In this document: piece after piece, positions 1-64,000 of the stretch
Position numbering within the stretch: the stretch's first letter is position 1
Layout: each line of letters begins with the position of its first letter
DNA from: Patescibacteria group bacterium
GTDB taxonomy: Bacteria > Patescibacteriota > Patescibacteriia > Patescibacteriales > UBA12465
Length of the DNA: 64,000 nucleotides
NCBI GenBank assembly: GCA_028705215.1
Contig: JAQWDY010000002.1
Span: 24,759-88,758 of the forward strand
Direction: 5' to 3'
Translations under genes and position numbers: made by a program
Notes under the pieces: model-generated
Seen by the model: only the letters and a program-made list of their open reading frames with translations
Database searches by the model: none
Told to the model about the DNA's origin: nothing

Positions 1-26
1 ATCAAGGCAACTTTCATAGTTTATAA

Positions 27-1442
27 TTATTCCACTTCCCTATGCTTAAAAACAGCAAGTGGTGTTTTAAATAAAATTGACAAATCTAAAATTAAAGACC
101 AGTTTTCAATATAATAAATATCTAACTTCGCCTCTTCTTCAAATAATAAATCACTACGACCAGAAATTTGCGCCAAACCAGTAATTCCAGGTTTAATTGT
201 TAGTGTTTTACGATGATAATTTTCATACTTAGCCACTTCTTCAGGTAAGTGTGGCCTTGGGCCTACCAAGCTCATGCGACCGATAAAAACTAAAAACAAT
301 TCTGGCAACTCATCTATAGAAAAACGACGAATAAATTTACCAACTCTTGTAACGCGAGGATCATCTTTAATTTTTACCATCGGCCCATCTGAACGAACAT
401 TACGATCAGCTAACTCTTTATAACGCATGCTATCGGAATTTGGAATCATGGAACGAAATTTAAAGTATTTAAAAGGTTTCCCTCCTTCACCCACTCGATA
501 TAAATAAGACCCATCATCACGACGAGAAAAGAAGATTGGGCCTCGTGAATCCAGTTTAATCGCTAAGACAGCTAATAACATTACTGGCGATAGAATAATA
601 ATTAATACCCCTGAACCAATAACATCAAACACTCTTTTAAAAATTCGACCCCAACCATCTAAAGTGGTACGCTTTACCTCAACAATGGGTACACCCGCTA
701 TTTCCGATACTTCCGTGCGCAATACTTTTACCTCTAATAAATCAGCAACATAACGAAAAGTAATATGATTATCATTGGCAAAATCATATAAACGTAAAGT
801 TTCCGCTTTTGTTAAATTTGGATCACCTTGAATGATTTCATTAATTTGCCTATCTTTAATAAATTCCAATAATTCCTGCGCTGTTTCTAAAGAAAAGTCA
901 CGCACCCTCTTTATTACCTCATAACCTGATTGTTTATTACTAGAAAATTCTGCAATTAAATTTTCTGTAGTTTTTGAATTGCCAACTAAAATAACATTTC
1001 TAACACCTATGCCATAGGCAAAAAGACGTCTTTGTAGCCAGCGAATAAAAGCTCTTACTATTATCAAATAAAAGAAAGCAAAAATAAAACCAATTAAAAC
1101 TATAAAACGAGAATCAAATAAATCTCGAGAAAGAAAAATGATAATTGCAACCAAAGCTAAACCAGCAGCACAGGAAACAAAAATACGCTGTATCTCCTGA
1201 GCTAGCTTACGAGCACTTTTAATTTGATAAAGTCCAGAAATAGCAAAAATTAAAATACATAAAAATGAAATAAAAAGTAAAGAAAGAAAATATTCGTTAA
1301 AAGGTAGGTTAAAAATCACTGGACGACGAGCCACCATCCATGATGAAAAACGAAGATAATAAGCAGAAATGCCGGCTAAAACTAAAGCGGCAAAATCAAT
1401 AGGAATAAATAAAACCGAAAAAAACAATTCGGGCTTTTTCAT
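27..1442 (-). CDS. polyprenyl-phosphate glycosyl-1-phosphate transferase (WbaP / bacterial sugar transferase family), glycan-initiating enzyme
   Basis: 471-aa ORF. It has several N-terminal hydrophobic helices. The C-terminal sugar-transferase core shows FKRVFDVIGS, PMVKIKDDPRVTRVGKFIRRFSIDELPEL, SLVGPRP and KPGITGLAQISGR. Confidence 0.85.
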   Translation of the reverse strand: MKKPELFFSVLFIPIDFAALVLAGISAYYLRFSSWMVARRPVIFNLPFNEYFLSLLFISFLCILIFAISGLYQIKSARKLAQEIQRIFVSCAAGLALVAIIIFLSRDLFDSRFIVLIGFIFAFFYLIIVRAFIRWLQRRLFAYGIGVRNVILVGNSKTTENLIAEFSSNKQSGYEVIKRVRDFSLETAQELLEFIKDRQINEIIQGDPNLTKAETLRLYDFANDNHITFRYVADLLEVKVLRTEVSEIAGVPIVEVKRTTLDGWGRIFKRVFDVIGSGVLIIILSPVMLLAVLAIKLDSRGPIFFSRRDDGSYLYRVGEGGKPFKYFKFRSMIPNSDSMRYKELADRNVRSDGPMVKIKDDPRVTRVGKFIRRFSIDELPELFLVFIGRMSLVGPRPHLPEEVAKYENYHRKTLTIKPGITGLAQISGRSDLLFEEEAKLDIYYIENWSLILDLSILFKTPLAVFKHREVE

Positions 1443-1464
1443 ATATATTACATTAGCTAATTAT

Positions 1465-1845
1465 AAAATTATTAGAGCAGTTGTAAGCCGGATTCTGTTT
1501 TAGGCGACATTTATCTAGGTCTACTATTACTAGTAAACTCAAGCGAGCTACTTTGTCTTTTTCTAAAATAAATTAAAAAAAGTTTGCTCTTGCTTCAGAT
1601 AGGGTTTACCACGCCAACTTCGTCACCGAAGGGCGAGACCAGTAGCCTTTTATAGACATCTGGCCCCTTTTCACGTTTCGTTTCTTAAAAAGAAACTAGT
1701 ATAGTCTCTGTGGCACTTTCCCTAGAAACGCCCGACTATAACCGTAGCGTCCCGGTGGGCATTACCCACTATCTTAAATGAAGTCCGGACTTTCCTCCCC
1801 TTTTTATTACAAAAAGGAGTAATCGCCCACTTACCCTAATAACGT
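1465..1845 (-). ncRNA. rnpB: RNase P RNA, bacterial type A
   Basis: The minus strand reads GGGGAGGAAAGUCCGGAC (P4 5' strand, plus 1781-1800) and ACAGAAUCCGGCUUAC (P4 3' strand, plus 1483-1498). It also shows GGGAAAGUGCCACAGAGA and GGUAAUGCCCACCGGGA. P1 pairs UUAUUAGGG (1834-1842) with CUCUAAUAA (1469-1477). The region is a local GC-rich island with no ORF. Ends are approximate (+/-5 nt). Confidence 0.9.
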
Positions 1846-1850
1846 TATAA

Positions 1851-1879
1851 ATATTACAATAAAAGGCTAAAAAAAGCAA
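1851..1879 (-). promoter_or_regulatory. sigma70-type promoter for rnpB (TTGCTT-17-TAATAT)
   Basis: On the minus strand, TTGCTT (1879-1874), a 17-nt spacer and TAATAT (1856-1851). The predicted start near 1844 coincides with the 5' strand of P1. Confidence 0.5.
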
Positions 1880-1912
1880 TAAAAACTCGATTTTACATCA
1901 TTTATTGACTAA

Positions 1913-4900
1913 TTATTGAGCCAGTGTGCTTTGATAAAGATTAGCTATTTGTAAATCACTTAAAGTGCCCTCCCAAATTGAAATATCGTCCAGTTCCACT
2001 TTATTAAGTTCTGATCGAATATTTAAATTATTCGGCTCTTCTCCATCTTTAATCCATATAAATGGTAGACTTCTTTTTTGCTGACCATCAACATACATTT
2101 TTAATATGTAACGATAAGAGTCATAGGTGAAAGTAAAATAATGCCAATTATCATCATTGGGAAGATCAACATCGAGTCCTTCGCTAAAAATGCCATATAT
2201 TCCATTAAAATAGAATGAGCGACGATAAGGGGCCGGAGCAAAAGAAAATTTATCATGGTTATTATAACGTAGAGAAATTAAAGAGCGACCATCATCATCA
2301 CTATTGCGCCACCAAAAAGCTAAAGATAAATCCTTACCTTGTATACTTTCTGGAAAATTAACAACAATATCTTTTTCCCACCTATTTTTAATTCCCGTAT
2401 TATCTTCACCGCGCCATATCCACTCATTATCACCAATATCTAAAACCAGACCATTTATTTCATCAACCGCCTCTTTGCCTCCACCGCTATTTATTAATTC
2501 TGTCCCCTCATTAAAATCCCAATAATATTTCAACTCAGGCGCCTTTTGGGTTGGCCTTTCATTATAAGGAGCAAAGGGGGCTTGAGCTTGTATTTGATTA
2601 TTTATATCCGCATTAGTTAAGGGGACAGAAAAAATAGCAAATTCATCGATTGCCATAGAGTCCATATCCCCCCATATTTCTAAAGTAGAATAATTATTAG
2701 GTAAGTTTTGAATGAATTCTTCACGATAAGTTTCAACCCCGTTAAAATATACCGCCCAATAATTTTGCGCCTCGTTAATAACCAAAGCGAAATGTTGCCA
2801 AGAATAATCTTCTCCGGTAAAAACTGGGGTATTATAATAGCGCCATTTAGAATTGGGCAAATTTTCTATCTGCAATAATTTTTTCTGTAACTCTATTGAA
2901 ACAAATTGATTTTCTGGATTTTTAAAAACAATATTTAATTTTGGTGAAGCGTTACTAAGATAGGTATTATCTTTAAAATAAAAACTAAGCGTAAGGTTAT
3001 TTAAATCAAGTGGTGTTTCTAAATTTTTTTCATATTTACTATGTCTAAAACCAAATTCAGCAGCACAGTCAAATTTTCCAATTGTATATGAATTCTCACC
3101 ATAGCATTCATCATAATGATTTAATAAAATCAAATCTGAATTTATAATTGGCTCCGGAAAAAGAAAGGGAGAAAAATTTGAGTTTTCTTCAGTCTCTTCT
3201 TCGACTTCAGTATTTTCCTCAGTCTCTTCTTCGTTTGCCAAAGGCGGCTCTTCTTCAACCCCTTCCCCTGTTTCAATTTCACTTTCTGCTTCCTCCTCAG
3301 TTTCTGTGTCAATAATATAGTCATCCCAAACTATACTCGGATCAGCTGAGGGGAAAAGTTTAAAATCAATTTTATTATTATTTGAAGAAGAAATGCGGTC
3401 TAAATAATAATTATCAAATATTTCTGGCGCTGGCTCCTCTCCTAAATAAAAGTGAGCATTGCCAAACCCTAGCACATCAATGATATCTTCATCAGCGCTA
3501 CTACTGATTGCACCTTTTCCCAAATACAACGTATACCCGTTGCCGGTAAAACCAAATTCATTTCTTTTAACAATAGCGTCTGCTCGAGATAAAAAATAAT
3601 TACTAGCATCATCTCGTACTAATAAATAATAGCCACGGGCCTTAATTTTGGTTCCCCCGGGATAAATTGCATCTTCTTCTTTACCAATACGAACGGCTAT
3701 GCTTGGATTTTCTGCGGTCTTCGTCTTTTCAATACGAAAACCAGCCTCAGCTAAATCAAAGTCGTAATTAGTGGGATTATATAATTCAATAAAATCATTC
3801 ATGCCAGTTGCGTAAACTTTGCTAATTAAAGCAGTGGGCGTAAAACTCGGCACAGAATCATTAGAAACATTTTCAATATTAACCGATTCAGGCTCTTGAC
3901 CACTACCTATCTTAGAGTTTTGTATAACAACACTTGAAACATTATCTTTTATTTCATTATTTGTTTCAATTTCTTGTTTTTTTACTGTTATTTTTTGCAA
4001 TAAATCTACTTTTGTCTGAACTTGTTTTTCTGGCTCCTTATCTTCTAAATTGTCACTATTTTTTATAGCTTTTACTAATGTATCGTCATTTTTGTTTTTT
4101 TGCTCTTTCTCTTTTTTTTCATCTATTTCTTCACTAATGATCGATTTGGCACTTATCTTAGAATTTTTGTCATCCACAATTTCATTAGACTTTAACTCTA
4201 AAACAACATCATTATTTTTCTCATCTTCAATATCTGAATAATAATCATTTTCATCTATTTTTTGTTCATTAAAAACTAAATCGGTAGAATTTTTTTTAAA
4301 AATTTTATTCACTACTTTTTTAGCATTTGTACTAATTATGGAAATAGTATTTTTTATAGATGACATTGGATTGTTAACCAAGCTCCATCTAAGCATTAAA
4401 CTGATAATCGGAGTCTTTCCTCTTATTTTCTTATCTTCAAACGAGGAGCTTATTTCCACATTAACAGGCACATCCTTTAAAGTGGGTTGCAAATATTGAG
4501 TATAGGGAATAAAAAAATAGCGCTCTCCTTTATATTCTCGCCCTGCATTAAAACCAACTTTTTCGGGAAAAGGTAATACTAAATCTTTTCGTCGTGAAAT
4601 CATTGAAAACTCCCTTGTTTTAGAAAAACAATCACCATCAGCATTTACAAAACTACTATTATCAAAACCATCTGGAGTAATATCTATTGCGTAACGAGAC
4701 TGATCATATTCAAGGTCACTTAAATTATTAGGATTTAAAATATTAGCGCTTTCATATATTTTTTCAATCAAACCGACACAAGTCCAATCACCATCACCAG
4801 CTCCTTTTTGTTTTTGGAAATTAAAATCATAGGCAAGATTTAAATTGGCTAAATTTTTTGCAATTTTAACCACTTTGATTTGTTGAGCTGTTGTTAGCGC

Positions 4901-5227
4901 ATAAGGAATTTTAGCGCCTAAAAATTTTTCTCCTAAAGATTCGTTAACAAAATATTTTGCTGGGGTTTTAACTATACCTGTAGCTAAAGCTTCAACTACA
5001 TAATCTTCTCCGTTTTCCTTGCCAATATATATTCCAACATGCCCAGGATATATATGACTTAAAATGCCATAATTTATATCTAATAAATAATTACTTGAAT
5101 AACCATACATAATGCCGTTACTTGAAGTTCGGTATAATATCGCCCCTGGTGTCAACGCCCAAGCATCAGCTCCTCTTAAAATAAAGATCAAGAAGGATAA
5201 AAATAAATATAATTGCTTAAACTTCAT
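1913..5227 (-). CDS. large secreted multidomain protein: signal peptide, permuted papain-fold (YiiX/C92-like) amidase domain, K/E-rich linker, lamin-tail domain, acidic linker, two LamG/concanavalin-like domains
   Basis: 1104-aa ORF. Signal peptide is MKFKQLYLFLSFLIFILRGADA. His precedes Cys (PGHVGIYIG ... DWTCVGLIEKIY), which is the permuted order. The LTD signature is NDFIELYNPTNYDFDL. The two LamG_3-like ends are WQHFALV...IDEFAIFSVPLTNADI and WHYFTFT...LDDISIWEGTLSDLQIANLY. Confidence 0.7.
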   Translation of the reverse strand: MKFKQLYLFLSFLIFILRGADAWALTPGAILYRTSSNGIMYGYSSNYLLDINYGILSHIYPGHVGIYIGKENGEDYVVEALATGIVKTPAKYFVNESLGEKFLGAKIPYALTTAQQIKVVKIAKNLANLNLAYDFNFQKQKGAGDGDWTCVGLIEKIYESANILNPNNLSDLEYDQSRYAIDITPDGFDNSSFVNADGDCFSKTREFSMISRRKDLVLPFPEKVGFNAGREYKGERYFFIPYTQYLQPTLKDVPVNVEISSSFEDKKIRGKTPIISLMLRWSLVNNPMSSIKNTISIISTNAKKVVNKIFKKNSTDLVFNEQKIDENDYYSDIEDEKNNDVVLELKSNEIVDDKNSKISAKSIISEEIDEKKEKEQKNKNDDTLVKAIKNSDNLEDKEPEKQVQTKVDLLQKITVKKQEIETNNEIKDNVSSVVIQNSKIGSGQEPESVNIENVSNDSVPSFTPTALISKVYATGMNDFIELYNPTNYDFDLAEAGFRIEKTKTAENPSIAVRIGKEEDAIYPGGTKIKARGYYLLVRDDASNYFLSRADAIVKRNEFGFTGNGYTLYLGKGAISSSADEDIIDVLGFGNAHFYLGEEPAPEIFDNYYLDRISSSNNNKIDFKLFPSADPSIVWDDYIIDTETEEEAESEIETGEGVEEEPPLANEEETEENTEVEEETEENSNFSPFLFPEPIINSDLILLNHYDECYGENSYTIGKFDCAAEFGFRHSKYEKNLETPLDLNNLTLSFYFKDNTYLSNASPKLNIVFKNPENQFVSIELQKKLLQIENLPNSKWRYYNTPVFTGEDYSWQHFALVINEAQNYWAVYFNGVETYREEFIQNLPNNYSTLEIWGDMDSMAIDEFAIFSVPLTNADINNQIQAQAPFAPYNERPTQKAPELKYYWDFNEGTELINSGGGKEAVDEINGLVLDIGDNEWIWRGEDNTGIKNRWEKDIVVNFPESIQGKDLSLAFWWRNSDDDGRSLISLRYNNHDKFSFAPAPYRRSFYFNGIYGIFSEGLDVDLPNDDNWHYFTFTYDSYRYILKMYVDGQQKRSLPFIWIKDGEEPNNLNIRSELNKVELDDISIWEGTLSDLQIANLYQSTLAQ

Positions 5228-5230
5228 ATA

Positions 5231-6076
5231 TTAATAATTAAAATAATTAGAGACTTCTTCTGGGCTAAGCGAAGGCAAAGGATAATTATAATTTCCCAGT
5301 GCCTGCAAACCTTCAATGGCAAAGTAAAGTAAAACTTTATCTTTCTCTTGGTTTATTACCGACATCAACACTTCTTCCAGCTCCTCTGTTCGTTCACAAT
5401 CTCTCAGTAAAAACAAGGCGTCGAGCTTTACATCGATTTCTACATCTTGACGATTAATAAAATCCTTTATTAAATATATTTTTTCAGGGCTACATATATC
5501 TATTGCATCTTTTTCATTTGTTAAAGAATATATTGCCGCTGAAAGTAATTTTTGATTATTGCTTTCAAGTAAGTCCAAGGAATATGCACTTAAATCATAG
5601 GATTTTAAATTACTAAAATAATATACTATATTTGCTTTAGTGGCATCAGTTATCTCAGAGCTAGCCAGATTTTCAATTAAGAGTGGACAAATTTCTTCCC
5701 GACTACTTGTCTCATAAATTAATGCTAAAAGTAATTTTTGCTGTTTTTCATTATTCGTTAACACGGCTTCATGCCAATAATTTTTAAAATCAATAAACAA
5801 TTTATCTTCTTTTGGCCAAGCTAAAATAATAATATTTTCTTTTTCTGTACGATCTAATATACAAGCTTCATGGCAAATTCCTATACTTTTATAACTATCA
5901 TTTAAGTTAGCAAACAGCACACGATTTGAACTAATACTTGTTAATGTATAAAAAAAATAAAAGAAAATTATTAAAACTATAGAAAGGATAATTAAATAAG
6001 CTCTCTTTATTTTTTTGTTTTTTTTACTTTTTATAAAGCTTTCTATTTTTTGTTTATATTTTTTCAAATTTATCAT
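5231..6076 (-). CDS. hypothetical membrane-anchored protein with helical (HEAT/ARM-like) repeats
   Basis: The longest ORF starts at a TTG (6121). The first ATG (6076) gives MINLKKYKQ, followed by a TM helix (AYLIILSIVLIIFFYFFYTL) and a helix-rich extracytoplasmic part. I recognise no family. Confidence 0.5.
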   Translation of the reverse strand: MINLKKYKQKIESFIKSKKNKKIKRAYLIILSIVLIIFFYFFYTLTSISSNRVLFANLNDSYKSIGICHEACILDRTEKENIIILAWPKEDKLFIDFKNYWHEAVLTNNEKQQKLLLALIYETSSREEICPLLIENLASSEITDATKANIVYYFSNLKSYDLSAYSLDLLESNNQKLLSAAIYSLTNEKDAIDICSPEKIYLIKDFINRQDVEIDVKLDALFLLRDCERTEELEEVLMSVINQEKDKVLLYFAIEGLQALGNYNYPLPSLSPEEVSNYFNY

Positions 6077-6182
6077 ATTGTTATCTATTAATTTATCCTG
6101 ACATCTTATAAATGATAACAAATATGAGCTATCCCTCCTTTAAATATAAACTAAGCCATCTTTAAAGTTTAAATAAGTAATA

Positions 6183-6210
6183 ATAAAAAAAACCACCTTT
6201 TTTACAGGTG
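6183..6210 (-). terminator. intrinsic terminator after the PSP1/RicT gene
   Basis: Minus strand CACCU-GUAAAAA-AGGUG followed by GUUUUUUUU. The stem is short (5 bp) and the U-tract is long. Confidence 0.45.
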
Positions 6211-6240
6211 ATTTTTTTCAAAATAATATAAATTTCTAAA

Positions 6241-7050
6241 TTATTTTTTTTGCTTAGCTTTACGAAATGGGTCAACTTCAATTATAATATTCCTCTCATC
6301 TGAATTATCATTTAAGAGTTTAACATTTACAGTTTGTTTTAATAGATTATGTGATAATATAATTCCGCGACGACCATCTACCTTAACTTTAGTGCCAACC
6401 GGTGGCAACTTGCCTGCCAATTCCTTGTATCCTTCATATTCAAAAGCCAGACAACACATTAAACGTCCACACATTCCAGAAATTCTATCTGAACCACGAT
6501 GCACAACTTGTTGAGTTTCCGCCATTTCTGAGGTAATTGAAGAAAATTCACACAAAAATTTCTGACAGCATAAATGGCGACCACAAGGTCCACAATCACC
6601 CATGGCCTTCGCCTCATCACGCGTTCCTATCTGAGTTAATCTAATATTGGCACTAAAATGAGCGGCCAATTCTTTTACTAATTCTCGAAAATCAACTCTT
6701 CCGTCAGCGATAAAGGCAAAATTTAAACGATTGCCTTCAAAAGAAAAATGAACATCAACCAGCTTCATTGGTAGCGACAAACGTTCAATAATTTCTTTGC
6801 AGTAGCTTAATGTTTCTTCTTTTTTAGCTTGATCTGCCATTTTGGCAATGTCATCAAAAGTCGCTTTACGTAACACTGGTTTCAGTTCTTTATCTGGCTT
6901 TTTTTCAGAGACACAACCAGTAACACGTCCTAACTCTCTGCCAATTTCTGTTTCAACAACAACATAATCACCAACTTTAATTTCTAAGTTGTGATTTACA
7001 AAATCATAAACCTTATCCCAAGGGGCAAACTGAACTTGGACAATATTCAT
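6241..7050 (-). CDS. ricT: PSP1-domain protein (YaaT/RicT-like)
   Basis: N-terminus MNIVQVQFAPWDKVYDF...GDYVVVETEIGRELGRV, and the Cys-rich motifs GPCGRHLCCQKFL and CGRLMCCLAFE typical of PSP1/YaaT. Confidence 0.85.
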   Translation of the reverse strand: MNIVQVQFAPWDKVYDFVNHNLEIKVGDYVVVETEIGRELGRVTGCVSEKKPDKELKPVLRKATFDDIAKMADQAKKEETLSYCKEIIERLSLPMKLVDVHFSFEGNRLNFAFIADGRVDFRELVKELAAHFSANIRLTQIGTRDEAKAMGDCGPCGRHLCCQKFLCEFSSITSEMAETQQVVHRGSDRISGMCGRLMCCLAFEYEGYKELAGKLPPVGTKVKVDGRRGIILSHNLLKQTVNVKLLNDNSDERNIIIEVDPFRKAKQKK

Positions 7051-7060
7051 ATTACCCTAT

Positions 7061-7855
7061 TTATAATGAGTATCTAATATAACCTAAAATGTTAGCGCCT
7101 GCTAATATTTCTTTAACCTTTTTCTTATCTTCTTTGATAAATTCTTGTTCAATTAAACAAACTTCTGAGTAATATTTACCCATCTTACCTTCAACAATCT
7201 TATCAACCATTGCCTCTGGCTTTCCCTCTTTTATTAATTGCTCTCTATAAATTGCCTTTTCCCTGTCCATTTCCTCTACTGGAACATCTTCAGGCTTTAA
7301 ATACTTAGGATTAGATGCTGCAATTTGCATTGCCACATCAGTTGCGATTTCAGTCATATTCGGCTTATCAAGAGCAACTAAAACTCCAATTTTTCCTCCT
7401 AAATGAGAATAGGCAGCCACAGTTTCGCCGCTTAATATAGCAAAGCGATTGATTGTCATTTTTTCACCAATAGTGCCACTTAAATTACTTAAAGCATCGC
7501 CGACTGTCATATCATTTAAAGGAAGTGCCAACAATTCGTCTAACATAGCTGGTCGCTTAGCTGCTATAACTGCTAAAACTTGACCAGCAAAATCTTGAAA
7601 TTGCGCATTACGGGCTACAAAATCAGTTTCACTATTTAATTCTAAAATATAGGCTTCATTTCCAGCTTCATTAACCATTAATTTTACTACCCCTTCACTG
7701 GTATCCCGATCTGTGCGCTTTGCTGCTTTTGCGATTCCTTTTTTACGTAATATTTCCACAGCCTTATCTAAATCATTTTCTGCCTCTTTTAATGCTTTTT
7801 GGCAGTCAACCATGCCAGCACCAGTCATGGCTCTAAGTTTTTTGATAAGTTCCAT
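7061..7855 (-). CDS. tsf: translation elongation factor Ts
   Basis: LRAMTGAGMVDCQKALKEA at the N-terminus and full-length EF-Ts similarity. The longest ORF starts at a TTG (7876). ATG 7855 gives the canonical MELIKKLR start. Confidence 0.95.
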   Translation of the reverse strand: MELIKKLRAMTGAGMVDCQKALKEAENDLDKAVEILRKKGIAKAAKRTDRDTSEGVVKLMVNEAGNEAYILELNSETDFVARNAQFQDFAGQVLAVIAAKRPAMLDELLALPLNDMTVGDALSNLSGTIGEKMTINRFAILSGETVAAYSHLGGKIGVLVALDKPNMTEIATDVAMQIAASNPKYLKPEDVPVEEMDREKAIYREQLIKEGKPEAMVDKIVEGKMGKYYSEVCLIEQEFIKEDKKKVKEILAGANILGYIRYSL

Positions 7856-7911
7856 ATTATTATATTTTAATAGCAAAGTAAGGCTACTTTAAATGCCTTG
7901 CTTATTTTTTA

Positions 7912-8598
7912 TTAATTTTTTTTAACAGAGATTAGATTTTTTTTAATGGATTCAAGAACCAAGGCAATAGTCTTGGTGGCATCATCATTTGCCGGAATTG
8001 GATAATTAACTAATTCCGGATTTACGTTTGTATCGCAAATTGCAATAATAGGTATATTTTTTTGAATCGCTTCCTTAACCGCTGTTTCTTCCTCTTTTAT
8101 ATCCCAAATAAAAAGAGCATCTGGCAATTTATTTAAACTAGCTAAACCGCCAACTCTTTCTCTTAACTTATTAATTTCTCGATCAAATTCTAATCTTTCT
8201 TTTTTTGTATATTTTTCCAATCGACCAGATTCTTTTTTCTCTACTAAATCAAGATATTTTTTAACTGATTTTTTTACTATCGGAAAATTAGTTAAATATC
8301 CGCCTAACCATTTACCCACTATATAGGGTTGATTAATTTCTTCTGCCATTTTCTTCATTGGACCAGATACTTGGTTTTTAGTACCAACAAATAAAATGTG
8401 TTTTCCCTCAGAAACAAGTTTGATCATAAACTCTAAGGCCTCAACTAACTTTCTCTGACTTTTTTTTAAATCAATAATATAAATATTATTTTTTGCGGTA
8501 AAAATGAATTGCTTCATTTTTGGGTGCCAACGGTTGGTACGATGACCAAAATGCATACCAGCCTTAAGCATTTCTTCCAAAGTTGGAATGTTTTTCAT
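7912..8598 (-). CDS. rpsB: 30S ribosomal protein S2
   Basis: LEEMLKAGMHFGHRTNRWHPKM and IICDTNVNP-type motifs. The longest ORF starts at a TTG (8634). ATG 8598 gives MKNIPTLEEML. Confidence 0.95.
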   Translation of the reverse strand: MKNIPTLEEMLKAGMHFGHRTNRWHPKMKQFIFTAKNNIYIIDLKKSQRKLVEALEFMIKLVSEGKHILFVGTKNQVSGPMKKMAEEINQPYIVGKWLGGYLTNFPIVKKSVKKYLDLVEKKESGRLEKYTKKERLEFDREINKLRERVGGLASLNKLPDALFIWDIKEEETAVKEAIQKNIPIIAICDTNVNPELVNYPIPANDDATKTIALVLESIKKNLISVKKN

Positions 8599-8647
8599 AT
8601 TTTTCTTTTTAACGTCTGCCTCCCTACCTCGCAAACAAGGAAGAAAA

Positions 8648-8663
8648 AAGGTGAAAACACCTT
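8648..8663 (-). promoter_or_regulatory. terminator-like hairpin in the rpsB leader
   Basis: Minus strand AAGGUG-UUUU-CACCUU followed by UUUUCUU, about 50 nt upstream of the rpsB ATG. Confidence 0.4.
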
Positions 8664-8679
8664 AGAGACATGATGATTA

Positions 8680-8707
8680 ATTAAAAATTTCTGCATCTTA
8701 AGCAGAA
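8680..8707 (-). terminator. intrinsic terminator downstream of the alkD-like gene (or the first hairpin of the rpsB leader)
   Basis: Minus strand UUCUGC-UUAAGAU-GCAGAA followed by AUUUUUAAUU. Confidence 0.5.
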
Positions 8708-8750
8708 TTTATTATTTTTTAACTCAAAATATTAATTTAGAGTCAAATAT

Positions 8751-8778
8751 ATTATACATTATTGCAATTTTTTGTCAA
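8751..8778 (-). promoter_or_regulatory. near-consensus sigma70 promoter (TTGACA-16-TATAAT) overlapping the alkD-like stop codon
   Basis: Minus strand TTGACA (8778-8773), a 16-nt spacer and TATAAT (8756-8751). It faces rpsB-tsf. Confidence 0.5.
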
Positions 8779-9502
8779 TTTTACGCAATAAATAACGACT
8801 TCTTGTTTTTTTATCCAATCTTTCAATTGCGTACAAACGGGCTATAGCTGGCATTTTTAGAGCGTTTTTATCTAAATATAAGCATAATTTTTTCTCACTA
8901 ACACGTTTTCCTACTTCTCGTAGCATCCAACCACTTGCTTTAGCAAGTAAATCTTCTTTAATGTTAAGCAAAATATCTGCAATTTTAAAGGTTTCTTGAT
9001 AGCGTCCCTTTTTTATAAAATAGAAAGTTGAGACCATGGCCGCTCTTTGCCGCCACATATTATTAGACAAGGCTAAATCTTTTAATATAACAAGTCTTTC
9101 TTGATAGCTCTTATAATTGTACAAGTAATGCCCCAATATCTTATATGCGCTCAAATCGATTAAATCCCAATTGTTAAAACAGTCTAAATTCTTACAATAA
9201 AATTGATATATTTTTCTATGTAAGCCCTTATTTGTTGTTGCCTCGTATTGTCCAACTAATATTAGCGCGGCCGTAAAACGCACCTCATGAACAGGATCTT
9301 TTAAAAGATTGAAAACTTCATTTAAGTTTAAATCTTTATATTTTTTAGCAATAATCCTTAGTGCCGGCACTTTAATGCCCCAAAAAATATCGCCTGCACC
9401 ATACTGATTAGGAGCGGTTTTAAAGAAACGTTTTAATATTATTGCTTGGTTTTTATTTTTCTTTGCTTCTAATTCAAATTTTAAAGCTAAAATTTTTTCC
9501 AT
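8759..9502 (-). CDS. DNA alkylation repair protein (AlkD-like HEAT-repeat glycosylase family)
   Basis: ILKRFFKTAPNQYGAGDIFWGIKVPALRIIAKKY and WMLRE motifs. The longest ORF starts at a TTG (9559). ATG 9502 removes the overlap with rlmH. Confidence 0.8.
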   Translation of the reverse strand: MEKILALKFELEAKKNKNQAIILKRFFKTAPNQYGAGDIFWGIKVPALRIIAKKYKDLNLNEVFNLLKDPVHEVRFTAALILVGQYEATTNKGLHRKIYQFYCKNLDCFNNWDLIDLSAYKILGHYLYNYKSYQERLVILKDLALSNNMWRQRAAMVSTFYFIKKGRYQETFKIADILLNIKEDLLAKASGWMLREVGKRVSEKKLCLYLDKNALKMPAIARLYAIERLDKKTRSRYLLRKIDKKLQ

Positions 9503-9503
9503 T

Positions 9504-9965
9504 TTAATAATGATAGTTTTTATTATTAACAATGGTAACAGCTCGATATATTTGTTCAAGAATTATAACTCGTGCCATCTCGTGCGTGAATGTAAATTCT
9601 GATAATGAGAGTGACTTATATTTTTTCTTCATTGCTGAAGAAAATCCTAAAGAGCCAGCAATGACAAAAATAATTTTTTGACTATCTAGCTTATCTAAAA
9701 TTTGAGCAAAACCAAGAGAGTCTAACTTTTTTCCCTGCTCTGTTAAAAGAAATACCTGTCCCTGTGATCTAGCAATAGCCTCTGTAATACGCGCCTCCTC
9801 TTCCGCTATCACCCTTTTGGAATTATTTTGTGTAAAAGGAGTAAATTTTAACTCCTTTATTTTAATACTGGCAAATGGCTTTAATCTTTTTAAATATTCA
9901 CAAGCAGCCTCATTCCAATAAGAAGTTTTCATTTTGCCAATCGCTATTATCTCTATATCTAACAT
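9504..9965 (-). CDS. rlmH: 23S rRNA (pseudouridine1915-N3)-methyltransferase RlmH (SPOUT)
   Basis: 153 aa. It has the typical N-terminus (IEIIAIGKMK) and C-terminus (FTFTHEMARVIILEQIYRA). Confidence 0.9.
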   Translation of the reverse strand: MLDIEIIAIGKMKTSYWNEAACEYLKRLKPFASIKIKELKFTPFTQNNSKRVIAEEEARITEAIARSQGQVFLLTEQGKKLDSLGFAQILDKLDSQKIIFVIAGSLGFSSAMKKKYKSLSLSEFTFTHEMARVIILEQIYRAVTIVNNKNYHY

Positions 9966-9966
9966 A

Positions 9967-11298
9967 TCATTTTTGATAAAAATCTCTTAGAAGGCTATTG
10001 AATTCTTCTACCTTTTTATTATAATAAATGATTTCAAGATAAGAAGCTTGACTGGGGTCAGGCGGGCTTTCCAATTCTTGATATAGTAAATTAAGTAAGG
10101 CGACCTTATCTTTAACAGCCGGTATTCCTAAATATAATTTACCAACTGTTTTTTTCAATATCTTAATTTCTCCCAGACTTGCTGTTGAAAAAAAATTAGT
10201 AAAATCATAAGTTAATGTTAAAGCCTGACCCTGACTTATGTTTTGCGGAATAACCCCAGGAGGAAAATAATTTGTAGTTTCAACATAACAGTAGCCCGAA
10301 TTATTAATTGAATCCCTATTTTCGCAAGCTAAACCAAGCGCGCTGTGGTTAATATCAGGAAAGTTCATAATCGCTACACCAAAGCCTAACTTCTTTAAGA
10401 TCTGATAAGCGAGCAAGGTTTTATCTGAACAAACTCCCCGATTTAAATAAAGTGTTTCATAAGGATAATATAAAGAAAGCTCGCTTTCTTTTGCCTTATT
10501 ATAATCATAAGGAATATACTGAACAAAGGCGAGAGCTAATTCTGCTAAAGAGTCAGAACTATAATTATTTTTATAGGCGATATTTTGTAAAGCCTTTACT
10601 ATCTTATCCAGGCTATCATCCCCCTCTTTAACACTTAAAAAAATATCATAGAATGCCTCATCTAAGTTAACGGGTGGATTATTGACTGCGTAGGTTAATA
10701 CTTTAGGCGCATTTTTATAGTCTTGATATAAATCATCTTCTAAAATAATACTAAAATTTTTGGTCTCATTTTGATACTTGAAAGAAAAAACTTTTTCACT
10801 TAAATTCTCATTTAATTTTTGCTCATCAATGTTGGTATAGGAAATAACGGGCAAAGCAGAATAAGGAGCAAGTGGAATATTTTCCAGATCAACATTACTA
10901 ATGCCTAACCCTAAAGTGCGCATCAGAGCAAAGGCATCGGCAGGACGCCCAAGATAATACAATTTTAAATTAAGTGGGTTAACATAATAAGCCTGCCCCT
11001 TGTCTTCCACCTGCAAAAGAATTCTGCCACTTAATCTTCCTGGCGCCTGTTTCGCTAGAAATCCTTGAAGCTCGCTAGTTTTTACACCTAATCCCAAATT
11101 CTGCATTAAAGAAAAAGCGTCATTTGGACGACCTAAATAATAACGCTTTATCGATACAGGCTCAACATACCACGCCTCCCCATGAGATTCAACTTGTAAT
11201 AAAATCCGACCCGACAAATCAGCTGCATAAATAGCATCTCCTACGAAAAAAGTGAAGAGTGTAAAAAGTCCTATTAATATTTTTCTATTTATTTTCAT
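9967..11298 (-). CDS. secreted protein: two tandem ~55-60-aa modules plus a C-terminal Cys/His (transglutaminase-like?) domain
   Basis: ATG 11298 gives the signal peptide MKINRKILIGLFTLFTFFVGDAIYA (the longest ORF starts at GTG 11355). SGRILLQVE..G.A.YV.P......YYLGRP.DAF.LM..LGLG occurs twice. The C-terminal part contains NRGVCSDKTLLAYQILKKLGFGVAIMNFPDINHSALG. Confidence 0.55.
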   Translation of the reverse strand: MKINRKILIGLFTLFTFFVGDAIYAADLSGRILLQVESHGEAWYVEPVSIKRYYLGRPNDAFSLMQNLGLGVKTSELQGFLAKQAPGRLSGRILLQVEDKGQAYYVNPLNLKLYYLGRPADAFALMRTLGLGISNVDLENIPLAPYSALPVISYTNIDEQKLNENLSEKVFSFKYQNETKNFSIILEDDLYQDYKNAPKVLTYAVNNPPVNLDEAFYDIFLSVKEGDDSLDKIVKALQNIAYKNNYSSDSLAELALAFVQYIPYDYNKAKESELSLYYPYETLYLNRGVCSDKTLLAYQILKKLGFGVAIMNFPDINHSALGLACENRDSINNSGYCYVETTNYFPPGVIPQNISQGQALTLTYDFTNFFSTASLGEIKILKKTVGKLYLGIPAVKDKVALLNLLYQELESPPDPSQASYLEIIYYNKKVEEFNSLLRDFYQK

Positions 11299-11980
11299 AG
11301 CCGGAAAGAGTGATAAACATATCCTTCTGGGGCGGATGCGGTAAATGGCTAACACTATTTATATACACTATCTTAATAAAGCCCTCCTTATCAACTATAA
11401 TTTTTGTAATTGATGACTGGAATATTTCCAGTGACAAAAAACCAATAATATCAGCATTTAAAATACCGGTAATTAAAGACTTAATAAAATTACCATGGCT
11501 AAAAACAGCTATCTTTTTTCCCTTATTTTCCTTGTAAATTACTGCCAAGCTACGCCTTGCCTCTGTTTGCATTTTATCAAGCTCCTTGTCTAAATCTTTA
11601 TGTTTCTTCAGCCGTTTTTCCCTTTCTGTTTCTGTCATATTAAAATATTTCATCTTATGCCAGTGCACCCAATGAAATTCATTTACTCGAGGATTAATAA
11701 CTAATTGTTTCTTTGCTTGTTTTGCAAAAGCATGAGCAGTTTGCTGCGCTCTTTTTAATTCACTGGCATATACTACATCGATCTTAGCGCCTAAAAGACG
11801 CTTCGTTAAATAACGTCTTTGTCTTAAACCCTCCTTAGAAAGAGGCATGTCATAATCACCTAATTTATTTTGCAGACTATAATCGGGATGACAATGACGA
11901 ATTAGTAAAATTTCCGTATAGGGTTTTTTTGTTTTTGGTTGTATTTCTGAATAAGGATTATTATATTTTTTTCTTACCAT
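11285..11980 (-). CDS. histidine phosphatase family protein (phosphoglycerate-mutase-like)
   Basis: ILLIRHCHPD (RHG-type motif), ASELKRAQQTA and VFSHGNFI. Confidence 0.8.
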   Translation of the reverse strand: MVRKKYNNPYSEIQPKTKKPYTEILLIRHCHPDYSLQNKLGDYDMPLSKEGLRQRRYLTKRLLGAKIDVVYASELKRAQQTAHAFAKQAKKQLVINPRVNEFHWVHWHKMKYFNMTETEREKRLKKHKDLDKELDKMQTEARRSLAVIYKENKGKKIAVFSHGNFIKSLITGILNADIIGFLSLEIFQSSITKIIVDKEGFIKIVYINSVSHLPHPPQKDMFITLSGYENK

Positions 11981-12008
11981 AAATAATTAATTAAAGTATT
12001 GTGCTTTT

Positions 12009-12599
12009 TTATAAATTAGAAGCAACGAAGTGCCAGTTAACTAAATTTTGAAGCACAACTTCTATAAAATCAGCTCGTCTATTTTGATAATCGAGATAAT
12101 AAGAATGTTCCCAAACATCAAGTGCGAGTAAAGGTTTTAACTGTAGAGGAAGTGGATTTTCAGCATTAGCAGTTTTGATTATTTTTAAACCATCCTCTCC
12201 TTTTACCAACCACGCCCAACCACTACCAAATTGAGTTAAGGCAACTTCCTTAAATTGAGAATAAAATTCTTCCACTGAACCAAATGAAGCAACTAAAGCT
12301 TCACTTAAATTTTCTGGCATCTGTCTTTTTTCTTCATCTGGACTTAAACATTGCCAAAACATATTATGATTATAAACTTGCGCTGCATTATTAAAAATTG
12401 CCGCTTTCTCTGTCTGTTTATAAGAATTAATTACAATTTCCTCCAGGCTCATGTCTTCTAATTCTGTGCCACTTATCAATTTATTTAGATTATCAAGATA
12501 GGCTTGGTGATGTTTTCCATAATGGAAATTTAATGTGTCCTCAGACATATAAGGACTAAGCGCATTTTTTTCATAAGGAAGATTCATTAATGTAAACAT
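12009..12599 (-). CDS. Fe/Mn superoxide dismutase
   Basis: LPYEKNALSPYMS, FHYGKHHQAYLDNLN and DVWEHSYYLDYQNRR. Confidence 0.93.
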   Translation of the reverse strand: MFTLMNLPYEKNALSPYMSEDTLNFHYGKHHQAYLDNLNKLISGTELEDMSLEEIVINSYKQTEKAAIFNNAAQVYNHNMFWQCLSPDEEKRQMPENLSEALVASFGSVEEFYSQFKEVALTQFGSGWAWLVKGEDGLKIIKTANAENPLPLQLKPLLALDVWEHSYYLDYQNRRADFIEVVLQNLVNWHFVASNL

Positions 12600-12662
12600 A
12601 TATTTTAAAATTAATTTATTAATATTTTCCGTAATTATTATAACAAAATCAAACGACTTAGT

Positions 12663-13250
12663 CTAAAATACCTCGAGATTATCCACCTTGCTATTTTTTA
12701 AATATAATCGCCACTTCTGATAATCAGGCACAACTTGGCTCACTAGCGTCCAGAAATTTGCAGAATGGTTAAACTCCTTAAGATGGCAAAGCTCGTGCGC
12801 TATTACATACTCTAGCGCCCTCTCATCTAAAAAAGCTAAACGATAATTAAAATTTAAATTACCAGAACGCGAACAACTTCCCCAACGTGTTTTTTGATTA
12901 CGAATACTTATGTTTTTATATTTAAATCCATAGTATTGATTAATTTTCTCAACCTTATTTTTTATAATAAAACCTGCTTGTTTTTTGTAAAGTCTATAAT
13001 GTTTTTCTAACGCTTGTTTTTTTTCACCTTGATTTAAAGAATTTGTAATTTCTAGGTTTTCAATTTGTCTTTTTAACCAATCTTCTCTTAGCTTAATAAA
13101 TTCTTCAGCTTTTTTTAAAGACACAAAATAAGGCTTAGTTACAACAATGCGCCCGTCTTTATAAACTAATAAACTTAGTTTTAGCGAGCGCTTGATGTTT
13201 TTAAACTCTACCCTCCAAAAATTATTAGCAATAAAAAGATTTTTTATCAT
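12663..13250 (-). CDS. YgjP-like (DUF45/SprT-like) zinc metallohydrolase
   Basis: RWGSCSRSGNLNFNYRL and the HExxH motif HELCHLKEFNHSANFW. Confidence 0.8.
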   Translation of the reverse strand: MIKNLFIANNFWRVEFKNIKRSLKLSLLVYKDGRIVVTKPYFVSLKKAEEFIKLREDWLKRQIENLEITNSLNQGEKKQALEKHYRLYKKQAGFIIKNKVEKINQYYGFKYKNISIRNQKTRWGSCSRSGNLNFNYRLAFLDERALEYVIAHELCHLKEFNHSANFWTLVSQVVPDYQKWRLYLKNSKVDNLEVF

Positions 13251-14272
13251 TTACGTTTTCTTCTGTTTTTTAATTGCCCACAGGCCGCCTCAATTTCACC
13301 GCCAAAACTAAGACGAACGGTTGTTGCCACTCCTTTAGATTCTAAAATTTCTTTGAATTTTTTTATTGTTTCTGGTCGCGAAGCATGATAACGACCAGTG
13401 TCATTATAGGGGATTAGGTTCACCAGATATAATGGCCGCGCCATTAATTTAGCTAAAGTAAAAGCATTTTGTTCGCTATCATTTTCATCTTTTATCATCA
13501 CATATTCAAACATAACACGACGTCCAGTTTTTGTTATATAATTATCAACAGCATGCAAAATATCACTAATTTTATTTTTTCCAGCAACTGGCATTAATTT
13601 TTGACGTAAGATATCGTTAGGCGCATGTAGAGAAATAGCTAAATTCATCTGTATTTTTTCCCCAGAAAGACGTTTAATCCCAGCAATAATCCCAGCTGTT
13701 GAAACTGATAAACGACGTGCGCCAATATTCATTGTTTCCGGATTGTTCATGAACTTCGCCGCCTTAATAAACTCATTATAATTTAAAAAGGGCTCACCCA
13801 TGCCCATAAATACAACATTATCAACCTTGCCTATAGATTTTAACGCTCTACTCCAAAACACAACCTGTTCTACTATTTCCCAAGAGCTTAAATTCCTAGT
13901 AAAACCATCTTGACCACTTGAACAAAAACTGCAAGCTAAAGGACAGCCAACTTGAGTAGAGACACACACCGTGTATCTTGCTTCTTTGTCTTCTTTTTTT
14001 CCTGATTTTTGACTTATTAAAACTGTCTCAATTAAAACACCATCCTCTAAACAAATTAAAGCCTTCTGACTTCCCTTTTGCCTTAAATTAATTTTTAATT
14101 CTGATTTAATATCTAAGGGACATTCTTTTGCCAATTTTTCTCTTAGAGCTTGAGGCAAACTTGAGGCCTCTTGCCAAGAAGAAATATAGTCTTGAAATAA
14201 AAATTTATTTATTTGCTGATAACGATATTTCGGCTCCTTCTCCAAGACAACTGATAATTTCTCTAAATTCAT
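13247..14272 (-). CDS. rlmN: 23S rRNA/tRNA (adenine-C2)-methyltransferase RlmN (radical SAM)
   Basis: Radical-SAM cluster VGCPLACSFCSSG, FMGMGEPFLNY and a C-terminal ACGQL. Confidence 0.92.
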   Translation of the reverse strand: MNLEKLSVVLEKEPKYRYQQINKFLFQDYISSWQEASSLPQALREKLAKECPLDIKSELKINLRQKGSQKALICLEDGVLIETVLISQKSGKKEDKEARYTVCVSTQVGCPLACSFCSSGQDGFTRNLSSWEIVEQVVFWSRALKSIGKVDNVVFMGMGEPFLNYNEFIKAAKFMNNPETMNIGARRLSVSTAGIIAGIKRLSGEKIQMNLAISLHAPNDILRQKLMPVAGKNKISDILHAVDNYITKTGRRVMFEYVMIKDENDSEQNAFTLAKLMARPLYLVNLIPYNDTGRYHASRPETIKKFKEILESKGVATTVRLSFGGEIEAACGQLKNRRKRK

Positions 14273-14279
14273 ATATTTA

Positions 14280-15383
14280 TTATTTAAGAGGCATTAATTT
14301 TATTAACGAAATTTCACCTCGACCACTTGTGCGCATTGGTGGGCCCCATGTACCCAAACCACTATTTATTATTAAATTAAAATTTCCTTTATTAAAAAAT
14401 CCTGCATCATAGCCTTTATAAGCAATCTTGGCTAAATAATTGAAAGGAAATAATTGGCCACGATGAGTATGACCTGATAATTGCAAATCGATTCCGGCTT
14501 TAATTGCTAAATCTATATTTCGCGGCTCGTGATATAAAAGAAGACTAGCTTTTTTCGGATCATATCCCACTTGTTCTAAAATTGCTCGATTAAGATCAAA
14601 ATCTTTATTAAAAGAGTAATTAATACCAATTATTTGTAATCCCAAAACTTCTTTCATCTTGTTATCTAAAATAGTAAGCGGAGTTTTGCTTAACAGCTTC
14701 TTTACTCGATTAAAGCCTAGATAAAAATCGTGGTTTCCAAACGAGTAATATATTCCTTGCTTAGTTTTAAGTTGTGAAAAAGGATTATTAAGCCAAGAAA
14801 AACCACTTTCCATGCCATCAAACAAGTCGCCAGTAATACAGACCAATTCTGGCTCAAGCTTATTTATTTTTTTTATTGTTTTTTGCAAAAAATTTTTACG
14901 ATAAACTGGTCCTAAGTGAATATCAGATATTTGCACAATTTCTTTATTCCACCAGTACTCCGGCAAATCCTTTATCTTTACCTTATAATATTTAACCTTA
15001 GCAAAAAAAGCTTTAAAGACACCAAGAACGCTAAGGATTAAACTAGTAAATAAAACTATGCCTGGTAGCAATAACTTATTTATAAATATGGCAGGAAATA
15101 AAAAGTTAAATAAATATGCAGCAAGCGAAATTAATATAAAATTAACTAAAATTCCCGTCCATACTCCTGCTAAGATGTAATAAGATCGCACTATAACATT
15201 ATCTTTCTTGTGGATTAAATACGATGAAATTACTATAGATAAAAACAAAAACAAAAAAATTAACCCACTAATTATAGAGGCTTTGTAGTTTAAGGCAAAA
15301 AGATCTCGACAAACAAACCACCCTAAAATATGCCCACAAAAAAGAAAAATAGCAGAAACCGCAAAAATTATTAATTGCATCAT
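14280..15383 (-). CDS. membrane-anchored metallophosphoesterase (YkuE-like)
   Basis: Four to five N-terminal TM helices, then ISDIHLG, GDLFDG, GNHDF and GHTHRGQ. Confidence 0.85.
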   Translation of the reverse strand: MMQLIIFAVSAIFLFCGHILGWFVCRDLFALNYKASIISGLIFLFLFLSIVISSYLIHKKDNVIVRSYYILAGVWTGILVNFILISLAAYLFNFLFPAIFINKLLLPGIVLFTSLILSVLGVFKAFFAKVKYYKVKIKDLPEYWWNKEIVQISDIHLGPVYRKNFLQKTIKKINKLEPELVCITGDLFDGMESGFSWLNNPFSQLKTKQGIYYSFGNHDFYLGFNRVKKLLSKTPLTILDNKMKEVLGLQIIGINYSFNKDFDLNRAILEQVGYDPKKASLLLYHEPRNIDLAIKAGIDLQLSGHTHRGQLFPFNYLAKIAYKGYDAGFFNKGNFNLIINSGLGTWGPPMRTSGRGEISLIKLMPLK

Positions 15384-15392
15384 AATATTAAT

Positions 15393-16676
15393 TTACAATT
15401 TAAAAGGCCAATCAGCTATTTTTGCCTGAGAGCCTAATTCTTGCTCTATTATTAATAAACGATTATATTTACATGTTCTTTCTGTACGCGCCAGTGACCC
15501 AGTTTTAATCTGTCCACAGCCCATTGCTACCGCTAAATCAGCAATAAAGGTATCTTCGGTTTCACCACTACGATGAGAGATAATAGTTGTAAAGCCACTG
15601 CGCTTAGCTTGATTTATTGTAGCAATTGTTTCGCTTAAGGTTCCAATTTGATTTAATTTAATTAAAATTGAATTACCTGCTTTCTCCTTGATGCCACGTT
15701 CTAAGCGATCACTATTGGTAACATATAGATCATCGCCTACCAGTTGCAAATTAGGATGATTTTTTAAAAATTTACTAAAAGAAATAAAATCATCTTCATA
15801 AAAAGCGTCTTCCAGTGAAACTAAGGGGTAATTTTCAATAATTTGTTCATAGTATTTAACTAATTCATCACTAGTTAATTTTTTTTCCTCTTTTTGTAAA
15901 AAATAAACTCCCGAACTATAGAATTCACTAGCCGCTACATCTAGAGCAATCACAATATCACTACCAAAATTATATCCCGCTCTTTCAGTTGCTTCTTTAA
16001 GTAGGGCAAAAGGCTCGCGATTATCATTTACTTCAGGAGCAAAGCCACCCTCATCACCAATTAAAGTGCTGTATTTTTTCTCCTTTAAAACTTCTTTTAG
16101 AAAAGAATAGACCTCAGATCCCATTCTAATACTATCAGCCATGGTTGTCGCGCTTTTTGGGATTATCATGTATTCTTGAATGTCGCTTGCCCAAGCGGCA
16201 TGCCTTCCACCATTTAATACATTCATCATCGGCCAAGGCAATAAATAAGTGCCTGAAAAATCTGGATTAAACTTACTCAAATACTGATATAGCGCAAGCC
16301 CCTTAGCTTTAGCGGCTGTCTTAGCTACCGCTAAAGAAACGGCTAAAATTGAATTAGCTCCTAATTTTGATTTGTTAGAAGTACCATCTAATTCAATCAT
16401 AACCCTGTCAATCTTTTCTTGATCCTCTATTATAAGGCCACGTAAAGCAGGCGCGATAATATCAGTAATATTTTTAATTGCCCGCAGTACTCCTTTTCCC
16501 TGATAACGATTAACATCTCCGTCTCTTAATTCCTTAGCTTCATAAGTTCCAGTTGAGGCGCCACTGGGAACCATGGCTTGTTCACTGATTCCGTTATTTA
16601 AGTAAACTTGAGCGGCCACTGTCGGATTTCCGCGTGAATCTAAAACTTCAAAGGCTTTTATATTCTCTATTTTCAT
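15393..16676 (-). CDS. eno: enolase
   Basis: Full-length match, including SRGNPTV, IKLNQIGT and SHRSGETEDTFIADLAV. Confidence 0.97.
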   Translation of the reverse strand: MKIENIKAFEVLDSRGNPTVAAQVYLNNGISEQAMVPSGASTGTYEAKELRDGDVNRYQGKGVLRAIKNITDIIAPALRGLIIEDQEKIDRVMIELDGTSNKSKLGANSILAVSLAVAKTAAKAKGLALYQYLSKFNPDFSGTYLLPWPMMNVLNGGRHAAWASDIQEYMIIPKSATTMADSIRMGSEVYSFLKEVLKEKKYSTLIGDEGGFAPEVNDNREPFALLKEATERAGYNFGSDIVIALDVAASEFYSSGVYFLQKEEKKLTSDELVKYYEQIIENYPLVSLEDAFYEDDFISFSKFLKNHPNLQLVGDDLYVTNSDRLERGIKEKAGNSILIKLNQIGTLSETIATINQAKRSGFTTIISHRSGETEDTFIADLAVAMGCGQIKTGSLARTERTCKYNRLLIIEQELGSQAKIADWPFKL

Positions 16677-16684
16677 AACAATTA

Positions 16685-17713
16685 TTAAAAATTAATATAT
16701 GCTTTCTGAACATAGCTTTCAGTTTTATAAATTACCTTCCTGAGAATCTTAATCGCCTCTAAAGGATGATCACCAACTGAGGTTTCATCTGATAACATAA
16801 TCGCATCAGCTCCATCTAAAACCGCATTAGCAATATCACTAACCTCAGCCCGTGTCGGTACTGGATTTAAAATCATTGAAGTCATTACTTGTGTTGCAAT
16901 AATTGCTGGCCGAGAATGCCAATGAGAATGACGAATTAAATTTTTCTGGACTAATGGCAAATCTTCAATCGGAGTCTCAATGCCAAGGTCGCCACGCGCT
17001 ATCATAATAAAGTCTGAAGCTGTAATAATACGATCTATATTTTTTAGAGCAATGCCACGTTCAATTTTTGCAACTATTTTTACGTTTGAATTTTTACCCA
17101 ACTCCTTCTTTAATTTCAAAACATCTGCAGCAGTTTGCACAAAAGACAAACCCACATATTCCATACCCGCTTTTAAGCCAAAGCGTAAATCGTGAATATC
17201 CTTAGTTGTTAGTCCGCCTTTTCGCATGTTAGTATTGGGAACATTAATCGCTTTATTAGATGTTAAAACACCACCATGCATAACTTTGCCGGTTATAATT
17301 CTTCCCTTAACCTTAGTCACAATTAGTTCAATCTCACCATTACATAAAAACAAAGGGTCATTCTTTTTAATATCTAAAGATAAATCTTTATTATCAATTG
17401 GAATAATATCTCCAACTTGATAAGGTTTTTTTGAATAAACAAAATCATACTCTTCGCCGTCCTCTAAAATTATCCCCCCCTCAGGCATTTTTCCTACCCT
17501 AATTCTTGGTCCCTGCAAGTCAAGAAGCATACCTACCTTATTTTCAGTTTTTTTATTATAATCACTTATAATTCTTCTAACTTTTTTATATTGTGCCTGT
17601 GTGGCATGAGAGAAATTAAGTCGAACAATATCAACTCCCGCTTCAAGTAGGGGTAGCAACTTGTCCTTATCTTCACTTTTAGGTCCAATCGTAATGATAA
17701 TTTTCGTACGCAT
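16685..17713 (-). CDS. pyk: pyruvate kinase, short form lacking the C-terminal regulatory domain
   Basis: MRTKIIITIGPKS, RLNFSH, ARGDLGIE and MLSDETSVG. The ORF ends after the A domain at 342 aa, whereas typical bacterial enzymes are much longer. Confidence 0.88.
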   Translation of the reverse strand: MRTKIIITIGPKSEDKDKLLPLLEAGVDIVRLNFSHATQAQYKKVRRIISDYNKKTENKVGMLLDLQGPRIRVGKMPEGGIILEDGEEYDFVYSKKPYQVGDIIPIDNKDLSLDIKKNDPLFLCNGEIELIVTKVKGRIITGKVMHGGVLTSNKAINVPNTNMRKGGLTTKDIHDLRFGLKAGMEYVGLSFVQTAADVLKLKKELGKNSNVKIVAKIERGIALKNIDRIITASDFIMIARGDLGIETPIEDLPLVQKNLIRHSHWHSRPAIIATQVMTSMILNPVPTRAEVSDIANAVLDGADAIMLSDETSVGDHPLEAIKILRKVIYKTESYVQKAYINF

Positions 17714-17726
17714 AAATTTTAATACA

Positions 17727-18827
17727 TTATTTTATTTTTTTATTTATATTTTTTAACCAAAGTTGATAAAATTCTAAATTATTAATACTGGCTAAACGTG
17801 CCCCTAAAGGATCTTTAAGTTTAAACAAATGGTGAAGGAAGGCGAAAGAATTATTTTGTAAGACATTAAATTTGCTCACTGAATTAATTGCTTGATAATC
17901 TTGTCGAAATTTGGTGTTGGTAATACTTATTGTCTGATAACTGTCAGCTTGTTTAAAAAATAATTTTCCATGCCGCCCTTCACGAGTGGGGATAACACAA
18001 TCGAACATATCCCAACCAAGAGCAACACAACGTTTAATATCTTCTGGCGTACCCACACCAAGAGCAAAACGCAAAGCATCTTGAGGAATAAATTTAGCGC
18101 TTTGACGTAAAACCTCCTCTAAAAAATTTCCATCTTTATCAACTGGTCGCGCCCCGAAACCATAACCAGAAAAACCAATTTTTTTCAATTCGCTGGCACA
18201 AAAACGACGCAAATCTATTTCTGTACCACCCTGTATAACCGCAAAAAGAAGGGGTCGATTATAAGACGAGATACGCCTTATTTTTATTTGTCTTAAATAC
18301 TCTTTTTTACAACGCTTAGCCCAGGCAATCGTTCGATTTACTGACTTTTTCATGCTAGCACGACTTATTTCGTTGGGCGGACAATCATCAAGACAAACCA
18401 TCATATCTACACCTAAATCAAATTGAATTTGGATAGATTTTTCCGGAGTCAGTTCATGCCAACTTCCAGTTAAAGGGGATTTAAAAACTACCTTATCATC
18501 AGTAATTTTTCCCATTTTTTGATTTTTATGAATCAATGAAAATACTTGAAATCCACCCGAATCAGATAAAAGCGGCCCATCCCAAGACATAAACTTGTGC
18601 ACGCCACCAACCGCTTTTATTACTTCCAATCCTGGCTGAAGATAAAGATGAAAAGTATTAACAACCAGGGCTTGCGTTTGAGTTTTTTTTATTTCCTCAG
18701 CACTTAATAGTTTAACAAAACCACGAGTCGCATCGGGCATAAAAAAAGGTGTTTTTATTTCTCCGTGTTTTGTCTTTATTACACCGCTTCGAATACCATT
18801 TTTATCAGTTTTACTTAAAGTAAACAT
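17727..18827 (-). CDS. tgt: tRNA-guanine transglycosylase (queuine tRNA-ribosyltransferase) homologue, zinc-site-less
   Basis: LSDSGGFQVFSL, LDDCPP, LGVGTPEDI and FAFLHHLF. The CxCxxC...H zinc-ligand positions read S, F, L and N. Confidence 0.88.
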   Translation of the reverse strand: MFTLSKTDKNGIRSGVIKTKHGEIKTPFFMPDATRGFVKLLSAEEIKKTQTQALVVNTFHLYLQPGLEVIKAVGGVHKFMSWDGPLLSDSGGFQVFSLIHKNQKMGKITDDKVVFKSPLTGSWHELTPEKSIQIQFDLGVDMMVCLDDCPPNEISRASMKKSVNRTIAWAKRCKKEYLRQIKIRRISSYNRPLLFAVIQGGTEIDLRRFCASELKKIGFSGYGFGARPVDKDGNFLEEVLRQSAKFIPQDALRFALGVGTPEDIKRCVALGWDMFDCVIPTREGRHGKLFFKQADSYQTISITNTKFRQDYQAINSVSKFNVLQNNSFAFLHHLFKLKDPLGARLASINNLEFYQLWLKNINKKIK

Positions 18828-18830
18828 AAA

Positions 18831-20780
18831 CTATTTAATACGCCCTGAATTTGTTAAGGCGGCAATATCATCATCTTCCAACTTGGTTGTTTTTGGGCCT
18901 GCTTTTGATTCTATCTTTTCTCGAGTTATAGTGTCAATGGCACTCACTTTTGCCCCCGACGATATAACCAAAATTTTATCCCTATCACTTTCCTGCGGGG
19001 CAAGAGAAATGGTGAAAGAAGCGTCAGTTAAGCTAACTGAGGCTGGCAATCTACCTAAATCCCAAACTACTTCACGGCTGCTATCATCAAAATATAAATC
19101 ACCAACAGCAACCGAATCTGTTTTTACATAATTTATATAATCTGGTAAAACCAAACTAATCTTAGTTTCTCGCAATTCATGTAAGTTATTAGCCAATTTC
19201 CAGTAAACACGAAAAGAAGAGATTGATCCGACTTCTGGTGGCAAAGGGCCAGTACCAACTGGCATATTATTTACATCAAAATATCTAATCTCTTCAGTTA
19301 ATTTAAGATTGCTATTTAAAGGGCTAATTATTATATTACTCCTTTGCTCCTTATCACTGTTTGCATCAGCACCATATTGTGAGTACACGCTTACCTGAGC
19401 ATTACTAAGACTTGATGTTGTGCTATATTCTTTAATTTTTACTGAAAAGCTTATTTCCCCCTCATCTCCCGGTTTAATTTCTTGTAAACCAGCTATGTCT
19501 TGCTCATTCCAAATAATTTGATTAGAACGAATATCACCCGGCACGGATAAATTAAGACTACTTAAATCAAATAGCTCGCCATCTAAAACAGCTGTAATAA
19601 CAGCATTTTTATAAGCACTTTCACCACGATTTGCATAATTTAAAGTATAATTTAAGGTGTCGCCAAAGCTAACCGCCTGATCTGCTTTTTCTCCATTGAG
19701 GAATAAGCTTAGATTTAAATCACTTTTAACCGCTTCAATTTCTAAAATTTTAGAATAAAAAATATAAGAAGTATCAGCAATTTTTTGTTTTAAAATTAAA
19801 GGCAAACCAACGCTACCTTCGTCACTGTTTACCTTGTATTTAAATTCAATCTTTTTGTCACCTAAAATAGGTAAATTGATTAGATAAATATTTTCTCCTT
19901 GTTTAATTATCGCGTCGCCATAATCACCTTCCTCTTTCAGGCTAATTTCGGCTCCCTGAGTAGGGCTAAACTCTAAAATTGCTTCTGATAAATAACCCAC
20001 CTTTTCTTGTGGTGAAAAACTAAGCGTAACATCACTAGTTTGACCAATAAAGACTAAATCCGGGTAATCAAGATTAACATCAAAACCAAAGCCCTGTATT
20101 ACAGTCGCCGCTGAACCTTCTTTTTTAAATTCACTTGAAAAGTTACCAGGCACATAACGTAAAGTAGAGCTTATAACATTAACTGAATCAATTTTGCCAA
20201 TTAGATTTCCCTTTACAACTAGCTGTGCCTCCTCACCTGCTTGCAAAGATGGTAAATTAAAACTGTTATTAAAATTATTTGGCTCCACTGAAGAGTTAGA
20301 AAAAATGAAATTATCTGGATAATTTAGCTCCAATTTAATTTTCGAAATAGGATACTTGGTCGGATTTTCGTATATTATAATATAAGAAAATTCCTCTCCC
20401 GCCATAACCTGTTCAGGCGCTTTTATCTCCAGTCGCACCGCCTCAACATTGCTGTCACCAGAAAAAAAGAAGGCGTAAATTAAATTAGCTAATACTAAAA
20501 TAATTGCTAATAATAAAGCTTTTTTAAATAAACGAATAAACCAGGCATTCTTTTTCTTTATTTTCATTTTTTTGACATCTATCAACCCTCCTTTTTTATC
20601 CTTATAAATCTCACTTAAATTAGCATCTATTTCCTGATGACGCACCTCTTTTTCAATTACATCTTCAAAATCTGATACCTCACTGTGAGTTGGCACCGGT
20701 CTTTTAATAAAAGCTGATAAACTAGAGGAATCTCGATTTTCAATAGTAAAATTCTTGTTTTTTTTCTTATCGCTTGTCAT
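18831..20780 (-). CDS. membrane-anchored protein with repeated Ig-like (CARDB/DUF11-like) beta-sandwich segments
   Basis: 649 aa. It has a cytoplasmic N-terminus and one TM helix (ALLLAIILVLANLIYAFFF). Repeated beta-rich segments follow, for example GEEFSYIIIYENPTKYPI and GDTLNYTLNYANRGESAYKNAVI. Its start overlaps the upstream gene's stop by 14 nt. Confidence 0.55.
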   Translation of the reverse strand: MTSDKKKNKNFTIENRDSSSLSAFIKRPVPTHSEVSDFEDVIEKEVRHQEIDANLSEIYKDKKGGLIDVKKMKIKKKNAWFIRLFKKALLLAIILVLANLIYAFFFSGDSNVEAVRLEIKAPEQVMAGEEFSYIIIYENPTKYPISKIKLELNYPDNFIFSNSSVEPNNFNNSFNLPSLQAGEEAQLVVKGNLIGKIDSVNVISSTLRYVPGNFSSEFKKEGSAATVIQGFGFDVNLDYPDLVFIGQTSDVTLSFSPQEKVGYLSEAILEFSPTQGAEISLKEEGDYGDAIIKQGENIYLINLPILGDKKIEFKYKVNSDEGSVGLPLILKQKIADTSYIFYSKILEIEAVKSDLNLSLFLNGEKADQAVSFGDTLNYTLNYANRGESAYKNAVITAVLDGELFDLSSLNLSVPGDIRSNQIIWNEQDIAGLQEIKPGDEGEISFSVKIKEYSTTSSLSNAQVSVYSQYGADANSDKEQRSNIIISPLNSNLKLTEEIRYFDVNNMPVGTGPLPPEVGSISSFRVYWKLANNLHELRETKISLVLPDYINYVKTDSVAVGDLYFDDSSREVVWDLGRLPASVSLTDASFTISLAPQESDRDKILVISSGAKVSAIDTITREKIESKAGPKTTKLEDDDIAALTNSGRIK

Positions 20781-23328
20781 ATAAATTATTTAAAAGCAAG
20801 GAAAAATATTTATCCCTGTCTAAAGATTGAGAGATACTCCACCCTCTTTTCCAAATTAAATTATCTGGATACGACCAAAGAAACTCAAGATTATCAGGCA
20901 ATTTAAGGGTGCTTTGGAAAACTGAAGCATGCGCTCCTGGTTGTTTTTGTACTAGCAATGAATAATTTAAATAATTTGTCTTATCTTTGTTAATTAAATT
21001 ATTTATTTTTTCCCAAAAATTATAAACTTCTGTCTTTGGCTTTTTACTAAAAAAATTAAAAGGCAGATCATAACTTATCTTTATATCAGCGACTTGCCCT
21101 GGATCAGTCATCACCCAACCAGCAAAAACGGTTTTACCATTTTCCTGGTATATCTTTATTCCACTTCTTGCGTCAGTCACAGCCAATCTTTCGGCAGCTA
21201 ATAACTCGCTTTCATACCAATCAGCTTCCGGTGCCTCAAAATAATGAGCATCTGGAATTGAAAAACCAGAAGCTGATAAAAGACGACTTCCTAATGGAAC
21301 ATAAATACGTAGCCAATTTACATTACGCACTCCAGTTAGAGCCTCGTTCTTTAAACCTTCGTGGGAACGTTTGATATTTAAATTATTAACTATCTTGCCG
21401 GTCTCATCAACTTGAGAATAGTGTAAAATATCCTCTTTCATCTTACGATCAGTTTTCTGGCCCGCAATATTCGTGTTCACAACCATTAAGTAGTCATGTG
21501 GCGCAGCTTTAATTTCTCCCGCTAATCCTTTTTGCAAAACTTCCTCTTGCAAACTTTCATCAGTGAAATAAAGCATCACATTCTTAGAGGAAACACTATT
21601 TTCAAATAATAAAATAATATCAAGCAAGGTATCTTTGTTAACCTTGCTTGGCAAAACCTCTAAAATGCGCGCCATTAAATCACCAATAATTTTTTTTGGT
21701 TTGTTTTCAATGTTATTTTCCAAATCCTGATAAAGCGGCAAGGTAGAACTTATTTCTTCATTTGATTCCTTAAACCCTTCTATCACTTCTGGATGAGTAA
21801 GGGCTAGATTATCTTTTTCTACAATCTTTTGAACAGTTTCCCAAAAATTTTCACCTGTAATTATAACTCCATATTCGGCGCTCATATCAATTGGACCAGT
21901 AATTGTTAGCAGATTTTCAACAACTGTCGGCGTAAAAGTAATTACGCCATCAACGGTTGAGCCGCCACTTTTTTCATAAAACCACATTAAATTTTGCGCC
22001 GTTGTTGGCCAATCAGGCCACCAGTTTGCATCCCAAAAATACCAAGAAGGATTAACTAGCCAAAGTGGTTCTGGGGCTTTCACTTTTAAAGTCATGCCCC
22101 CTTCTGTGTCATAGGAACCTCCCGCAGGTACTTCTAAATTTTTAATTTTTCCCTCTTTTAGATCAACAATGGCATAACTACCCAAAAAACCACCAGAGGC
22201 TCTTAATTCTGAATTATTTTGAAAAATAAGAAGATAGCGCTTATCCTGAGTCTGACCCAATAATTCATTTGTTTTATCAAGTAAGGAAATAAAGTCAACT
22301 AAACCCTGCCTTAGGTAAGTAACCTTATCTGCTAAATCAATAAATTGCTGTCGATATTCTAGGGGTATGTTGTTAGTCTTAATTTCAGCGACAACTCTCT
22401 CTAAATTAAGCACATCTTGGTATACTATTGTTCCCTGCTTGCTAACAACAGCTAACACCTCTAACAAATTACTATCCTCATTAAAATTAAATAACTCATC
22501 ACTTAATGTCATTAAATTTTGCGCCAACTTAGTACCAATTACTCCAGCCTCAAAAATATGCTTACTCTCCGCAGCCATTTTTATCTTAGGATTACTTGAT
22601 AGGGCAGCTAGTGATAATAGAGAGTCATTAATAAAACGTAGATCATCTTCAGCTTGTAAAAATTCTTCTCCCGCCAAAGATAATTTATTGTTAGCCGAAA
22701 TAAAATCAAGCTCAGATACTAAACCAGCCGCTTCGCTTATCCGAGAAACTGCTGCCTGCGAATGAGCCATTACTCGTTCTTCTAATTTAACAATATCAAA
22801 TAACTGCAGATAGGATAAAGCCTTTAAGGGAACAACTAAAAATAATAAGATTAAGCCAAAGGAAAAAAGAGACCGATACCATATTAAATTTTCTTCCAGT
22901 TGTTTTACTCTTTTTGTTTTAAAATGAAAGCGAGTGTTCAAAATTTTACGTTTTTCCTTGACTGCTCTTTCCCACCAATAATTTTTTTTCTTTTTTTTAA
23001 ATAATTCTGAAAATTTAAAATTTTCTTTTTTTTGTCGTTTGTTTGTAGAAAAAAAACGGCTTCTATTTTTTGATTGATTGATTTTATTCTTCCAAGAATT
23101 TAAATTAAAACTATTTTCTTGTACATCCTTACGTTTAGCAAAAAGTCCACTTAGCCAAACGCTCGCTCGCTGTGGCTTTAAATCTTTTTTTTGTTTTTTA
23201 TTTTCTATAACCTTAGAGTCCTCTTTTTTTTCTGTTTCTTTAAAGGCAGATCTTAAATCAATCACAAATCCAGAGTTTTTAAGACCCTTTAGCTTATTTT
23301 CTGTATTGTTATCCTTGTCCTTAATCAT
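20767..23328 (-). CDS. DUF4012-type membrane protein
   Basis: 853 aa. A very basic N-terminal tail and one TM helix are followed by the signature RYLLIFQNNSELRASGGFLGSYAIVDL, which I recognise from DUF4012-family proteins. Confidence 0.7.
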   Translation of the reverse strand: MIKDKDNNTENKLKGLKNSGFVIDLRSAFKETEKKEDSKVIENKKQKKDLKPQRASVWLSGLFAKRKDVQENSFNLNSWKNKINQSKNRSRFFSTNKRQKKENFKFSELFKKKKKNYWWERAVKEKRKILNTRFHFKTKRVKQLEENLIWYRSLFSFGLILLFLVVPLKALSYLQLFDIVKLEERVMAHSQAAVSRISEAAGLVSELDFISANNKLSLAGEEFLQAEDDLRFINDSLLSLAALSSNPKIKMAAESKHIFEAGVIGTKLAQNLMTLSDELFNFNEDSNLLEVLAVVSKQGTIVYQDVLNLERVVAEIKTNNIPLEYRQQFIDLADKVTYLRQGLVDFISLLDKTNELLGQTQDKRYLLIFQNNSELRASGGFLGSYAIVDLKEGKIKNLEVPAGGSYDTEGGMTLKVKAPEPLWLVNPSWYFWDANWWPDWPTTAQNLMWFYEKSGGSTVDGVITFTPTVVENLLTITGPIDMSAEYGVIITGENFWETVQKIVEKDNLALTHPEVIEGFKESNEEISSTLPLYQDLENNIENKPKKIIGDLMARILEVLPSKVNKDTLLDIILLFENSVSSKNVMLYFTDESLQEEVLQKGLAGEIKAAPHDYLMVVNTNIAGQKTDRKMKEDILHYSQVDETGKIVNNLNIKRSHEGLKNEALTGVRNVNWLRIYVPLGSRLLSASGFSIPDAHYFEAPEADWYESELLAAERLAVTDARSGIKIYQENGKTVFAGWVMTDPGQVADIKISYDLPFNFFSKKPKTEVYNFWEKINNLINKDKTNYLNYSLLVQKQPGAHASVFQSTLKLPDNLEFLWSYPDNLIWKRGWSISQSLDRDKYFSLLLNNLYDKR

Positions 23329-23330
23329 GT

Positions 23331-24515
23331 TTATTTAGAAAATAGAATATCTTTATATACCTTATATGTATTATTTGCACATTCCCACCAATTATACATT
23401 TTAACCTGCTTTAAGCCTTTATCTATCATCTCATTTCGCAATTTAGCATCATCTAAAACTAAATTTATTTTTGCTAAAAAATCTTGTGTATCCTCAGGAT
23501 TAAAATATAGGGCAGCTGAACCTAAAACTTCGGGCAAACTAGCACGATCAGAACTTATCACCGGGCAACCCTTTGCCATCGCCTCCAGCGGTGGCAGACC
23601 AAAACCTTCATACAAAGAAGGAAAAACATAGGCACGAGCCTCCTTATATAAAACTTCTAACTGCGCATCAGGAACATAGCCAGGGAAAACAACAGGGCTA
23701 TTTAAATTTTCTTTTTGCCATAAATTTAAAGATTTGGCATAATCACGCAAACGGTTGTAGAAATAATCCGCCTTACCTACTAGAACTAATTTATAATCAG
23801 GACGTTTTTCTTTAAGCAGGATAAAAGCATCAAGTAGTTTTTCTAAGTTTTTGTGAGGATAAGCATTACCTACATAGAGCAAAAAATTATCACCCAGATG
23901 ATATTGAATTTTAGTTTCTAGGGGATCTATTTTTGAAACAAAAAGCGAGTCTCTTCCCCGTGCTAGATTTGAAACTCCTTCATATGTTACAACTACTTTC
24001 TCAGCGGGTACAGATAATTTATTTAAAATATCTTTTTTAGTAAATTCAGAGACAGCAATTATCTTACGTGCTCTTGATACGGCTGTACGCAAAACAAAGC
24101 GATAGGCAAAATTTTTAAATTTATAAACAAAGGCGCTTTTTGTTGTGGCGCGCACAGTGGGAAAATGAGTTAAAATTAAATCATGTAAGGTCATGACAAA
24201 TTTAACTGGTGTTAAAACTGGAATATTGAAATGAGGAAAGTGCATTAAATCAAGTTTTTCCTTGAAAATATAAAAAGGAAAAAAAATTTGTTCTTGCCAA
24301 GAATACCAAGGAATATTAATCTTTATTTTTTTAACATACCAACTTTTAGGTGTAAATTCATCATAATTATGCGGACTTAAAAATATCACAAAATCACAGG
24401 CTGTTTCTGCCTGAGCTTCATTTATTTTAATCATATTATCAATCACTTCTTGCGTATAACGCCCCAATCCTTTTCCAATTGGGCCATAGAAGCGAGCATC
24501 TATTCCTATCCTCAT
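23331..24515 (-). CDS. glycosyltransferase, GT4 family (GT-B fold)
   Basis: MRIGIDARF at the N-terminus and EGFGLPPLEAMAKGCPVISS near the C-terminus. Confidence 0.9.
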   Translation of the reverse strand: MRIGIDARFYGPIGKGLGRYTQEVIDNMIKINEAQAETACDFVIFLSPHNYDEFTPKSWYVKKIKINIPWYSWQEQIFFPFYIFKEKLDLMHFPHFNIPVLTPVKFVMTLHDLILTHFPTVRATTKSAFVYKFKNFAYRFVLRTAVSRARKIIAVSEFTKKDILNKLSVPAEKVVVTYEGVSNLARGRDSLFVSKIDPLETKIQYHLGDNFLLYVGNAYPHKNLEKLLDAFILLKEKRPDYKLVLVGKADYFYNRLRDYAKSLNLWQKENLNSPVVFPGYVPDAQLEVLYKEARAYVFPSLYEGFGLPPLEAMAKGCPVISSDRASLPEVLGSAALYFNPEDTQDFLAKINLVLDDAKLRNEMIDKGLKQVKMYNWWECANNTYKVYKDILFSK

Positions 24516-24517
24516 AT

Positions 24518-26011
24518 TTATGCGAGTGGTAAATTAGTTGGCGGCGCACTACTACGATGGGTAATGTCATCTTGCGGCTTTGTTTCTGTAAAAAATGGCT
24601 CATCATTTGATTCTCTCATCTTTTCCCTTTCTACTTTATTTTCCTTTTCTTTAAAATAAAATTCATTATTATCATTAAATAAACTTTCTGGAGCCTCTCT
24701 TAATTCTGAAGCTAAAGGCAAAGATGACGGCGCATCAGCTTTGCGCCCCTTGGCAGTTTGCACCAAAGAAGCCTTAACGCTACCTTCAGTAGGAAAGTGC
24801 CATAAGGTCGCTAACTCTTCTATACTCATAATACCTGGGTCTAATCCTTGGCTATCAGATCTATTAATATATGCTTTAAAAATATTATTCTTTTTTCTCT
24901 TTACTCTTGACTCTGTCCAAAAATAAACAGCCTTTGTCATTGTCCTTTTAACATCTGGTCGTAAATTATTTAAATCAAGAGCAGCAAACTGCTTCATAAA
25001 ACCAACCAAACCATTAACCACCTTAGCCTTATTCATTACTTCTTTTTTCGCAACATAGACTGCTCTAATTTTGATTCCAAAAGCTAATTTGCTTGCCTTT
25101 TTACTAATTGCCTCTAAACGCTTTTGTTCCTTTGGGGTCAAATCCATAATCGTCTTCGCTTTTGCTTCTTTTTCTTTATTATCTATATCACCCCAAATTT
25201 TATAAATTGACTCACTCAACTCCCCCATTAATTCTACTAATCTCATAAACAAACCTTTCTTCGCCTTTGGTTTTTTGCCTAAAATATTATCAATTTCTTT
25301 TTCCGCATCTTTTAACCAATCAAAACCAATTGGAATAATTATAAATTGTAACCATAGTTGCTCGCCCTGACGAAGTGAGCCACACAAATCCATTAAAGTA
25401 GCCATCGGATCTTTAAATTGAGTCTCTAAGGGGCCCATTTTGTGCTCAAATTCTTCATAACATTTAATCGGGTACATCCAAGGATTTGATTGAGTAAATT
25501 CACTGCCCCAAACATCGTATTCTTCATCAGGATAGCTTTGTGGCACTATTTCCGTATAATCATCAATTTCTGTAATTTCTGCATCCGGATACTGTGAATA
25601 TAGAGATGATTCAATTAAATTTCTAAACTCAGCCGGAGTCCTTATAATAAATTGGGTATAGCCCTCTAAGCTAACTATCTCGTAACTAAAAGATTTTTGA
25701 TATTTACCTTCAAACCATTTTTCAAAAAAATTAACACTACCATGAGCCCCTCCTAAATAAGTAAACATGTTTTCTACCGCTTTCGGCGTCTGCTCATTCC
25801 CTTTCGGAATATCAATTGCTAAAATAATATTTTTATGCGTTTTCGACCACTTATCGCGCAACCAAAAAAGGTATAACTCTAAAACACCTTTAATAAAAAT
25901 TATACCAATGATAATCCAGCCAAAATTTGCCATAAAAGTCCAGAACATTTGCTCTGGTGGTAAATTTAAAAAACGTTCAATTCCGTCAGTATAAATAACA
26001 ATATTATTCAT
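24518..26011 (-). CDS. uncharacterised membrane protein
   Basis: 497 aa. It has an N-terminal TM region (FWTFMANFGWIIIGIIFIKGVLELYLFWL), an aromatic/acidic globular part and a K/E-rich helical segment. It also carries the motif SIEELATLWHFP and a disordered tail. I cannot name a family. Confidence 0.55.
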   Translation of the reverse strand: MNNIVIYTDGIERFLNLPPEQMFWTFMANFGWIIIGIIFIKGVLELYLFWLRDKWSKTHKNIILAIDIPKGNEQTPKAVENMFTYLGGAHGSVNFFEKWFEGKYQKSFSYEIVSLEGYTQFIIRTPAEFRNLIESSLYSQYPDAEITEIDDYTEIVPQSYPDEEYDVWGSEFTQSNPWMYPIKCYEEFEHKMGPLETQFKDPMATLMDLCGSLRQGEQLWLQFIIIPIGFDWLKDAEKEIDNILGKKPKAKKGLFMRLVELMGELSESIYKIWGDIDNKEKEAKAKTIMDLTPKEQKRLEAISKKASKLAFGIKIRAVYVAKKEVMNKAKVVNGLVGFMKQFAALDLNNLRPDVKRTMTKAVYFWTESRVKRKKNNIFKAYINRSDSQGLDPGIMSIEELATLWHFPTEGSVKASLVQTAKGRKADAPSSLPLASELREAPESLFNDNNEFYFKEKENKVEREKMRESNDEPFFTETKPQDDITHRSSAPPTNLPLA

Positions 26012-26051
26012 AATTTAAAGTCTATATCCTAGCTAAATATTAACATAAATT

Positions 26052-26089
26052 AATAAAAAAAGAAATCCGTTTTAGTTAATACGAATTTC
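26052..26089 (-). terminator. intrinsic terminator after the sigma-r4/HARE-HTH gene
   Basis: Minus strand GAAAUUCGU-AUUAACUAAA-ACGGAUUUC followed by UUUUUUUAUUA. The U-G wobble exists only in the minus-strand RNA; the plus strand would have a C-A mismatch. Confidence 0.65.
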
Positions 26090-26115
26090 TTTTATTTATT
26101 TACAAATCATCTATT

Positions 26116-27153
26116 TTATTGCTCTTGCCACTCTTTTAAGCCATAGGTTCCACGACTTACTAGAATATAACGACTATCTAAAATTAATTCATTGTGCACA
26201 GTCGCCGCATTAGCTTTCTTTTTATCAAATTTAATCTCATTTATTTTATCAGCGATAGCGGTGAAATGTAACGGCGCACCTTCATGTTTTAATACTAAAT
26301 AAATTTTATCATTTATAGTTTTTGGTTTAATTTCGTGCCAATTTGCAATTCCCCATTCTCCAAATTTATTTCTTTCTAAGTTTTTTACAGCTTGTAAGAG
26401 AGAATAAAGGACTTTATTACTATTTATAATCTCTGCTTTATCAGGAAAAGTCTTGCTCTTAAATATAGGCTCTATATTAGAATCGTCTCTACTTAATTCA
26501 CCCTGATAGCGATTATAAGTCTCGAGCTCTTTTAATAACTCAATTAACTCCTCGGTTTTTAAAGTTTTCTTCAAAGAATCAACTTTTTCCAGTAAACTAT
26601 CGGCCAATTCCTCCAAGTGATTAACCTCTCTATTTTTTAATTTAAATGAAGGATAAAATCTATCACTTTTCTTAATCAAGTCAACATCATCTGAAAGAAG
26701 TGTAGAAAGCAAAAAATCAAAATGGTTTCTGTAAGCTAGGCGCAACTCATCGTTAGCAGGACTATCAACCATTTCTTCATCACGCATTTCTAGAGCTATT
26801 ACCGTTAAAATATCTAACAGATAATCTCGTCTTATTGCTCCACCGTGTTGGTCTAATAAATCATAGACTGCTTCTTTTAAACTAACAATATACTCATCTA
26901 AGTTTTCTAATTTTTTGATTTTACGAATACTGGCGGCCTCAATTTGTCGCACTCTTTCTCTGGTTAATTTATGCAAACTGCCAATTTTTTCTAAAGTTTC
27001 TGATTTTAACCCTTTAAGACCAAATCGTCTATTTAAAACATCCTTTTCCCTGTCCATTAACTGGGAAAATAGATTTTTCACGATCTCAATTGCATCTAAA
27101 CTTTTTAGAGCTAAACCTTTTTCATTTATAATTTTTTCGATGTTTTTTGCCAT
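26116..27153 (-). CDS. sigma-70 region-4 HTH + C-terminal HARE-HTH fusion protein (no region 2)
   Basis: REKDVLNRRFGLKGLKSETLEKIGSLHKLTRERVRQIEAASIRKIKK matches region 4. IYLVLKHEGAPLHFTAIADKI...LDSRYILVSRGTYGLKEW matches the HARE-HTH found in RNAP delta. The longest ORF starts at TTG 27180; the ATG is at 27153. Confidence 0.7.
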   Translation of the reverse strand: MAKNIEKIINEKGLALKSLDAIEIVKNLFSQLMDREKDVLNRRFGLKGLKSETLEKIGSLHKLTRERVRQIEAASIRKIKKLENLDEYIVSLKEAVYDLLDQHGGAIRRDYLLDILTVIALEMRDEEMVDSPANDELRLAYRNHFDFLLSTLLSDDVDLIKKSDRFYPSFKLKNREVNHLEELADSLLEKVDSLKKTLKTEELIELLKELETYNRYQGELSRDDSNIEPIFKSKTFPDKAEIINSNKVLYSLLQAVKNLERNKFGEWGIANWHEIKPKTINDKIYLVLKHEGAPLHFTAIADKINEIKFDKKKANAATVHNELILDSRYILVSRGTYGLKEWQEQ

Positions 27154-27229
27154 ATATAAAAAAATAAAGTCATTAACCAAGCATTTTTTTGCTATTTAAT
27201 TAACAACAAGCTGGCTTAAATTTATCACA

Positions 27230-28201
27230 TTATTTTATATTAGTCAATAGTTGTTTCTTAGAAAACAACTTCTTATACTGCAACAAGTTATATGGCTCGA
27301 ATATTAAACTAAATATAAACAGAAAAAAGATCTGCCAAAATATAATTATTTGGCTATAAATAGGCTCTTTTTTAAAATATTTTTTATACAATAAGTGCTG
27401 ATTATAGAATGACCACTCCTTAATTTGCCTATTTTTACGCCAACGATTACATAAACGAGCTCCTAAACTTTTTTTATAAAAAGCAGCTGTTCTATCGTGA
27501 TATAAAATAGCACTAGGAACTAGCTTGCTGGCAAGCCCTTTCATTTGAAGTCTATAAGCTAAATCGCAATCTTCTTTATACATAAAGAATTCAGGATCAA
27601 AATAAGCATCTTTTTCCTTAATTTTTTTTAGTAAATTTAGACGAAATAAACCCGCTGCTCCACCTGGCGCAATAATGTCAAACTTATCATACTGACCCCT
27701 ATCTTCCTCGCCCTGCCCTAAATCATAAAATTTAAGACCAGGCTTCAAAGTCAGGCCACAAGAATCAATTTGGTTTGTTTTTTTAAAATTAATAAAGTCC
27801 CAGCGTTTAATTTTTGGTGACACTGCCACTAATTCTGGATTTGATTTAAGAGTTTTCAGTAGGTTATAAATTGCCTTCTTTTCTATAACTATATCCGGAT
27901 TAATAATAAGAAAATAATCGGCTTTCATTTTTTCAGCTTTAGCAAGAAGATAGTTATAAGCTGACCCAAAACCAATATTATTTTCAGTACGACAATATCT
28001 AATTCTTAGTTTATCTTTATACTCAAAAAACTCTAAAGCTAAGCGATTTTCATGATTTAATTGATCGCTATTGTCAAAGGCTAAAACAGAATATTCATTT
28101 TCTTTAAATAAACTTAAGGCCTCTTTTAAAGAAGGCAAAAAATAAGCTAAGTATTTAGCGCTAACATTATTATAAGTTATAAATCCAACCACTAATTTCA
28201 T
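27230..28201 (-). CDS. glycosyltransferase, GT2 family
   Basis: VVGFITYNN, FDNSD, the DxD region, GGAAGLFRL and a C-terminal TM helix. Confidence 0.85.
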   Translation of the reverse strand: MKLVVGFITYNNVSAKYLAYFLPSLKEALSLFKENEYSVLAFDNSDQLNHENRLALEFFEYKDKLRIRYCRTENNIGFGSAYNYLLAKAEKMKADYFLIINPDIVIEKKAIYNLLKTLKSNPELVAVSPKIKRWDFINFKKTNQIDSCGLTLKPGLKFYDLGQGEEDRGQYDKFDIIAPGGAAGLFRLNLLKKIKEKDAYFDPEFFMYKEDCDLAYRLQMKGLASKLVPSAILYHDRTAAFYKKSLGARLCNRWRKNRQIKEWSFYNQHLLYKKYFKKEPIYSQIIIFWQIFFLFIFSLIFEPYNLLQYKKLFSKKQLLTNIK

Positions 28202-28208
28202 AATAATT

Positions 28209-28237
28209 TGACTTGAACTATATTATATTTTAAACTA
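28209..28237 (+). promoter_or_regulatory. sigma70-type promoter (TTGACT-17-TAAACT) for the 92-aa ORF
   Basis: TTGACT at 28209-28214 and TAAACT at 28232-28237, about 27 nt upstream of the ATG. Confidence 0.4.
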
Positions 28238-28264
28238 AGAATACGTTTTTTAAAATAAAATATC

Positions 28265-28543
28265 ATGGACGAAAAAAGAAAGTATTTACAGAGTGCAGCA
28301 AGAGCCTGGAGAATGAAACAAGACGTCTTAGAGGGCGTAGAAGAAAGGTTAAAAGAGAAAAAGCTTTCGAATCCGAAACAAGTCAGTTTAGAGATTGAAA
28401 ATTATCTCAAGGAACAATCCTTAAAAAGAATTGATGTTACCCATTGCGACAGCTCAAAATCCGTTCACACCTTTTATCTACACTTTTCCTTTGACGGAGT
28501 AATCATTGAATGTGCTCATTTACGAAAAAATCTTGAAGTTTAA
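28265..28543 (+). CDS. hypothetical protein (92 aa)
   Basis: ATG-initiated ORF with its own promoter-like element and a strong terminator directly downstream. I recognise no family. Confidence 0.5.
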   Translation: MDEKRKYLQSAARAWRMKQDVLEGVEERLKEKKLSNPKQVSLEIENYLKEQSLKRIDVTHCDSSKSVHTFYLHFSFDGVIIECAHLRKNLEV

Positions 28544-28556
28544 AAAACTACCCATT

Positions 28557-28581
28557 AGGGCCCAATAAAGGGCCCTTTTTT
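28557..28581 (+). terminator. intrinsic terminator (AGGGCCC-AAUAAA-GGGCCCU + U6) between convergent genes
   Basis: The palindromic GGGCCC arms at 28558-28563 and 28570-28575 are followed by TTTTTT. Confidence 0.75.
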
Positions 28582-29305
28582 ATATAATCATTTTATCAGA
28601 CAGTTTGTCGCGAGCAAATAATTGTGCTTTTAATAAACTATCGAAAGTACCCGCATCCAACCATTCTCCTTTAACCATTGCCACTTTCAGTTCACCCTTA
28701 TCTAAATACCAGTTATTAACATCTGTTATCTCCAATTCACCACGAGAGCTTGGCTTCATTTCACGTGCCACTTTTACCACCCTATTATCATAGACATATA
28801 AACCGGTTACCGCGTAATCACTTAAAAATTTATTTGGTTTTTCTACTATTTTTTCCGCCCTCATATCGTCAGAAAATTTAACAACGCCAAATCTTTCTGG
28901 GTCTGGAACTTGCTTGGCAAAAATTTTAGCCCCACTTGTAAAGTTTTTTATCTCTTGAGAAAAATCATCCTCAAAAATATTATCACCCAATATCATCGCC
29001 ACATTCTCATCATCAATAAAATTCTCAGCGATGATAAACGCTTGCGCCAAACCTTCTGGCTTGTCTTGAATTTCATATGTAAATTTTACTCCAAACTCCT
29101 TTCCTGAACCAAGCAAATTAAGATAGTCCCCTGCCCTTTCTGGGGCAACAATAATCATTATTTCCTTAATACCCGCCTTTATCAAAGTGTTTAAAGGATA
29201 ATAAATCATGGGGCGATTATAAATAGGAAGCAATTGTTTACTTGTAATTTTAGTTAATGGCCTTAATCTAGTACCACTACCACCAGATAAAATTATTCCT
29301 CTCAT
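28580..29305 (-). CDS. sugar-1-phosphate nucleotidyltransferase, probably glucose-1-phosphate thymidylyltransferase (short form)
   Basis: MRGIILSGGSGTRLRPLTKITSKQLLPIYNRPMIYYPL and a location next to rfbD. Confidence 0.8.
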   Translation of the reverse strand: MRGIILSGGSGTRLRPLTKITSKQLLPIYNRPMIYYPLNTLIKAGIKEIMIIVAPERAGDYLNLLGSGKEFGVKFTYEIQDKPEGLAQAFIIAENFIDDENVAMILGDNIFEDDFSQEIKNFTSGAKIFAKQVPDPERFGVVKFSDDMRAEKIVEKPNKFLSDYAVTGLYVYDNRVVKVAREMKPSSRGELEITDVNNWYLDKGELKVAMVKGEWLDAGTFDSLLKAQLFARDKLSDKMII

Positions 29306-30165
29306 AAAATTATTCTTAAATAGTCTTTTAAAGCTTCTTTATATGGACGCATTTTTTTAAGCTTATTATTTTCTAACACTGAAAATTTAGGACGCCTGGC
29401 TAATCGCGCCAAATCTTCACTTCTAATAGGTCGTAACTTAATTTCTTTTTTAGCTATTTTAAATAATTCATTTGCCCCTTCAAACCAAGTTACCGCTCCT
29501 TCGTTAATCAAATGATATATGCCCGGAGCTGGTCGAGCAATTAATAAACGAGCGCTAGCACTAGCTAAATCAGGTGTATAGGTAAAACAACTTAGTTCTT
29601 CGTTTACTGCCATTAGACTATCTTTTGTGGCTGCCAGTTTTAACATTGTATCAAAAAAACTTGGCTTAGCTAAAGGGTTGTCGCTATTTGGACCAAATAA
29701 TTTAGACGTTCTGATTAAATAATATTGTAAACCACGAGACTCTAATTTTTTTAATTCTATCTCTCCTAAAAATTTGCTCTCACCATATTTATTTATCGGA
29801 TTTGGCGTATCGTTTTCAGAAAAACTCGGACGAGATTCCAGTCCACTAAAAACATAATCCGTGGAATAATGAGCTAAAATAAAATTTAATTTTATCGCTA
29901 ATTTTCCTAAAGTAGCTGGTAGATCACGATTTAAAATAAGCGCTAATTCATAGCCCTCCTTATTTTCACAATTATCAACCTGATTGTAGGCAACGGTATT
30001 AACGACTAAATTTGGCCTAATTTCTGTTAACACCTGTTCTAAGTAGTCACTATCTAAAACATCAAAGTCTTCCCTATCAAAAGAAAACACTTCATGGTCT
30101 GTTTTGAAAACTAAATCAAGTTGTGAACCGAGATTTCCTCGAGCTCCAAGAATAACTATTTTCAT
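29302..30165 (-). CDS. rfbD: dTDP-4-dehydrorhamnose reductase
   Basis: MKIVILGARGNLGSQL, YSTDYVFSG and YGESK (YxxxK). Confidence 0.85.
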   Translation of the reverse strand: MKIVILGARGNLGSQLDLVFKTDHEVFSFDREDFDVLDSDYLEQVLTEIRPNLVVNTVAYNQVDNCENKEGYELALILNRDLPATLGKLAIKLNFILAHYSTDYVFSGLESRPSFSENDTPNPINKYGESKFLGEIELKKLESRGLQYYLIRTSKLFGPNSDNPLAKPSFFDTMLKLAATKDSLMAVNEELSCFTYTPDLASASARLLIARPAPGIYHLINEGAVTWFEGANELFKIAKKEIKLRPIRSEDLARLARRPKFSVLENNKLKKMRPYKEALKDYLRIIL

Positions 30166-30175
30166 AATTATATTA

Positions 30176-31465
30176 TTATTTTTTCCACTCTAACTCTTGA
30201 CGTACTAAAAATTCTTCCGCTCTATCAGGCTCTGCCATTATTTCTTTTACAATTTTTTCCATTCTAGCTCCTTGCGAACCCTTTACCAATAAAAGATCAC
30301 CTGATTGCAAGCGATGCTGCAGAAAACGCCCCGCCTCTTTAGGGTAATCAAAGAAAAAAATCTTGTCCTTTGCCATGCCACTATCTTTGGCTCCACGCAT
30401 AAAATCACGCGCTCTTTCGCCAACAGCGACTAGATAATCAATCCCTAATTCTTTAATTTTACGCCCAACCAAACGATGTCCCTCTATAGTATAGGCACCA
30501 ATTTCTAACATATCCCCTAAAACAGCGTACTTGTGCGCCTGACTATCAATACTCATCTTTCCTAATATAGAAATAGCAGACAGTGCCGCTTCCGGAGATG
30601 AGTTATAGGTATCATCTATAATAAAGGAATGCTTAATTCCAGGCAATATATTCATACGTCCTGGCGGCAAAGAGAAATTACGTAATTTAGTTGCTGCTTC
30701 TAAAACTGGAATTTTAAATTCTCGAGCTACCGCCAAAGCAGCTAAAGCAGCATAAATAGCCGGTTCTGAAATGACATTTTTCATTGCCACAGGAACAACG
30801 GCGCCATCGCTATTTAACTTAAAATTTATGCCCGATAATTCATAAAGTCCCTTTTCAAAATTATAAATAACATCTTGCGCCTTCAAATCAACGTTTTCTG
30901 CTTTAATTCCAAAACTCACCACTCTTGCCTTAGCAATGTTTTTCATTTCTTTAACAAGCGCGCTATCAAAATTTAATATTGCCAGACCAGAAGAAGATAA
31001 AGCCTCTACTAAATGTTGCTTTTCTTTTTTTATATTTAAGATACTGCCAAAATATTCCAAATGAGAATAGCTCACCGCTGTTATTACCGCTATCTGTGGC
31101 TTTATTATAGATGTTAGATAATTCATATCACCGGGACGATCTATGCCCATCTCTAAAACTAAAATTTCAGGATATTTCTTATTCTTATAAACTAGCAGAC
31201 AAAATGCTTTGATAAAAACACCAAGCCAAGCAAAGTAATTCTTGCCTGGTGATTTGCTACCAATTATAGTAAGTGGTAAGCCAAACTCATTGTTATAATT
31301 TTTATAACTAGTTCTGACTCTATACTTATCTTCTAAAACTAAATTAATCGCTTCCTTAGCAGTAGTTTTGCCAATTGATCCAGAAATTCCAACTACTTTT
31401 GGCTGATAACGCCAAATTATTAATTTAGCTAATATTTTTAATTTATATTTCAATAATTTACGCAT
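30176..31465 (-). CDS. murF: UDP-N-acetylmuramoyl-tripeptide--D-alanyl-D-alanine ligase
   Basis: P-loop GISGSIGKTTAKE, DDTYNSSPEA and its position in the dcw cluster. Confidence 0.88.
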   Translation of the reverse strand: MRKLLKYKLKILAKLIIWRYQPKVVGISGSIGKTTAKEAINLVLEDKYRVRTSYKNYNNEFGLPLTIIGSKSPGKNYFAWLGVFIKAFCLLVYKNKKYPEILVLEMGIDRPGDMNYLTSIIKPQIAVITAVSYSHLEYFGSILNIKKEKQHLVEALSSSGLAILNFDSALVKEMKNIAKARVVSFGIKAENVDLKAQDVIYNFEKGLYELSGINFKLNSDGAVVPVAMKNVISEPAIYAALAALAVAREFKIPVLEAATKLRNFSLPPGRMNILPGIKHSFIIDDTYNSSPEAALSAISILGKMSIDSQAHKYAVLGDMLEIGAYTIEGHRLVGRKIKELGIDYLVAVGERARDFMRGAKDSGMAKDKIFFFDYPKEAGRFLQHRLQSGDLLLVKGSQGARMEKIVKEIMAEPDRAEEFLVRQELEWKK

Positions 31466-31470
31466 ATATA

Positions 31471-33435
31471 CTATCTAGTTTTTGGTACCGCATAATAATT
31501 TAAAACAAATTCCGCGATATCCCGCCATAATGGCAAAGCTGAGCCTTCAGCATACTGAACGCCACGAGGCTTGTCAATTTTAGTTAACATTACAAAAGCA
31601 GGATTTTCTATCGGAGCAATACCAATAAAGCTATGAATATAATCAGTTTTACTATAACCACCAATAGTCGCCATTTGTGCAGTTCCTGTTTTACCACCAA
31701 CATAATATCCAGGAATAGCAGCTTTTTGTGAGTGTCCCTTTTCAACTACATTAACTAACATGGCTGAAATTGTGGCTGCAGTTTTCTCTGAAATTACCTG
31801 CGAAACTGCCTTTGGCTCAATTTCTTCTTGTTTATTTTCAGAAATAATACTTTTAACAACATGGGGTTTCATTAAAAGACCGTGATTGGCAATTGCTTGA
31901 TAGGGCATTATCATTTGCAAGGGGGTAACCGCGATACCTTGTCCAAAAGAAGCTGTCGCCGCATCTATTTCTTTAACATTTTTTACTAATAAATTATTAA
32001 TGTTACCAGGGCTTTCTGCTCCCAGCTCAATCCCCGTCCTCTCCCCAAAGCCAAATTGTTTAATATAATCAGAAAATATTTTTGGACCCACTTGTTTCAT
32101 AGCAAAAATTGCCCCAGTATTTAAAGAGTTATCTAAAACAGCGCTCATGTCCACCACCCCATGAGGACCATGGGTAGAAAAGTCAGAATTTCTGATGGGC
32201 TTATGCCAACCATTAATCATAATTTCCCCTTTATCTTCATAAGTAGTGCTTGGCGATATTTTACCCTGATCAATCGCAATGGCTAAAGTTACAGTTTTAA
32301 AAACTGATCCAGGCTCATATTGATAAAATATAGCTGGATTATTATAAACAGAGATATCAGATACATGATTATAGTTGTTGGGGTTAAAATCTGGCAAAGA
32401 GCACATTGCAATAATTGCTCCTGTTTTCGGCTCAATGATAATAACCGAGCCACCAGCAGCCTCATGCTTTTCCACCTCTTCCTTTAATTTGTTGCAAGCA
32501 TAAAATTCAATGTTTCTATCTATGGTTAAAATTATATCCTTCCCTGCTTTTGGACTTATATATTCTCGATTATTAATTATCATAACATCGGAAGCGTTAG
32601 CCTTATCAGAACGCAAGGATCCATACTCCCCAAAAAGCTCTTTGTTGAAAAATTCTTCTAAACCATAGCTGCCAACCAATTCCTCATTTACCTGCGTTGT
32701 AAAACCGGTCAAATGAGCAGCGATTTCATTTTCTGGATAATAACGATATTTTTGCAAATTAAACCCTAATCCCGGTATTTTTAATTCCCTATTAATTTCA
32801 TCTTTAAAAACAATCTTTCCTTTTTTAATGGTTAAATTGTCTGCACTTACCAAAACTGGGCTTGATGTTGCCTCATAGTCCTCACTGGACATAAAAGAAT
32901 ATAAAGATAGCAATTCTTCAAGCGGTAATTTGGCCACTAATGGTTCATAAGGATCATTAGGTTTTTCCAGTTTTCTCATATAATCACTAATGATTTTTTC
33001 CTTAGTTGAAGTCGCAATCACAATCTCGGTGCTAGTGGGAATATTTTCTTTCAACTCTTCTTCTAACTTTGGCTTGTCAAAAAAAATAAAAAATTTCTCG
33101 GCAAATACCTGTGCATTAATTATATCTTTTGGGACAACGTAAACTTTGGCAAATTCTTTATTAGTAGCTAACGGATAAATTGCGTCACCAGCGCTGTTTT
33201 TTTCACTAAAATAAATTTTACCTCTTTCTGGTGCTAATTGATTAAAAAATTCATGCTGTGCAGATGCTAGAGCGGTATAAAAGTCACATTGTCTAATTTG
33301 TACACTGAAAAGCTTATATATTAACGAAAAAGATAATAAAAAAATAATCGCAACGACAAAGCGCCAACGATTATTATTTACGCCCCCTCCAGTTCTTTTT
33401 TTATCTCTTTTTTCTCGCCACATAATTCTAGTCAA
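31471..33435 (-). CDS. ftsI: class B penicillin-binding protein / peptidoglycan transpeptidase (FtsI-like)
   Basis: N-terminal TM anchor, SxxK (PGSVFK), SxN (NSLN), KTGT (GGKTGTAQ) and its dcw position. Confidence 0.88.
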   Translation of the reverse strand: MTRIMWREKRDKKRTGGGVNNNRWRFVVAIIFLLSFSLIYKLFSVQIRQCDFYTALASAQHEFFNQLAPERGKIYFSEKNSAGDAIYPLATNKEFAKVYVVPKDIINAQVFAEKFFIFFDKPKLEEELKENIPTSTEIVIATSTKEKIISDYMRKLEKPNDPYEPLVAKLPLEELLSLYSFMSSEDYEATSSPVLVSADNLTIKKGKIVFKDEINRELKIPGLGFNLQKYRYYPENEIAAHLTGFTTQVNEELVGSYGLEEFFNKELFGEYGSLRSDKANASDVMIINNREYISPKAGKDIILTIDRNIEFYACNKLKEEVEKHEAAGGSVIIIEPKTGAIIAMCSLPDFNPNNYNHVSDISVYNNPAIFYQYEPGSVFKTVTLAIAIDQGKISPSTTYEDKGEIMINGWHKPIRNSDFSTHGPHGVVDMSAVLDNSLNTGAIFAMKQVGPKIFSDYIKQFGFGERTGIELGAESPGNINNLLVKNVKEIDAATASFGQGIAVTPLQMIMPYQAIANHGLLMKPHVVKSIISENKQEEIEPKAVSQVISEKTAATISAMLVNVVEKGHSQKAAIPGYYVGGKTGTAQMATIGGYSKTDYIHSFIGIAPIENPAFVMLTKIDKPRGVQYAEGSALPLWRDIAEFVLNYYAVPKTR

Positions 33436-33444
33436 GAAAAGTAA

Positions 33445-33786
33445 TTATTTCTTTGCCACCGCTTGTCCGCCCACTTTAATGTATTCAATATTATCTACTT
33501 TAACCATGTCTAAATCCTTTGCCTTCTCATTTAAAACATAAAAAGACTGAAGAGAATTTACCTGCTGTTCTTGTAACTTATAACTCTCCTCTATTTCAAA
33601 TGCTTGTGACCTTAAGTCCTGCAAAATAAAACCTTTTGCTGTCAGATCACTAATGCCAATTAAATACATGAAAAAACCAGCCGCTACCATTAAAAATAGG
33701 CCAGTATTTAACAGTCGCAGACTAATAGATTTTGGATTTTTTTTATTTTTTTTCGATGATAAATAATAATTAGTTGCTTTTTTCAT
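33445..33786 (-). CDS. FtsL-like cell-division membrane protein
   Basis: 113 aa, with a single TM helix followed by a short coiled coil. It sits in the canonical slot between rsmH and ftsI. Confidence 0.55.
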   Translation of the reverse strand: MKKATNYYLSSKKNKKNPKSISLRLLNTGLFLMVAAGFFMYLIGISDLTAKGFILQDLRSQAFEIEESYKLQEQQVNSLQSFYVLNEKAKDLDMVKVDNIEYIKVGGQAVAKK

Positions 33787-33836
33787 AAGCGAACAAGATT
33801 ATATTAATTTAAAAATTATCAAATTTATAACAATCA

Positions 33837-34727
33837 CTAAACCACCTTGATACCCGAACGAAGTTTAGCGCTTCGCGCACGCGGATTGCTTGCTACTTCA
33901 TTCTCACTAGCTACTACCGGTTTTTTAACAATAGGCATTATTTCTTCATTATTCTTAAAAAATTGCTTAACTATCCTATCTTCACCACTGTGAAAAGATA
34001 CTACCACTATTCGTCCTTTAAACTTTAATATTTTTGAAATATCCGCCAAGGCTGTTTTTAAATTGTTAAATTCCTGATTGGTTTCTATTCTTAAGGCCTG
34101 AAATACTTTTGTGGCAGGATGTATTTTGTAATACGCTCTTTTCGGATATTGCTTTACTATAATATCTACCAAATCTTGCGTTGTTTCTATTTTTCGCTTC
34201 TTCCTTTCTAATACAATTGCTTTCGCAATTTTATAAGCATTTTTTTCTTCACCATACTCTCTAAATATCTCAGTTAAATCAAGAAGCTTATAGTTATTTA
34301 TAATTTCTACTGTTTGTTTTTCTGCCTTTTTACCAAACGCCATATCAAGCGGAACATCATTTTGAAAAGAAAAGCTTCTCTTTTTATCAGACAATTGAAA
34401 GGACGATAAACCGAGATCAAAAACAATTCCATCAACTAATTCCTCTTTTTTAAAATACTCATGAAAAACTGGGGCAATATTTTTAAAATTCTCTTGAACT
34501 AAAATTACATTTTCTATAGCTTGTTTAGCAATTTTTTCCTTAGCATTACTAATTGCGGCAATATCCATATCTAAGGCCAATACTCTTCCCTTAGGGCCTA
34601 CTCTTTTTGCAAGTTCTAAGGTGTAACCAGCACCTCCTAATGTACAATCTATATATATTCCGCCTGGTTTAACTGCTAAATGTTTTACTACTTCCGAAAG
34701 CATGACAGGAATGTGATGGTATTTCAT
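33837..34727 (-). CDS. rsmH: 16S rRNA (cytosine1402-N4)-methyltransferase
   Basis: HIPVMLSEV, GIYIDCTLGGAGYT, FDLGLSSFQL and SFHSGEDRIVK. Confidence 0.95.
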   Translation of the reverse strand: MKYHHIPVMLSEVVKHLAVKPGGIYIDCTLGGAGYTLELAKRVGPKGRVLALDMDIAAISNAKEKIAKQAIENVILVQENFKNIAPVFHEYFKKEELVDGIVFDLGLSSFQLSDKKRSFSFQNDVPLDMAFGKKAEKQTVEIINNYKLLDLTEIFREYGEEKNAYKIAKAIVLERKKRKIETTQDLVDIIVKQYPKRAYYKIHPATKVFQALRIETNQEFNNLKTALADISKILKFKGRIVVVSFHSGEDRIVKQFFKNNEEIMPIVKKPVVASENEVASNPRARSAKLRSGIKVV

Positions 34728-34728
34728 A

Positions 34729-35160
34729 TTAAATCCCTAAATCTCCTAATGCCTCAGCGATATCGTTACTATTTTTTTCTGAATTAGCCTTATATTTATC
34801 CCAAGCTGCTTGATCCCATATTTCTAAATGATTATACAAACCAGCAACTACTACTTTCTTTTTCAAATTAGAAAAGGAGCGTAAATATTCTGGCAAGGTA
34901 ACACGACCTTGGTTATCAAATTCTACATCCATCGCACCAGCTAACATGTGTCGAGAAAAGGCTCTAGCCTTTGCTTGACTTAAAGGTAGGGCAGCAAATT
35001 TTTGTGCAATTGCTGTAAACTGTTCTTTTGAATACAAAAAAAGACAATTGTCTAAACCCTTAGTAACAACTGCCCCCTTCTTTAAAGCGGCACGAAACTT
35101 AGCTGGAATCGCAACGCGTCCCTTATTATCCAAACTATGATTGTATTCACCAATTAACAT
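34729..35160 (-). CDS. mraZ: transcriptional regulator MraZ
   Basis: Two SpoVT/AbrB-like halves carry DNKGRVAIP and DNQGRVTLP. Confidence 0.95.
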   Translation of the reverse strand: MLIGEYNHSLDNKGRVAIPAKFRAALKKGAVVTKGLDNCLFLYSKEQFTAIAQKFAALPLSQAKARAFSRHMLAGAMDVEFDNQGRVTLPEYLRSFSNLKKKVVVAGLYNHLEIWDQAAWDKYKANSEKNSNDIAEALGDLGI

Positions 35161-35215
35161 ATAATATTTATCTTTTAGTTCGCCTCAATTCCCCACCATT
35201 CACCTTACAAGTTTA

Positions 35216-35244
35216 ATTATACACCACTAACCCCCAAGGGTCAA
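35216..35244 (-). promoter_or_regulatory. consensus-grade sigma70 promoter of the mraZ/dcw operon (TTGACC-17-TATAAT)
   Basis: On the minus strand, TTGACC (35244-35239), a 17-nt spacer and TATAAT (35221-35216), about 55 nt upstream of the mraZ ATG. Confidence 0.65.
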
Positions 35245-35279
35245 CACTTTTATTTTAACTAAAATAAGGTAAAAAATAT

Positions 35280-35306
35280 TAAAAAAACCACTTATTAACA
35301 AGTGGT
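35280..35306 (-). terminator. intrinsic terminator after the cysS-dusB-tsaB-like operon
   Basis: Minus strand ACCACUU-GUUAAU-AAGUGGU followed by UUUUUUAAUAUUUUUU. Confidence 0.7.
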
Positions 35307-35393
35307 CTGTTTAAAAATGATTTTATAATCCTAAAAATCTATAAAGTTTTCAACAATTAATGCACAGAGCGCCTTTTTTCATAAAAACGAAAC

Positions 35394-35759
35394 TTAGCTC
35401 TTTTTCTTACCAATATTTGGCTCTCGATTATAAATTGGTAGCACTAATTTAAAATCTCCACTATTTTTTAACTTTGCGCCGCTGCTACCTTGAACCGGAA
35501 TTTGATAAGCATAGGCTAAAGCGTTAGCGGTTAGAACGCCAATTCGCAAGGAGGTGAAACTCCCCCCAACATCAACTACTTCAATTTTTTTTATATCATT
35601 AAAATCAACCTTTTCTCGCTCTAATAATTTAGAAATCATCACCAAAAGCTTCCCATCTTGATAGCGAGCCACCTTTGCTCTTTGCCAATAATTCTTTTTT
35701 TTAGTCTTTAGAGCAACTTTGATTAAATTTTTTTCTGTTGTATCAATCCAAAGTATCAT
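35394..35759 (-). CDS. TsaB-like protein, N-terminal half only (t6A biosynthesis partner)
   Basis: MILWIDTT...VDVGGSFTSLRIGVLTANALAYAYQIPV matches the N-terminal ASKHA half of TsaB/YeaZ. The ORF is only 121 aa. Confidence 0.6.
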   Translation of the reverse strand: MILWIDTTEKNLIKVALKTKKKNYWQRAKVARYQDGKLLVMISKLLEREKVDFNDIKKIEVVDVGGSFTSLRIGVLTANALAYAYQIPVQGSSGAKLKNSGDFKLVLPIYNREPNIGKKKS

Positions 35760-36735
35760 AATTTTCCTGTTTGTAATTATTTATAATATTTTCAATTTCA
35801 AGCAAATTATTAACCGACACCAATTGCGCTCTTAGCTTACTAGCCCGAGGAAAACCTTGAACATACCACGCTAAATGCTTTCTTAAATCTGGTAAAGACT
35901 TTTCCCCTTTTAAGGCGACGAAGGTTCGCGCATGTTTTAAGGCGATTTCTAAAATATCCCTTGTTGCTAAGCTTATTTCCCTTCCTTCTTTTATTTCTTT
36001 AAATAACCAAGGCCGTCCCAATGCGCCTCTTCCCAGCCCCAGTCCATCTGCTTGACTTGTTTTTAGAGCTTCACGCGCTTGTGCTAAAGAATTAATTCCA
36101 CCATTGGCAAGAATAAGGCCAGAAAAAAATGGACGAATTTCTTTTACCAGAGCATAATTAGCGTCACCGGAAAAACCCTGTTGCAAAGAACGACCATGCA
36201 GCATTAATGCTGCTAATGGCAAATCACTTATGTATTTTACAAATTCTAAAGCGCTGATATTTTTTACTTTTGCTCTAATTTTTATCGAAACTGGTAAATC
36301 GGTATTTTCTAAAACAGCCTCTATCACTTCACGCGCTCGTTTTAAATCCATCATCAAGGCTGACCCTGCACCCTGCTTCATTACCTTAGGAACAGGACAA
36401 CCAAAGTTAATATCAATTCCATCTGGCTTTATTTGACGAGTTATTATCTTAGTAGCTTGCGCAAAATGTTTTGGCGTTGAACCAAAAATTTGAACAACAT
36501 AAGGCCTTTCTTTTTGTTTAAATTTTAGAAGCTCCTTTGTCTCTAGCGCACCACCCCCTTGATTATCACCATAATATAAAGCGGCAACAGATGCCATCTC
36601 GCTATAGACAACATCAGCTCCATAATCCTTTAACAATAAACGAAAAGCAGAATCGGTAAAACCAGCTAAAGGTGCCATTGCTAAAATTGTTTGTTTTTTA
36701 TTTTTATATTCTTGCCAAAAATTATTACTATTCAT
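35743..36735 (-). CDS. dusB: tRNA-dihydrouridine synthase
   Basis: LAPLAGFTDSAFRLL, DINFGCPVPKV and HGRS. Confidence 0.9.
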   Translation of the reverse strand: MNSNNFWQEYKNKKQTILAMAPLAGFTDSAFRLLLKDYGADVVYSEMASVAALYYGDNQGGGALETKELLKFKQKERPYVVQIFGSTPKHFAQATKIITRQIKPDGIDINFGCPVPKVMKQGAGSALMMDLKRAREVIEAVLENTDLPVSIKIRAKVKNISALEFVKYISDLPLAALMLHGRSLQQGFSGDANYALVKEIRPFFSGLILANGGINSLAQAREALKTSQADGLGLGRGALGRPWLFKEIKEGREISLATRDILEIALKHARTFVALKGEKSLPDLRKHLAWYVQGFPRASKLRAQLVSVNNLLEIENIINNYKQENYDTLD

Positions 36736-38167
36736 GATTTTTTACAACTATTTTTTGTCCTTCTGTTATGTCCTCTAAGGTAAAACCAAGACTTATTATC
36801 TCCTCCCTTAATTTATCGGCCCTTGTCCAATCTTTTTTCAGTCTCGCCTCCTCCCTTTTATTTAGAAGCTCTACTATCTTCTTGGTTAACTTTAAATTAA
36901 AGCCTTCTATTTTACTACCCCAAGGCTTAATTGCCTCTTGTTTTTTCTCCACCTTACCCAAATCAAGACCAAGCACACGATCAAAATCTAAAATTGTTGC
37001 TTTTTTATCTTTATCTTTAATTTTAGATTTTAGAACTTGAGACAACAAAGCCAAGGCTTGAGGGATGTTTAGGTCATTATTGATAACCTGTTTAAATTTC
37101 ATCTGAAAGTTTAAATCGACTTCTCCTAGCTCTTCACCCAATGCTGCCACTGCAGATCTTAAATTATTTAAAGAATTTTGTCCTTGTTGTAAAGATTTTA
37201 GACTATACTCCATCATCTTTCTATAATGAACTTGACAAACAGCAAAACGATACGCCAAAGGGTCAATATTTTTATCCTCCAAGGCTGATTTAAGAGTAAC
37301 AAAATTCTTACCGCTTTTAGCCATTTTTTTACCGTTACCCATGTTTAAGAAAGCTCCGTGTAGCCAATAATTGAAAAATTTCTTTCCTGTTGCTGATTCT
37401 GATTGCGCAATTTCATTGGTATGATGGATATTAATATGATCAATTCCACCACAATGAATATCTAAATTATTTCTTAAATATTTTAAACTCATCGCTGAGC
37501 ACTCAAGATGCCAACCAGGAAAACCGATCCCCCAAGGAGATTTCCACTCCATCTGCCTTAATCCTACGGGCAAAGAAAACTTCCATAGCGCAAAATCAGT
37601 TGGATTCTTTTTTTCTGGATTTTTTTCCACTCGTGCCCCTTCTTTTAATTCTTCAAGTGGCAGATGACTTAATTTGTTATAATCGGAAACCAAAGAAGTA
37701 TTAAAGTAAACTCCATCTTTAGTAATGTAGGTATAACCCTTTTTTTCCAATTCTTTAATTAAGTCAATTTGCTCTTTAATATGATCACTTGCTTTGCACC
37801 AAATATCAGGAAAATTGATATTTAACTTATTTAAATCTTGTAAAAAAGCCTGCGTATAAAATTCAGCAATATCCCACGCAGTCTTTCCTTCCCGTCTTGC
37901 GCCACTTTCAATTTTATCCTCACCCATATCCATGTCACCGGTTAAATGCCCCACATCAGTAATATTCATAACATGTTTTACTTGATAACTATTATAAACC
38001 AAAGTTCTCTTTAGCAAGTCTTCAAATAAAAACGTACGCAAATTACCTAAATGCGCAAAATTATAAACTGTTGGCCCACAAGTATAAAGACCAACCAGTT
38101 TATCATCAATCGGTTTAAACTCTTCTTTGCAACGACTTAAAGTGTTGTATAAATAAATTTTTTCCAT
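36728..38167 (-). CDS. cysS: cysteine--tRNA ligase
   Basis: CGPTVYNFAHLGNLRT (HIGH-type) and KMAKSGKN (KMSKS-type). Confidence 0.95.
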   Translation of the reverse strand: MEKIYLYNTLSRCKEEFKPIDDKLVGLYTCGPTVYNFAHLGNLRTFLFEDLLKRTLVYNSYQVKHVMNITDVGHLTGDMDMGEDKIESGARREGKTAWDIAEFYTQAFLQDLNKLNINFPDIWCKASDHIKEQIDLIKELEKKGYTYITKDGVYFNTSLVSDYNKLSHLPLEELKEGARVEKNPEKKNPTDFALWKFSLPVGLRQMEWKSPWGIGFPGWHLECSAMSLKYLRNNLDIHCGGIDHINIHHTNEIAQSESATGKKFFNYWLHGAFLNMGNGKKMAKSGKNFVTLKSALEDKNIDPLAYRFAVCQVHYRKMMEYSLKSLQQGQNSLNNLRSAVAALGEELGEVDLNFQMKFKQVINNDLNIPQALALLSQVLKSKIKDKDKKATILDFDRVLGLDLGKVEKKQEAIKPWGSKIEGFNLKLTKKIVELLNKREEARLKKDWTRADKLREEIISLGFTLEDITEGQKIVVKNHE

Positions 38168-38169
38168 AA

Positions 38170-38775
38170 TTATTCAAATTTAAGAGGAATGCTTATATAA
38201 GCATCATTCTCTTTTAAACCTGAGGGATTGGCTCTATGCACTATTAAATTTCCCTCACTTTCTTCAGTTTCAAAATTTAAGGTAGCAGAAAAAGGAACAA
38301 AATCTTCCGTCATCCAATCAGCTTCAGCACTAGCATAAGAAGTAGCAATTATTTCTTTAGACTTTGTTTCCATAGTCAGCGGAAAAGTAGCTTCAAAAAA
38401 CCAAACACCACGAGCCATGCCTTTTATATTTAAAGGTGAGCTAACACTCACGCCAGGGAGAGGGTAGCTTACCAAGACATTAACAATCTCCTTTTGACTG
38501 TTAGCGCTTGGCAACTCTTTTATTACTTCGCACTCTTCCTCAAATGGGCGCAAACACTTAACCTTACTTTCACACCAAACATAACCAGCAGACGTTATGC
38601 AGCCATGCTCATCTCTATCAGCGCCTAAAAGATCATCGTTATCATCGAAAACAAAAGGCGGATCAAAATAAATTGGCTTATTATCAAAATTAATTGGCCC
38701 ATTTACAACACGTAACACTAAGGCAGAAAAAAGAATAAGAACAGCAATTATAAGTAAAAAATATTTTTTATACAT
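38170..38775 (-). CDS. membrane-anchored protein with a C-terminal Gmad2-like Ig domain
   Basis: N-terminal TM anchor. The C-terminus, SPLNIKGMARGVWFFEATFPL...DFVPFSATLNFE, resembles the Gmad2 immunoglobulin-like domain. Confidence 0.55.
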   Translation of the reverse strand: MYKKYFLLIIAVLILFSALVLRVVNGPINFDNKPIYFDPPFVFDDNDDLLGADRDEHGCITSAGYVWCESKVKCLRPFEEECEVIKELPSANSQKEIVNVLVSYPLPGVSVSSPLNIKGMARGVWFFEATFPLTMETKSKEIIATSYASAEADWMTEDFVPFSATLNFETEESEGNLIVHRANPSGLKENDAYISIPLKFE

Positions 38776-38829
38776 AATCCTTAATCTAAGTAACTTATAA
38801 ATTCTAGCTATATTTTAACACAATTGCAA

Positions 38830-38868
38830 AAAAAAGATAATAAAAAGCTCGCTTTTTAAGGCGAGCTT
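38830..38868 (-). terminator. intrinsic terminator
   Basis: Minus strand AAGCUCGC-CUUAAAAA-GCGAGCUU followed by UUUAUUAUCUUUUUUUU. Confidence 0.75.
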
Positions 38869-38876
38869 AATGCTTT

Positions 38877-39344
38877 TTAGATTAATTCTAAAAGTGAGAC
38901 CTTGTCGTAGGTTTTGCGAAAAATTTGAATTACAGTTTTACCCTCCCTTTTGGCAACAAAGGGGATAACTGACAAAAAATCATTAATTGGATAAAGTGTT
39001 CCAGCACGAAAGGCTCTTAATCTTTCCTGGCAGACTGGATGTTTGCAACAGGTTAACTTAATAGTAGTTGTGCCAACATTAGGAAGAAGAAAAAAGTGAA
39101 CCTTGTTTTTATGACAAAAGGGACATTTTTTATTTACCTCCAAATTCCTGATTTTTTGCCGTAGGCGATAAATCGCTAATTCCAATTTTTCATCTTTTCT
39201 TACACTATCATCATAACGATAAAGGTAAAAACGACTATAAACCTGACCAACATAAAAAGGATCGTTAATAAAAACCCACTCAAGACTTTTGTTTTTATAT
39301 CTTCCACTAGAGAAAATATAAGACTCATTTACTTTTTTTCCCAT
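38877..39344 (-). CDS. hypothetical protein with a Cys-rich (zinc-ribbon-like) segment
   Basis: 155 aa, with CPFCHKN ... CCKHPVCQ. I recognise no family. Confidence 0.45.
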   Translation of the reverse strand: MGKKVNESYIFSSGRYKNKSLEWVFINDPFYVGQVYSRFYLYRYDDSVRKDEKLELAIYRLRQKIRNLEVNKKCPFCHKNKVHFFLLPNVGTTTIKLTCCKHPVCQERLRAFRAGTLYPINDFLSVIPFVAKREGKTVIQIFRKTYDKVSLLELI

Positions 39345-39407
39345 TATTAAATTGTTTTTGGTGCTGATTCTAATCTAACATAAAATAGCTAAAAAAGTCA
39401 AGGTAAT

Positions 39408-39543
39408 AAAAAAGGGCTGGAATCACTCCACCCCTTTATTGCGAACACCTTTTTAGCGTTCTTAATGTTATTTAACCACATCATTACATCAATCTCACTC
39501 AAGCCAGTCTTGGTTAAATTAACATATTAGCACATTAACAATT
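39408..39543 (-). ncRNA. candidate small structured RNA or cis-regulatory leader (unclassified)
   Basis: It is bounded by a near-consensus promoter (39550-39578) and an intrinsic terminator (39408-39437). Two internal helices are visible, one with a G-U pair that exists only in the minus-strand RNA. There is no credible ORF. Confidence 0.4.
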
Positions 39544-39549
39544 AGATTC

Positions 39550-39578
39550 ATTCTAAAACAAGTAAAACAAATTGTCAA
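39550..39578 (-). promoter_or_regulatory. near-consensus sigma70 promoter (TTGACA-17-TAGAAT) with no ORF behind it
   Basis: On the minus strand, TTGACA (39578-39573), a 17-nt spacer and TAGAAT (39555-39550). Confidence 0.5.
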
Positions 39579-39639
39579 TATTTATAAGCTAAAAAATTAA
39601 CAATTCGCAGAAAATAGCAAAACGGGTTATAATTAATAA

Positions 39640-40257
39640 ATGCTTGATTTAAACACAGAAAGAAAAATAATAAATAACGGTTACCCTCTAATAGGTGGTA
39701 TTGACGAGGCGGGTCGCGGCCCCTTAGCAGGACCAGTGGTGGCTGCCTGTGTTGTTATAGACGCAAATTTTAATATAGACAATAATGATTTAGCGCTAGT
39801 AGCCGATTCAAAAACCTTAAGTCCAGCAAAAAGAAATGCCCTTTTTAAAATAATTAAAGATAATGTTTTGGCAGTAGAAATTGGGGTTGTTGATAATGAT
39901 ATAATTGATAAAATAAACATCTTACAAGCCAGTTTTTTAGCCATGCGTCGCTCTTTAAAAAAAATCCCGCTAAAGCCGGATTTCATTTTAGTCGATGGCA
40001 AGCTCCCTATTCCTCGCATTACAACTCCACAAAAAGCAATTATTGGTGGCGACAGTAATACCTGGGTAATTGCCGCTGCCTCTATTATAGCTAAGGTAAG
40101 TCGTGATTGGCTAATGACTGAATTTCATAAAAAATACCCTGAATATAATTTTGAAAAACACAAAGGATACGGCACAAAAGAGCATATGCGAGCCCTTTTA
40201 AAATTTGGCCCCTGCCCTATTCATCGCCTATCTTTTGCCCCCTTAAAAAAAGATTAA
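39640..40257 (+). CDS. rnhB: ribonuclease HII
   Basis: GIDEAGRGPLAGPVVAA and DSK, plus full-length similarity. Confidence 0.93.
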   Translation: MLDLNTERKIINNGYPLIGGIDEAGRGPLAGPVVAACVVIDANFNIDNNDLALVADSKTLSPAKRNALFKIIKDNVLAVEIGVVDNDIIDKINILQASFLAMRRSLKKIPLKPDFILVDGKLPIPRITTPQKAIIGGDSNTWVIAAASIIAKVSRDWLMTEFHKKYPEYNFEKHKGYGTKEHMRALLKFGPCPIHRLSFAPLKKD

Positions 40258-42044
40258 GTTGTTGTTTTACGAGCCTGATTTCGAGCATTCTCAGTTAAAT
40301 GTTTTTTTCTTAATCTTATGCTTTGTGGGGTTATCTCTAAATACTCATCATCATTTATTAAACTCAAACCTCTCTCTAAGCTTAATTCCAAGGGCGGAAT
40401 TAATATAATTGCTTCATCAGAACCAGAAGCACGAACATTGGTAAGTTTTTTACCTTTAACTGGATTAACAGACATATCATTTCCTTTAGAAACATTGCCA
40501 ATCACCATTCCCTCGTAGACATCGGTGTTTGATTTTATATACAACACCCCTCTTTCTTGTAAATTCCAAAGAGAATAAGCAAGCGCCTTGCCAGCAATCA
40601 TTGAGACCATGGAGCCAAGACTATGGGCCTCAATCTTATCAGCCATTGGCTTAAAACCAATAAAGCGTGAGCACAATATTCCATCTCCCTTAGTGTCAAC
40701 TATAAATTCTTCTCGATAACCAAGTAAACCACGGGTGGGTATAGAGAACACTAATCTTGTATGCGCATTTTCTGTTTTTAAATCTAACATTTCTCCACGT
40801 CTTTTCGCAATTTTTTCAATAACAACGCCAGAACAATTTTCTGGTATATCAAGAATTAATTCCTCAAAAGGCTCCATCTTTACCCCACCCTCTTCTTTAA
40901 TAATCGCTTCCGGTTTTGAAACTTGTAATTCAAATCCTTCACGACGCATATTTTCAAGTAAAACTGCGATGTGTAATTCACCTCGACCATAAACCTTAAA
41001 TAAGCTGTTATCAGAAAAATCAATTCGTAACCCCACATTTACCTCAAGCTCCTTTTCAAGTCTTTCTTTAATTTGACGACTGGTAACAAATTTTCCTTCT
41101 CGACCTGCAAATGGCGAACTATTAACTAAAAAGTCTAAACAGATTGTTGGCTCATCAATAGAAATTGCTGGTAACGATTCTTGATTATTTTTTTCACAAA
41201 TTGTCTCCCCAATAAAAATATCTGGCAGTCCGGCAACCAAAACAATGTCACCAGCTACTACCTCTTTTTCCTCTTGGCGGCTTAAACCCTGCCAACTAAA
41301 TAATTTTGTGATTTTACCAGAACGACTAAGACCATTTTTATCTTTAATAAATACACTTTGACCGCTTTTAATTTTTCCTTCATAAATACGGCAAATCGCT
41401 AGGCGCCCCAAAAAGTTATCGTAAGCTAAATTAAAAGGTTGAGCCAATAACAGGGTATCGCTTACTTCACGAGATGCTACCGGCACCTTATCTACTATCA
41501 TGTCCAAGAGGGGATCTAAATTAGACGCTAATTCTTTACTATCAAGTCCTGCCTGTCCCATTTTGGAAACAGCATAAACAACTGAAAAGTCTAATTGTTT
41601 ATCAGAGGCGCCTAAATCTAAAAACAGTTCATAAACCATCTCTAAAACCATTTCTGGTCGCGCCGCAGGTTTATCTACTTTATTGATAACAACAATTGGT
41701 TCCAATCCTAATTCTAAAGATTTCTTTAAAACAAATTTAGTCTGAGGCATTGGTCCTTCCTGCGCATCAACTAAAAGCAAAACTGAATCAATAGAACGAA
41801 GAACTCTTTCTACTTCGGAGCTAAAATCAGCGTGCCCCGGAGTGTCAATAATATTAATTTTGCTGTTTTTATAGAAAAAACTAGCATTTTTTGCATAAAT
41901 TGTAATACCACGCTCTTGTTCGATAGAGTCACTATCCATACTGGTTTCCTCTGCTACTAAACCAGCTTGTCTTAAAATTGCATCAGTTAAAGTTGTTTTA
42001 CCGTGATCAACGTGAGCAATAATAGCAATATTTCTTATATCCAT
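40254..42044 (-). CDS. typA: translational GTPase TypA/BipA
   Basis: [28 protein letters not shown] and an EF-G-like domain layout. Confidence 0.95.
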
Positions 42045-42060
42045 AAATTTTTTGAAAATA

Positions 42061-42090
42061 AAACACGGCTTTTAATGTTAAGCCGTGTTT
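42061..42090 (-). promoter_or_regulatory. 10-bp perfect hairpin in the typA 5' leader (terminator-like)
   Basis: AAACACGGCU-UAACAUUAAA-AGCCGUGUUU followed by UAUUUUC. It lies between the typA promoter and the ATG at 42044. Confidence 0.5.
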
Positions 42091-42103
42091 CAGGGCCGAA
42101 ATT

Positions 42104-42132
42104 ATTATAGTTAAATTCTATAATTCTGTCAA
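42104..42132 (-). promoter_or_regulatory. perfect-consensus sigma70 promoter (TTGACA-17-TATAAT) upstream of typA
   Basis: On the minus strand, TTGACA (42132-42127), a 17-nt spacer and TATAAT (42109-42104). Confidence 0.65.
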
Positions 42133-42177
42133 CAAAAAAATATATAATTATAAATTATTTAAATATTAAATTAATAT

Positions 42178-42333
42178 CTATCCTAAAAGACCTTTCCAGG
42201 TTAAATCAAATAAAGTATAAAAAAATAAAGAAGCAATAATAACGCCCGCGATCAAACCCGACAATGAAGAGGCAATTAATTTTCCTAGCGACCATTTAAA
42301 ATTTGCTTTTTCGCTGGAAATAAATTCTGCCAC
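42178..42333 (-). CDS. possible small membrane protein (51 aa, GTG start), absent from the ORF track
   Basis: My hand translation is VAEFISSEKANFKWSLGKLIASSLSGLIAGVIIASLFFYTLFDLTWKGLLG*. It has one clean TM helix. The ORF lies 40 nt after the hisS stop and before the typA promoter. Confidence 0.3.
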   Translation of the reverse strand: MAEFISSEKANFKWSLGKLIASSLSGLIAGVIIASLFFYTLFDLTWKGLLG

Positions 42334-42373
42334 AAACTCGCGTTTAATTTTTTTTATAGATTTATGTTATTAT

Positions 42374-43696
42374 CTATATTATAAATTTTTTAATGATTTC
42401 TTCACCGGTTGCCATATTCTTAATCTTATACTCCCCCTTTTCTTTTTCCGCTTGAGCAAAAATAATTACCATATCTACATTTTTCTTATCAGCAAAATCT
42501 AAAGCCTTACTCATTTTTTGTACATCTAATCCCATGAATACATTTTTACCCTCACGACGTAACAAATCTGCTAACACTAGTGTTTCGCGGTCCAATTCTT
42601 TATCAAGTAATGGCAAAAAATACAATTTATCAAAACAATTTACTGTCGGTAATATATTCCAGCTTTCTAAGAATAAACGAAACGTTTCATCTCCTGGCGC
42701 AAATCCAACTGCGGGGAAATTTTTTTCTCCAAAAATTTCTGCTAAACCATTATAACGACCCCCACCAAACATCGCACGATTATTAGCTGGATGCTTATCA
42801 AACATCTCAAAGACAATGCCCGAATAATAATCAAAGCCTCTAATAATAGCTGGATTAAATTCAACAAAATCTTGATAACCTAATTGTTTTAACTTTATCA
42901 GTACTTCATCAAGTTCAGCAAAACCTAAGCTATCTTTTAAAGAAGGAATTTTTTCGGCCAAGTCAGCTAGAGACGAGCTATCCATGAATTTTTTTATTAT
43001 CTCTATTCCGACTGACTTTAGGCCTGTTTCTTTTAGCCTTATAAGTATCTCCTCCTTCTTAATTTTTTGCCACTTATCAAGCGTGCGAACCACTATCATT
43101 TTGCTTTCTTCAGATAATTTATCTGCACCCGCTAAACTTAACATCTGATTTAATAAGTTGCGGCTATTTAAAGCAAGGCTAAATGAATTCTTTGGCGGCT
43201 TAAACTCTAAAACTAAATCAAGCGCCAGTTGCATTACCTCTAAATCTGCGCGTCTTGAATCACTGCCAAAAATGTCACAATTTAATTGCCAAAACTCACG
43301 ATTACGACCACGTTGCGGTCTTTCGTTGCGCATAAAATTGGCTATTGAAAAATACTTTATCGGTTTAGCCGCGCTATGATAAATTTTAGAAACCATTCTG
43401 GTTACCGATGGTGTCATCTCCGGTCTAATCGCTAACTCGCGACCACCTAAATCCTGAAAACTTAAAAGCTCTTTCCCACCCACATCTTCACCTGACTTAG
43501 CACGATAAACATCTGCGCTTTCCACTAAAGGACTTAAATACTCCTCAAAACCATAACGACGACAAACTCGTCTCCAAGCTGAAAATATGGCCCGTCTTAT
43601 ATTCAATTCTTCGGGAAACCAATCTCTTGTTCCTTTTGGCTCTTTAAGCGATAACATTTTTTTGCAATTTAATTTAATCTGTTTTAATTTTACCAT
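42374..43696 (-). CDS. hisS: histidine--tRNA ligase
   Basis: PKGTRDWFPEE, ELAIRPEMT, FRNERPQRGRNREFWQ and GGGRYNGL. An alternative ATG at 43657 (MLSLKEPKG) is equally plausible. Confidence 0.93.
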   Translation of the reverse strand: MVKLKQIKLNCKKMLSLKEPKGTRDWFPEELNIRRAIFSAWRRVCRRYGFEEYLSPLVESADVYRAKSGEDVGGKELLSFQDLGGRELAIRPEMTPSVTRMVSKIYHSAAKPIKYFSIANFMRNERPQRGRNREFWQLNCDIFGSDSRRADLEVMQLALDLVLEFKPPKNSFSLALNSRNLLNQMLSLAGADKLSEESKMIVVRTLDKWQKIKKEEILIRLKETGLKSVGIEIIKKFMDSSSLADLAEKIPSLKDSLGFAELDEVLIKLKQLGYQDFVEFNPAIIRGFDYYSGIVFEMFDKHPANNRAMFGGGRYNGLAEIFGEKNFPAVGFAPGDETFRLFLESWNILPTVNCFDKLYFLPLLDKELDRETLVLADLLRREGKNVFMGLDVQKMSKALDFADKKNVDMVIIFAQAEKEKGEYKIKNMATGEEIIKKFII

Positions 43697-43821
43697 TTTT
43701 CTATATTTTTAGGCAAATACAGCCCAATCTTTTTTATTTTTATTTAAGATTATATTTAAATCAAATTAAGGCATAATATTTTATAATAATAATATTATTA
43801 TTAATATAATTAAATAACACT

Positions 43822-44508
43822 ATGAAAATATTATTAATCGAAGACGACGCCTTAATAGCTTCTATTTTAAAAAAATCACTAAACCTAAAATTATGGCTCC
43901 TTGAACTTGCCACTGATGGGGAGATTGGCTTAAAACTAGCTCTTCGAGGCACATATGATCTTATTATTTTAGACTTATCTTTACCAAAAAAATCTGGTCA
44001 GGATGTTATCAAGGAAATAAGAAAAAGAGATTTAAAAATTCCCATTATTATTCTTAGCGTCAAATCAGAAATAAGAGATAAAAAGAAACTTTTTTCATTA
44101 GGTGCAGACGATTATCTTACCAAGCCTTTTATCTGCGATGAGTTAATTATGCGCATTGAAGCTTTACTCCGTCGTCCCCAAAAAATAAAAAACAAAGATT
44201 TTCGACTTGGTCCAATTTTTTTCAAAAACCAAAAGAATATTTTCTACTACAATAAAAAGGAGCTTTATCTTACAAAAAAAGAGCACAATCTTCTGCTCTT
44301 TATGCTTAAGAGAAAAAATGAAATTGTATCTAAAGGAGAACTGCTAGAACATGTTTGGTCTTATAAAACAAATCCTAATTCAAATTCTATTGAAACCCAT
44401 ATTGCTATATTAAGAAAAAAACTTCAACAAAAAGATGGCTCCTCCCTTATTCACACCTTTCCTGGTCGTGGCTACAGATTGAGTCTTAAAAAAATTTCAG
44501 ATGCTTAA
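43822..44508 (+). CDS. OmpR-family response regulator (receiver + winged-helix)
   Basis: MKILLIEDD, DLIILDLSLP, ILSV and LTKPF in the receiver domain. The C-terminal part reads LTKKEHNLLLFML...TFPGRGYRL. Confidence 0.9.
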   Translation: MKILLIEDDALIASILKKSLNLKLWLLELATDGEIGLKLALRGTYDLIILDLSLPKKSGQDVIKEIRKRDLKIPIIILSVKSEIRDKKKLFSLGADDYLTKPFICDELIMRIEALLRRPQKIKNKDFRLGPIFFKNQKNIFYYNKKELYLTKKEHNLLLFMLKRKNEIVSKGELLEHVWSYKTNPNSNSIETHIAILRKKLQQKDGSSLIHTFPGRGYRLSLKKISDA

Positions 44509-45658
44509 TTTTTTCTGGTAAATATTCTTGATTTTTATCATCTTCAAGGGGTGTATATTTATAATCTTTGCCATATCCTAAATCTGACATTAATTTAGTT
44601 GGCGAGTTGCGTAAATGAAGTGGAATAGATAAATTTCCGCTTTTTAAAACTTCAGCACGTGCCTTCTGATACGCTTGGTATGCAGCTATACTTTTAGCTG
44701 ATTTTGCTAAATAAATAACGCAGTGTGCCAAATTTACCGCTGCTTCAGGCATGCCAATTTTATGGCAGGCATCATAGGTAGTGCTAGCTAGCAATATAGC
44801 GCTATTATTAGCTAGGCCAACATCTTCAGAGGCAAAACGAATTAAACGACGAGCAATGTATAGCGGATCTTCTCCAGCTTCTAACATTCTTGCTAAATAA
44901 TAAAGAGCAGCATCGGCGCTACCGCCCCGCATTGATTTATGTAGAGCTGAAATTAAATTATAATGTTCCTCTCCTTTCTTGTCGTATAAAAGTTGTGGCT
45001 TATTCGCTATTTCCTTTACTAATTTAACACTAATGTCTTTATTGTACAGATAAGCGCTTTCAAGTAAGCCTAGGGCCCGACGTGCATCGCCGTTAGCAAG
45101 GTTTGCAATTATGTTAACTACTTCTTTTTTTAAGGAAATACCAAGATTTTTTGTTGCTCGCTTTATAATTAAAATGAGCGCTTCTTCAGATAAGGCTTCA
45201 AGCAAAACCACTTTAACTCGCGATAATAAAGCACCACCAATAGCAAAACTGGGGTTCTCAGTAGTAGCACCAATTAATATTAAAGTTCCTGTTTCCACAT
45301 GAGGCAGTAGAGCGTCTTGCTGAGTTTTATTCCAACGATGTATTTCATCAACAAATAAACAAGTTTTTTGTCCCAGACGTCGATTTTGCTCAGCCCGCTC
45401 CACAACTTGTTTTAAATCTTTAATGCCGCTAGAAGTAGCACTTAATTCGATAAAATCAGCTTTTGTTTCTCGCGCAATAATGAAAGCTAAAGTTGTTTTG
45501 CCGCTTCCCGGTGGCCCCCAAAAAACAAGAGATGGCACCCTATCTTCAGAAATAGCGCGCATAAGCCAGGTATCAGAAGCAATTATTTTATTTTGACCAA
45601 CAAAATCTGAAATTTTCTGTGGCCTCATCTGAGCTGCTAGCGGTGTCATGTCTTTCAT
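44486..45658 (-). CDS. rarA: replication-associated recombination protein A (AAA+ ATPase)
   Basis: FWGPPGSGKTTLA, LFVDEIHRWNK and the C-terminal MgsA helical domain (HYNLISALHKSMRGGSADAALYYL). Confidence 0.92.
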   Translation of the reverse strand: MKDMTPLAAQMRPQKISDFVGQNKIIASDTWLMRAISEDRVPSLVFWGPPGSGKTTLAFIIARETKADFIELSATSSGIKDLKQVVERAEQNRRLGQKTCLFVDEIHRWNKTQQDALLPHVETGTLILIGATTENPSFAIGGALLSRVKVVLLEALSEEALILIIKRATKNLGISLKKEVVNIIANLANGDARRALGLLESAYLYNKDISVKLVKEIANKPQLLYDKKGEEHYNLISALHKSMRGGSADAALYYLARMLEAGEDPLYIARRLIRFASEDVGLANNSAILLASTTYDACHKIGMPEAAVNLAHCVIYLAKSAKSIAAYQAYQKARAEVLKSGNLSIPLHLRNSPTKLMSDLGYGKDYKYTPLEDDKNQEYLPEKIKHLKFF

Positions 45659-45711
45659 ATTAATAATTATTATTAGATAATTTTCTCATAAAAAAGGCAA
45701 AAAATCAACTT

Positions 45712-45744
45712 AATAATAAAAAAATCCCATCATTTTAATGGGAC
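45712..45744 (-). terminator. intrinsic terminator
   Basis: Minus strand UCCCAU-UAAAAUG-AUGGGA followed by UUUUUUUAUUAUU. Confidence 0.65.
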
Positions 45745-45764
45745 TTTAAATTATAAATCATAGC

Positions 45765-46220
45765 TTAAAGCTTAGCTGCCAAAAAACCATAATTATCCTT
45801 CCAGACATAATTGAGCCATAAAACATCAACTTTACGCCTACTGCCAGTTATTAACAAAGCTGGAACACCATAACCACAACCAGTTTCTTTAACAAGCGAG
45901 TCAAGCGCAATAATGGGAAAAGAATAATTTATTTTATAATTTTCCTTGCCCCACGCCAATAACTCATGGAAGTTTGCTGGTCTATAACTTTTTTTCCGAA
46001 AATAGAGCAATAAATCAGCTGTTTTAATTTTTCCAGTTAGAGAAAAAAGAAATAAAGAGACTTCATTTGGCAAAGCTTGTGATAAGGGGGGCGGCAAGAA
46101 AAGCTCTTCACAAATATCGCTACCGGCTTCATAACCACCTTCTGCAAGTAAATCAATGAGCCCTAAATTATAATCCAATTTTACTCTTGTCTCACTGATA
46201 CGCTTTAATACATTTTCCAT
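45765..46220 (-). CDS. hypothetical protein (151 aa)
   Basis: ATG-initiated ORF with a terminator downstream. I recognise no family. Confidence 0.45.
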   Translation of the reverse strand: MENVLKRISETRVKLDYNLGLIDLLAEGGYEAGSDICEELFLPPPLSQALPNEVSLFLFSLTGKIKTADLLLYFRKKSYRPANFHELLAWGKENYKINYSFPIIALDSLVKETGCGYGVPALLITGSRRKVDVLWLNYVWKDNYGFLAAKL

Positions 46221-46303
46221 AATCTATAATTTTTGATGTTTATACAATTTTTAAATAACGGTCATCTAATTAACTCACAATTTTTTTTGACAGTCAAGTC
46301 TAA

Positions 46304-48937
46304 TTATTTTTTATACTCATTTAAATGAACAATTTTTTTACCCAATTCAAATACCACAATACTGGCAATGCCAAAACCTAATGGGAAAATCCAATCAAAT
46401 AAAGACAATGGTTTAACACTTAATAATCTGTTCAAAAATGGCAAATAAACAGATGCTACCAATAGGGCAAAACCAATTAAAGTCGCATAAACCAGGTATT
46501 GATTTGAAAAAGGATTAATTTTGAAAATCGATTGTTTTAAACCACGAACTGCATAAATATAAACTAAAGTACTTGCCCCAATTGTAACAAACATTACTGA
46601 TCGCGCTAAATCAACATCGCCAATTATTTTCCAATAAAAATAGAAGATAGCTAGAGCTAGCCCATCCATTACAATTGCATAAAAGACAATAACTTTTTGC
46701 AAACTAGTTGGTAAAAAGGTCTGATTTTTAGGACGTGGCTTTTCTCGCATAACATTCTTTTCAGTCTTATCAAAGGCCAAGCTAGCAGCTGGCAAAGGAT
46801 CTTCAATTAACTTAATCCACAACACTTGAACTGGCAAAATTGGTAATGGCCAACCTAATAAAATAGCCGAACCTATAATTACCATTTCTTGAAAACAATC
46901 TGTGAAAAGATACAATATTACTTTTTGAATATTATTAAAAGTGATTCGCCCTTGTTTAATAGCCTCAATAATGGTTAGGAAACTATTATCTAATAAAACT
47001 AAATCGGCCACCTCTTTTGCCACATCTGTGCCATTTCCAACCGCTACACCTATATCTGCCTTTTTTAAAGCGGGCGAATCATTTATGCCATCACCCGTCA
47101 TCGCAACTACGCGATTATTTTGTTGTAAGGCAGAAACAATTTTTAATTTATGATGCGGGCTAACACGCGCATAAAGACGTATACTATTTACTTTTTTCCT
47201 TAATTCATTGTCACTCATTTTATCTAAAGCGTCTCCATCTAAAACATTCTTACTATTAATTTCAAAACCGATTTCCCGAGCGATAGCGATAGCTGTTTTT
47301 TCATGATCGCCAGTAATTATGACCACTCTTATTCCCGCTTTCTGACAAGAGGCAATCGCCTCTTTTACATTTGGCCTAATTTGATCCCGTAGAGAAAATA
47401 TTCCCACCATTGTTAAATTCTGCAATTCGTCATATTTTAATTCCCCCTTTTTCCCCGCCTCTCTTTCTACATACGCTAGAGCAATCACTCTGGCGCCTAA
47501 CATAGTCACTTTATCGATTTTAGTCTGATAAAAATCTCTTTCCTTGGCTGTCATTTTTTTTGCCCCCCGGTCTGATTCATATTGACTTGATAATTTCAGA
47601 ATTTTCTCTGGCGCTCCTTTTACATATATAATCTGTTTTCCATTTTTTCCTACTTTATGTGAAGTGGCCATTAATTTAATTTCCGAAGAAAACTGCAAGG
47701 TGCTAAGACGCGGCTCTTCTAATTCAATTTCACGACGATATAGGCCAAAGCTAGCCCCCTTTAACATAAAAGCTTTATCTGTTGGGTTACCTAGTACTTT
47801 TAAATTAGCTTCTTTTTCACCAGGATTTTCTAACAAGCCATCATTACACAATACTCCAATTTTTAAAGCTAAATTATGTTTTTCTATTTTTTCTTCACCC
47901 TTTATGGTAAATAGCTTATCAACCATCATCTCTCCCTGAGTCAAAGTTCCTGTCTTATCAGCGCAAATTACAGAAACAGAGCCCAAGGTCTCAGCAGCAA
48001 CCGCCCGACGCACCAAACCTTTTTTCTTAGCAAGACGTTGCATACCAATAGCTAAAATTATAGCCATTGCCGGAATTAGCCCCTCAGGAACCGCTGAAAC
48101 AACAATAACCACTGAAACCATAAACATTTCGAAAACATCACGTCCTGACAAAACGCCAATAAAAAAAATTAAAACATTAGCAAAGATTAAAAATAGACCC
48201 AGTTTAATTCCAAATTTATTAATCTGACGCTGTAAAGGCGTTAAATCATCACTCGTTTCTTTAATTAATTTTGCTACTTGTCCAATCTCTGTCTTAGCTC
48301 CCACAGCCGTAATTACCATTTCTCCCCTTCCCTCAACTACCACTGTTTCTCTATAAGCCATGTTTTTTCTATCTCCTAACCCCACCTCCTTCTTTATTTC
48401 TGCCACCTCTTTAATTACTGGCAGTGATTCTCCGGTTAGAGGAGCTTCATTTATCTTTAAATTAGAAACTGTAAAAAGACGACCATCAGCTGGCACCACA
48501 TCGCCGGGGTTAAGCTCAATAACATCACCAATCACCAGCTCTTCACGGTTGATAATAACAAGCTCCTCTCCTCTTCTTACCCTAATCTCATGAACAACAG
48601 TGCTATTTAATTTTTTTAATGCATTATTAGCCTTCCATTCCTGAAAAAAACCAACCGTATTAGTCATCAATATAACCAAAAAAATAATTAGTGAATCACT
48701 TTTATGTCCTGCAAAATAACTAATAGCTAAAGCTGCTACTAAAATAAATACCAGTGGATTTTTAAACTGATTTAAAAATAAACGCAAGCTGCCAAAAGCC
48801 TTATTCCTGGGTAGTTTATTTAAACCGTTAGCCGCTAATCGCTTCTTAGCCTCTTTGAGCTCCAAACCCTTTTCGCTTGTTTTTAACTTTTTAAAAACCT
48901 CCTTGGTAGTAAGTTGATAAAATAAAAAATTACTCAT
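46304..48937 (-). CDS. P-type cation-transporting ATPase, type II (Ca2+-ATPase-like)
   Basis: PLTGESLPV, ICADKTGTLTQ, ITGDHEKTA and MTGDGINDSPALKKADIGVA. About 10 TM segments. Confidence 0.92.
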   Translation of the reverse strand: MSNFLFYQLTTKEVFKKLKTSEKGLELKEAKKRLAANGLNKLPRNKAFGSLRLFLNQFKNPLVFILVAALAISYFAGHKSDSLIIFLVILMTNTVGFFQEWKANNALKKLNSTVVHEIRVRRGEELVIINREELVIGDVIELNPGDVVPADGRLFTVSNLKINEAPLTGESLPVIKEVAEIKKEVGLGDRKNMAYRETVVVEGRGEMVITAVGAKTEIGQVAKLIKETSDDLTPLQRQINKFGIKLGLFLIFANVLIFFIGVLSGRDVFEMFMVSVVIVVSAVPEGLIPAMAIILAIGMQRLAKKKGLVRRAVAAETLGSVSVICADKTGTLTQGEMMVDKLFTIKGEEKIEKHNLALKIGVLCNDGLLENPGEKEANLKVLGNPTDKAFMLKGASFGLYRREIELEEPRLSTLQFSSEIKLMATSHKVGKNGKQIIYVKGAPEKILKLSSQYESDRGAKKMTAKERDFYQTKIDKVTMLGARVIALAYVEREAGKKGELKYDELQNLTMVGIFSLRDQIRPNVKEAIASCQKAGIRVVIITGDHEKTAIAIAREIGFEINSKNVLDGDALDKMSDNELRKKVNSIRLYARVSPHHKLKIVSALQQNNRVVAMTGDGINDSPALKKADIGVAVGNGTDVAKEVADLVLLDNSFLTIIEAIKQGRITFNNIQKVILYLFTDCFQEMVIIGSAILLGWPLPILPVQVLWIKLIEDPLPAASLAFDKTEKNVMREKPRPKNQTFLPTSLQKVIVFYAIVMDGLALAIFYFYWKIIGDVDLARSVMFVTIGASTLVYIYAVRGLKQSIFKINPFSNQYLVYATLIGFALLVASVYLPFLNRLLSVKPLSLFDWIFPLGFGIASIVVFELGKKIVHLNEYKK

Positions 48938-49000
48938 TGTTTTAAATATAATTTAGTCTTATTTTTAATTTTATCATAAATTGCCTCTTAGCTCCAATAT

Positions 49001-49033
49001 AAAAAAGCCCTTAAATTAAATTAAGGGTTTTTT
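49001..49033 (-). terminator. intrinsic terminator (bidirectional-looking)
   Basis: Minus strand CCCUUAA-UUUAAU-UUAAGGG followed by CUUUUUUAUAUU. Confidence 0.7.
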
Positions 49034-49051
49034 ATATTTTCCACTATTTTA

Positions 49052-49483
49052 TTATTTCATTTTAGACAGCCCACCCATGCCTCTGCCCGACATCATGCCC
49101 TGGCCTTGATTATCAATACCAATTTCAAGAAATTTATTATGAGCCTGCTCCATTAAATCATGTGCCTCCAAAAATGTAGCAAAATTTTCGGCAGTTATCT
49201 TGTCAGCAAGGAAATGATCCTCTGGCAAGGCTTCCTTCCAAGAATTGTAATCACGCGACTTTAAGGCAGTTTGCATAATATCCCTATTTACTTCTCGAGT
49301 CATATAATTTGCCCCGCGACGCTCATCTCTTTCAGCTATCTTTTCGATTTTTTCTTCTTCACTTAAACCAAACATTCCTCCTCGATTAGATTGATTGGCG
49401 GCATCAGCAATTATTGCGCCACCGAAAAGAAAGGCAAAAGAACCTAAAATTAATAAACTACTTTTTAATTTTTTGTTTTTCAT
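49052..49483 (-). CDS. small secreted or anchored helical protein with a Gly/Met-rich tail (envelope-stress-type?)
   Basis: 143 aa. Signal/anchor is LKSSLLILGSFAFLFGGAIIADA, followed by a charged helical body and the tail GQGMMSGRGMGGLSKMK. It lies downstream of the ECF sigma pair. Confidence 0.5.
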   Translation of the reverse strand: MKNKKLKSSLLILGSFAFLFGGAIIADAANQSNRGGMFGLSEEEKIEKIAERDERRGANYMTREVNRDIMQTALKSRDYNSWKEALPEDHFLADKITAENFATFLEAHDLMEQAHNKFLEIGIDNQGQGMMSGRGMGGLSKMK

Positions 49484-49561
49484 AGATTTATATTATTCCT
49501 AATTTGTCTCTACAATTAGGAAATGTTAATTAATAAACAGAGATTTCTCTCTGCTTATTAC

Positions 49562-49586
49562 TACGTACAAATATTTATTTTCTTCA
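49562..49586 (-). promoter_or_regulatory. promoter-like motif TGAAGAAAA-N12-CGTA (copy A)
   Basis: On the minus strand, TGAAGA (49586-49581), 15 nt and CGTA (49565-49562). The architecture matches copy B at 51003-51027. Confidence 0.4.
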
Positions 49587-49604
49587 TTTTCAAAAAATAT
49601 AAAA

Positions 49605-50360
49605 TTACCTATTTAGTAATAAATCATGGTTTTGCCCCCTGGGAGCTTGTCTTTGGAACATTCTTTTACCGGCCGAATAAGGTAAAACCTTTAAAGCAAA
49701 AAACTCATTTTCTCCTGTTTTTTCCCCAATAAAACGAGCAATTTCATTTTCTCTTAATAAAATTTTCTCCTGATTAAAATTTAAAAAAACCTGCCAAATT
49801 ACTCCTTTTTCATCTCTAACTTCAACATAGTCATTTGTCTTAAAGGGTAAAACAACTCCTAGCAAACGCCCTTTATCAGGCGCAGACCAAAAACCCATTT
49901 GCGGATTAATTACTGTTTGATATAAAGGTGTTTTATAGCTTAAAATTTCATCTATCTTTTCCCCTAGGCCCGCTTTGGTCATAACTGATCCTAAAAAAAT
50001 ACTTCCTAAAAACGATCCAGTAATTATTAACCAAAGTGGATAAAGGTAGCCCTTTTTAGTGTGTTTAACCTGTACAAATATAATGATAATAAAAACAGCA
50101 ACAAAAAATATCCAAAAAAACGGTAGAGTGTTTAACAATAAGCGCCAGCTGGAGATATTTATATCCCGACTTGAAGATAAGTCTAAATTATTTAATAGAA
50201 ATAATAAAACTGAGAATGAAAGAGAGCTAAAAAGAAAAGCAATAAGTGCCAATAACCAAACAAAAATATTTTTTAACTTAAATTGCCAGCGTCTAATTGG
50301 TTTAATTTTTCTATCTTTTATAATACTTATTATTTTTTCACCTAATTTTTCTTCTGCCAT
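49605..50360 (-). CDS. polytopic membrane protein, positional candidate for the anti-sigma factor
   Basis: 251 aa with about 4 TM helices and a soluble C-terminal domain. It starts 14 nt after the ECF sigma stop. No recognisable zinc anti-sigma motif. Confidence 0.45.
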   Translation of the reverse strand: MAEEKLGEKIISIIKDRKIKPIRRWQFKLKNIFVWLLALIAFLFSSLSFSVLLFLLNNLDLSSSRDINISSWRLLLNTLPFFWIFFVAVFIIIIFVQVKHTKKGYLYPLWLIITGSFLGSIFLGSVMTKAGLGEKIDEILSYKTPLYQTVINPQMGFWSAPDKGRLLGVVLPFKTNDYVEVRDEKGVIWQVFLNFNQEKILLRENEIARFIGEKTGENEFFALKVLPYSAGKRMFQRQAPRGQNHDLLLNR

Positions 50361-50374
50361 ATATTTATAAACAG

Positions 50375-50959
50375 CTACTTATTTGTCTGCACTAATATTT
50401 TGATTAATTCTTTTTTAGCCTTATTTAAACGAGAGGCAACTGTTCCTAAGGGCTTTTTTATAATATCCGCTATTTCCTTATAATCTCTTTCTTCAACAAA
50501 TTTAAGAATTATTACTTCCTGATATTTTAAATTTAAACTGGAAATAGCTTGATTTATTTTCTCTATTTTTTCTTCTTGAATAATCTTATCTAAAACATCA
50601 TCATCGAATCTCAACTCTTTAAAATTACTTTCCCTTATATCAATATCAAGAATTTGCGGACGGGCTTTAAAACGACGATAATTATCAATTATCTCGTTAT
50701 GAGCAATCCGATAAATCCACGATGAGAAAGATAACTTATTATCAAAGTCATTCAAATTTAAATATACTTTGATAAATACATTTTGCAAAATATCATCAAC
50801 TTCCTCCTCTCTTACATTAATCATTCTTTTTATATAAAGTCGTAACTTCTTTTTATATTTTTCAACAATATAAAAAAAATCGTCTTTATCTTTTAGAGCC
50901 AGAGTCACCAATTCCCCATCACTTAAATTTATATATTCTTTTTCTAAGCCAAGTGGCAT
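50375..50959 (-). CDS. ECF-type RNA polymerase sigma factor (sigma-70 regions 2 and 4 only)
   Basis: Region 2 is FSSWIYRIAHNEIIDNYRR. Region 4 is YQEVIILKFVEERDYKEIADIIKKPLGTVASRLNKAKKEL. Confidence 0.88.
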   Translation of the reverse strand: MPLGLEKEYINLSDGELVTLALKDKDDFFYIVEKYKKKLRLYIKRMINVREEEVDDILQNVFIKVYLNLNDFDNKLSFSSWIYRIAHNEIIDNYRRFKARPQILDIDIRESNFKELRFDDDVLDKIIQEEKIEKINQAISSLNLKYQEVIILKFVEERDYKEIADIIKKPLGTVASRLNKAKKELIKILVQTNK

Positions 50960-51002
50960 AATACTAAAAATTCAAAAAATTGTTTAACTTAACTTTATAT
51001 AA

Positions 51003-51027
51003 TACGATTTTAAATTATTTTTCTTCA
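51003..51027 (-). promoter_or_regulatory. promoter-like motif TGAAGAAAA-N12-CGTA (copy B), directly upstream of the ECF sigma gene
   Basis: On the minus strand, TGAAGA (51027-51022), 15 nt and CGTA (51006-51003). It can alternatively be read as TTGAAG-18-TATTAT. Confidence 0.4.
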
Positions 51028-51028
51028 A

Positions 51029-52276
51029 CTAATCCTCCTTCCTAAGAGCGGTAATAGGATCAAGACGAGATGCTTGTTGTGCTGGTCTTATTCCAAATAA
51101 AAAGCCGCAACCAAGAGAAAACAACAATGAAATCAAAACTCCTTGAAACGGAAAAGTAAAATACCAATTTAGACCAAAGCGATTAGCTAGTAAAGCAAAA
51201 ATATAGGCTAGGACAAGGCCAAATATAACACCTAGTAGCCAGCCCCAAAAGGTTATCAAAACCGCCTCAATTAGAAATTGCCAAGTAATATCTCCCTTTT
51301 TTGCGCCCAAAGCCTTACGTAATCCTATTTCTGGCGTTCTTTCAGAAACAGTAACATACATAATATTCATAATACCAACTCCTCCTACCAACAATGAAAT
51401 CAACACTATAGCAAGTAGAAGAAAGGTGATTGCTCCCGTTACGGTATTTAAAATATCAATCATCTCTTCCATCGTAGATACTCGAAAATCATCTTTATCA
51501 GGATTATCAATATCGTGCCTCTCTCTTAAAAGATAACGTATTTCTTCTGCCGTTTCATCAGCGATATCAGTATTATAGAGTTCATGAATAAAATACATAG
51601 CATAATCAATTCCCAACATTTTTTTATGCAGAGTATTAATTGGAATAAAGGCCATATCATTAAAATCCATAAAACCGAATGAACCACCTCTTTCTTCCAA
51701 AACACCAACTACTCTAAACTTTTTACCACCTAAAGAAACAAACTCGCCCACCGCTGTCTGATCACCAAATAAGGTTTCTTTTATTTTACTTCCCAAAACC
51801 GCCACTTGCGCCTGCCCCCTGTCATCAGCCTCAGAAAAAAAAGTTCCCTCAACTAGGTTCGTAGCGCTATCAATATATTGATATGGCGCACTTACTCCAA
51901 ATATAAACACTTTTTGACTTTCGCTTCCATATTTAATTCTATCTTGACCTAGGGTTGCAGCGTAGCTATATTTGACATTATTTAACCTATCAATTGCCTC
52001 CATATCACTAACCTTTAAGCTAGTAATTTCACCTACAGCAAAACTAGCAGACTCACTCGGTGTTTTTACCTCAGTCTGAATTATGTTAGTCCCGTATGAC
52101 TCAACCTCACCTAAAATTAAACTACGCAAACCATCGCCAGCGGAAAAGACAACAACAATAGAGGTAACGCCAACCACTATACCTAAAACCGTTAAACTGG
52201 TACGTAAAATATTAAGGCGCAAAGAAGTTAGTGCCAATTTAAAAGCTATTTGAATTTTAGAAATTAATTTATTCAT
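51029..52276 (-). CDS. ABC transporter permease, MacB/FtsX type (paralogue 2)
   Basis: MacB-type periplasmic domain between TM1 and TM2. The FtsX motif is GVGIMNIMYVTVSERTPEIGLRKALGAKKGDI. The longest ORF starts at TTG 52291. Confidence 0.88.
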   Translation of the reverse strand: MNKLISKIQIAFKLALTSLRLNILRTSLTVLGIVVGVTSIVVVFSAGDGLRSLILGEVESYGTNIIQTEVKTPSESASFAVGEITSLKVSDMEAIDRLNNVKYSYAATLGQDRIKYGSESQKVFIFGVSAPYQYIDSATNLVEGTFFSEADDRGQAQVAVLGSKIKETLFGDQTAVGEFVSLGGKKFRVVGVLEERGGSFGFMDFNDMAFIPINTLHKKMLGIDYAMYFIHELYNTDIADETAEEIRYLLRERHDIDNPDKDDFRVSTMEEMIDILNTVTGAITFLLLAIVLISLLVGGVGIMNIMYVTVSERTPEIGLRKALGAKKGDITWQFLIEAVLITFWGWLLGVIFGLVLAYIFALLANRFGLNWYFTFPFQGVLISLLFSLGCGFLFGIRPAQQASRLDPITALRKED

Positions 52277-53519
52277 AATGCAGGGCATCAATAGGATTTA
52301 GATCACTTGCTTTTTTTGCTGGGTAATAACCAAAAATAATACCAATGATAGCCGCTACTGAAACAGCCAAAATTATAGAAGATGCAGAAACAACAAAGGC
52401 CCAATCATAGCCTAAAGATATAACAATAACAGTTGTTAAATAAGCTAATACTATACCCATTATCAAACCAATAAAACCACCAACTAAAGTTAAGGCCACT
52501 GACTCAAATAAAAATTGAAATCTAATTTGACGCTTTGTTGCCCCTAAAGCCTTACGCAATCCTATTTCCCTTGTTCTTTCGGTAACACCAACTAGCATTA
52601 TATTCATAATGCCAATCCCTCCCACCAACAATGAAAGCGCTGCCATTGCCGCTAGAAAATACCGCAAAGCGTTAGTAATGCTCGTTATCAATTCTAAAGC
52701 ATCAGCAAAACTGCGAACAGAAAAATCGTCATCAGCCGGATTATCAATATTATGCCTTTCCCTTAAAATTATTTTAATAACCTCCATTGTCTCATCAATA
52801 TTTTCCTCCGAACTAACGGCTACTCGAATAGCACTTAAATAGTCAACTCCAGAAATTTCTTTTTGCACAAACTTCAATGGAGCAAAAATACCATCATCAG
52901 AATTAGAAAAACCGCTCTGACCACGCGGCTTCAAAACGCCAATAACAATCAATTGTCTATTTTTTACTTTCAATCTTTTACCGATTGGATTTTCTTCTAA
53001 AAAAAGTTCATTCGCTACATTACTTCCCAGCACCGCTAAGCCAGCATTAGAATTTAATTCATCTGTCGAAAAAAATCTACCCTGCGCAATCTCCGTTCCC
53101 TTTTCAACCTCTAAATAGTCACCCGCTATTCCTTCAAGTTGACCATCATAACTACGATCCTGATAATAGGCACTAACGTTAGCGTCGTAATAGGAAACAA
53201 CACTTTCTACATGAGGAACGTTACCCTCTTTTTTTATATAATTTGCATCCGCTTCCTTTAAAGTTGTAATCTTCACTCCAAAAACTGAAGCTGGTGGCCC
53301 TTTTTCATTCGACTGACCTGGTAAAATACCAATTAAATTACCACCAAATGAATCAACTTGACTTAAAATTAAACTTTGCGCACCCGCGCCTAAGGACATA
53401 ATTAAAACTACCGCTCCAACACCAATAATAATTCCTAGCATAGTTAAAAAGCTCCTTGTTTTATTAACTAAAAGAGCTCTTTTGACTATCTTTAATATTT
53501 GCAGAAAATTATCAAACAT
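52269..53519 (-). CDS. ABC transporter permease, MacB/FtsX type (paralogue 1)
   Basis: GGIGIMNIMLVGVTERTREIGLRKALGATKRQI. The architecture is the same as the downstream paralogue. Confidence 0.9.
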   Translation of the reverse strand: MFDNFLQILKIVKRALLVNKTRSFLTMLGIIIGVGAVVLIMSLGAGAQSLILSQVDSFGGNLIGILPGQSNEKGPPASVFGVKITTLKEADANYIKKEGNVPHVESVVSYYDANVSAYYQDRSYDGQLEGIAGDYLEVEKGTEIAQGRFFSTDELNSNAGLAVLGSNVANELFLEENPIGKRLKVKNRQLIVIGVLKPRGQSGFSNSDDGIFAPLKFVQKEISGVDYLSAIRVAVSSEENIDETMEVIKIILRERHNIDNPADDDFSVRSFADALELITSITNALRYFLAAMAALSLLVGGIGIMNIMLVGVTERTREIGLRKALGATKRQIRFQFLFESVALTLVGGFIGLIMGIVLAYLTTVIVISLGYDWAFVVSASSIILAVSVAAIIGIIFGYYPAKKASDLNPIDALHYE

Positions 53520-53525
53520 AAACTA

Positions 53526-54248
53526 TTATTTGAGAAGTTCGCCATCACGTGCAAAGCGTCGATTTTCCACTTTTGTATCCGCCACAACCACGCCATCTAA
53601 AATACGGATTATTCTTTCCGCGTGCTCGGCGGTAAAAGTTTCATGAGTAACTAGAATAATTGTTCTTCCTTCCGCGTGTAATTTTTGCAATATCTCCATT
53701 ACCTGTCTACCTGATTTAGAATCTAGATTTCCAGTTGGCTCATCAGCAAAAATTACCGAAGGATCATTTACTAAAGCCCGAGCGATAGCGACTCTTTGTT
53801 TTTCTCCACCCGATATTTGATTGGTAAAATAGGATAAACGATGTGAAAGGCCAACATTATCTAAAACCATCTTCGCCCTTTTATCCATATCTTTTTTATC
53901 ATCAGAATAAATTAAAGGTAATTTTACATTCTCTAAAACAGAGGTGCGCGCTAAAAGATTAAAAGACTGAAAAACAAAGCCAATTTCTTTATTTCTTATC
54001 CTTGCCATTTGATCATCATCTAAATGCGATACATCTTTATTGGCAAAAAGATAAGTTCCTTTCGATAGGGCTGAAAGCATGCCTAAAATATGCATTAATG
54101 TTGATTTGCCAGAACCAGACGGCCCCATAATTGAAACAAACTCGCCACGTTTAATTGTTAAATTAATTCCCTTTAAAACCTGGGTTTCAATTTCTCCTAA
54201 TTTATATATTTTCTCTAAATTTCTTATTTCAATAAGATTTTCTTTCAT
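53526..54248 (-). CDS. ABC transporter ATP-binding protein (MacB/LolD type)
   Basis: Walker [10 protein letters not shown], signature [15 protein letters not shown] and Walker [12 protein letters not shown]. Confidence 0.95.
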
Positions 54249-54271
54249 ACAGGTATCAATTTAACTTATTA

Positions 54272-56200
54272 CTACTGAGTTGACTTAACAAAGGTTATAA
54301 CTTCATCATTCTCATAAATACCATCTAGAATCTCTATTAGGCCCTCATCACCACGCAAGCCAGTTTTAACAGGAACTTTTATCATCTGACCCCCTGATAA
54401 AACTCTAACTATTTTATTCCCCTCTTCTTCTATAACCGCGCGCGCCGGAATAGAAATAACATTTTCTTTTTTATTAGTTGTAATTGTCACGTTTGCAGTC
54501 ATTCCTGATTTTAGAGATAGGCCCTGTTGAGCTAATCGTGCTTTTAGATTTTCTAAATCATCAAAGGTAATTTCCACTTTATAGTAAACTACGCCTTGAA
54601 TTAAAGTTTGCGCGGGTTCAATAAAATAAACTCGAGCTGGAATAATAATATCATTGGAAAAAGCATCAAGAGTTACTTCAACGCTATCGCCAATTTTTAC
54701 CTTATTAATATCCGACTCAGAAATATCTACCTCAATATCAAAGTTGCCATCAGCCAACATTGTAATCATTGCTTTTCCTGATGACCCAAATTGTTCGCCT
54801 ACATTATAATTAACCTGCGTTATAACACCAGCTAAAGGCGCTGTGATGATGCTATTTTTTATAGTTGTTTCTATGCTTTCAAGAGAAGCTTTAGCTTGAT
54901 CAACCTGGGCACGTGCTAAGGCAATATCTTGGCTACGCGCCGGAGCAATCACATTATTATATCTTGCCAATGATAAATTAACTGCACTTTGTGCATTCTC
55001 TAATCTTGCTTGAGCTGCAGTAATTTGTTGACTACCCGCTAGCTTAATACTACTTAAATTATTTTCAGCACTTAAAATTGCATTACTTAGCGCTACTTGT
55101 GCCTGTCGTAAATTCTCCGAGGCAGTAGCAACGTTGTTTTTATGATTTAAAATGGCATTACTAAATGATTGAATTGCCGTTTCAACGGCTGTTGCTGCCG
55201 CGCTAACCTGTGAATTCTGTGATGTTACTAAAGTTTTGTATGAGCTAAGTTGAGCTTCAGTAAAGCTAGCTGATGTTACGGTTGCCTCAAGCATAGAATA
55301 AGCATACGTTAAAGATTGACCGGCTTTTAAAAGAAAATCTTTCACCAAGGCGCCAGCCACTTTTACGTCATCCTCTTTACCACTACTATTGGCAAGACTT
55401 ACCTTTTCTTTTACCTCGTTTAACATTTCAAGGGCTAAGATTCTCTGCTTTTTTGTATTTAACACAGTCACGGAATTTTTTACTCCTAAAACATTTTCAA
55501 CATCCTTATCTTCTAATATGGTTTTTAAATTATCAAGTGCTACTTCTCCAATTAATATTTTATCATCTAAAATTAATAATGCGGAATCTTGACTATTCTG
55601 AATCGTCGCCTCTCCCATAGTTTTTGTATTGTCTAAATTAACTTCTGCTGTATAAACTGCCTGCTCAGCCGCCGTTGGCGTATCAAGACTACTTGACTTT
55701 AAATCAGCTAAAGATTTTTCCGCCTGTCTAATATTTTCTGCAACCGTTGCTTTAGTTTTATTTAAATCATCCACAGCGGCTGCCTGAGCGGCTTTAGCTT
55801 GCGCTAACTCAGATTGACTAACAGCCACTGTTTCCGAACTTGCCCCTGCTAAAACCTTAGACAAATTAGCCTCCGCAATGTTCAAGCCAGCAGTAGCCTC
55901 TAATTTTTTAGAATTTAAAGATTCAAATTCCAGCGCCGCTAATTCCTCACCAGATGCGACTTCTTGCCCCACTTCCACTGAAATGCTTCCGATTTTTCCG
56001 CTATTTAAGAAGTTTAAAGACAACTCCTGCACTGGCTTAACTGTGCCTACCTCGCTAACAGTCTGTATAATATTGTTATAACTCGCTTTTTCTGTTGAAT
56101 ATTCTGCTTCGGGCTTACGACGACTAAAAAAAACAATAATTACTATCAATAAAATAATAGCAATTAAAATATACAACCATTTTTTCCGCTTTTTACTCAT
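54272..56200 (-). CDS. HlyD/MacA-family periplasmic adaptor (membrane fusion protein) with a greatly extended coiled coil
   Basis: N-terminal TM anchor, lipoyl-like halves (GKIGSISVEVGQEVASGEELAAL ... APLAGVITQVN), and beta-barrel and membrane-proximal domains at the C-terminus. About 350 residues of A/Q/S/L/N-rich helix lie between the lipoyl halves. Confidence 0.85.
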   Translation of the reverse strand: MSKKRKKWLYILIAIILLIVIIVFFSRRKPEAEYSTEKASYNNIIQTVSEVGTVKPVQELSLNFLNSGKIGSISVEVGQEVASGEELAALEFESLNSKKLEATAGLNIAEANLSKVLAGASSETVAVSQSELAQAKAAQAAAVDDLNKTKATVAENIRQAEKSLADLKSSSLDTPTAAEQAVYTAEVNLDNTKTMGEATIQNSQDSALLILDDKILIGEVALDNLKTILEDKDVENVLGVKNSVTVLNTKKQRILALEMLNEVKEKVSLANSSGKEDDVKVAGALVKDFLLKAGQSLTYAYSMLEATVTSASFTEAQLSSYKTLVTSQNSQVSAAATAVETAIQSFSNAILNHKNNVATASENLRQAQVALSNAILSAENNLSSIKLAGSQQITAAQARLENAQSAVNLSLARYNNVIAPARSQDIALARAQVDQAKASLESIETTIKNSIITAPLAGVITQVNYNVGEQFGSSGKAMITMLADGNFDIEVDISESDINKVKIGDSVEVTLDAFSNDIIIPARVYFIEPAQTLIQGVVYYKVEITFDDLENLKARLAQQGLSLKSGMTANVTITTNKKENVISIPARAVIEEEGNKIVRVLSGGQMIKVPVKTGLRGDEGLIEILDGIYENDEVITFVKSTQ

Positions 56201-56237
56201 AAATTTAGATAAAACAAAATATAATAAATATTTATTA

Positions 56238-56265
56238 ATTATAACAGAAAATAAACAAAAAACAA
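56238..56265 (-). promoter_or_regulatory. extended -10 promoter for the adaptor/ABC operon (TTGTTT-16-TGtTATAAT)
   Basis: On the minus strand, TTGTTT (56265-56260), TGT (56246-56244) and TATAAT (56243-56238). Confidence 0.45.
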
Positions 56266-56274
56266 GCTATCTAT

Positions 56275-56303
56275 TTGACAAATAATGTTAAACATGATAA
56301 ATT
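56275..56303 (+). promoter_or_regulatory. promoter for the 333-aa ORF (TTGACA-17-TAAATT with upstream TG)
   Basis: TTGACA at 56275-56280 and TGaTAAATT ending at 56303, about 43 nt upstream of the ATG. Confidence 0.45.
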
Positions 56304-56346
56304 TTTTCCAGAACATTAAAATAATAACCCCTAAAAATAAAGCATC

Positions 56347-57348
56347 ATGGTAAGAATACTTTACGACCCTGAAAACGTTAATTGTCTCTTTTCCATGGCT
56401 TCAGTCTTATTGAAACATGAAAGAGAACAAAAAATAATAATACCCACAGAGACTAAGTCCTTACTTAGTCCCAAGCTTAAAGAGGTATTATTAGAGACAA
56501 GTATTGTTAAATTCGACAATACTCAGTTGGACGAATTTAACGATGACCTAAGGACATGCGATAACCAAATTATTATTTTAGGTCTGAGGCCAAAAAATAA
56601 AAAGGAGGCGGCAATAGTTGCTCAATTTGTATCAGACTACAAAAGACAAATCAAATTATGGATTGATGATAAAAATTGGCAGCCTGATCTTTATAATTAT
56701 CTACGTTTAGATAATCAAAACATCATCGCTACCAATGAATCATCTTGTCTTAGCAAATTACAAAAACATGGCTATCCAGCGCCAGCGATTTGGTTGCGCA
56801 TTGATAAAGCTTTGCAAAAAAATGATTTACGTAATTTTGTGGCTCGTCGCTACATTCAAGCTATTGCGGTAAATCAAGTGTTAGTTAACAATTGTTTTAA
56901 TGATATTGATTCTCAAATTCAAATTTTTAGACTAGCTATTCAAGAAATTATTGATAAACAGTTAAGTTATGAAATTAGCGAACTTGCCGACATGTTTTTT
57001 GACATGAAAATAAAAACCGAGATTTTAAAAGATAACTTTTCTGACACTCACCCTATTTTCAGAAAAGCCAAAAGACTTGGTTGTCCAGTCGGTTATCTCT
57101 ACTTAAAAGACATGGAAAGAAGTGCTGATATTAAAAGCATTATAGAATTAGGTTTGAAAAAATATCCTTGGCTTTGTGTTGTGGTATACAATATAAAAGA
57201 CGAAAAATACATTTTTGTTAAGTCAAAATATATCCCAATTAATGAATTGCTAAGTTATTACGGCGAGCTAGACATTAGTATTAATTCTTTACTAAAACTT
57301 TTAAACGCCGAGGTTGTAAATTACAAAATTAAAAATGATCACAAATAA
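56347..57348 (+). CDS. hypothetical protein (333 aa), no recognised family
   Basis: ATG-initiated, soluble-looking alpha/beta ORF with its own promoter and terminator. It is one of only five plus-strand genes. Confidence 0.5.
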   Translation: MVRILYDPENVNCLFSMASVLLKHEREQKIIIPTETKSLLSPKLKEVLLETSIVKFDNTQLDEFNDDLRTCDNQIIILGLRPKNKKEAAIVAQFVSDYKRQIKLWIDDKNWQPDLYNYLRLDNQNIIATNESSCLSKLQKHGYPAPAIWLRIDKALQKNDLRNFVARRYIQAIAVNQVLVNNCFNDIDSQIQIFRLAIQEIIDKQLSYEISELADMFFDMKIKTEILKDNFSDTHPIFRKAKRLGCPVGYLYLKDMERSADIKSIIELGLKKYPWLCVVVYNIKDEKYIFVKSKYIPINELLSYYGELDISINSLLKLLNAEVVNYKIKNDHK

Positions 57349-57377
57349 AGCCCGACTATCAGCCGGGCTTTTTTTAT
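57347..57377. terminator. bidirectional intrinsic terminator between convergent genes
   Basis: AAAGCCCG-ACUAUCAGC-CGGGCUUU is flanked by an A-run upstream and U-run downstream, so it can function on both strands. Confidence 0.75.
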
Positions 57378-58240
57378 TTTAAACTAGCACTCCATTTAGT
57401 AATTTTATTTTTCAATATATTCGCCCTATCATAAAAACCGTGCCCCGTGCCCCCTATTATCTCCAGTCGACAAAAAGCTGGTAAAACCTTTTTAAACCAA
57501 ACCTTAATTTCTCCCATATCACGATCTGCACACTCATCGTTTTCTGCCAATATTATGAATATTGGCTTTTTTATTTTTTTAAGAATTGATTTTTTATCAG
57601 GATTTGCATATGAAAATATTTCCTCTTTGCTGTCTTCTAAGTAAAGAGATAAAAAACGTTTTGCACTTATAAGATGAGGCCACACTTTAACAGGCAAAAA
57701 AGAATCGCCCTGATTTATCTTAACTAAATTTTGCGCTGTCTTTAAAGCTAAGCTTAAAACTTTAGGCTCAGTTTCTTTTTTAATTAAAGCATAATCACTC
57801 ATAGGCGCTAACAATATTCCACCGGAGACCTTGGTTTTAATTTTATGAGCGAGATAATAAGCTATCTTGTTGCTCCCGCTTGAATGACCAAGTAAAATAA
57901 TCTTTTTATACCCTTCAGCGCCAGCTAATTTTACCGCCGCTTCAATATCTAAAATTGAATCAACAAAATTTTCTACGCTAGAACCAAGCTGAACAGAGCT
58001 ATAGACCCCCTTTTTATTGTCTATTTTAGAAAAACGATTAACAATCCCTGCCCCCCGATTGTTAAACACCATCACCGCCGCTGAGTTTACTAACTTTTCT
58101 GCCAAATCAAAACGAGAAAACAGGTTGCCACCTAAACCATGAATAATAATATAGATTATCTTGCTTTTTTGTTTGCTAAAAATAAAGCCTTTTAACTTTA
58201 GCTTATCACTGGTTATAATTTCAATAGCCTTAGCTTTCAT
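57374..58240 (-). CDS. alpha/beta hydrolase
   Basis: Nucleophile elbow LLGHSSGSN, a late Asp (ENDECAD) and His (GGTGHGF). The longest ORF starts at TTG 58282. ATG 58240 (MKAKAIEI) removes the overlap. Confidence 0.75.
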   Translation of the reverse strand: MKAKAIEIITSDKLKLKGFIFSKQKSKIIYIIIHGLGGNLFSRFDLAEKLVNSAAVMVFNNRGAGIVNRFSKIDNKKGVYSSVQLGSSVENFVDSILDIEAAVKLAGAEGYKKIILLGHSSGSNKIAYYLAHKIKTKVSGGILLAPMSDYALIKKETEPKVLSLALKTAQNLVKINQGDSFLPVKVWPHLISAKRFLSLYLEDSKEEIFSYANPDKKSILKKIKKPIFIILAENDECADRDMGEIKVWFKKVLPAFCRLEIIGGTGHGFYDRANILKNKITKWSASLK

Positions 58241-58244
58241 ATAT

Positions 58245-59009
58245 TCATTTATTATCATCAACAAAAAATTCATAACCTCCAATCAATACTGGGGTAGATA
58301 AAAAATACCAAATAATAACATCATCAAGTGGAAAAATGTGCCCACCTAAATTAAGGGGAAAAAGATATGATCCTGGCCACCACCAGCTGCCAATAAATAA
58401 AGACACAATTTCATAAACAAAGAAAACAAAAGCAAAGAATAAAGTGGGTATTACAGTTTTTTTCAGAAGAATTGGTTTTCTATAAAATATAATAGCTCCC
58501 GGAACAAGCAAAATAATAATAGAAAGAGTGTGGTAATTTAAGCCCACTAATTCCGGCGCAAAGAAAAAAAGAAAAGTAACAATTAACAATAAAGCTAAAT
58601 ACAAAAAAATAATCCATTTAAAATTTTTTGATATCTTTTCACTTTTATCTTGATCAATAAAATATTCATAAAACGAAAGCACCCAGAAGAAGTTTAAAAA
58701 AGCAAATAAAATATTTTCTAAAGGCGCAATACCAAGTAAGCGCGGTAAAATTGATTGCACATCCCAAGCATTTGCCATTCGTGCTATTACTTCCACTGGT
58801 GGCGCAAACAAAAGAGTTGTTAAAAGAGAAAATATAAATATTTTAGTCTTTGATTTTTTCAACCAAATGAAATTGAGCACTGCTGGCGGGACTAAAACTA
58901 TTATTATAGAAAGTAGATAAACTGGTTTTATTAAATAAACAAAAAGACAAGCTAGAAGTATATAACTTATTAAAAATATCAGTTTCTGTTTTTTATTTTT
59001 TGACATCAT
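58245..59009 (-). CDS. polytopic membrane protein with two lycopene-cyclase-type (CrtYc/Yd-like) domains
   Basis: There are two copies of the hPhE/D-hhF motif after a Trp: WDVQSILPRLLGIAPLENILFAF and WWWPGSYLFPLNLGGHIFPLDDVIIWYF. The longest ORF starts at TTG 59120; the ATG pair is at 59009/59006. Confidence 0.5.
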   Translation of the reverse strand: MMSKNKKQKLIFLISYILLACLFVYLIKPVYLLSIIIVLVPPAVLNFIWLKKSKTKIFIFSLLTTLLFAPPVEVIARMANAWDVQSILPRLLGIAPLENILFAFLNFFWVLSFYEYFIDQDKSEKISKNFKWIIFLYLALLLIVTFLFFFAPELVGLNYHTLSIIILLVPGAIIFYRKPILLKKTVIPTLFFAFVFFVYEIVSLFIGSWWWPGSYLFPLNLGGHIFPLDDVIIWYFLSTPVLIGGYEFFVDDNK

Positions 59010-59052
59010 AAAAATTATTGTAACAAATAAAAATAAAATTAAAAAGGAAGTT

Positions 59053-59382
59053 TTAAAACTTCCCTTTTTTAATAATTCTTTTCTTTGCCTTTTTTGCTCT
59101 TTTATAGGATGCTTCTTCAAATCTCCACAATCGCAGCGGACTCTTCACGCCTCGTCGATAAAAAACCTTGAAACGTAAAATAAATTTAATTTGATCCTTA
59201 TATAAACGAGTAATAAAGGTGTGGCTTTCCAAGGGAAAAACAAAATGAGGAGCACCTGAATTATCAATCAAGTTAACGCCCTCTTGATATTGACCCAAGT
59301 GGATTAAATTTTTTACAATCACTTCATTAGTGTGAGCATCACTAGGCTCTACAAACCATTCCGTAACAACCATTTCATTCAT
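59053..59382 (-). CDS. hypothetical protein with a basic C-terminal tail
   Basis: About 109 aa from ATG 59382 (the longest ORF starts at GTG 59388). The tail is YKRAKKAKKRIIKKGKF. I recognise no family. Confidence 0.4.
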   Translation of the reverse strand: MNEMVVTEWFVEPSDAHTNEVIVKNLIHLGQYQEGVNLIDNSGAPHFVFPLESHTFITRLYKDQIKFILRFKVFYRRGVKSPLRLWRFEEASYKRAKKAKKRIIKKGKF

Positions 59383-59420
59383 AGTCACTTAATTTTTAAA
59401 AGGTACAACTTATAAATAAT

Positions 59421-60830
59421 TTAAAATTTTGCATTTTTAGGAGTGCGCGGAAAAGGAATCACATCACGAATATTAGTCATTCCTGACAAATACATAATTG
59501 CTCTTTCAAAGCCTAATCCAAAACCAGCATGAGGAACAAAACCATATTTTCTTGTATCCAGATACCAGGCGTAATCAGTCAAACTAAGGTTAAGTTCAAT
59601 CATTCTTTTTTTCAGAAACTCATATCTTTCCTCTCTTTGACTGCCACCAATAATTTCACCAATACCGGGTACTAATAAATCCATAGCAGCCACCGTTTTA
59701 CCATCATCATTTTGACGCATATAAAAAGCCTTGATATCTTTGGGGTAATCGGTAATAAATACTGGTTGCTTTAATATTTCTTCAGTTAGATATCTTTCAT
59801 GTTCAGTCTGTAAATCAACGCCCCAAGATACTGGATAGGTAAACTCTTTGCCACTTTCTTGTAACAATTTAACAGCTTCGGTGTATGTCATTCTTTTAAA
59901 CTCTGCCTTTAAAACAGTCTGTAGACGATCAATTAAGCTTGTGTCTATAAACTTATTAAAAAATTCCATTTCCTCCGGTAACTCTTTTAAAATATGGGCA
60001 ATTAAATACTTAATCATCTCTTCAGCTAAGTCCATATCAGAATTTAAATCAGCAAAAGCCATCTCCGGTTCTATCATCCAAAATTCAGAAGCATGTCTTG
60101 TAGTGTTTGAATTTTCTGCACGAAAAGTTGGCGCAAAAGTATAAACTCGATTCAAGCCCATAATCAAGGCCTCTGCTTCCAGTTGACCACTCACTGTTAA
60201 ACCAACTTGATGTCCAAAAAAATCTTGACTATAATCCACCTCGCCTGACTTGTTTTTTGGTATTTCTTTATTTAAATCAAAGGTTGTAACATTAAACATC
60301 TCACCTGCTCCCTCACAATCACTACTAGAAATAATCGGGGTATGAACATAAGAAAAGCCTTTTTCTTGAAAAAATTTATGAACCGCAAAGCTCAAGCTTG
60401 AACGCAAACGAAAAACGGCGGAAAAGGTATTACTACGACTCCTTAAATGAGCAATTTCTCGAAGAAACTCAAAGCTATGCCTTTTTTTCTGTAAAGGATA
60501 ATCTGCTGCTGCCTCACCTATAATTTCAATTTTTTCTGCCTTTAATTCAAAGGGTTGACCATCGGCTGGTGAAGCAACTAAAACACCAGATACCACTAAA
60601 GAAGAGCCAATAGTTAATTTTATAATTTCAGAAAAATTATCTAAACTATTATCAAACACGACCTGCAAACCTTTAAAAAAACTGCCATCATTTATCTCAA
60701 TAAATCCAAAATTCTTTGAGTCGCGAATAGTTCGCACCCAAGCGCCAACTTCAATATTCTGATTTAAGTACTTGCCCTCGTTTTTATAAAGAGATTTAAT
60801 ATCAATATAAGTCATACTAATAGCTAACAT
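59421..60830 (-). CDS. asnS: asparagine--tRNA ligase
   Basis: OB-fold N-terminus ([22 protein letters not shown]). The class II core includes [21 protein letters not shown] and [12 protein letters not shown]. Confidence 0.93.
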
Positions 60831-60889
60831 TAATAATAATACTGCCTAAAATATAACAATTTAAGACAAATAAATCAATATAACTAAAT

Positions 60890-62584
60890 TTATTTAGCTT
60901 TTGACCTCATTTTAAAGCGACGCGTTTTATTTTTTACTCTTGTCTCCAGCCTTTTTTCATTTTTCTCTATTTTTGCCTCAATTTCAACCTTAAATTGCTT
61001 TCCCTTAAAAGTTAATTTTCTAAATACTCGTCTAGCCTCTTCTTTTTTATTTTTTTCTATACCAAATACGGTGCTAGTATCGTCAATTTTAATTCTACCA
61101 ATCTCTGCTCCCTTTAATTCTCGCTGCGAATTAATAAGGGCAAACAATGCCTTTATATCGAATCTATCAAAACGTCCCACACCAATCTTGACATCAACAA
61201 AATTATCATCAGACTGGTTTTTTAAACGCTCTTTTTTTTCAGATAAAAATTGTTTAGAGTTTACTGTTTCCAAGTCATTATTTTTTTTATATAAATTTAA
61301 AAAATGATTAAATTCCATGGCAGTAAACTTTGTAATTATATCGTCACGGGACATACCCTTGAATGCCTCTTCTACTTGCGGCATAAAAGGCGCAATTTCT
61401 TGTTCATCAATTTTTATATTTTTCATTTTTTGAAGTAAACTAAAAAGTTGGCTTTGACATATTTCCTCTCCTTTAGGAACTGTCTTTAAAACAAACTTCT
61501 TCCCAATCACCCTCTCTAGTGCAGTAATCTTCCTTAATTCTCGTGGCGTAAAAATAGAAACCGATGTTCCACTTTTCTCAGCTCTGCCCGTGCGACCGCT
61601 ACGATGTAGGTATATTTCGCTTGAATCAGGCAAGCTATAATTGATGACATGACTTAAATTGTTTACATCAATTCCGCGTGCTGCAACATCAGTAGCAACT
61701 AAGAGTTGTATTTTTCGCTCACGAAATTGATCCATAATTTGCGTACGTAAATTCTGTGAAATGTCGCCATGTAAAGCAGCTGTTAAATAATGATCCTCTT
61801 TTAATTTATCAGCAATCTCTTGAGTTTCATGACGGGTGCGACAAAATAATATTCCGTAAATATTTGGCCTAACATCAAGAATGCGACGTAATGCTTCATA
61901 TTTTTCTCCTGGCCGGACCAAATAATACTCATGCTCCACCTTATCAGCTCCTATATTTTTTTTACCAACACTAATCTCTTTCGGTTTATTCATGTATTTC
62001 TGAGCGATTTTAGAAATTACTGACGACATCGTTGCTGAAAAAAGAAGAATTTGTTTATTTTTTGGAGTCTTTACTAATATCTCATCTAAATCGTCTTTAA
62101 AGCCCATATCAAGCATTTCATCTGCCTCATCTAAAACAAGAAATCGAATATTATCTAATTTTAAATATTTGCGACGAAGCATATCGTGAACACGACCAGG
62201 AGTGCCAACAACAACATTAGCCCCTGCTTTTAGCTCTTGAATTTGTCCATCCATTCTTGCGCCACCATAAATAGTCGCGATCTTTACCGATGGTAAATAT
62301 TTGATAAAGCTTTTTATTTCATGACTAATTTGTAGACACAGCTCACGTGTTGGACATAAAATAAGTGCCTGTGTTTTCTGGTTTTTCTCTAATTTATTTA
62401 AAATCGGCAACGCAAAAGCTGCGGTCTTACCTGTACCGGTTTGTGCTAAGCCAATTAAATCTTGTTCGTTTTTTAGAATAAAGGGGATGGCTTGTTCTTG
62501 AATTTGTGTAGCTGACTGATAGTTAATGTCAGCTAAGCCTTTTTGAATCTCTTGATTTAGACCCAATTGAGCAAAGGTTTTCAT
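60890..62584 (-). CDS. DEAD-box ATP-dependent RNA helicase with a DbpA-type C-terminal RNA-binding domain
   Basis: AQTGTGKTAAF, VLDEADEML, SAT, HRSGRTGRA and a basic tail. Confidence 0.93.
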   Translation of the reverse strand: MKTFAQLGLNQEIQKGLADINYQSATQIQEQAIPFILKNEQDLIGLAQTGTGKTAAFALPILNKLEKNQKTQALILCPTRELCLQISHEIKSFIKYLPSVKIATIYGGARMDGQIQELKAGANVVVGTPGRVHDMLRRKYLKLDNIRFLVLDEADEMLDMGFKDDLDEILVKTPKNKQILLFSATMSSVISKIAQKYMNKPKEISVGKKNIGADKVEHEYYLVRPGEKYEALRRILDVRPNIYGILFCRTRHETQEIADKLKEDHYLTAALHGDISQNLRTQIMDQFRERKIQLLVATDVAARGIDVNNLSHVINYSLPDSSEIYLHRSGRTGRAEKSGTSVSIFTPRELRKITALERVIGKKFVLKTVPKGEEICQSQLFSLLQKMKNIKIDEQEIAPFMPQVEEAFKGMSRDDIITKFTAMEFNHFLNLYKKNNDLETVNSKQFLSEKKERLKNQSDDNFVDVKIGVGRFDRFDIKALFALINSQRELKGAEIGRIKIDDTSTVFGIEKNKKEEARRVFRKLTFKGKQFKVEIEAKIEKNEKRLETRVKNKTRRFKMRSKAK

Positions 62585-62674
62585 AATAATAATTTTTAGA
62601 CTAACTTAAATTAAATTTAGCCTATAAATTACGATATAAAACCCAGCTATACCCCATCTAAAAGCTATCAGCTA

Positions 62675-62703
62675 AATATAAGCATTTTATCTTATTTTGT
62701 CAA
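62675..62703 (-). promoter_or_regulatory. strong promoter for the DEAD-box helicase (TTGACA-17-TATATT with TGc extended -10)
   Basis: On the minus strand, TTGACA (62703-62698), a 17-nt spacer ending in TGC and TATATT (62680-62675). This leaves a leader of about 85 nt. Confidence 0.55.
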
Positions 62704-62713
62704 CTAAAATATC

Positions 62714-63397
62714 CTATCTTTTCATAATATAAGCAATTTGCGCCATAACATCTTTTGGCTTATCACGCCTAAAAGAAAAATACTTACTCTGACAATAAGT
62801 ACAATCTAAACTAATTTTTATATTCTCTGATTTTATACCTATATTCATCAATTGTTTTTGAACAATCTTAGCCAAAGCGACAAATATTTTCCCTTCTTTG
62901 TAAATAATTTGTTTTTGATATTTTTTAAAATTTGGTAAAATATCATCCTTTATTTCAAAGTGACATACTTGCAAATGAGGGCCAATATAAACTGAAATGT
63001 CAGATACCTGTGATTTATATAAAATCATCATTTTTTTGACCATTAAAATAGCAACTTCTTTAACTACTCCCCGCCAGCCAGCGTGTACTAATCCAATAAC
63101 TCCCTTTTTTTCGTCAAAAAAATAAAGAGGTAGGCAATCGGCAAAAGTCAGGCATAAGGGTAATTGGCTCACATTGGTAAGTAGGCCATCACTTGCCTTA
63201 ATCTCCTTACCAGCATCAACCTTTGTCACGCTGGTAACTAAATTGCCATGAACTAAATCGGCCGATACAAGCTGATGTAAAGGAATCCCCTTGTTTTTAA
63301 AATATATCTCTCGATTTTTTAACCCCCCCAAACGTAAAATCATCTGACCATCTGATTTATCTGAATGACCCCAAATTATCTTATCGCTTTTTATCAT
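62714..63397 (-). CDS. pgeF: YfiH/PgeF-family (Cu-oxidase_4 / laccase-domain) protein
   Basis: VHGN, TFADCLPLYF, HAGWRG and the CTYC motif. Confidence 0.85.
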   Translation of the reverse strand: MIKSDKIIWGHSDKSDGQMILRLGGLKNREIYFKNKGIPLHQLVSADLVHGNLVTSVTKVDAGKEIKASDGLLTNVSQLPLCLTFADCLPLYFFDEKKGVIGLVHAGWRGVVKEVAILMVKKMMILYKSQVSDISVYIGPHLQVCHFEIKDDILPNFKKYQKQIIYKEGKIFVALAKIVQKQLMNIGIKSENIKISLDCTYCQSKYFSFRRDKPKDVMAQIAYIMKR

Positions 63398-63529
63398 AAA
63401 AAATAATGTTATTTATTTAATATTATACCAATTATAATAGTAAAGATAAAAAAATTATTTTTCTGTCTTTGACTAATTCATAATAAGTGCTACATTTAAT
63501 ATGGAAAAAATAAATAATTACAAATACTA

Positions 63530-64000
63530 TGGCTAGAATTATTGGACGAGGATTTTCTTTTAATGATGTTCTCGTTGTCCCAAAATATAATAAAATTGCT
63601 TCTCGTAAAGAAGTAAATTTTCAAACTAAAGTTACTAAAAATTATTCTATCGATATTCCAATTATTGCCGCTAACATGGATACTGTTTGCGAAAGCAAAA
63701 TGGCAATTGCAATTGGGAAGCTCGGTGGCCTGGGTGTTATTCATCGCTTTATGACAGTTAGCGAGCAAACAGAAGAGGTAAAAAAAGTCAAAGCTGAAAA
63801 CCTAATTGCCGCTGCCGCTGTTGGTGTTAAAGATTATGAAGAAAGAGTTAAAGCTTTAAATGAGGCCGGAGTAAATATTATTGTACTTGATGTCGCTCAT
63901 GGCCACTCAAAAAGAACTGGAAAAACTTTAGATTATATAAAGGAGGTCTACCCTGACATTGATGTAATGGTTGGTAATGTCGCCACCAAGGATGCAGCCG
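63530..64000 (+). CDS. IMP dehydrogenase / GMP reductase family protein, CBS-less, 5' partial (runs off the window)
   Basis: My hand translation is MARIIGRGFSFNDVLVVPKYNKIAS...IPIIAANMDTVCESKMAIAIGKLGGLGVIHRFMTVSEQTEEVKKVKAENLIAAAAVGV...VLDVAHGHS. It is absent from the ORF track because there is no in-window stop. Confidence 0.85.

Follow-up and report, generated by a model that had tools for sequence, protein, structure and literature searches.

Introduction

Trans-encoded small RNAs (sRNAs) combining a 5' seed with a Rho-independent terminator are known from enterobacteria (RybB, OmrA/B, MicA) and from Firmicutes (RoxS/RsaE). Structured RNAs that end at an intrinsic terminator also occur in the leaders of genes, as riboswitches, T-boxes and attenuators, and 6S RNA is a further small RNA of the abundant type, made from a strong promoter and keeping its structure more than its sequence. 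To our knowledge, no sRNA family has been described for the Patescibacteria (CPR), and a full-text search of the literature found none. The regulatory RNAs of these uncultivated organisms appear almost uncharted.

In a 64-kb stretch of a patescibacterial genome, hereafter the window, a minus-strand unit composed of a promoter, a structured RNA and an intrinsic terminator lies in the 295-nt intergenic gap (39345-39639) between rnhB and a gene for a zinc-ribbon-like Cys-rich protein. The initial annotation had proposed two readings of this unit, a free-standing sRNA or a riboswitch or attenuator that would control the 155-aa Cys-rich protein. In its architecture, the unit resembles the sRNAs of the RybB, OmrA/B, MicA and RoxS/RsaE type on several aspects: a stand-alone intergenic gene of 100-200 nt with its own strong promoter, a conserved and unpaired 5'-proximal segment followed by internal hairpins and a 3' stem-loop with a U-run, a sequence that changes quickly except in the conserved segment, and a taxonomic distribution that is narrow. 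It differs from them by the absence of sequence or structural homology in Rfam and by its host, an uncultivated member of the Patescibacteria. The unit is probably a real non-coding RNA gene of about 135 nt. It represents an orphan sRNA candidate, a kind of element that is commonly found, and, as a candidate RNA gene with clear boundaries, located in a small genome and backed by comparative analysis, it offers a testable locus for existing metatranscriptomes.

Architecture of the RNA unit

The near-consensus sigma-70-type promoter, which matches 11 of the 12 consensus positions, would start minus-strand transcription near 39543 (Table 1). On both strands of the window, the pattern TTGACA-N17-TAnAAT occurs at two sites against 0.20 expected from shuffled sequences, the second site being the typA promoter. 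Strain polymorphisms concern three positions, with none inside the transcript, a number too small for significance; the only one in the RNA promoter, at 39571, falls in the spacer. At the other end of the unit, the terminator hairpin AAAGGGGUGGA-GUGAU-UCCAGCCCUUU spans 39437-39411 and its U-run reaches 39408. Its stem contains a G.G mismatch that the initial annotation did not report and that is probably the reason why a simple terminator scan missed this hairpin. All sequence features of that annotation were recovered at the coordinates that it had given.

Between these two signals, the RNA would start with an unpaired segment of about 20 nt, followed by a long, large-looped hairpin, then a shorter one with an A-rich loop, and finally the terminator, which would release the transcript at about 39410. 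We infer the exact ends of the RNA from the positions of the -10 hexamer and the U-run. The folding energy of the unit corresponds to z-scores of -4.07 (minus strand) and -3.82 (plus strand); when the terminator is left out, the minus-strand value becomes -2.74. The region is more structured than expected by chance, but energy alone cannot designate the transcribed strand.

Table 1. Coordinates of the predicted RNA unit and of the adjacent features in the 64-kb window
Feature	Position	Strand	Remarks
-35 hexamer TTGACA	39573..39578	-	Own promoter of the RNA
-10 hexamer TAGAAT	39550..39555	-	17-nt spacer from the -35
Predicted transcript, ~136 nt	39408..39543	-	Predicted 5' end 7 nt past the -10; 3' end in the U-run
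5' single-stranded segment AAUUGUUAAUGUGCUAAUAU	39524..39543	-	Candidate interaction (seed) region; unpaired in the consensus fold
Long hairpin, arms 39523-39511 / 39478-39467, one bulged A, 32-nt loop 39510-39479	39467..39523	-	Consensus fold with L168
Conserved loop motif AUGUAAUGAUG, 3' end of the large loop	39479..39489	-	Same in the window and L168
Hairpin GAACGC-UAAAAAG-GUGUUC	39443..39461	-	G.U pair is A-U in L168
Intrinsic terminator: 10-pair stem, one G.G mismatch, GUGAU loop, UUUUUU	39408..39437	-	dG -14.0 kcal/mol
Promoter assigned to the downstream gene, TTGACT-18-TAGATT, TG before the -10	39372..39401	-	After the RNA terminator
Cys-rich gene, 155 aa, zinc-ribbon-like, four invariant Cys	38877..39344	-	Own transcription unit
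rnhB (39640-40257) with its promoter TTCGCA-18-TATAAT (39604-39633)	39604..40257	+	Divergent from the RNA unit

Comparison with known RNA families

The initial annotation did not recognise the sequence as any known RNA family and suggested a search of Rfam. Its statement holds for Rfam 15, whose families comprise T-box, 6S, SRP, tmRNA and riboswitch models: at the gathering threshold, the window and the loci L008 and L009 gave no match for the RNA, the only match in the window being RNase P (1468-1839). At relaxed E-values, a search of the locus and six relatives yielded nothing consistent, and the matches of the locus up to an E-value of 10 remained far below threshold; among the relaxed alignments, that to rpsL_ricks rests on the terminator hairpin. 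A 6S RNA was also considered and discarded. The predicted RNA forms serial hairpins and a terminator, not a rod closed by pairing of its two ends and opened by a central bubble, and no 6S model matched.

Conservation in a sister species

A promoter-RNA-terminator unit is present in a sister species (GCA_029982795.1, loci L168/L170), whose rnhB is 85% identical to that of the window. The two RNAs are 81% identical overall, with marked differences between segments. The 5' segment reaches 83% (19 of 23 alignment columns), the 5' and 3' arms of the long helix 92% and 82%, the hairpin 83% and the terminator module, including the linker, 94% (33 of 35 columns), with an identical terminator hairpin. 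The large loop is 62% identical and has diverged outside the AUGUAAUGAUG motif. As a reference, identity amounts to 63% at the third codon positions of rnhB, Gmad2 and cysS, taken as a neutral proxy, and to 34-43% in the flanking spacer. This comparison of two species supports purifying selection on the putative small RNA.

The substitutions also respect the structure. Four of the 28 base pairs differ between the two species and all four remain paired (U-A to C-G, U-A to U-G, G.U to A-U and U.G to U-A), one of them being changed on both sides. The first two fall in the long helix, which has 11 pairs in the consensus, none of them broken. This covariation rests on four changed pairs since the window RNA has only one clear homologue. 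An alignment for covariation had been suggested by the initial annotation, and these changes, one of them compensatory, bear out the two helices that it had drawn. The long helix is a consensus of the window and L168 and is absent from the MFE fold of the single sequence, in which a local alternative is preferred. The G.U pair of the GAACGC hairpin, replaced by A-U in L168, would be an A-C mismatch on the plus strand. With a CM built from both sequences, the window RNA was matched over its full length with 167 bits, and no further copy was found over 1.09 Mb. A match at 9832-9942 of the window, considered as an extra copy, falls in a coding region.

The conservation of the unit also bears on a caveat of the initial annotation, namely that the hairpin would only terminate read-through from typA. 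The RNA would then have no dedicated function: the hairpin would stop typA transcripts that run antisense through rnhB, and the promoter would be fortuitous or a by-product. The geometry allows it. The genes typA (42044-40254) and rnhB (39640-40257) are convergent with a 4-nt overlap, a scan of the minus strand from the typA stop codon to the RNA unit detected no terminator-like site, the hairpin at 39437-39408 is thus the first terminator downstream of typA, and it is the best-conserved part of the unit. However, a conserved promoter and RNA body would be left unexplained. A consensus-type promoter is kept at a constant distance in 11 lineages, identity in the 5' segment and both helix arms amounts to 82-92%, where third codon positions reach 63%, the substitutions in the helices preserve the structure, and all relatives have kept RNA bodies of 100-190 nt and not lost them from their small genomes. 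We regard a mere typA terminator as distinctly improbable.

Coding potential

The only minus-strand ORF of the unit (39502-39398) counts 34 codons from a TTG or 28 from an ATG and crosses the terminator. Its translation could make the locus a small protein gene or a dual-function RNA. A purine-rich GAGUGAG about 10 nt before a tandem ATG-ATG start, and directly before an earlier AUG-UAA start-stop pair, is compatible with such a scenario, and a purine-rich stretch precedes start-like codons in the relatives too. Against it, the sister species keeps only nine codons of the ORF (MMWLNN...). In every relative described below, frames, starts and lengths vary, and the one stretch that is similar contains 1-nt indels. 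In the wider family, changes in the stem turn Gly-Gly...Pro into Ser-Arg...Arg in the sole semi-conserved frame while pairing is kept, so that covariation goes along with radical amino-acid changes; no Pfam family matched. A translated ORF is therefore very improbable, and the small RNA would not be translated. A conserved micro-peptide, G-G-D-T-E-P, was also considered and dismissed; its signal is explained by a G-rich/C-rich hairpin, and the swapped stem in L186, the 1-nt indels and the missing start codons speak against a peptide.

Relationship to the downstream genes

The predicted RNA shares with riboswitch, T-box and attenuator leaders a structured body of about 100 nt that ends at an intrinsic terminator, like an expression platform, upstream of co-oriented genes that include the aminoacyl-tRNA synthetase gene cysS. 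As a cis-acting leader, the transcript of the strong promoter would either stop or read into the Cys-rich gene and Gmad2-cysS-dus, under the influence of a ligand, a tRNA or a protein. The RNA unit is indeed co-oriented with, and upstream of, the Cys-rich gene, Gmad2, cysS and dus in all loci that are long enough, and L168 and L008 have no Cys-rich gene separating the RNA from Gmad2-cysS.

The organization of the locus differs from that of such leaders, in that a promoter intervenes between the RNA and the following genes, joined in the window by a complete separate gene that has a terminator of its own. The second promoter is conserved: an extended -10 of the TGTTA(G/A)A type follows the terminator in L168, L172, L008, L009, L109, L179, L181, L184 and L186. 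A dedicated terminator (38868-38845) closes the Cys-rich gene, and Gmad2 possesses another promoter-like site. RNA and Cys-rich gene are also separable. The gene lies downstream of the RNA in eight of 11 loci; the RNA occurs without it in L168, L008 and L099, the last with a different gene downstream, and the gene occurs without the RNA in L101, L105 and L177, or after a tRNA-Leu gene in L104, L115 and L122. A conserved antiterminator was sought in folds truncated after the 5' arm of the terminator, and the partners of this arm differ from one member to the next, with none in L168. The window RNA also has neither a conserved ligand- or tRNA-binding core nor a match to any riboswitch, T-box or leader model, and the RNA evolves fast in sequence, unlike ligand-binding cores. 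A T-box for cysS was considered on the basis of the terminator GGGUGGA, which resembles the T-box motif UGGN; this resemblance is not conserved in the relatives and the T-box model gave no match.

A riboswitch or attenuator is unlikely given the conserved second promoter, the separability of RNA and Cys-rich gene and the lack of a conserved antiterminator, and we give a cis-acting leader of any kind a small probability. In this view the next gene, equipped with a promoter of its own, would not have the RNA as its leader. Of the two initial readings, the free-standing sRNA is the one that gained support, from a promoter and a terminator that recur in the sister species, comparable units in nine relatives, purifying selection, preserved pairing and an ORF that is not conserved.

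Related units in the wider lineage

Nine relatives (L172, L099, L008, L009, L184, L109, L179, L181 and L186) carry a promoter-RNA-terminator unit of 157-229 nt at rnhB, which is the constant neighbour of the RNA units (11 of 11). These nine units belong together in a single family marked by a covarying hairpin (P3), whose A-N-A-N-A-G loop is invariant and whose stem shows compensatory changes. In common with the window RNA, they occupy the slot divergent from rnhB, on the same strand relative to the Cys-rich gene, Gmad2 and cysS, and display the same order of elements: a TTGACA-17-TAnAnT promoter, a 5' motif, one or several hairpins, a terminator starting with (A)AGGG(G)U and an extended -10 promoter. 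The TTGACA hexamer with its 17-nt spacer and TAnAnT-type -10 was found upstream of all ten related units, and the terminator hairpins of all relatives, each followed by a U-run, range from -9.6 to -20.7 kcal/mol.

On other aspects, the nine members differ from the window RNA. They are longer and possess the A-N-A-N-A-G hairpin, and most of them bear a GCUUUGUU motif that is missing from the window RNA. The window loop UAAAAAG fits the A-N-A-N-A-G pattern, the L168 loop UAAAAAA does not, and the stems cannot be aligned with those of the family. A profile HMM of the nine members (nhmmer) did not find the window RNA. In local alignments of the window RNA with the nine members, a marginal z-score of 2.8 was obtained with L172 only; the CM of the window and L168 gave an E-value of 0.41 for the L172 RNA, and TTGTTAATGTGC in the 5' segment is common to the window and L172 RNAs. 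These similarities link the window RNA weakly to the nine-member family. Apart from the marginal value for L172 they are not significant, and common descent is for this reason plausible only. Together, two clear members and nine positional equivalents could serve as the seed alignment for a new RNA family.

A kink-turn or C/D-box-like motif was considered for L172 (GUGAUGA...CUGA, with weak sR2 and sR18 matches) and dismissed, as it does not fit the geometry of a K-turn and is not common to the units.

A tRNA-Leu(CAG) gene occupies the slot beside rnhB in 27 of 43 metagenomic relatives; it is found at none of the 11 RNA-bearing loci. This gene of the sister lineages likewise constitutes a short unit of the stable-RNA type, divergent from rnhB and often followed by the Cys-rich gene. 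The RNA itself does not appear to be a tRNA or a decayed tRNA-Leu: ARAGORN was negative for the window and the RNA-bearing loci, no tRNA model matched, and local alignments with the tRNA-Leu(CAG) of this slot gave nothing significant (z-scores of at most 3.2). The exchange of a small RNA and tRNA-Leu(CAG) in a single slot would offer a small, clean case of stable-RNA gene turnover in reduced genomes.

Possible modes of action

By analogy with other terminator-ended bacterial sRNAs, the small RNA would probably act in trans. The conserved unpaired 5' segment would pair with one or several mRNAs encoded elsewhere in the genome, perhaps with the participation of the AUGUAAUGAUG loop motif. The complete proposal of a free-standing sRNA gene whose product acts by base pairing in trans is tentative, and we place its chances slightly under one half. 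Among the 58 genes of the 64-kb window, no translation-initiation region gave an RNAduplex score beyond shuffled controls, whether the 5' segment, the loop or the full RNA was used, and no consistent or cognate complementarity to the 5' ends of rnhB was found.

The lack of an mRNA target among these 58 genes and at the rnhB 5' end would also be expected from a protein-binding or scaffold RNA, which would bind or sequester a regulator, an RNA-binding protein or the neighbouring zinc-ribbon protein instead of pairing with mRNAs. The best-conserved parts of the window RNA are structured ones (the terminator module and the hairpin), and the invariant loop and compensatory stems of the family hairpin are as expected for a recognition site. 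The Cys-rich gene that follows the RNA at most loci could encode the partner, and in L008 and L009 several GGA/AGGA motifs stand in large loops or tails rich in purines. However, this GGA richness is not common to all members, and the family hairpin is not recognisable in the window RNA (AAAAAG, and AAAAAA in L168). The Cys-rich gene is missing at three RNA loci and present at loci without the RNA. Its product has no detectable RNA-binding domain and no PHROG or PDB relative; against Pfam it reached no family at cut-off, with a single weak sub-threshold match (ExoX-like_C, E-value 0.006), and a word-based protein search returned matches from the same species only. We consider a protein-binding RNA rather unlikely, though it carries more weight than the cis-acting leader.

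Returning to base pairing in trans, additional clues come from the 5' ends of the relatives. A most-conserved extreme 5' end is the usual signature of a seed, and in the L109-type subgroup the most conserved part is precisely the extreme 5' end GCUUUGUUCAUAAGA, invariant in five of five members and followed by one A/G change. In most lineages the extreme 5' end reads GCUUUGUUCAU, whose reverse complement is AUGAACAAAGC. Going further, all rnhB-adjacent units could be joined into one fast-evolving, lineage-specific family of riboregulators, which would have taken over the tRNA-Leu(CAG) slot and whose extreme 5' ends would pair with the start codons and their surroundings at the 5' termini of leaderless mRNAs, the window RNA being a diverged and shortened member. 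This broad scenario is speculative and we grant it little credence. Leaderless mRNAs do appear to occur in these genomes, as the -10 of the rnhB promoter ends 6-8 nt before the ATG, and 6 nt before it in the window.

Architecture of the predicted RNA gene

The unit lies in a low-GC (33.6%) genome of the Patescibacteria (CPR), and the relatives of its typA all come from Patescibacteria MAGs. On the minus strand the gene order is hisS, typA, the unit, a Cys-rich gene, a Gmad2-domain gene, cysS and dus, with rnhB on the plus strand between typA and the unit. The succession of promoter, structured RNA and terminator described in the initial annotation proved correct and above chance expectation. 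TTGACA-N17-TAnAAT occurs at two sites in 64 kb against 0.20 expected; the second, about 60 nt 5' of typA, is the promoter of that gene. A simple scan overlooked the terminator of the unit, whose hairpin contains a G.G mismatch, but folding predicts it (dG -14.0).

The folding energy of the unit falls below that of shuffled sequences (z = -4.07; -2.74 without the terminator). The plus strand reaches z = -3.82, and the strand is therefore not fixed by energy alone. The sole ORF, of 34 codons from TTG (28 from ATG), continues through the terminator. We infer that the unit is transcribed and that the RNA has approximately the predicted ends.

Coordinates of features in the window and in related loci
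Feature	Position	Strand	Description
-35 TTGACA	39578-39573	minus	own promoter of the unit
-10 TAGAAT	39555-39550	minus	17-nt spacer from -35
Promoter to terminator hairpin		minus	~105 nt
Terminator hairpin AAAGGGGUGGA-GUGAU-UCCAGCCCUUU	39437-39408	minus	U's to 39408
Second promoter TTGACT-18-TAGATT	39401-39372	minus	TG before -10
rnhB to Cys-rich gene gap	39345-39639		295 nt
Cys-rich gene ATG	39344	minus
Cys-rich gene	38877-39344	minus	155 aa
Bidirectional terminator	38845-38868		between Cys-rich and Gmad2 genes
rnhB promoter region, TTCGCA-18-TATAAT	39604-39640	plus	ends 6 nt before ATG
typA and rnhB	39640-42044	minus; plus	convergent, 4-nt overlap (40254-40257)
typA promoter TTGACA-17-TATAAT	42104-42132	minus
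RNase P RNA, bacterial class A	1468-1839	minus	197 bits
L168, extra nucleotides	2885-2950	minus
L184, public gene call	328-927	minus	199 aa
L008, region after second promoter	8440-8560	plus
L109, duplicated 5' motif	2330-2391	minus
L104, tRNA-Leu(CAG)	2330-2415
L090, tRNA-Leu(CAG)	2293-2377

That the sequence is not recognisable as a known RNA family, as the initial annotation had it, was borne out by Rfam 15, which at gathering thresholds recognised RNase P RNA as the sole family in the window. Relaxed Rfam searches gave sub-threshold matches, the one relevant alignment shown (rpsL_ricks) depending on the terminator hairpin, and matches in the relatives were scattered and inconsistent. ARAGORN identified no tRNA or tmRNA. 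Unlike the rod of 6S RNA, the predicted folds are serial hairpins. A literature search for CPR sRNAs of this kind found no description.

Conservation in the sister species

The same species is represented by seven contigs from other samples. Three positions of the spacer vary (39571, 39378, 39371), none of them in the predicted transcript, and they are too few to be given weight. The nearest other species (rnhB 85% identical, P0003; loci L168-L171, including GCA_029982795.1) has an obviously homologous unit, with TTGACA-17-TAGAAT, 136 nt and then an identical terminator. The consensus fold of the window and L168, the sister-species locus, consists of exactly the two helices drawn in the initial annotation plus the terminator. 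Of its 28 pairs, four have changed between the two species, and in each case pairing is kept (U-A to C-G, U-A to U-G, G.U to A-U, U.G to U-A).

Identity between the window and L168
Segment	Identity	Remark
RNA overall	81%
5' unpaired segment	83%
Helix arms	82-92%
Hairpin region	83%
Terminator module	94%
Large loop	62%	last 11 nt, AUGUAAUGAUG, identical
Third codon positions of rnhB, Gmad2, cysS	63%
Flanking spacer	34-43%

The window ORF is reduced in the sister species to nine codons. Together with the segment identities and the changes that preserve pairing, this shortening shows purifying selection on an RNA and not on a peptide. In L168, rnhB and the RNA promoter also stand about 60 nt further apart; the added stretch includes another TTGACA as well as a hairpin (GTGCAAGATGTGGGTGCAC), both absent from the window.

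Related units in the same slot

Synteny is kept in the two closest GTDB genomes (L008 and L009; typA 76% identical), where TTGACA-17-TATAAT/TATATT, divergent from rnhB, is followed by about 180 nt and a strong terminator. A metagenome scan with rnhB and look-ups of rnhB relatives added L099, L109, L172, L179, L181, L184 and L186. The total is 11 different units, which span 142-229 nt when length is counted from the end of the -10 through the U-run.

Significant similarity in pairwise comparisons (z = 4 to 74) ties together the nine units outside the window and L168. They share a 5' motif, GCUUUGUU(C/A)AU, terminators starting (A)AGGG(G)U, and a hairpin whose loop keeps A-N-A-N-A-G and whose stem covaries, one pair being U-A in five units and C-G in four; the paired fraction of its cells is 97.8%, compared with 88% for shuffles. 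For the five L109-type members the consensus has several helices and eight compensatory pairs. In L109 itself the 5' motif stands twice in tandem (TGCTTTGTTCATAGCTTTGTTCAT), closely preceded by an additional, incomplete copy (TAGCTTTGTA); the other L109-type RNAs have it once.

Only a weak connection ties the RNAs of the window and L168 to this family: TTGTTAATGTGC is common to them and L172 (z = 2.8), a covariance model of the two RNAs scores the L172 RNA at E = 0.41, and a nine-member profile HMM gave no match in the window. Because of this weak link we regard the window type as an RNA clearly shared by two species and as the positional equivalent of the larger family, of which it is possibly a diverged member.

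In 27 of 43 metagenomic relatives (among L089-L130), a tRNA-Leu(CAG) gene is divergent from rnhB, in most cases with tRNA-Val(CAC) beyond it; it directly adjoins rnhB in many loci and stands 0.8-1.3 kb off in some. None of the RNA-bearing loci, compared at the level of the locus, has a tRNA, and the whole 64-kb window has no tRNA gene. The RNA looks like a replacement in a stable-RNA slot. Origin from a decayed tRNA-Leu(CAG) is opposed by the lack of significant similarity between the RNAs and that tRNA.

Independence from the downstream gene

The initial annotation had also considered a riboswitch or attenuator for the Cys-rich protein. By iterated HMM search, the Cys-rich gene accompanies the RNA in 8 of 11 loci; it is absent from the RNA-bearing L168, L008 and L099, adjoins rnhB without the RNA in L101, L105 and L177, and follows tRNA-Leu in L104, L115 and L122, there preceding tRNA-Val(CAC). 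In the window and relatives, the RNA terminator is followed by an extended -10 promoter (TGTTA(G/A)A-type; -35 TTGAYT/TTTACT). Folds truncated after the 5' arm of the terminator revealed no conserved alternative partner for it, and riboswitch, T-box and leader models gave no match. A leader role is unlikely on these grounds, combined with the separate terminator of the Cys-rich gene, and the riboswitch reading is not supported. This perfect bidirectional terminator ends the Cys-rich gene, so that the sRNA, the Cys-rich gene and Gmad2-cysS-dus would form three successive transcription units; Gmad2 has a further promoter-like site in the window.

Possible mode of action

The free-standing sRNA of the initial annotation is supported by the layout of promoter and terminator, by selection on the RNA and its structure-preserving changes, by the fact that no ORF is conserved, and by its independence of the gene next to it. 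We consider, with good confidence, that the unit is a genuine gene for a non-coding RNA. Action by base pairing in trans as well is a tentative reading, if quite a possible one. The layout is that of trans-acting base-pairing sRNAs: a conserved unpaired 5' segment, on which pairing would rely, then hairpins and a terminator that ends in a U-tail. The first ~19 nt of the L109-type RNAs, almost invariant with one A/G change, point the same way. Among the start regions of the 58 genes of the 64-kb window, which is part of the genome, no target of the 5' segment, the loop or the full RNA beat shuffles, nor was there consistent pairing with rnhB 5' ends. A protein-binding role is a serious rival, favoured by the very conserved 3' module of the RNA and by the invariant loop motif in the relatives.

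As an sRNA gene, the unit is an orphan of a familiar kind, new and lineage-restricted, in a poorly explored phylum, and we regard it as of moderate interest.

Observations on the neighbouring genes

On the minus strand, the scan that also missed the hairpin of the unit found no terminator-like site from the typA stop codon as far as the unit; therefore, typA transcripts may run antisense across all of rnhB. Since the rnhB promoter ends so close to the ATG and no Shine-Dalgarno sequence lies upstream of rnhB in the window, its mRNA is probably leaderless. Most of the 40-odd relatives read have a -10-like element (TATAAT, TATACT, TACAAT or similar) about 5-15 nt 5' of the rnhB ATG.

The Cys-rich protein is ORFan-like in a word-based search, yet iterated HMM searching found it in 24 loci. 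Its four invariant cysteines (C74, C77, C100, C105) suggest a zinc ribbon, and its N-terminus has a YxFxSGxYK...DP motif with a weak ExoX-like_C match; PDB and PHROG gave no relatives. The public gene call in L184 lengthens the gene upstream toward the RNA terminator, probably by an over-extended start, because homologues have about 150 aa. L008 lacks the Cys-rich gene and has the second promoter, then about 100 nt of GC-richer sequence and a strong terminator (GAGCCCGTTTCTGAAAAGAGCGGGCTTTTT); this stretch is either left over from the unit of the gene that was deleted or a further small RNA.

Follow-up and report, generated by a model that had tools for sequence, protein, structure and literature searches.

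Positions 49484-49586 of the window, by which we mean the whole 64-kb stretch of DNA analysed here, are the promoter and the structured 5' leader of a small secreted-protein gene. The first of the two hairpins in this leader (hairpin 1) is the window genome's short version of an order-wide leader stem-loop that begins inside the promoter. This stem-loop is uncatalogued, is kept across an order of ultra-small Patescibacteria and has its base built from its own promoter. The second (hairpin 2) is a stem-loop particular to this lineage, and its end lies 12 nt from the AUG. The reading that we prefer, with a probability of roughly 0.4, is that the two would form a structured, stability-conferring and insulating leader in an organism that has both RNase J and RNase Y, as judged from sequence comparison and folding. 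An earlier sequence-only reading had described both hairpins, and had proposed that the first terminates the upstream sigma operon or attenuates, and that the second hides a Shine-Dalgarno (SD) sequence. Taken by itself, the window yields a modest result: the two hairpins are real and under selection, and these two specific mechanisms are unlikely.

The locus lies on the minus strand of a 746-kb host genome that is assembled in 36 contigs and is 99% complete (Table 1). The sigma factor scores 98.9 bits against TIGR02937 (cut-off 42.9), and its nearest named models are SigW-like, with all scores under the equivalog cut-offs. The 251-aa membrane protein has no match to a Pfam or NCBIfam family, and we infer its putative anti-sigma role from position only. 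Of 20 related loci, 19 have a same-strand ORF of 258-335 aa 5' of the small gene. The small protein has orthologues in 28 of the 36 sampled genomes of the genus, and also in other families of the order, at 30-54% identity. The window's own copy has no Pfam or NCBIfam match. Two of its orthologues gave sub-threshold Metal_resist matches (ZraP/Metal_resist family), and a profile of the small protein searched against PDB sequences reached ZraP at E 0.16. An AlphaFold model is helical with a mean pLDDT of 67.7, and a Foldseek search with this model returned no match at E below 1. With the ZraP/Metal_resist matches sub-threshold and the fold search empty, the label "envelope-stress protein" that the sequence-only reading gave to this gene is a guess.

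Table 1. Features of the sigma factor and small secreted-protein locus, in window coordinates.
Feature	Position	Strand	Basis or detail
ECF-type promoter copy B, TGAAGA-N15-CGTA, before sigma gene	51003..51027	-	pattern search
ECF sigma factor gene, 194 aa	50375..50959	-	Pfam Sigma70_r2 and Sigma70_r4_2; TIGR02937
Membrane protein gene, 251 aa, putative anti-sigma partner	49605..50360	-	ORF list
ECF-type promoter copy A	49562..49586	-	-35 TGAAGA 49586-49581; -10 CGTA 49565-49562
Predicted transcription start	49550..49554	-	inferred from ECF promoter geometry
Hairpin 1, full form, 13-bp stem and GAAA loop (49547-49544)	49531..49560	-	folding, sister-lineage conservation
Hairpin 2, 9-bp stem UUCCUAAUU/AAUUAGGAA, 9-nt loop	49496..49522	-	folding, sister-lineage conservation
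Unpaired A/U-rich 12-nt run before AUG	49484..49495	-	MFE and centroid folds
Small secreted protein gene, 143 aa	49052..49483	-	signal peptide, helical core, Gly/Met-rich tail
Canonical intrinsic terminator of small gene, CCCUUAA...UUAAGGG then CUUUUUU	49008..49027	-	terminator scan

The leader follows one of two copies of an ECF-type promoter. A pattern search of the 64-kb window for TGAAGA-N15-CGTA gave 2 matches against 0.02 expected, and a scan of the whole genome with the stringent motif returned only these two copies, one upstream of the sigma gene and one upstream of the small gene. Both fit the sigW-like layout of a GAA-containing -35 element, a spacer of about 15-16 nt and a CGT(A/C) -10. 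Promoters of the B. subtilis sigma-W type read TGAAAC-N16-CGTA, with a T-rich spacer adjoining the -35 and a CGTA -10, and their sigma/anti-sigma operons are autoregulated (PMC5758882). The window resembles this system in the two blocks of its promoter, where a GAA-containing -35 is followed by a T-rich proximal spacer and a CGTA -10, in placing one copy ahead of the sigma gene and another ahead of a target gene, and in an ECF sigma factor that scores best against SigW-like models. It differs in that its -35 is TGAAGAAA and not TGAAAC, its sigma factor stays under every equivalog cut-off, its partner membrane protein has no anti-sigma family match, and its regulon is tiny, with two promoters in the genome.

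The same promoter is found in relatives. Nearly all of their small-gene orthologues have GAAGAAA, a T-rich spacer and GCGTATTA upstream. A strict promoter pattern gave 46 forward matches against 5 control matches in 69 genomes of the genus, and the pattern was present in 31 of 201 genomes, and in 20 of 90 genera, across the order; position frequencies were taken over 56 sites. The gene classes behind the promoter are the sigma gene, the small secreted protein and, in relatives, also a lipoprotein. A copy precedes the cognate sigma gene in relatives too, the layout of autoregulation. On this evidence the small gene and the sigma operon appear to make up all of the regulon that can be detected for the neighbouring ECF sigma factor, on which both are predicted to depend. 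Since the genome has just two stringent promoter copies, the hairpins sit in the leader of one of only two units that the sigma factor appears to drive. Transcription from ECF promoters starts about 9-10 nt after the A of CGTA. For the small gene this would place the start near 49552, and a pyrimidine-purine step that is conserved in leaders of the small-gene class (class 2), at index 12/13 after the C of CGTA, fits.

Hairpin 1 was originally described as CAGAGA-GAAA-UCUCUG at 49553-49538 followed by UUUAUU, and these letters are present as described on the minus strand. The interpretation of the last six as a U-tract did not hold, as they belong to the 3' arm of a longer stem of 13 pairs, UAAUAAGCAGAGA/UCUCUGUUUAUUA, with one G·U. 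The extended hairpin folds at -15.6 kcal/mol (z -7.5), and 0 of 200 dinucleotide shuffles were as good. It starts directly on the ECF promoter. Its basal 5' arm covers promoter positions of about -8 to -1, so that an RNA started at this promoter would retain only the short hairpin, predicted at -4.1 to -8.7 kcal/mol depending on the exact start. A search of 48900-51200 against Rfam at E up to 10 gave no match within the leader (49484-49590).

The longer stem bears directly on the proposal that hairpin 1 terminates or attenuates the sigma operon while hairpin 2 masks an SD sequence until its stem is melted, a combination that we consider quite unlikely. In common with Rho-independent terminators, hairpin 1 is a stable, G+C-containing stem-loop with a GNRA loop that lies downstream of a stop codon, 44 nt past that of the upstream ORF; there is no other terminator between the two genes, and the 6-bp core is followed by UUUAUU. 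Against termination, this U-run pairs with UAAUAAG inside the 13-bp stem, and the full stem is followed not by a U-tract but by AUUAAUUA, with 4 U in 8. A terminator scan called nothing on the minus strand at hairpin 1, and relatives have no conserved U-tract in their leaders, the tails being A-rich (e.g. AAUAAUUUAAA). The genome's real terminators differ from hairpin 1. They are canonical (a hairpin and at least 6 T in 8); 25% of long ORFs have one after the stop, and the rate within genes is 4.5%. In seven of 32 orthologous loci the promoter is itself preceded at close range by a strong canonical terminator, and two of these loci, L014 and L042, keep a strong basal stem. An upstream canonical terminator showed no significant link to basal stem strength (p = 0.65); the mean basal stem of families lacking one, -6.1 against -5.1 kcal/mol, leans towards a terminator role, though not significantly. 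Thus, going by its letters and those of its relatives, hairpin 1 is probably not a terminator.

The sequence-only reading had made the two hairpins answerable to their conservation in relatives, and hairpin 1 recurs in the leaders of orthologues throughout the genus and in further families of the order. The leaders of small-protein genes have a mean fold z of -1.6 against shuffles, and the window's leader reaches -5.9; the sigma and lipoprotein leaders behind the same promoter have z of about 0, and the sigma gene's own promoter lacks the hairpin. In the predicted MFE folds of about 20 of 32 leaders, a stem begins 2-5 nt after the C of CGTA and pairs most of positions 3-12 after it with bases lying 25-60 nt downstream. 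Positions 7, 8, 9 and 12 after that C show several pair types, and arms of varied sequence are yet complementary: TTAATTAGC / GCTAATTAA, TTAATTAGT / ACTAATTAA, TTAGTTAA / TTAACTAA, TTATCAAGT / ACTTGATAA and the window's TAATAAGC / GTTTATTA. Arms from the same leader pair better than arms taken from different leaders (permutation p < 1e-4, with no correction for relatedness).

The closest comparison is with a sister lineage (L002 and L050) whose small protein is 52-54% identical to that of the window. Hairpin 1 and its flank are nearly identical between the two; all 13 pairs are kept, the G·U included, and the closing pair has changed in a compensatory manner from A-U to G-C. Because all 13 pairs and a compensatory change are kept at this level of protein divergence, we regard hairpin 1, by comparison of sequences, as a selected element. 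In its full form it is the homologue of the basal stem in the leader hairpin found throughout the genus. Its CAGAGA/UCUCUG part matches the middle stem of relatives such as L003-L005 (AGAG.G / C.CUC), the GAAA loop of the window matches the 5' bulge of these relatives, and the apical part is missing in the window.

RNAalifold found no structure in a MAFFT alignment of 16 leaders, in which the 3' arms were misaligned. When a structure was given by hand to an alignment of 10 close relatives, 88% of its cells were paired, against 20-48% in slid controls, with little covariation since these sequences are too alike. A covariance model built from the same 10-relative subset recovered the sister lineage at E of about 1e-3, matched the antisense strand as well, and did not find the window at E up to 1. 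The energy of hairpin 1 does not differ between sense and antisense across the family. Promoter-proximal hairpins are not a genome-wide habit (mean z -0.41 against -0.58 in controls).

These comparisons also weigh on the simplest alternative, that the hairpins have no function and arose as inverted repeats by chance in AT-rich DNA between genes. Perfect 9-bp inverted repeats do occur at about 14 places in the window, roughly half that number being expected by chance (18 scan hits, or about 14 distinct hairpins, against 6.5 hits in shuffles). Conservation with compensatory changes, the near-identity of hairpin 1 and its flank across lineages with 52-54% protein identity, and the confinement of the folding excess to the small-protein gene class make this explanation very improbable.

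The arm of the stem that lies in the promoter needs an explanation of its own, and three readings give it a central place. In one of them hairpin 1 is a DNA element, a long dyad from the -10 box to about +30 at which a dimeric protein, or the extrusion of a hairpin or cruciform, would set promoter activity. This would account for a 5' arm in untranscribed promoter DNA that nonetheless co-varies with its partner, and for sense and antisense folds that are equally good. It would also account for the apex, which in about 11 of 14 lineages is a palindrome perfect through its centre, with at least 8 different centres (examples are GTTAAGATCTTAAC, GAGATCTC, GAGAGCTCTC, GAGGGCCCTC, GAGCGCTC, GGACGTCC and TGACGTCA) and with the centre fixed 28-31 nt after the C of CGTA. 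RNA folding needs no self-complementary loop, and one arises by chance about once in 16. The geometry fits a dyad less well, as the distance between the outer arms ranges from 4 to about 47 nt, and asymmetric bulges offset the inner flanking stems in a manner that better suits a folded single strand. The apical palindrome occurs once per genome in five relatives, so that no regulon is visible, and no regulator gene is evident in the locus. The window's lineage itself has lost the palindromic apex, keeps a G·U pair that would be a mismatch in DNA, and tolerates a loop change from GAAA to GAAAA. We hold the DNA element to be unlikely. As a separate candidate, the apical palindrome was considered as a multi-site operator and rejected, as the exact site occurs once per genome and one-mismatch matches are at control level.

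A second view is that hairpin 1 matters only in RNA that reads through from upstream, as an RNase III site or a barrier to 3' exonucleases, and that the full stem would uncouple the mRNA of the sigma and membrane-protein genes from that of the small gene. Judging from the promoter geometry, the basal stem is possible only in RNA begun upstream. RNase III is encoded, and in compact relatives the intergenic gap of 72-98 nt contains the promoter and the hairpin and nothing else. RNase III calls for about two helical turns of dsRNA; the stacked helices of the relatives come to about 20 bp, with internal loops, but the window's stem has just 13 bp. The persistence of the basal stem behind the strong canonical terminators of L014 and L042 also counts against a role confined to read-through RNA, and we judge this to be an improbable account of the hairpin, on a par with the DNA element.

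A broader form of the argument takes the conserved complementarity itself, between promoter positions of about -11 to -1 and the segment 25-60 nt downstream, as the functional unit. It might act by holding the promoter in a DNA dyad or hairpin that is read by a dimeric factor or by strand extrusion, or it might give promoter-initiated and read-through transcripts different leaders and with them different fates. This reading is doubtful, if a shade better placed than its two narrower versions. The co-variation of the untranscribed arm may stem from a barrier or RNase III site in read-through RNA, or from a function at the DNA level.

Hairpin 2 was confirmed on the minus strand as UUCCUAAUU-GUAGAGACA-AAUUAGGAA, as was the AGGA at 49500-49497 in its 3' arm, 13 nt before the AUG at 49483, which holds the only GG of the leader and is paired within the stem to UCCU. 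The hairpin folds at -8.6 kcal/mol (z -3.7), and 0 of 200 dinucleotide shuffles were as good. A fold as stable at -45 to -8 precedes only 3-4.5% of the genome's long ORFs. The reality of hairpin 2 rests on its conservation, not on the fold by itself. In the sister lineage it is kept as UUUCUAAUUUUUA/UAAAAAUUAGAAA, with one compensatory pair (C-G to U-A) that removes the GG, and L050 has a further change from CUAAUU to CUGAUU with which a G·U is kept. Within the leader, two metagenome contigs of this species (99.4-99.7% identity) depart from the window only at 49508, in the loop of hairpin 2. Conservation of hairpin 2 was borne out in the sister lineage only, and about half of the orthologues have leaders too short for a second hairpin.

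The masking of an SD sequence by hairpin 2, the other half of the original proposal, presupposes a genome that uses such sequences. The 3' end of its 16S rRNA is still GGAUCACCUCCUUUCU and keeps CCUCC, which speaks for masking. SD-like 4-mers at a spacing of 4-11, on the other hand, precede 2.5% of 551 long-ORF starts and are thus rarer there than in a control zone further upstream (5.4%). The last 15 nt before the genome's starts are 5-10% G and about 50% A, with T at position -1 in 73%, and the window's 12-nt run before the AUG fits this A-rich, G-poor profile. We took masking to require a functional SD site 5-10 nt before the start codon; the AGGA lies at 13 nt and reads AGAA in the sister lineage. 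As the organism does not use ribosome-binding sites of this kind, the hairpin is probably not a mask of one, and the claim that it occludes ribosome binding through an SD sequence is not supported. Hairpin 2 resembles SD-sequestering hairpins and RNA thermometers (fourU, ROSE) in that a UUCCU 5' arm pairs with AGGAA near the start codon. It differs from them in the lack of SD use in the genome, the 13-nt spacing, the unconserved AGGA and a perfect stem without destabilising mismatches. A literature search on SD usage or ECF sigma factors in Patescibacteria found nothing relevant.

A hairpin close to the start is nevertheless common in the family. Most orthologues have a hairpin whose end lies about 7-17 nt from the AUG: hairpin 1 itself where the leader is short, and a second, unrelated hairpin where it is long. 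These second hairpins fold at -11.7 kcal/mol in the sense and -9.1 in the antisense direction (p = 0.05) and have many G·U pairs, and U·G to C-G changes are seen between sister loci (L013 and L051). In them, CU-rich 5' arms pair with GA-rich 3' arms. In a few distant lineages the start-proximal 3' arm contains an SD-like run, AGGAGG 7 nt from the AUG in L012 and GAGG 9 nt from it in L061, both paired to CU-rich 5' arms. SD masking may occur elsewhere in the order.

Hairpin 2 could also dampen translation without any SD sequence, by shortening the single-stranded landing zone for the 30S subunit and bS1, in which case output would depend on temperature or on an unfolding factor. Its stem ends at -13, inside the region contacted by the 30S subunit. 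The rarity of so stable a fold at this position in the genome, the retention of the stem in the sister lineage, the loop location of the only same-species difference and the recurrence of start-proximal hairpins in distant orthologues are all in keeping with such a damper. Opposed to it are the A-rich first codons and the last 12 nt of the leader, which are unpaired in the predicted transcript, and the perfect stem, which lacks the mismatches typical of thermosensors. We see a damper as having a low likelihood, similar to that of the DNA and read-through readings of hairpin 1.

The preferred reading, a stabilising and insulating leader, explains the shared layout most simply and gives both hairpins a part. 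RNA from the ECF promoter would begin directly with a GAAA-capped hairpin of 5-7 bp, the upper part of hairpin 1 being transcribed from about +1, and would keep hairpin 2 and a free start region. The hairpins would leave only the A/U-rich segment covered by the ribosome single-stranded, and the leader would in this way guard the mRNA from 5'-end-dependent and endonucleolytic decay while keeping the start region open. The full 13-bp stem would form only in RNA that reads through from the sigma and membrane-protein genes, in which it would be an intercistronic barrier or a processing site and not a classic terminator. The transcription start, these two RNA forms and the stabilising effect are predictions; the sequence, the folds, the duplicated promoter, the conservation with its compensatory changes, the set of nucleases and the lack of SD use are shown.

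The nuclease content of the genome is of the Bacillus type. A genome search identified RNase J at 483 bits and RNase Y at 630 bits, each above its cut-off, along with RNase III at 139 bits; RNase E/G was not found in this 99% complete genome. In Bacillus-type decay, 5' stem-loops, polypurine tracts and bound ribosomes protect mRNAs, and the known 5' stabilisers include the E. coli ompA leader, the B. subtilis aprE leader and the SP82 polypurine sequence (PMC3997798). The window shares with these a stable hairpin predicted at or a few nt from the 5' end, a short unpaired ribosome-binding stretch after the hairpin, a purine-rich 5' strand and a host with RNase J and RNase Y. It differs in that its 5' end is a predicted one, its stem runs upstream into the promoter and it has no SD sequence.

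Within the locus, the unpaired start codon region of the predicted transcript speaks for a stabilising leader. Several observations speak against it: the hairpin left in promoter-derived RNA would be weak if the start is where ECF geometry puts it, the sense and antisense strands of hairpin 1 do not differ, promoter-proximal hairpins are no general habit of the genome, and most relatives have a perfect palindromic apex for which an RNA hairpin has no need. The basal stem that persists behind canonical terminators in L014 and L042 is left unexplained by this reading. Of the post-initiation control that the sequence-only reading had proposed for the small gene, the general idea gains from these results, as a selected, structured leader makes some such control plausible; termination and SD masking, the mechanisms offered for it, are unlikely.

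To our knowledge, gene regulation is almost uncharted in Patescibacteria, which are not cultivable alone. The locus described here offers an ECF sigma factor with a two-promoter regulon together with a target leader that is kept across an order. As the anti-SD is kept in the 16S rRNA and SD sequences are unused, expression is likely set by the structure of the leader and not by SD strength. If the promoter-embedded stem is functional, it would mean that tiny genomes overlay a promoter, an intercistronic signal and an mRNA leader on the same 60 nt.

The apex of the hairpin at the ECF-type promoter of the small secreted protein gene was compared across orthologous leaders (L003-L046, L061 and L062). 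In about 11 of 14 lineages, the apical sequence is perfectly palindromic about its midpoint. The centres are of at least eight kinds across the lineages (GATC, AGCT, GGCC, GCGC, ACGT, TGCA, ATAT and CCGG), and lie 28-31 nt downstream of the C of the promoter CGTA. The exact apical palindrome site occurs once per genome. Two metagenome contigs, Ga0172377 and Ga0172382 (L048 and L049), belong to the same species as the window, with 99.4-99.7% identity. Their only leader difference from the window is a G to A change at 49508, in the loop of hairpin 2, the 9-bp stem-loop between the leader hairpin and the AUG. When promoter-proximal segments were compared at the genome's 47 strong promoter matches, the typA leader hairpin proved the most strongly folded, with a z of -5.8.

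Inspection of start sites across the whole genome revealed that Shine-Dalgarno sites are not used. An SD-like motif stands before 2.5% of 551 long-ORF starts, compared to 5.4% in the control zone. The regions upstream of starts are rich in A and poor in G, and T occupies position -1 in 73% of starts. Despite this non-use, the 16S rRNA 3' end (contig C9, minus strand) still carries GGAUCACCUCCUUUCU.

The small secreted protein and its orthologues share a conserved DY..W...F..F.EAHNL core and a tail rich in Gly and Met, and the versions in relatives contain an LTxxQ-like motif (alignment A2). Two orthologues gave sub-threshold matches to the Pfam family Metal_resist (ZraP-like). When PDB sequences were searched with the small-protein profile, ZraP came out at E 0.16. 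AlphaFold predicts a helical structure for the protein; a fold search with this model returned no matches at E below 1.

Relatives have a third member of the regulon: a lipoprotein gene of about 120-230 aa that likewise lies behind the ECF-type promoter. In the window's own genome, no such gene was found downstream of this promoter. Separately, several relatives' sigma genes have a housekeeping-type extended -10 (TGnTATAAT-like) downstream of the ECF promoter and ahead of the start codon. This arrangement suggests that the sigma operon is transcribed from dual promoters.

Features and loci considered in the window and in related genomes
Feature	Position or loci	Strand	Remark
Small secreted protein gene	49052-49483	-	Compared with orthologues in alignment A2
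typA leader hairpin	42061-42090	-	Downstream of the window's best promoter match
Lipoprotein-gene loci with ECF-type promoter	L011, L012, L016, L017, L020, L023, L024, L031-L033, L061, L063, L065		
Sigma-gene leaders with housekeeping-type extended -10	L028, L030, L032, L036, L041, L045
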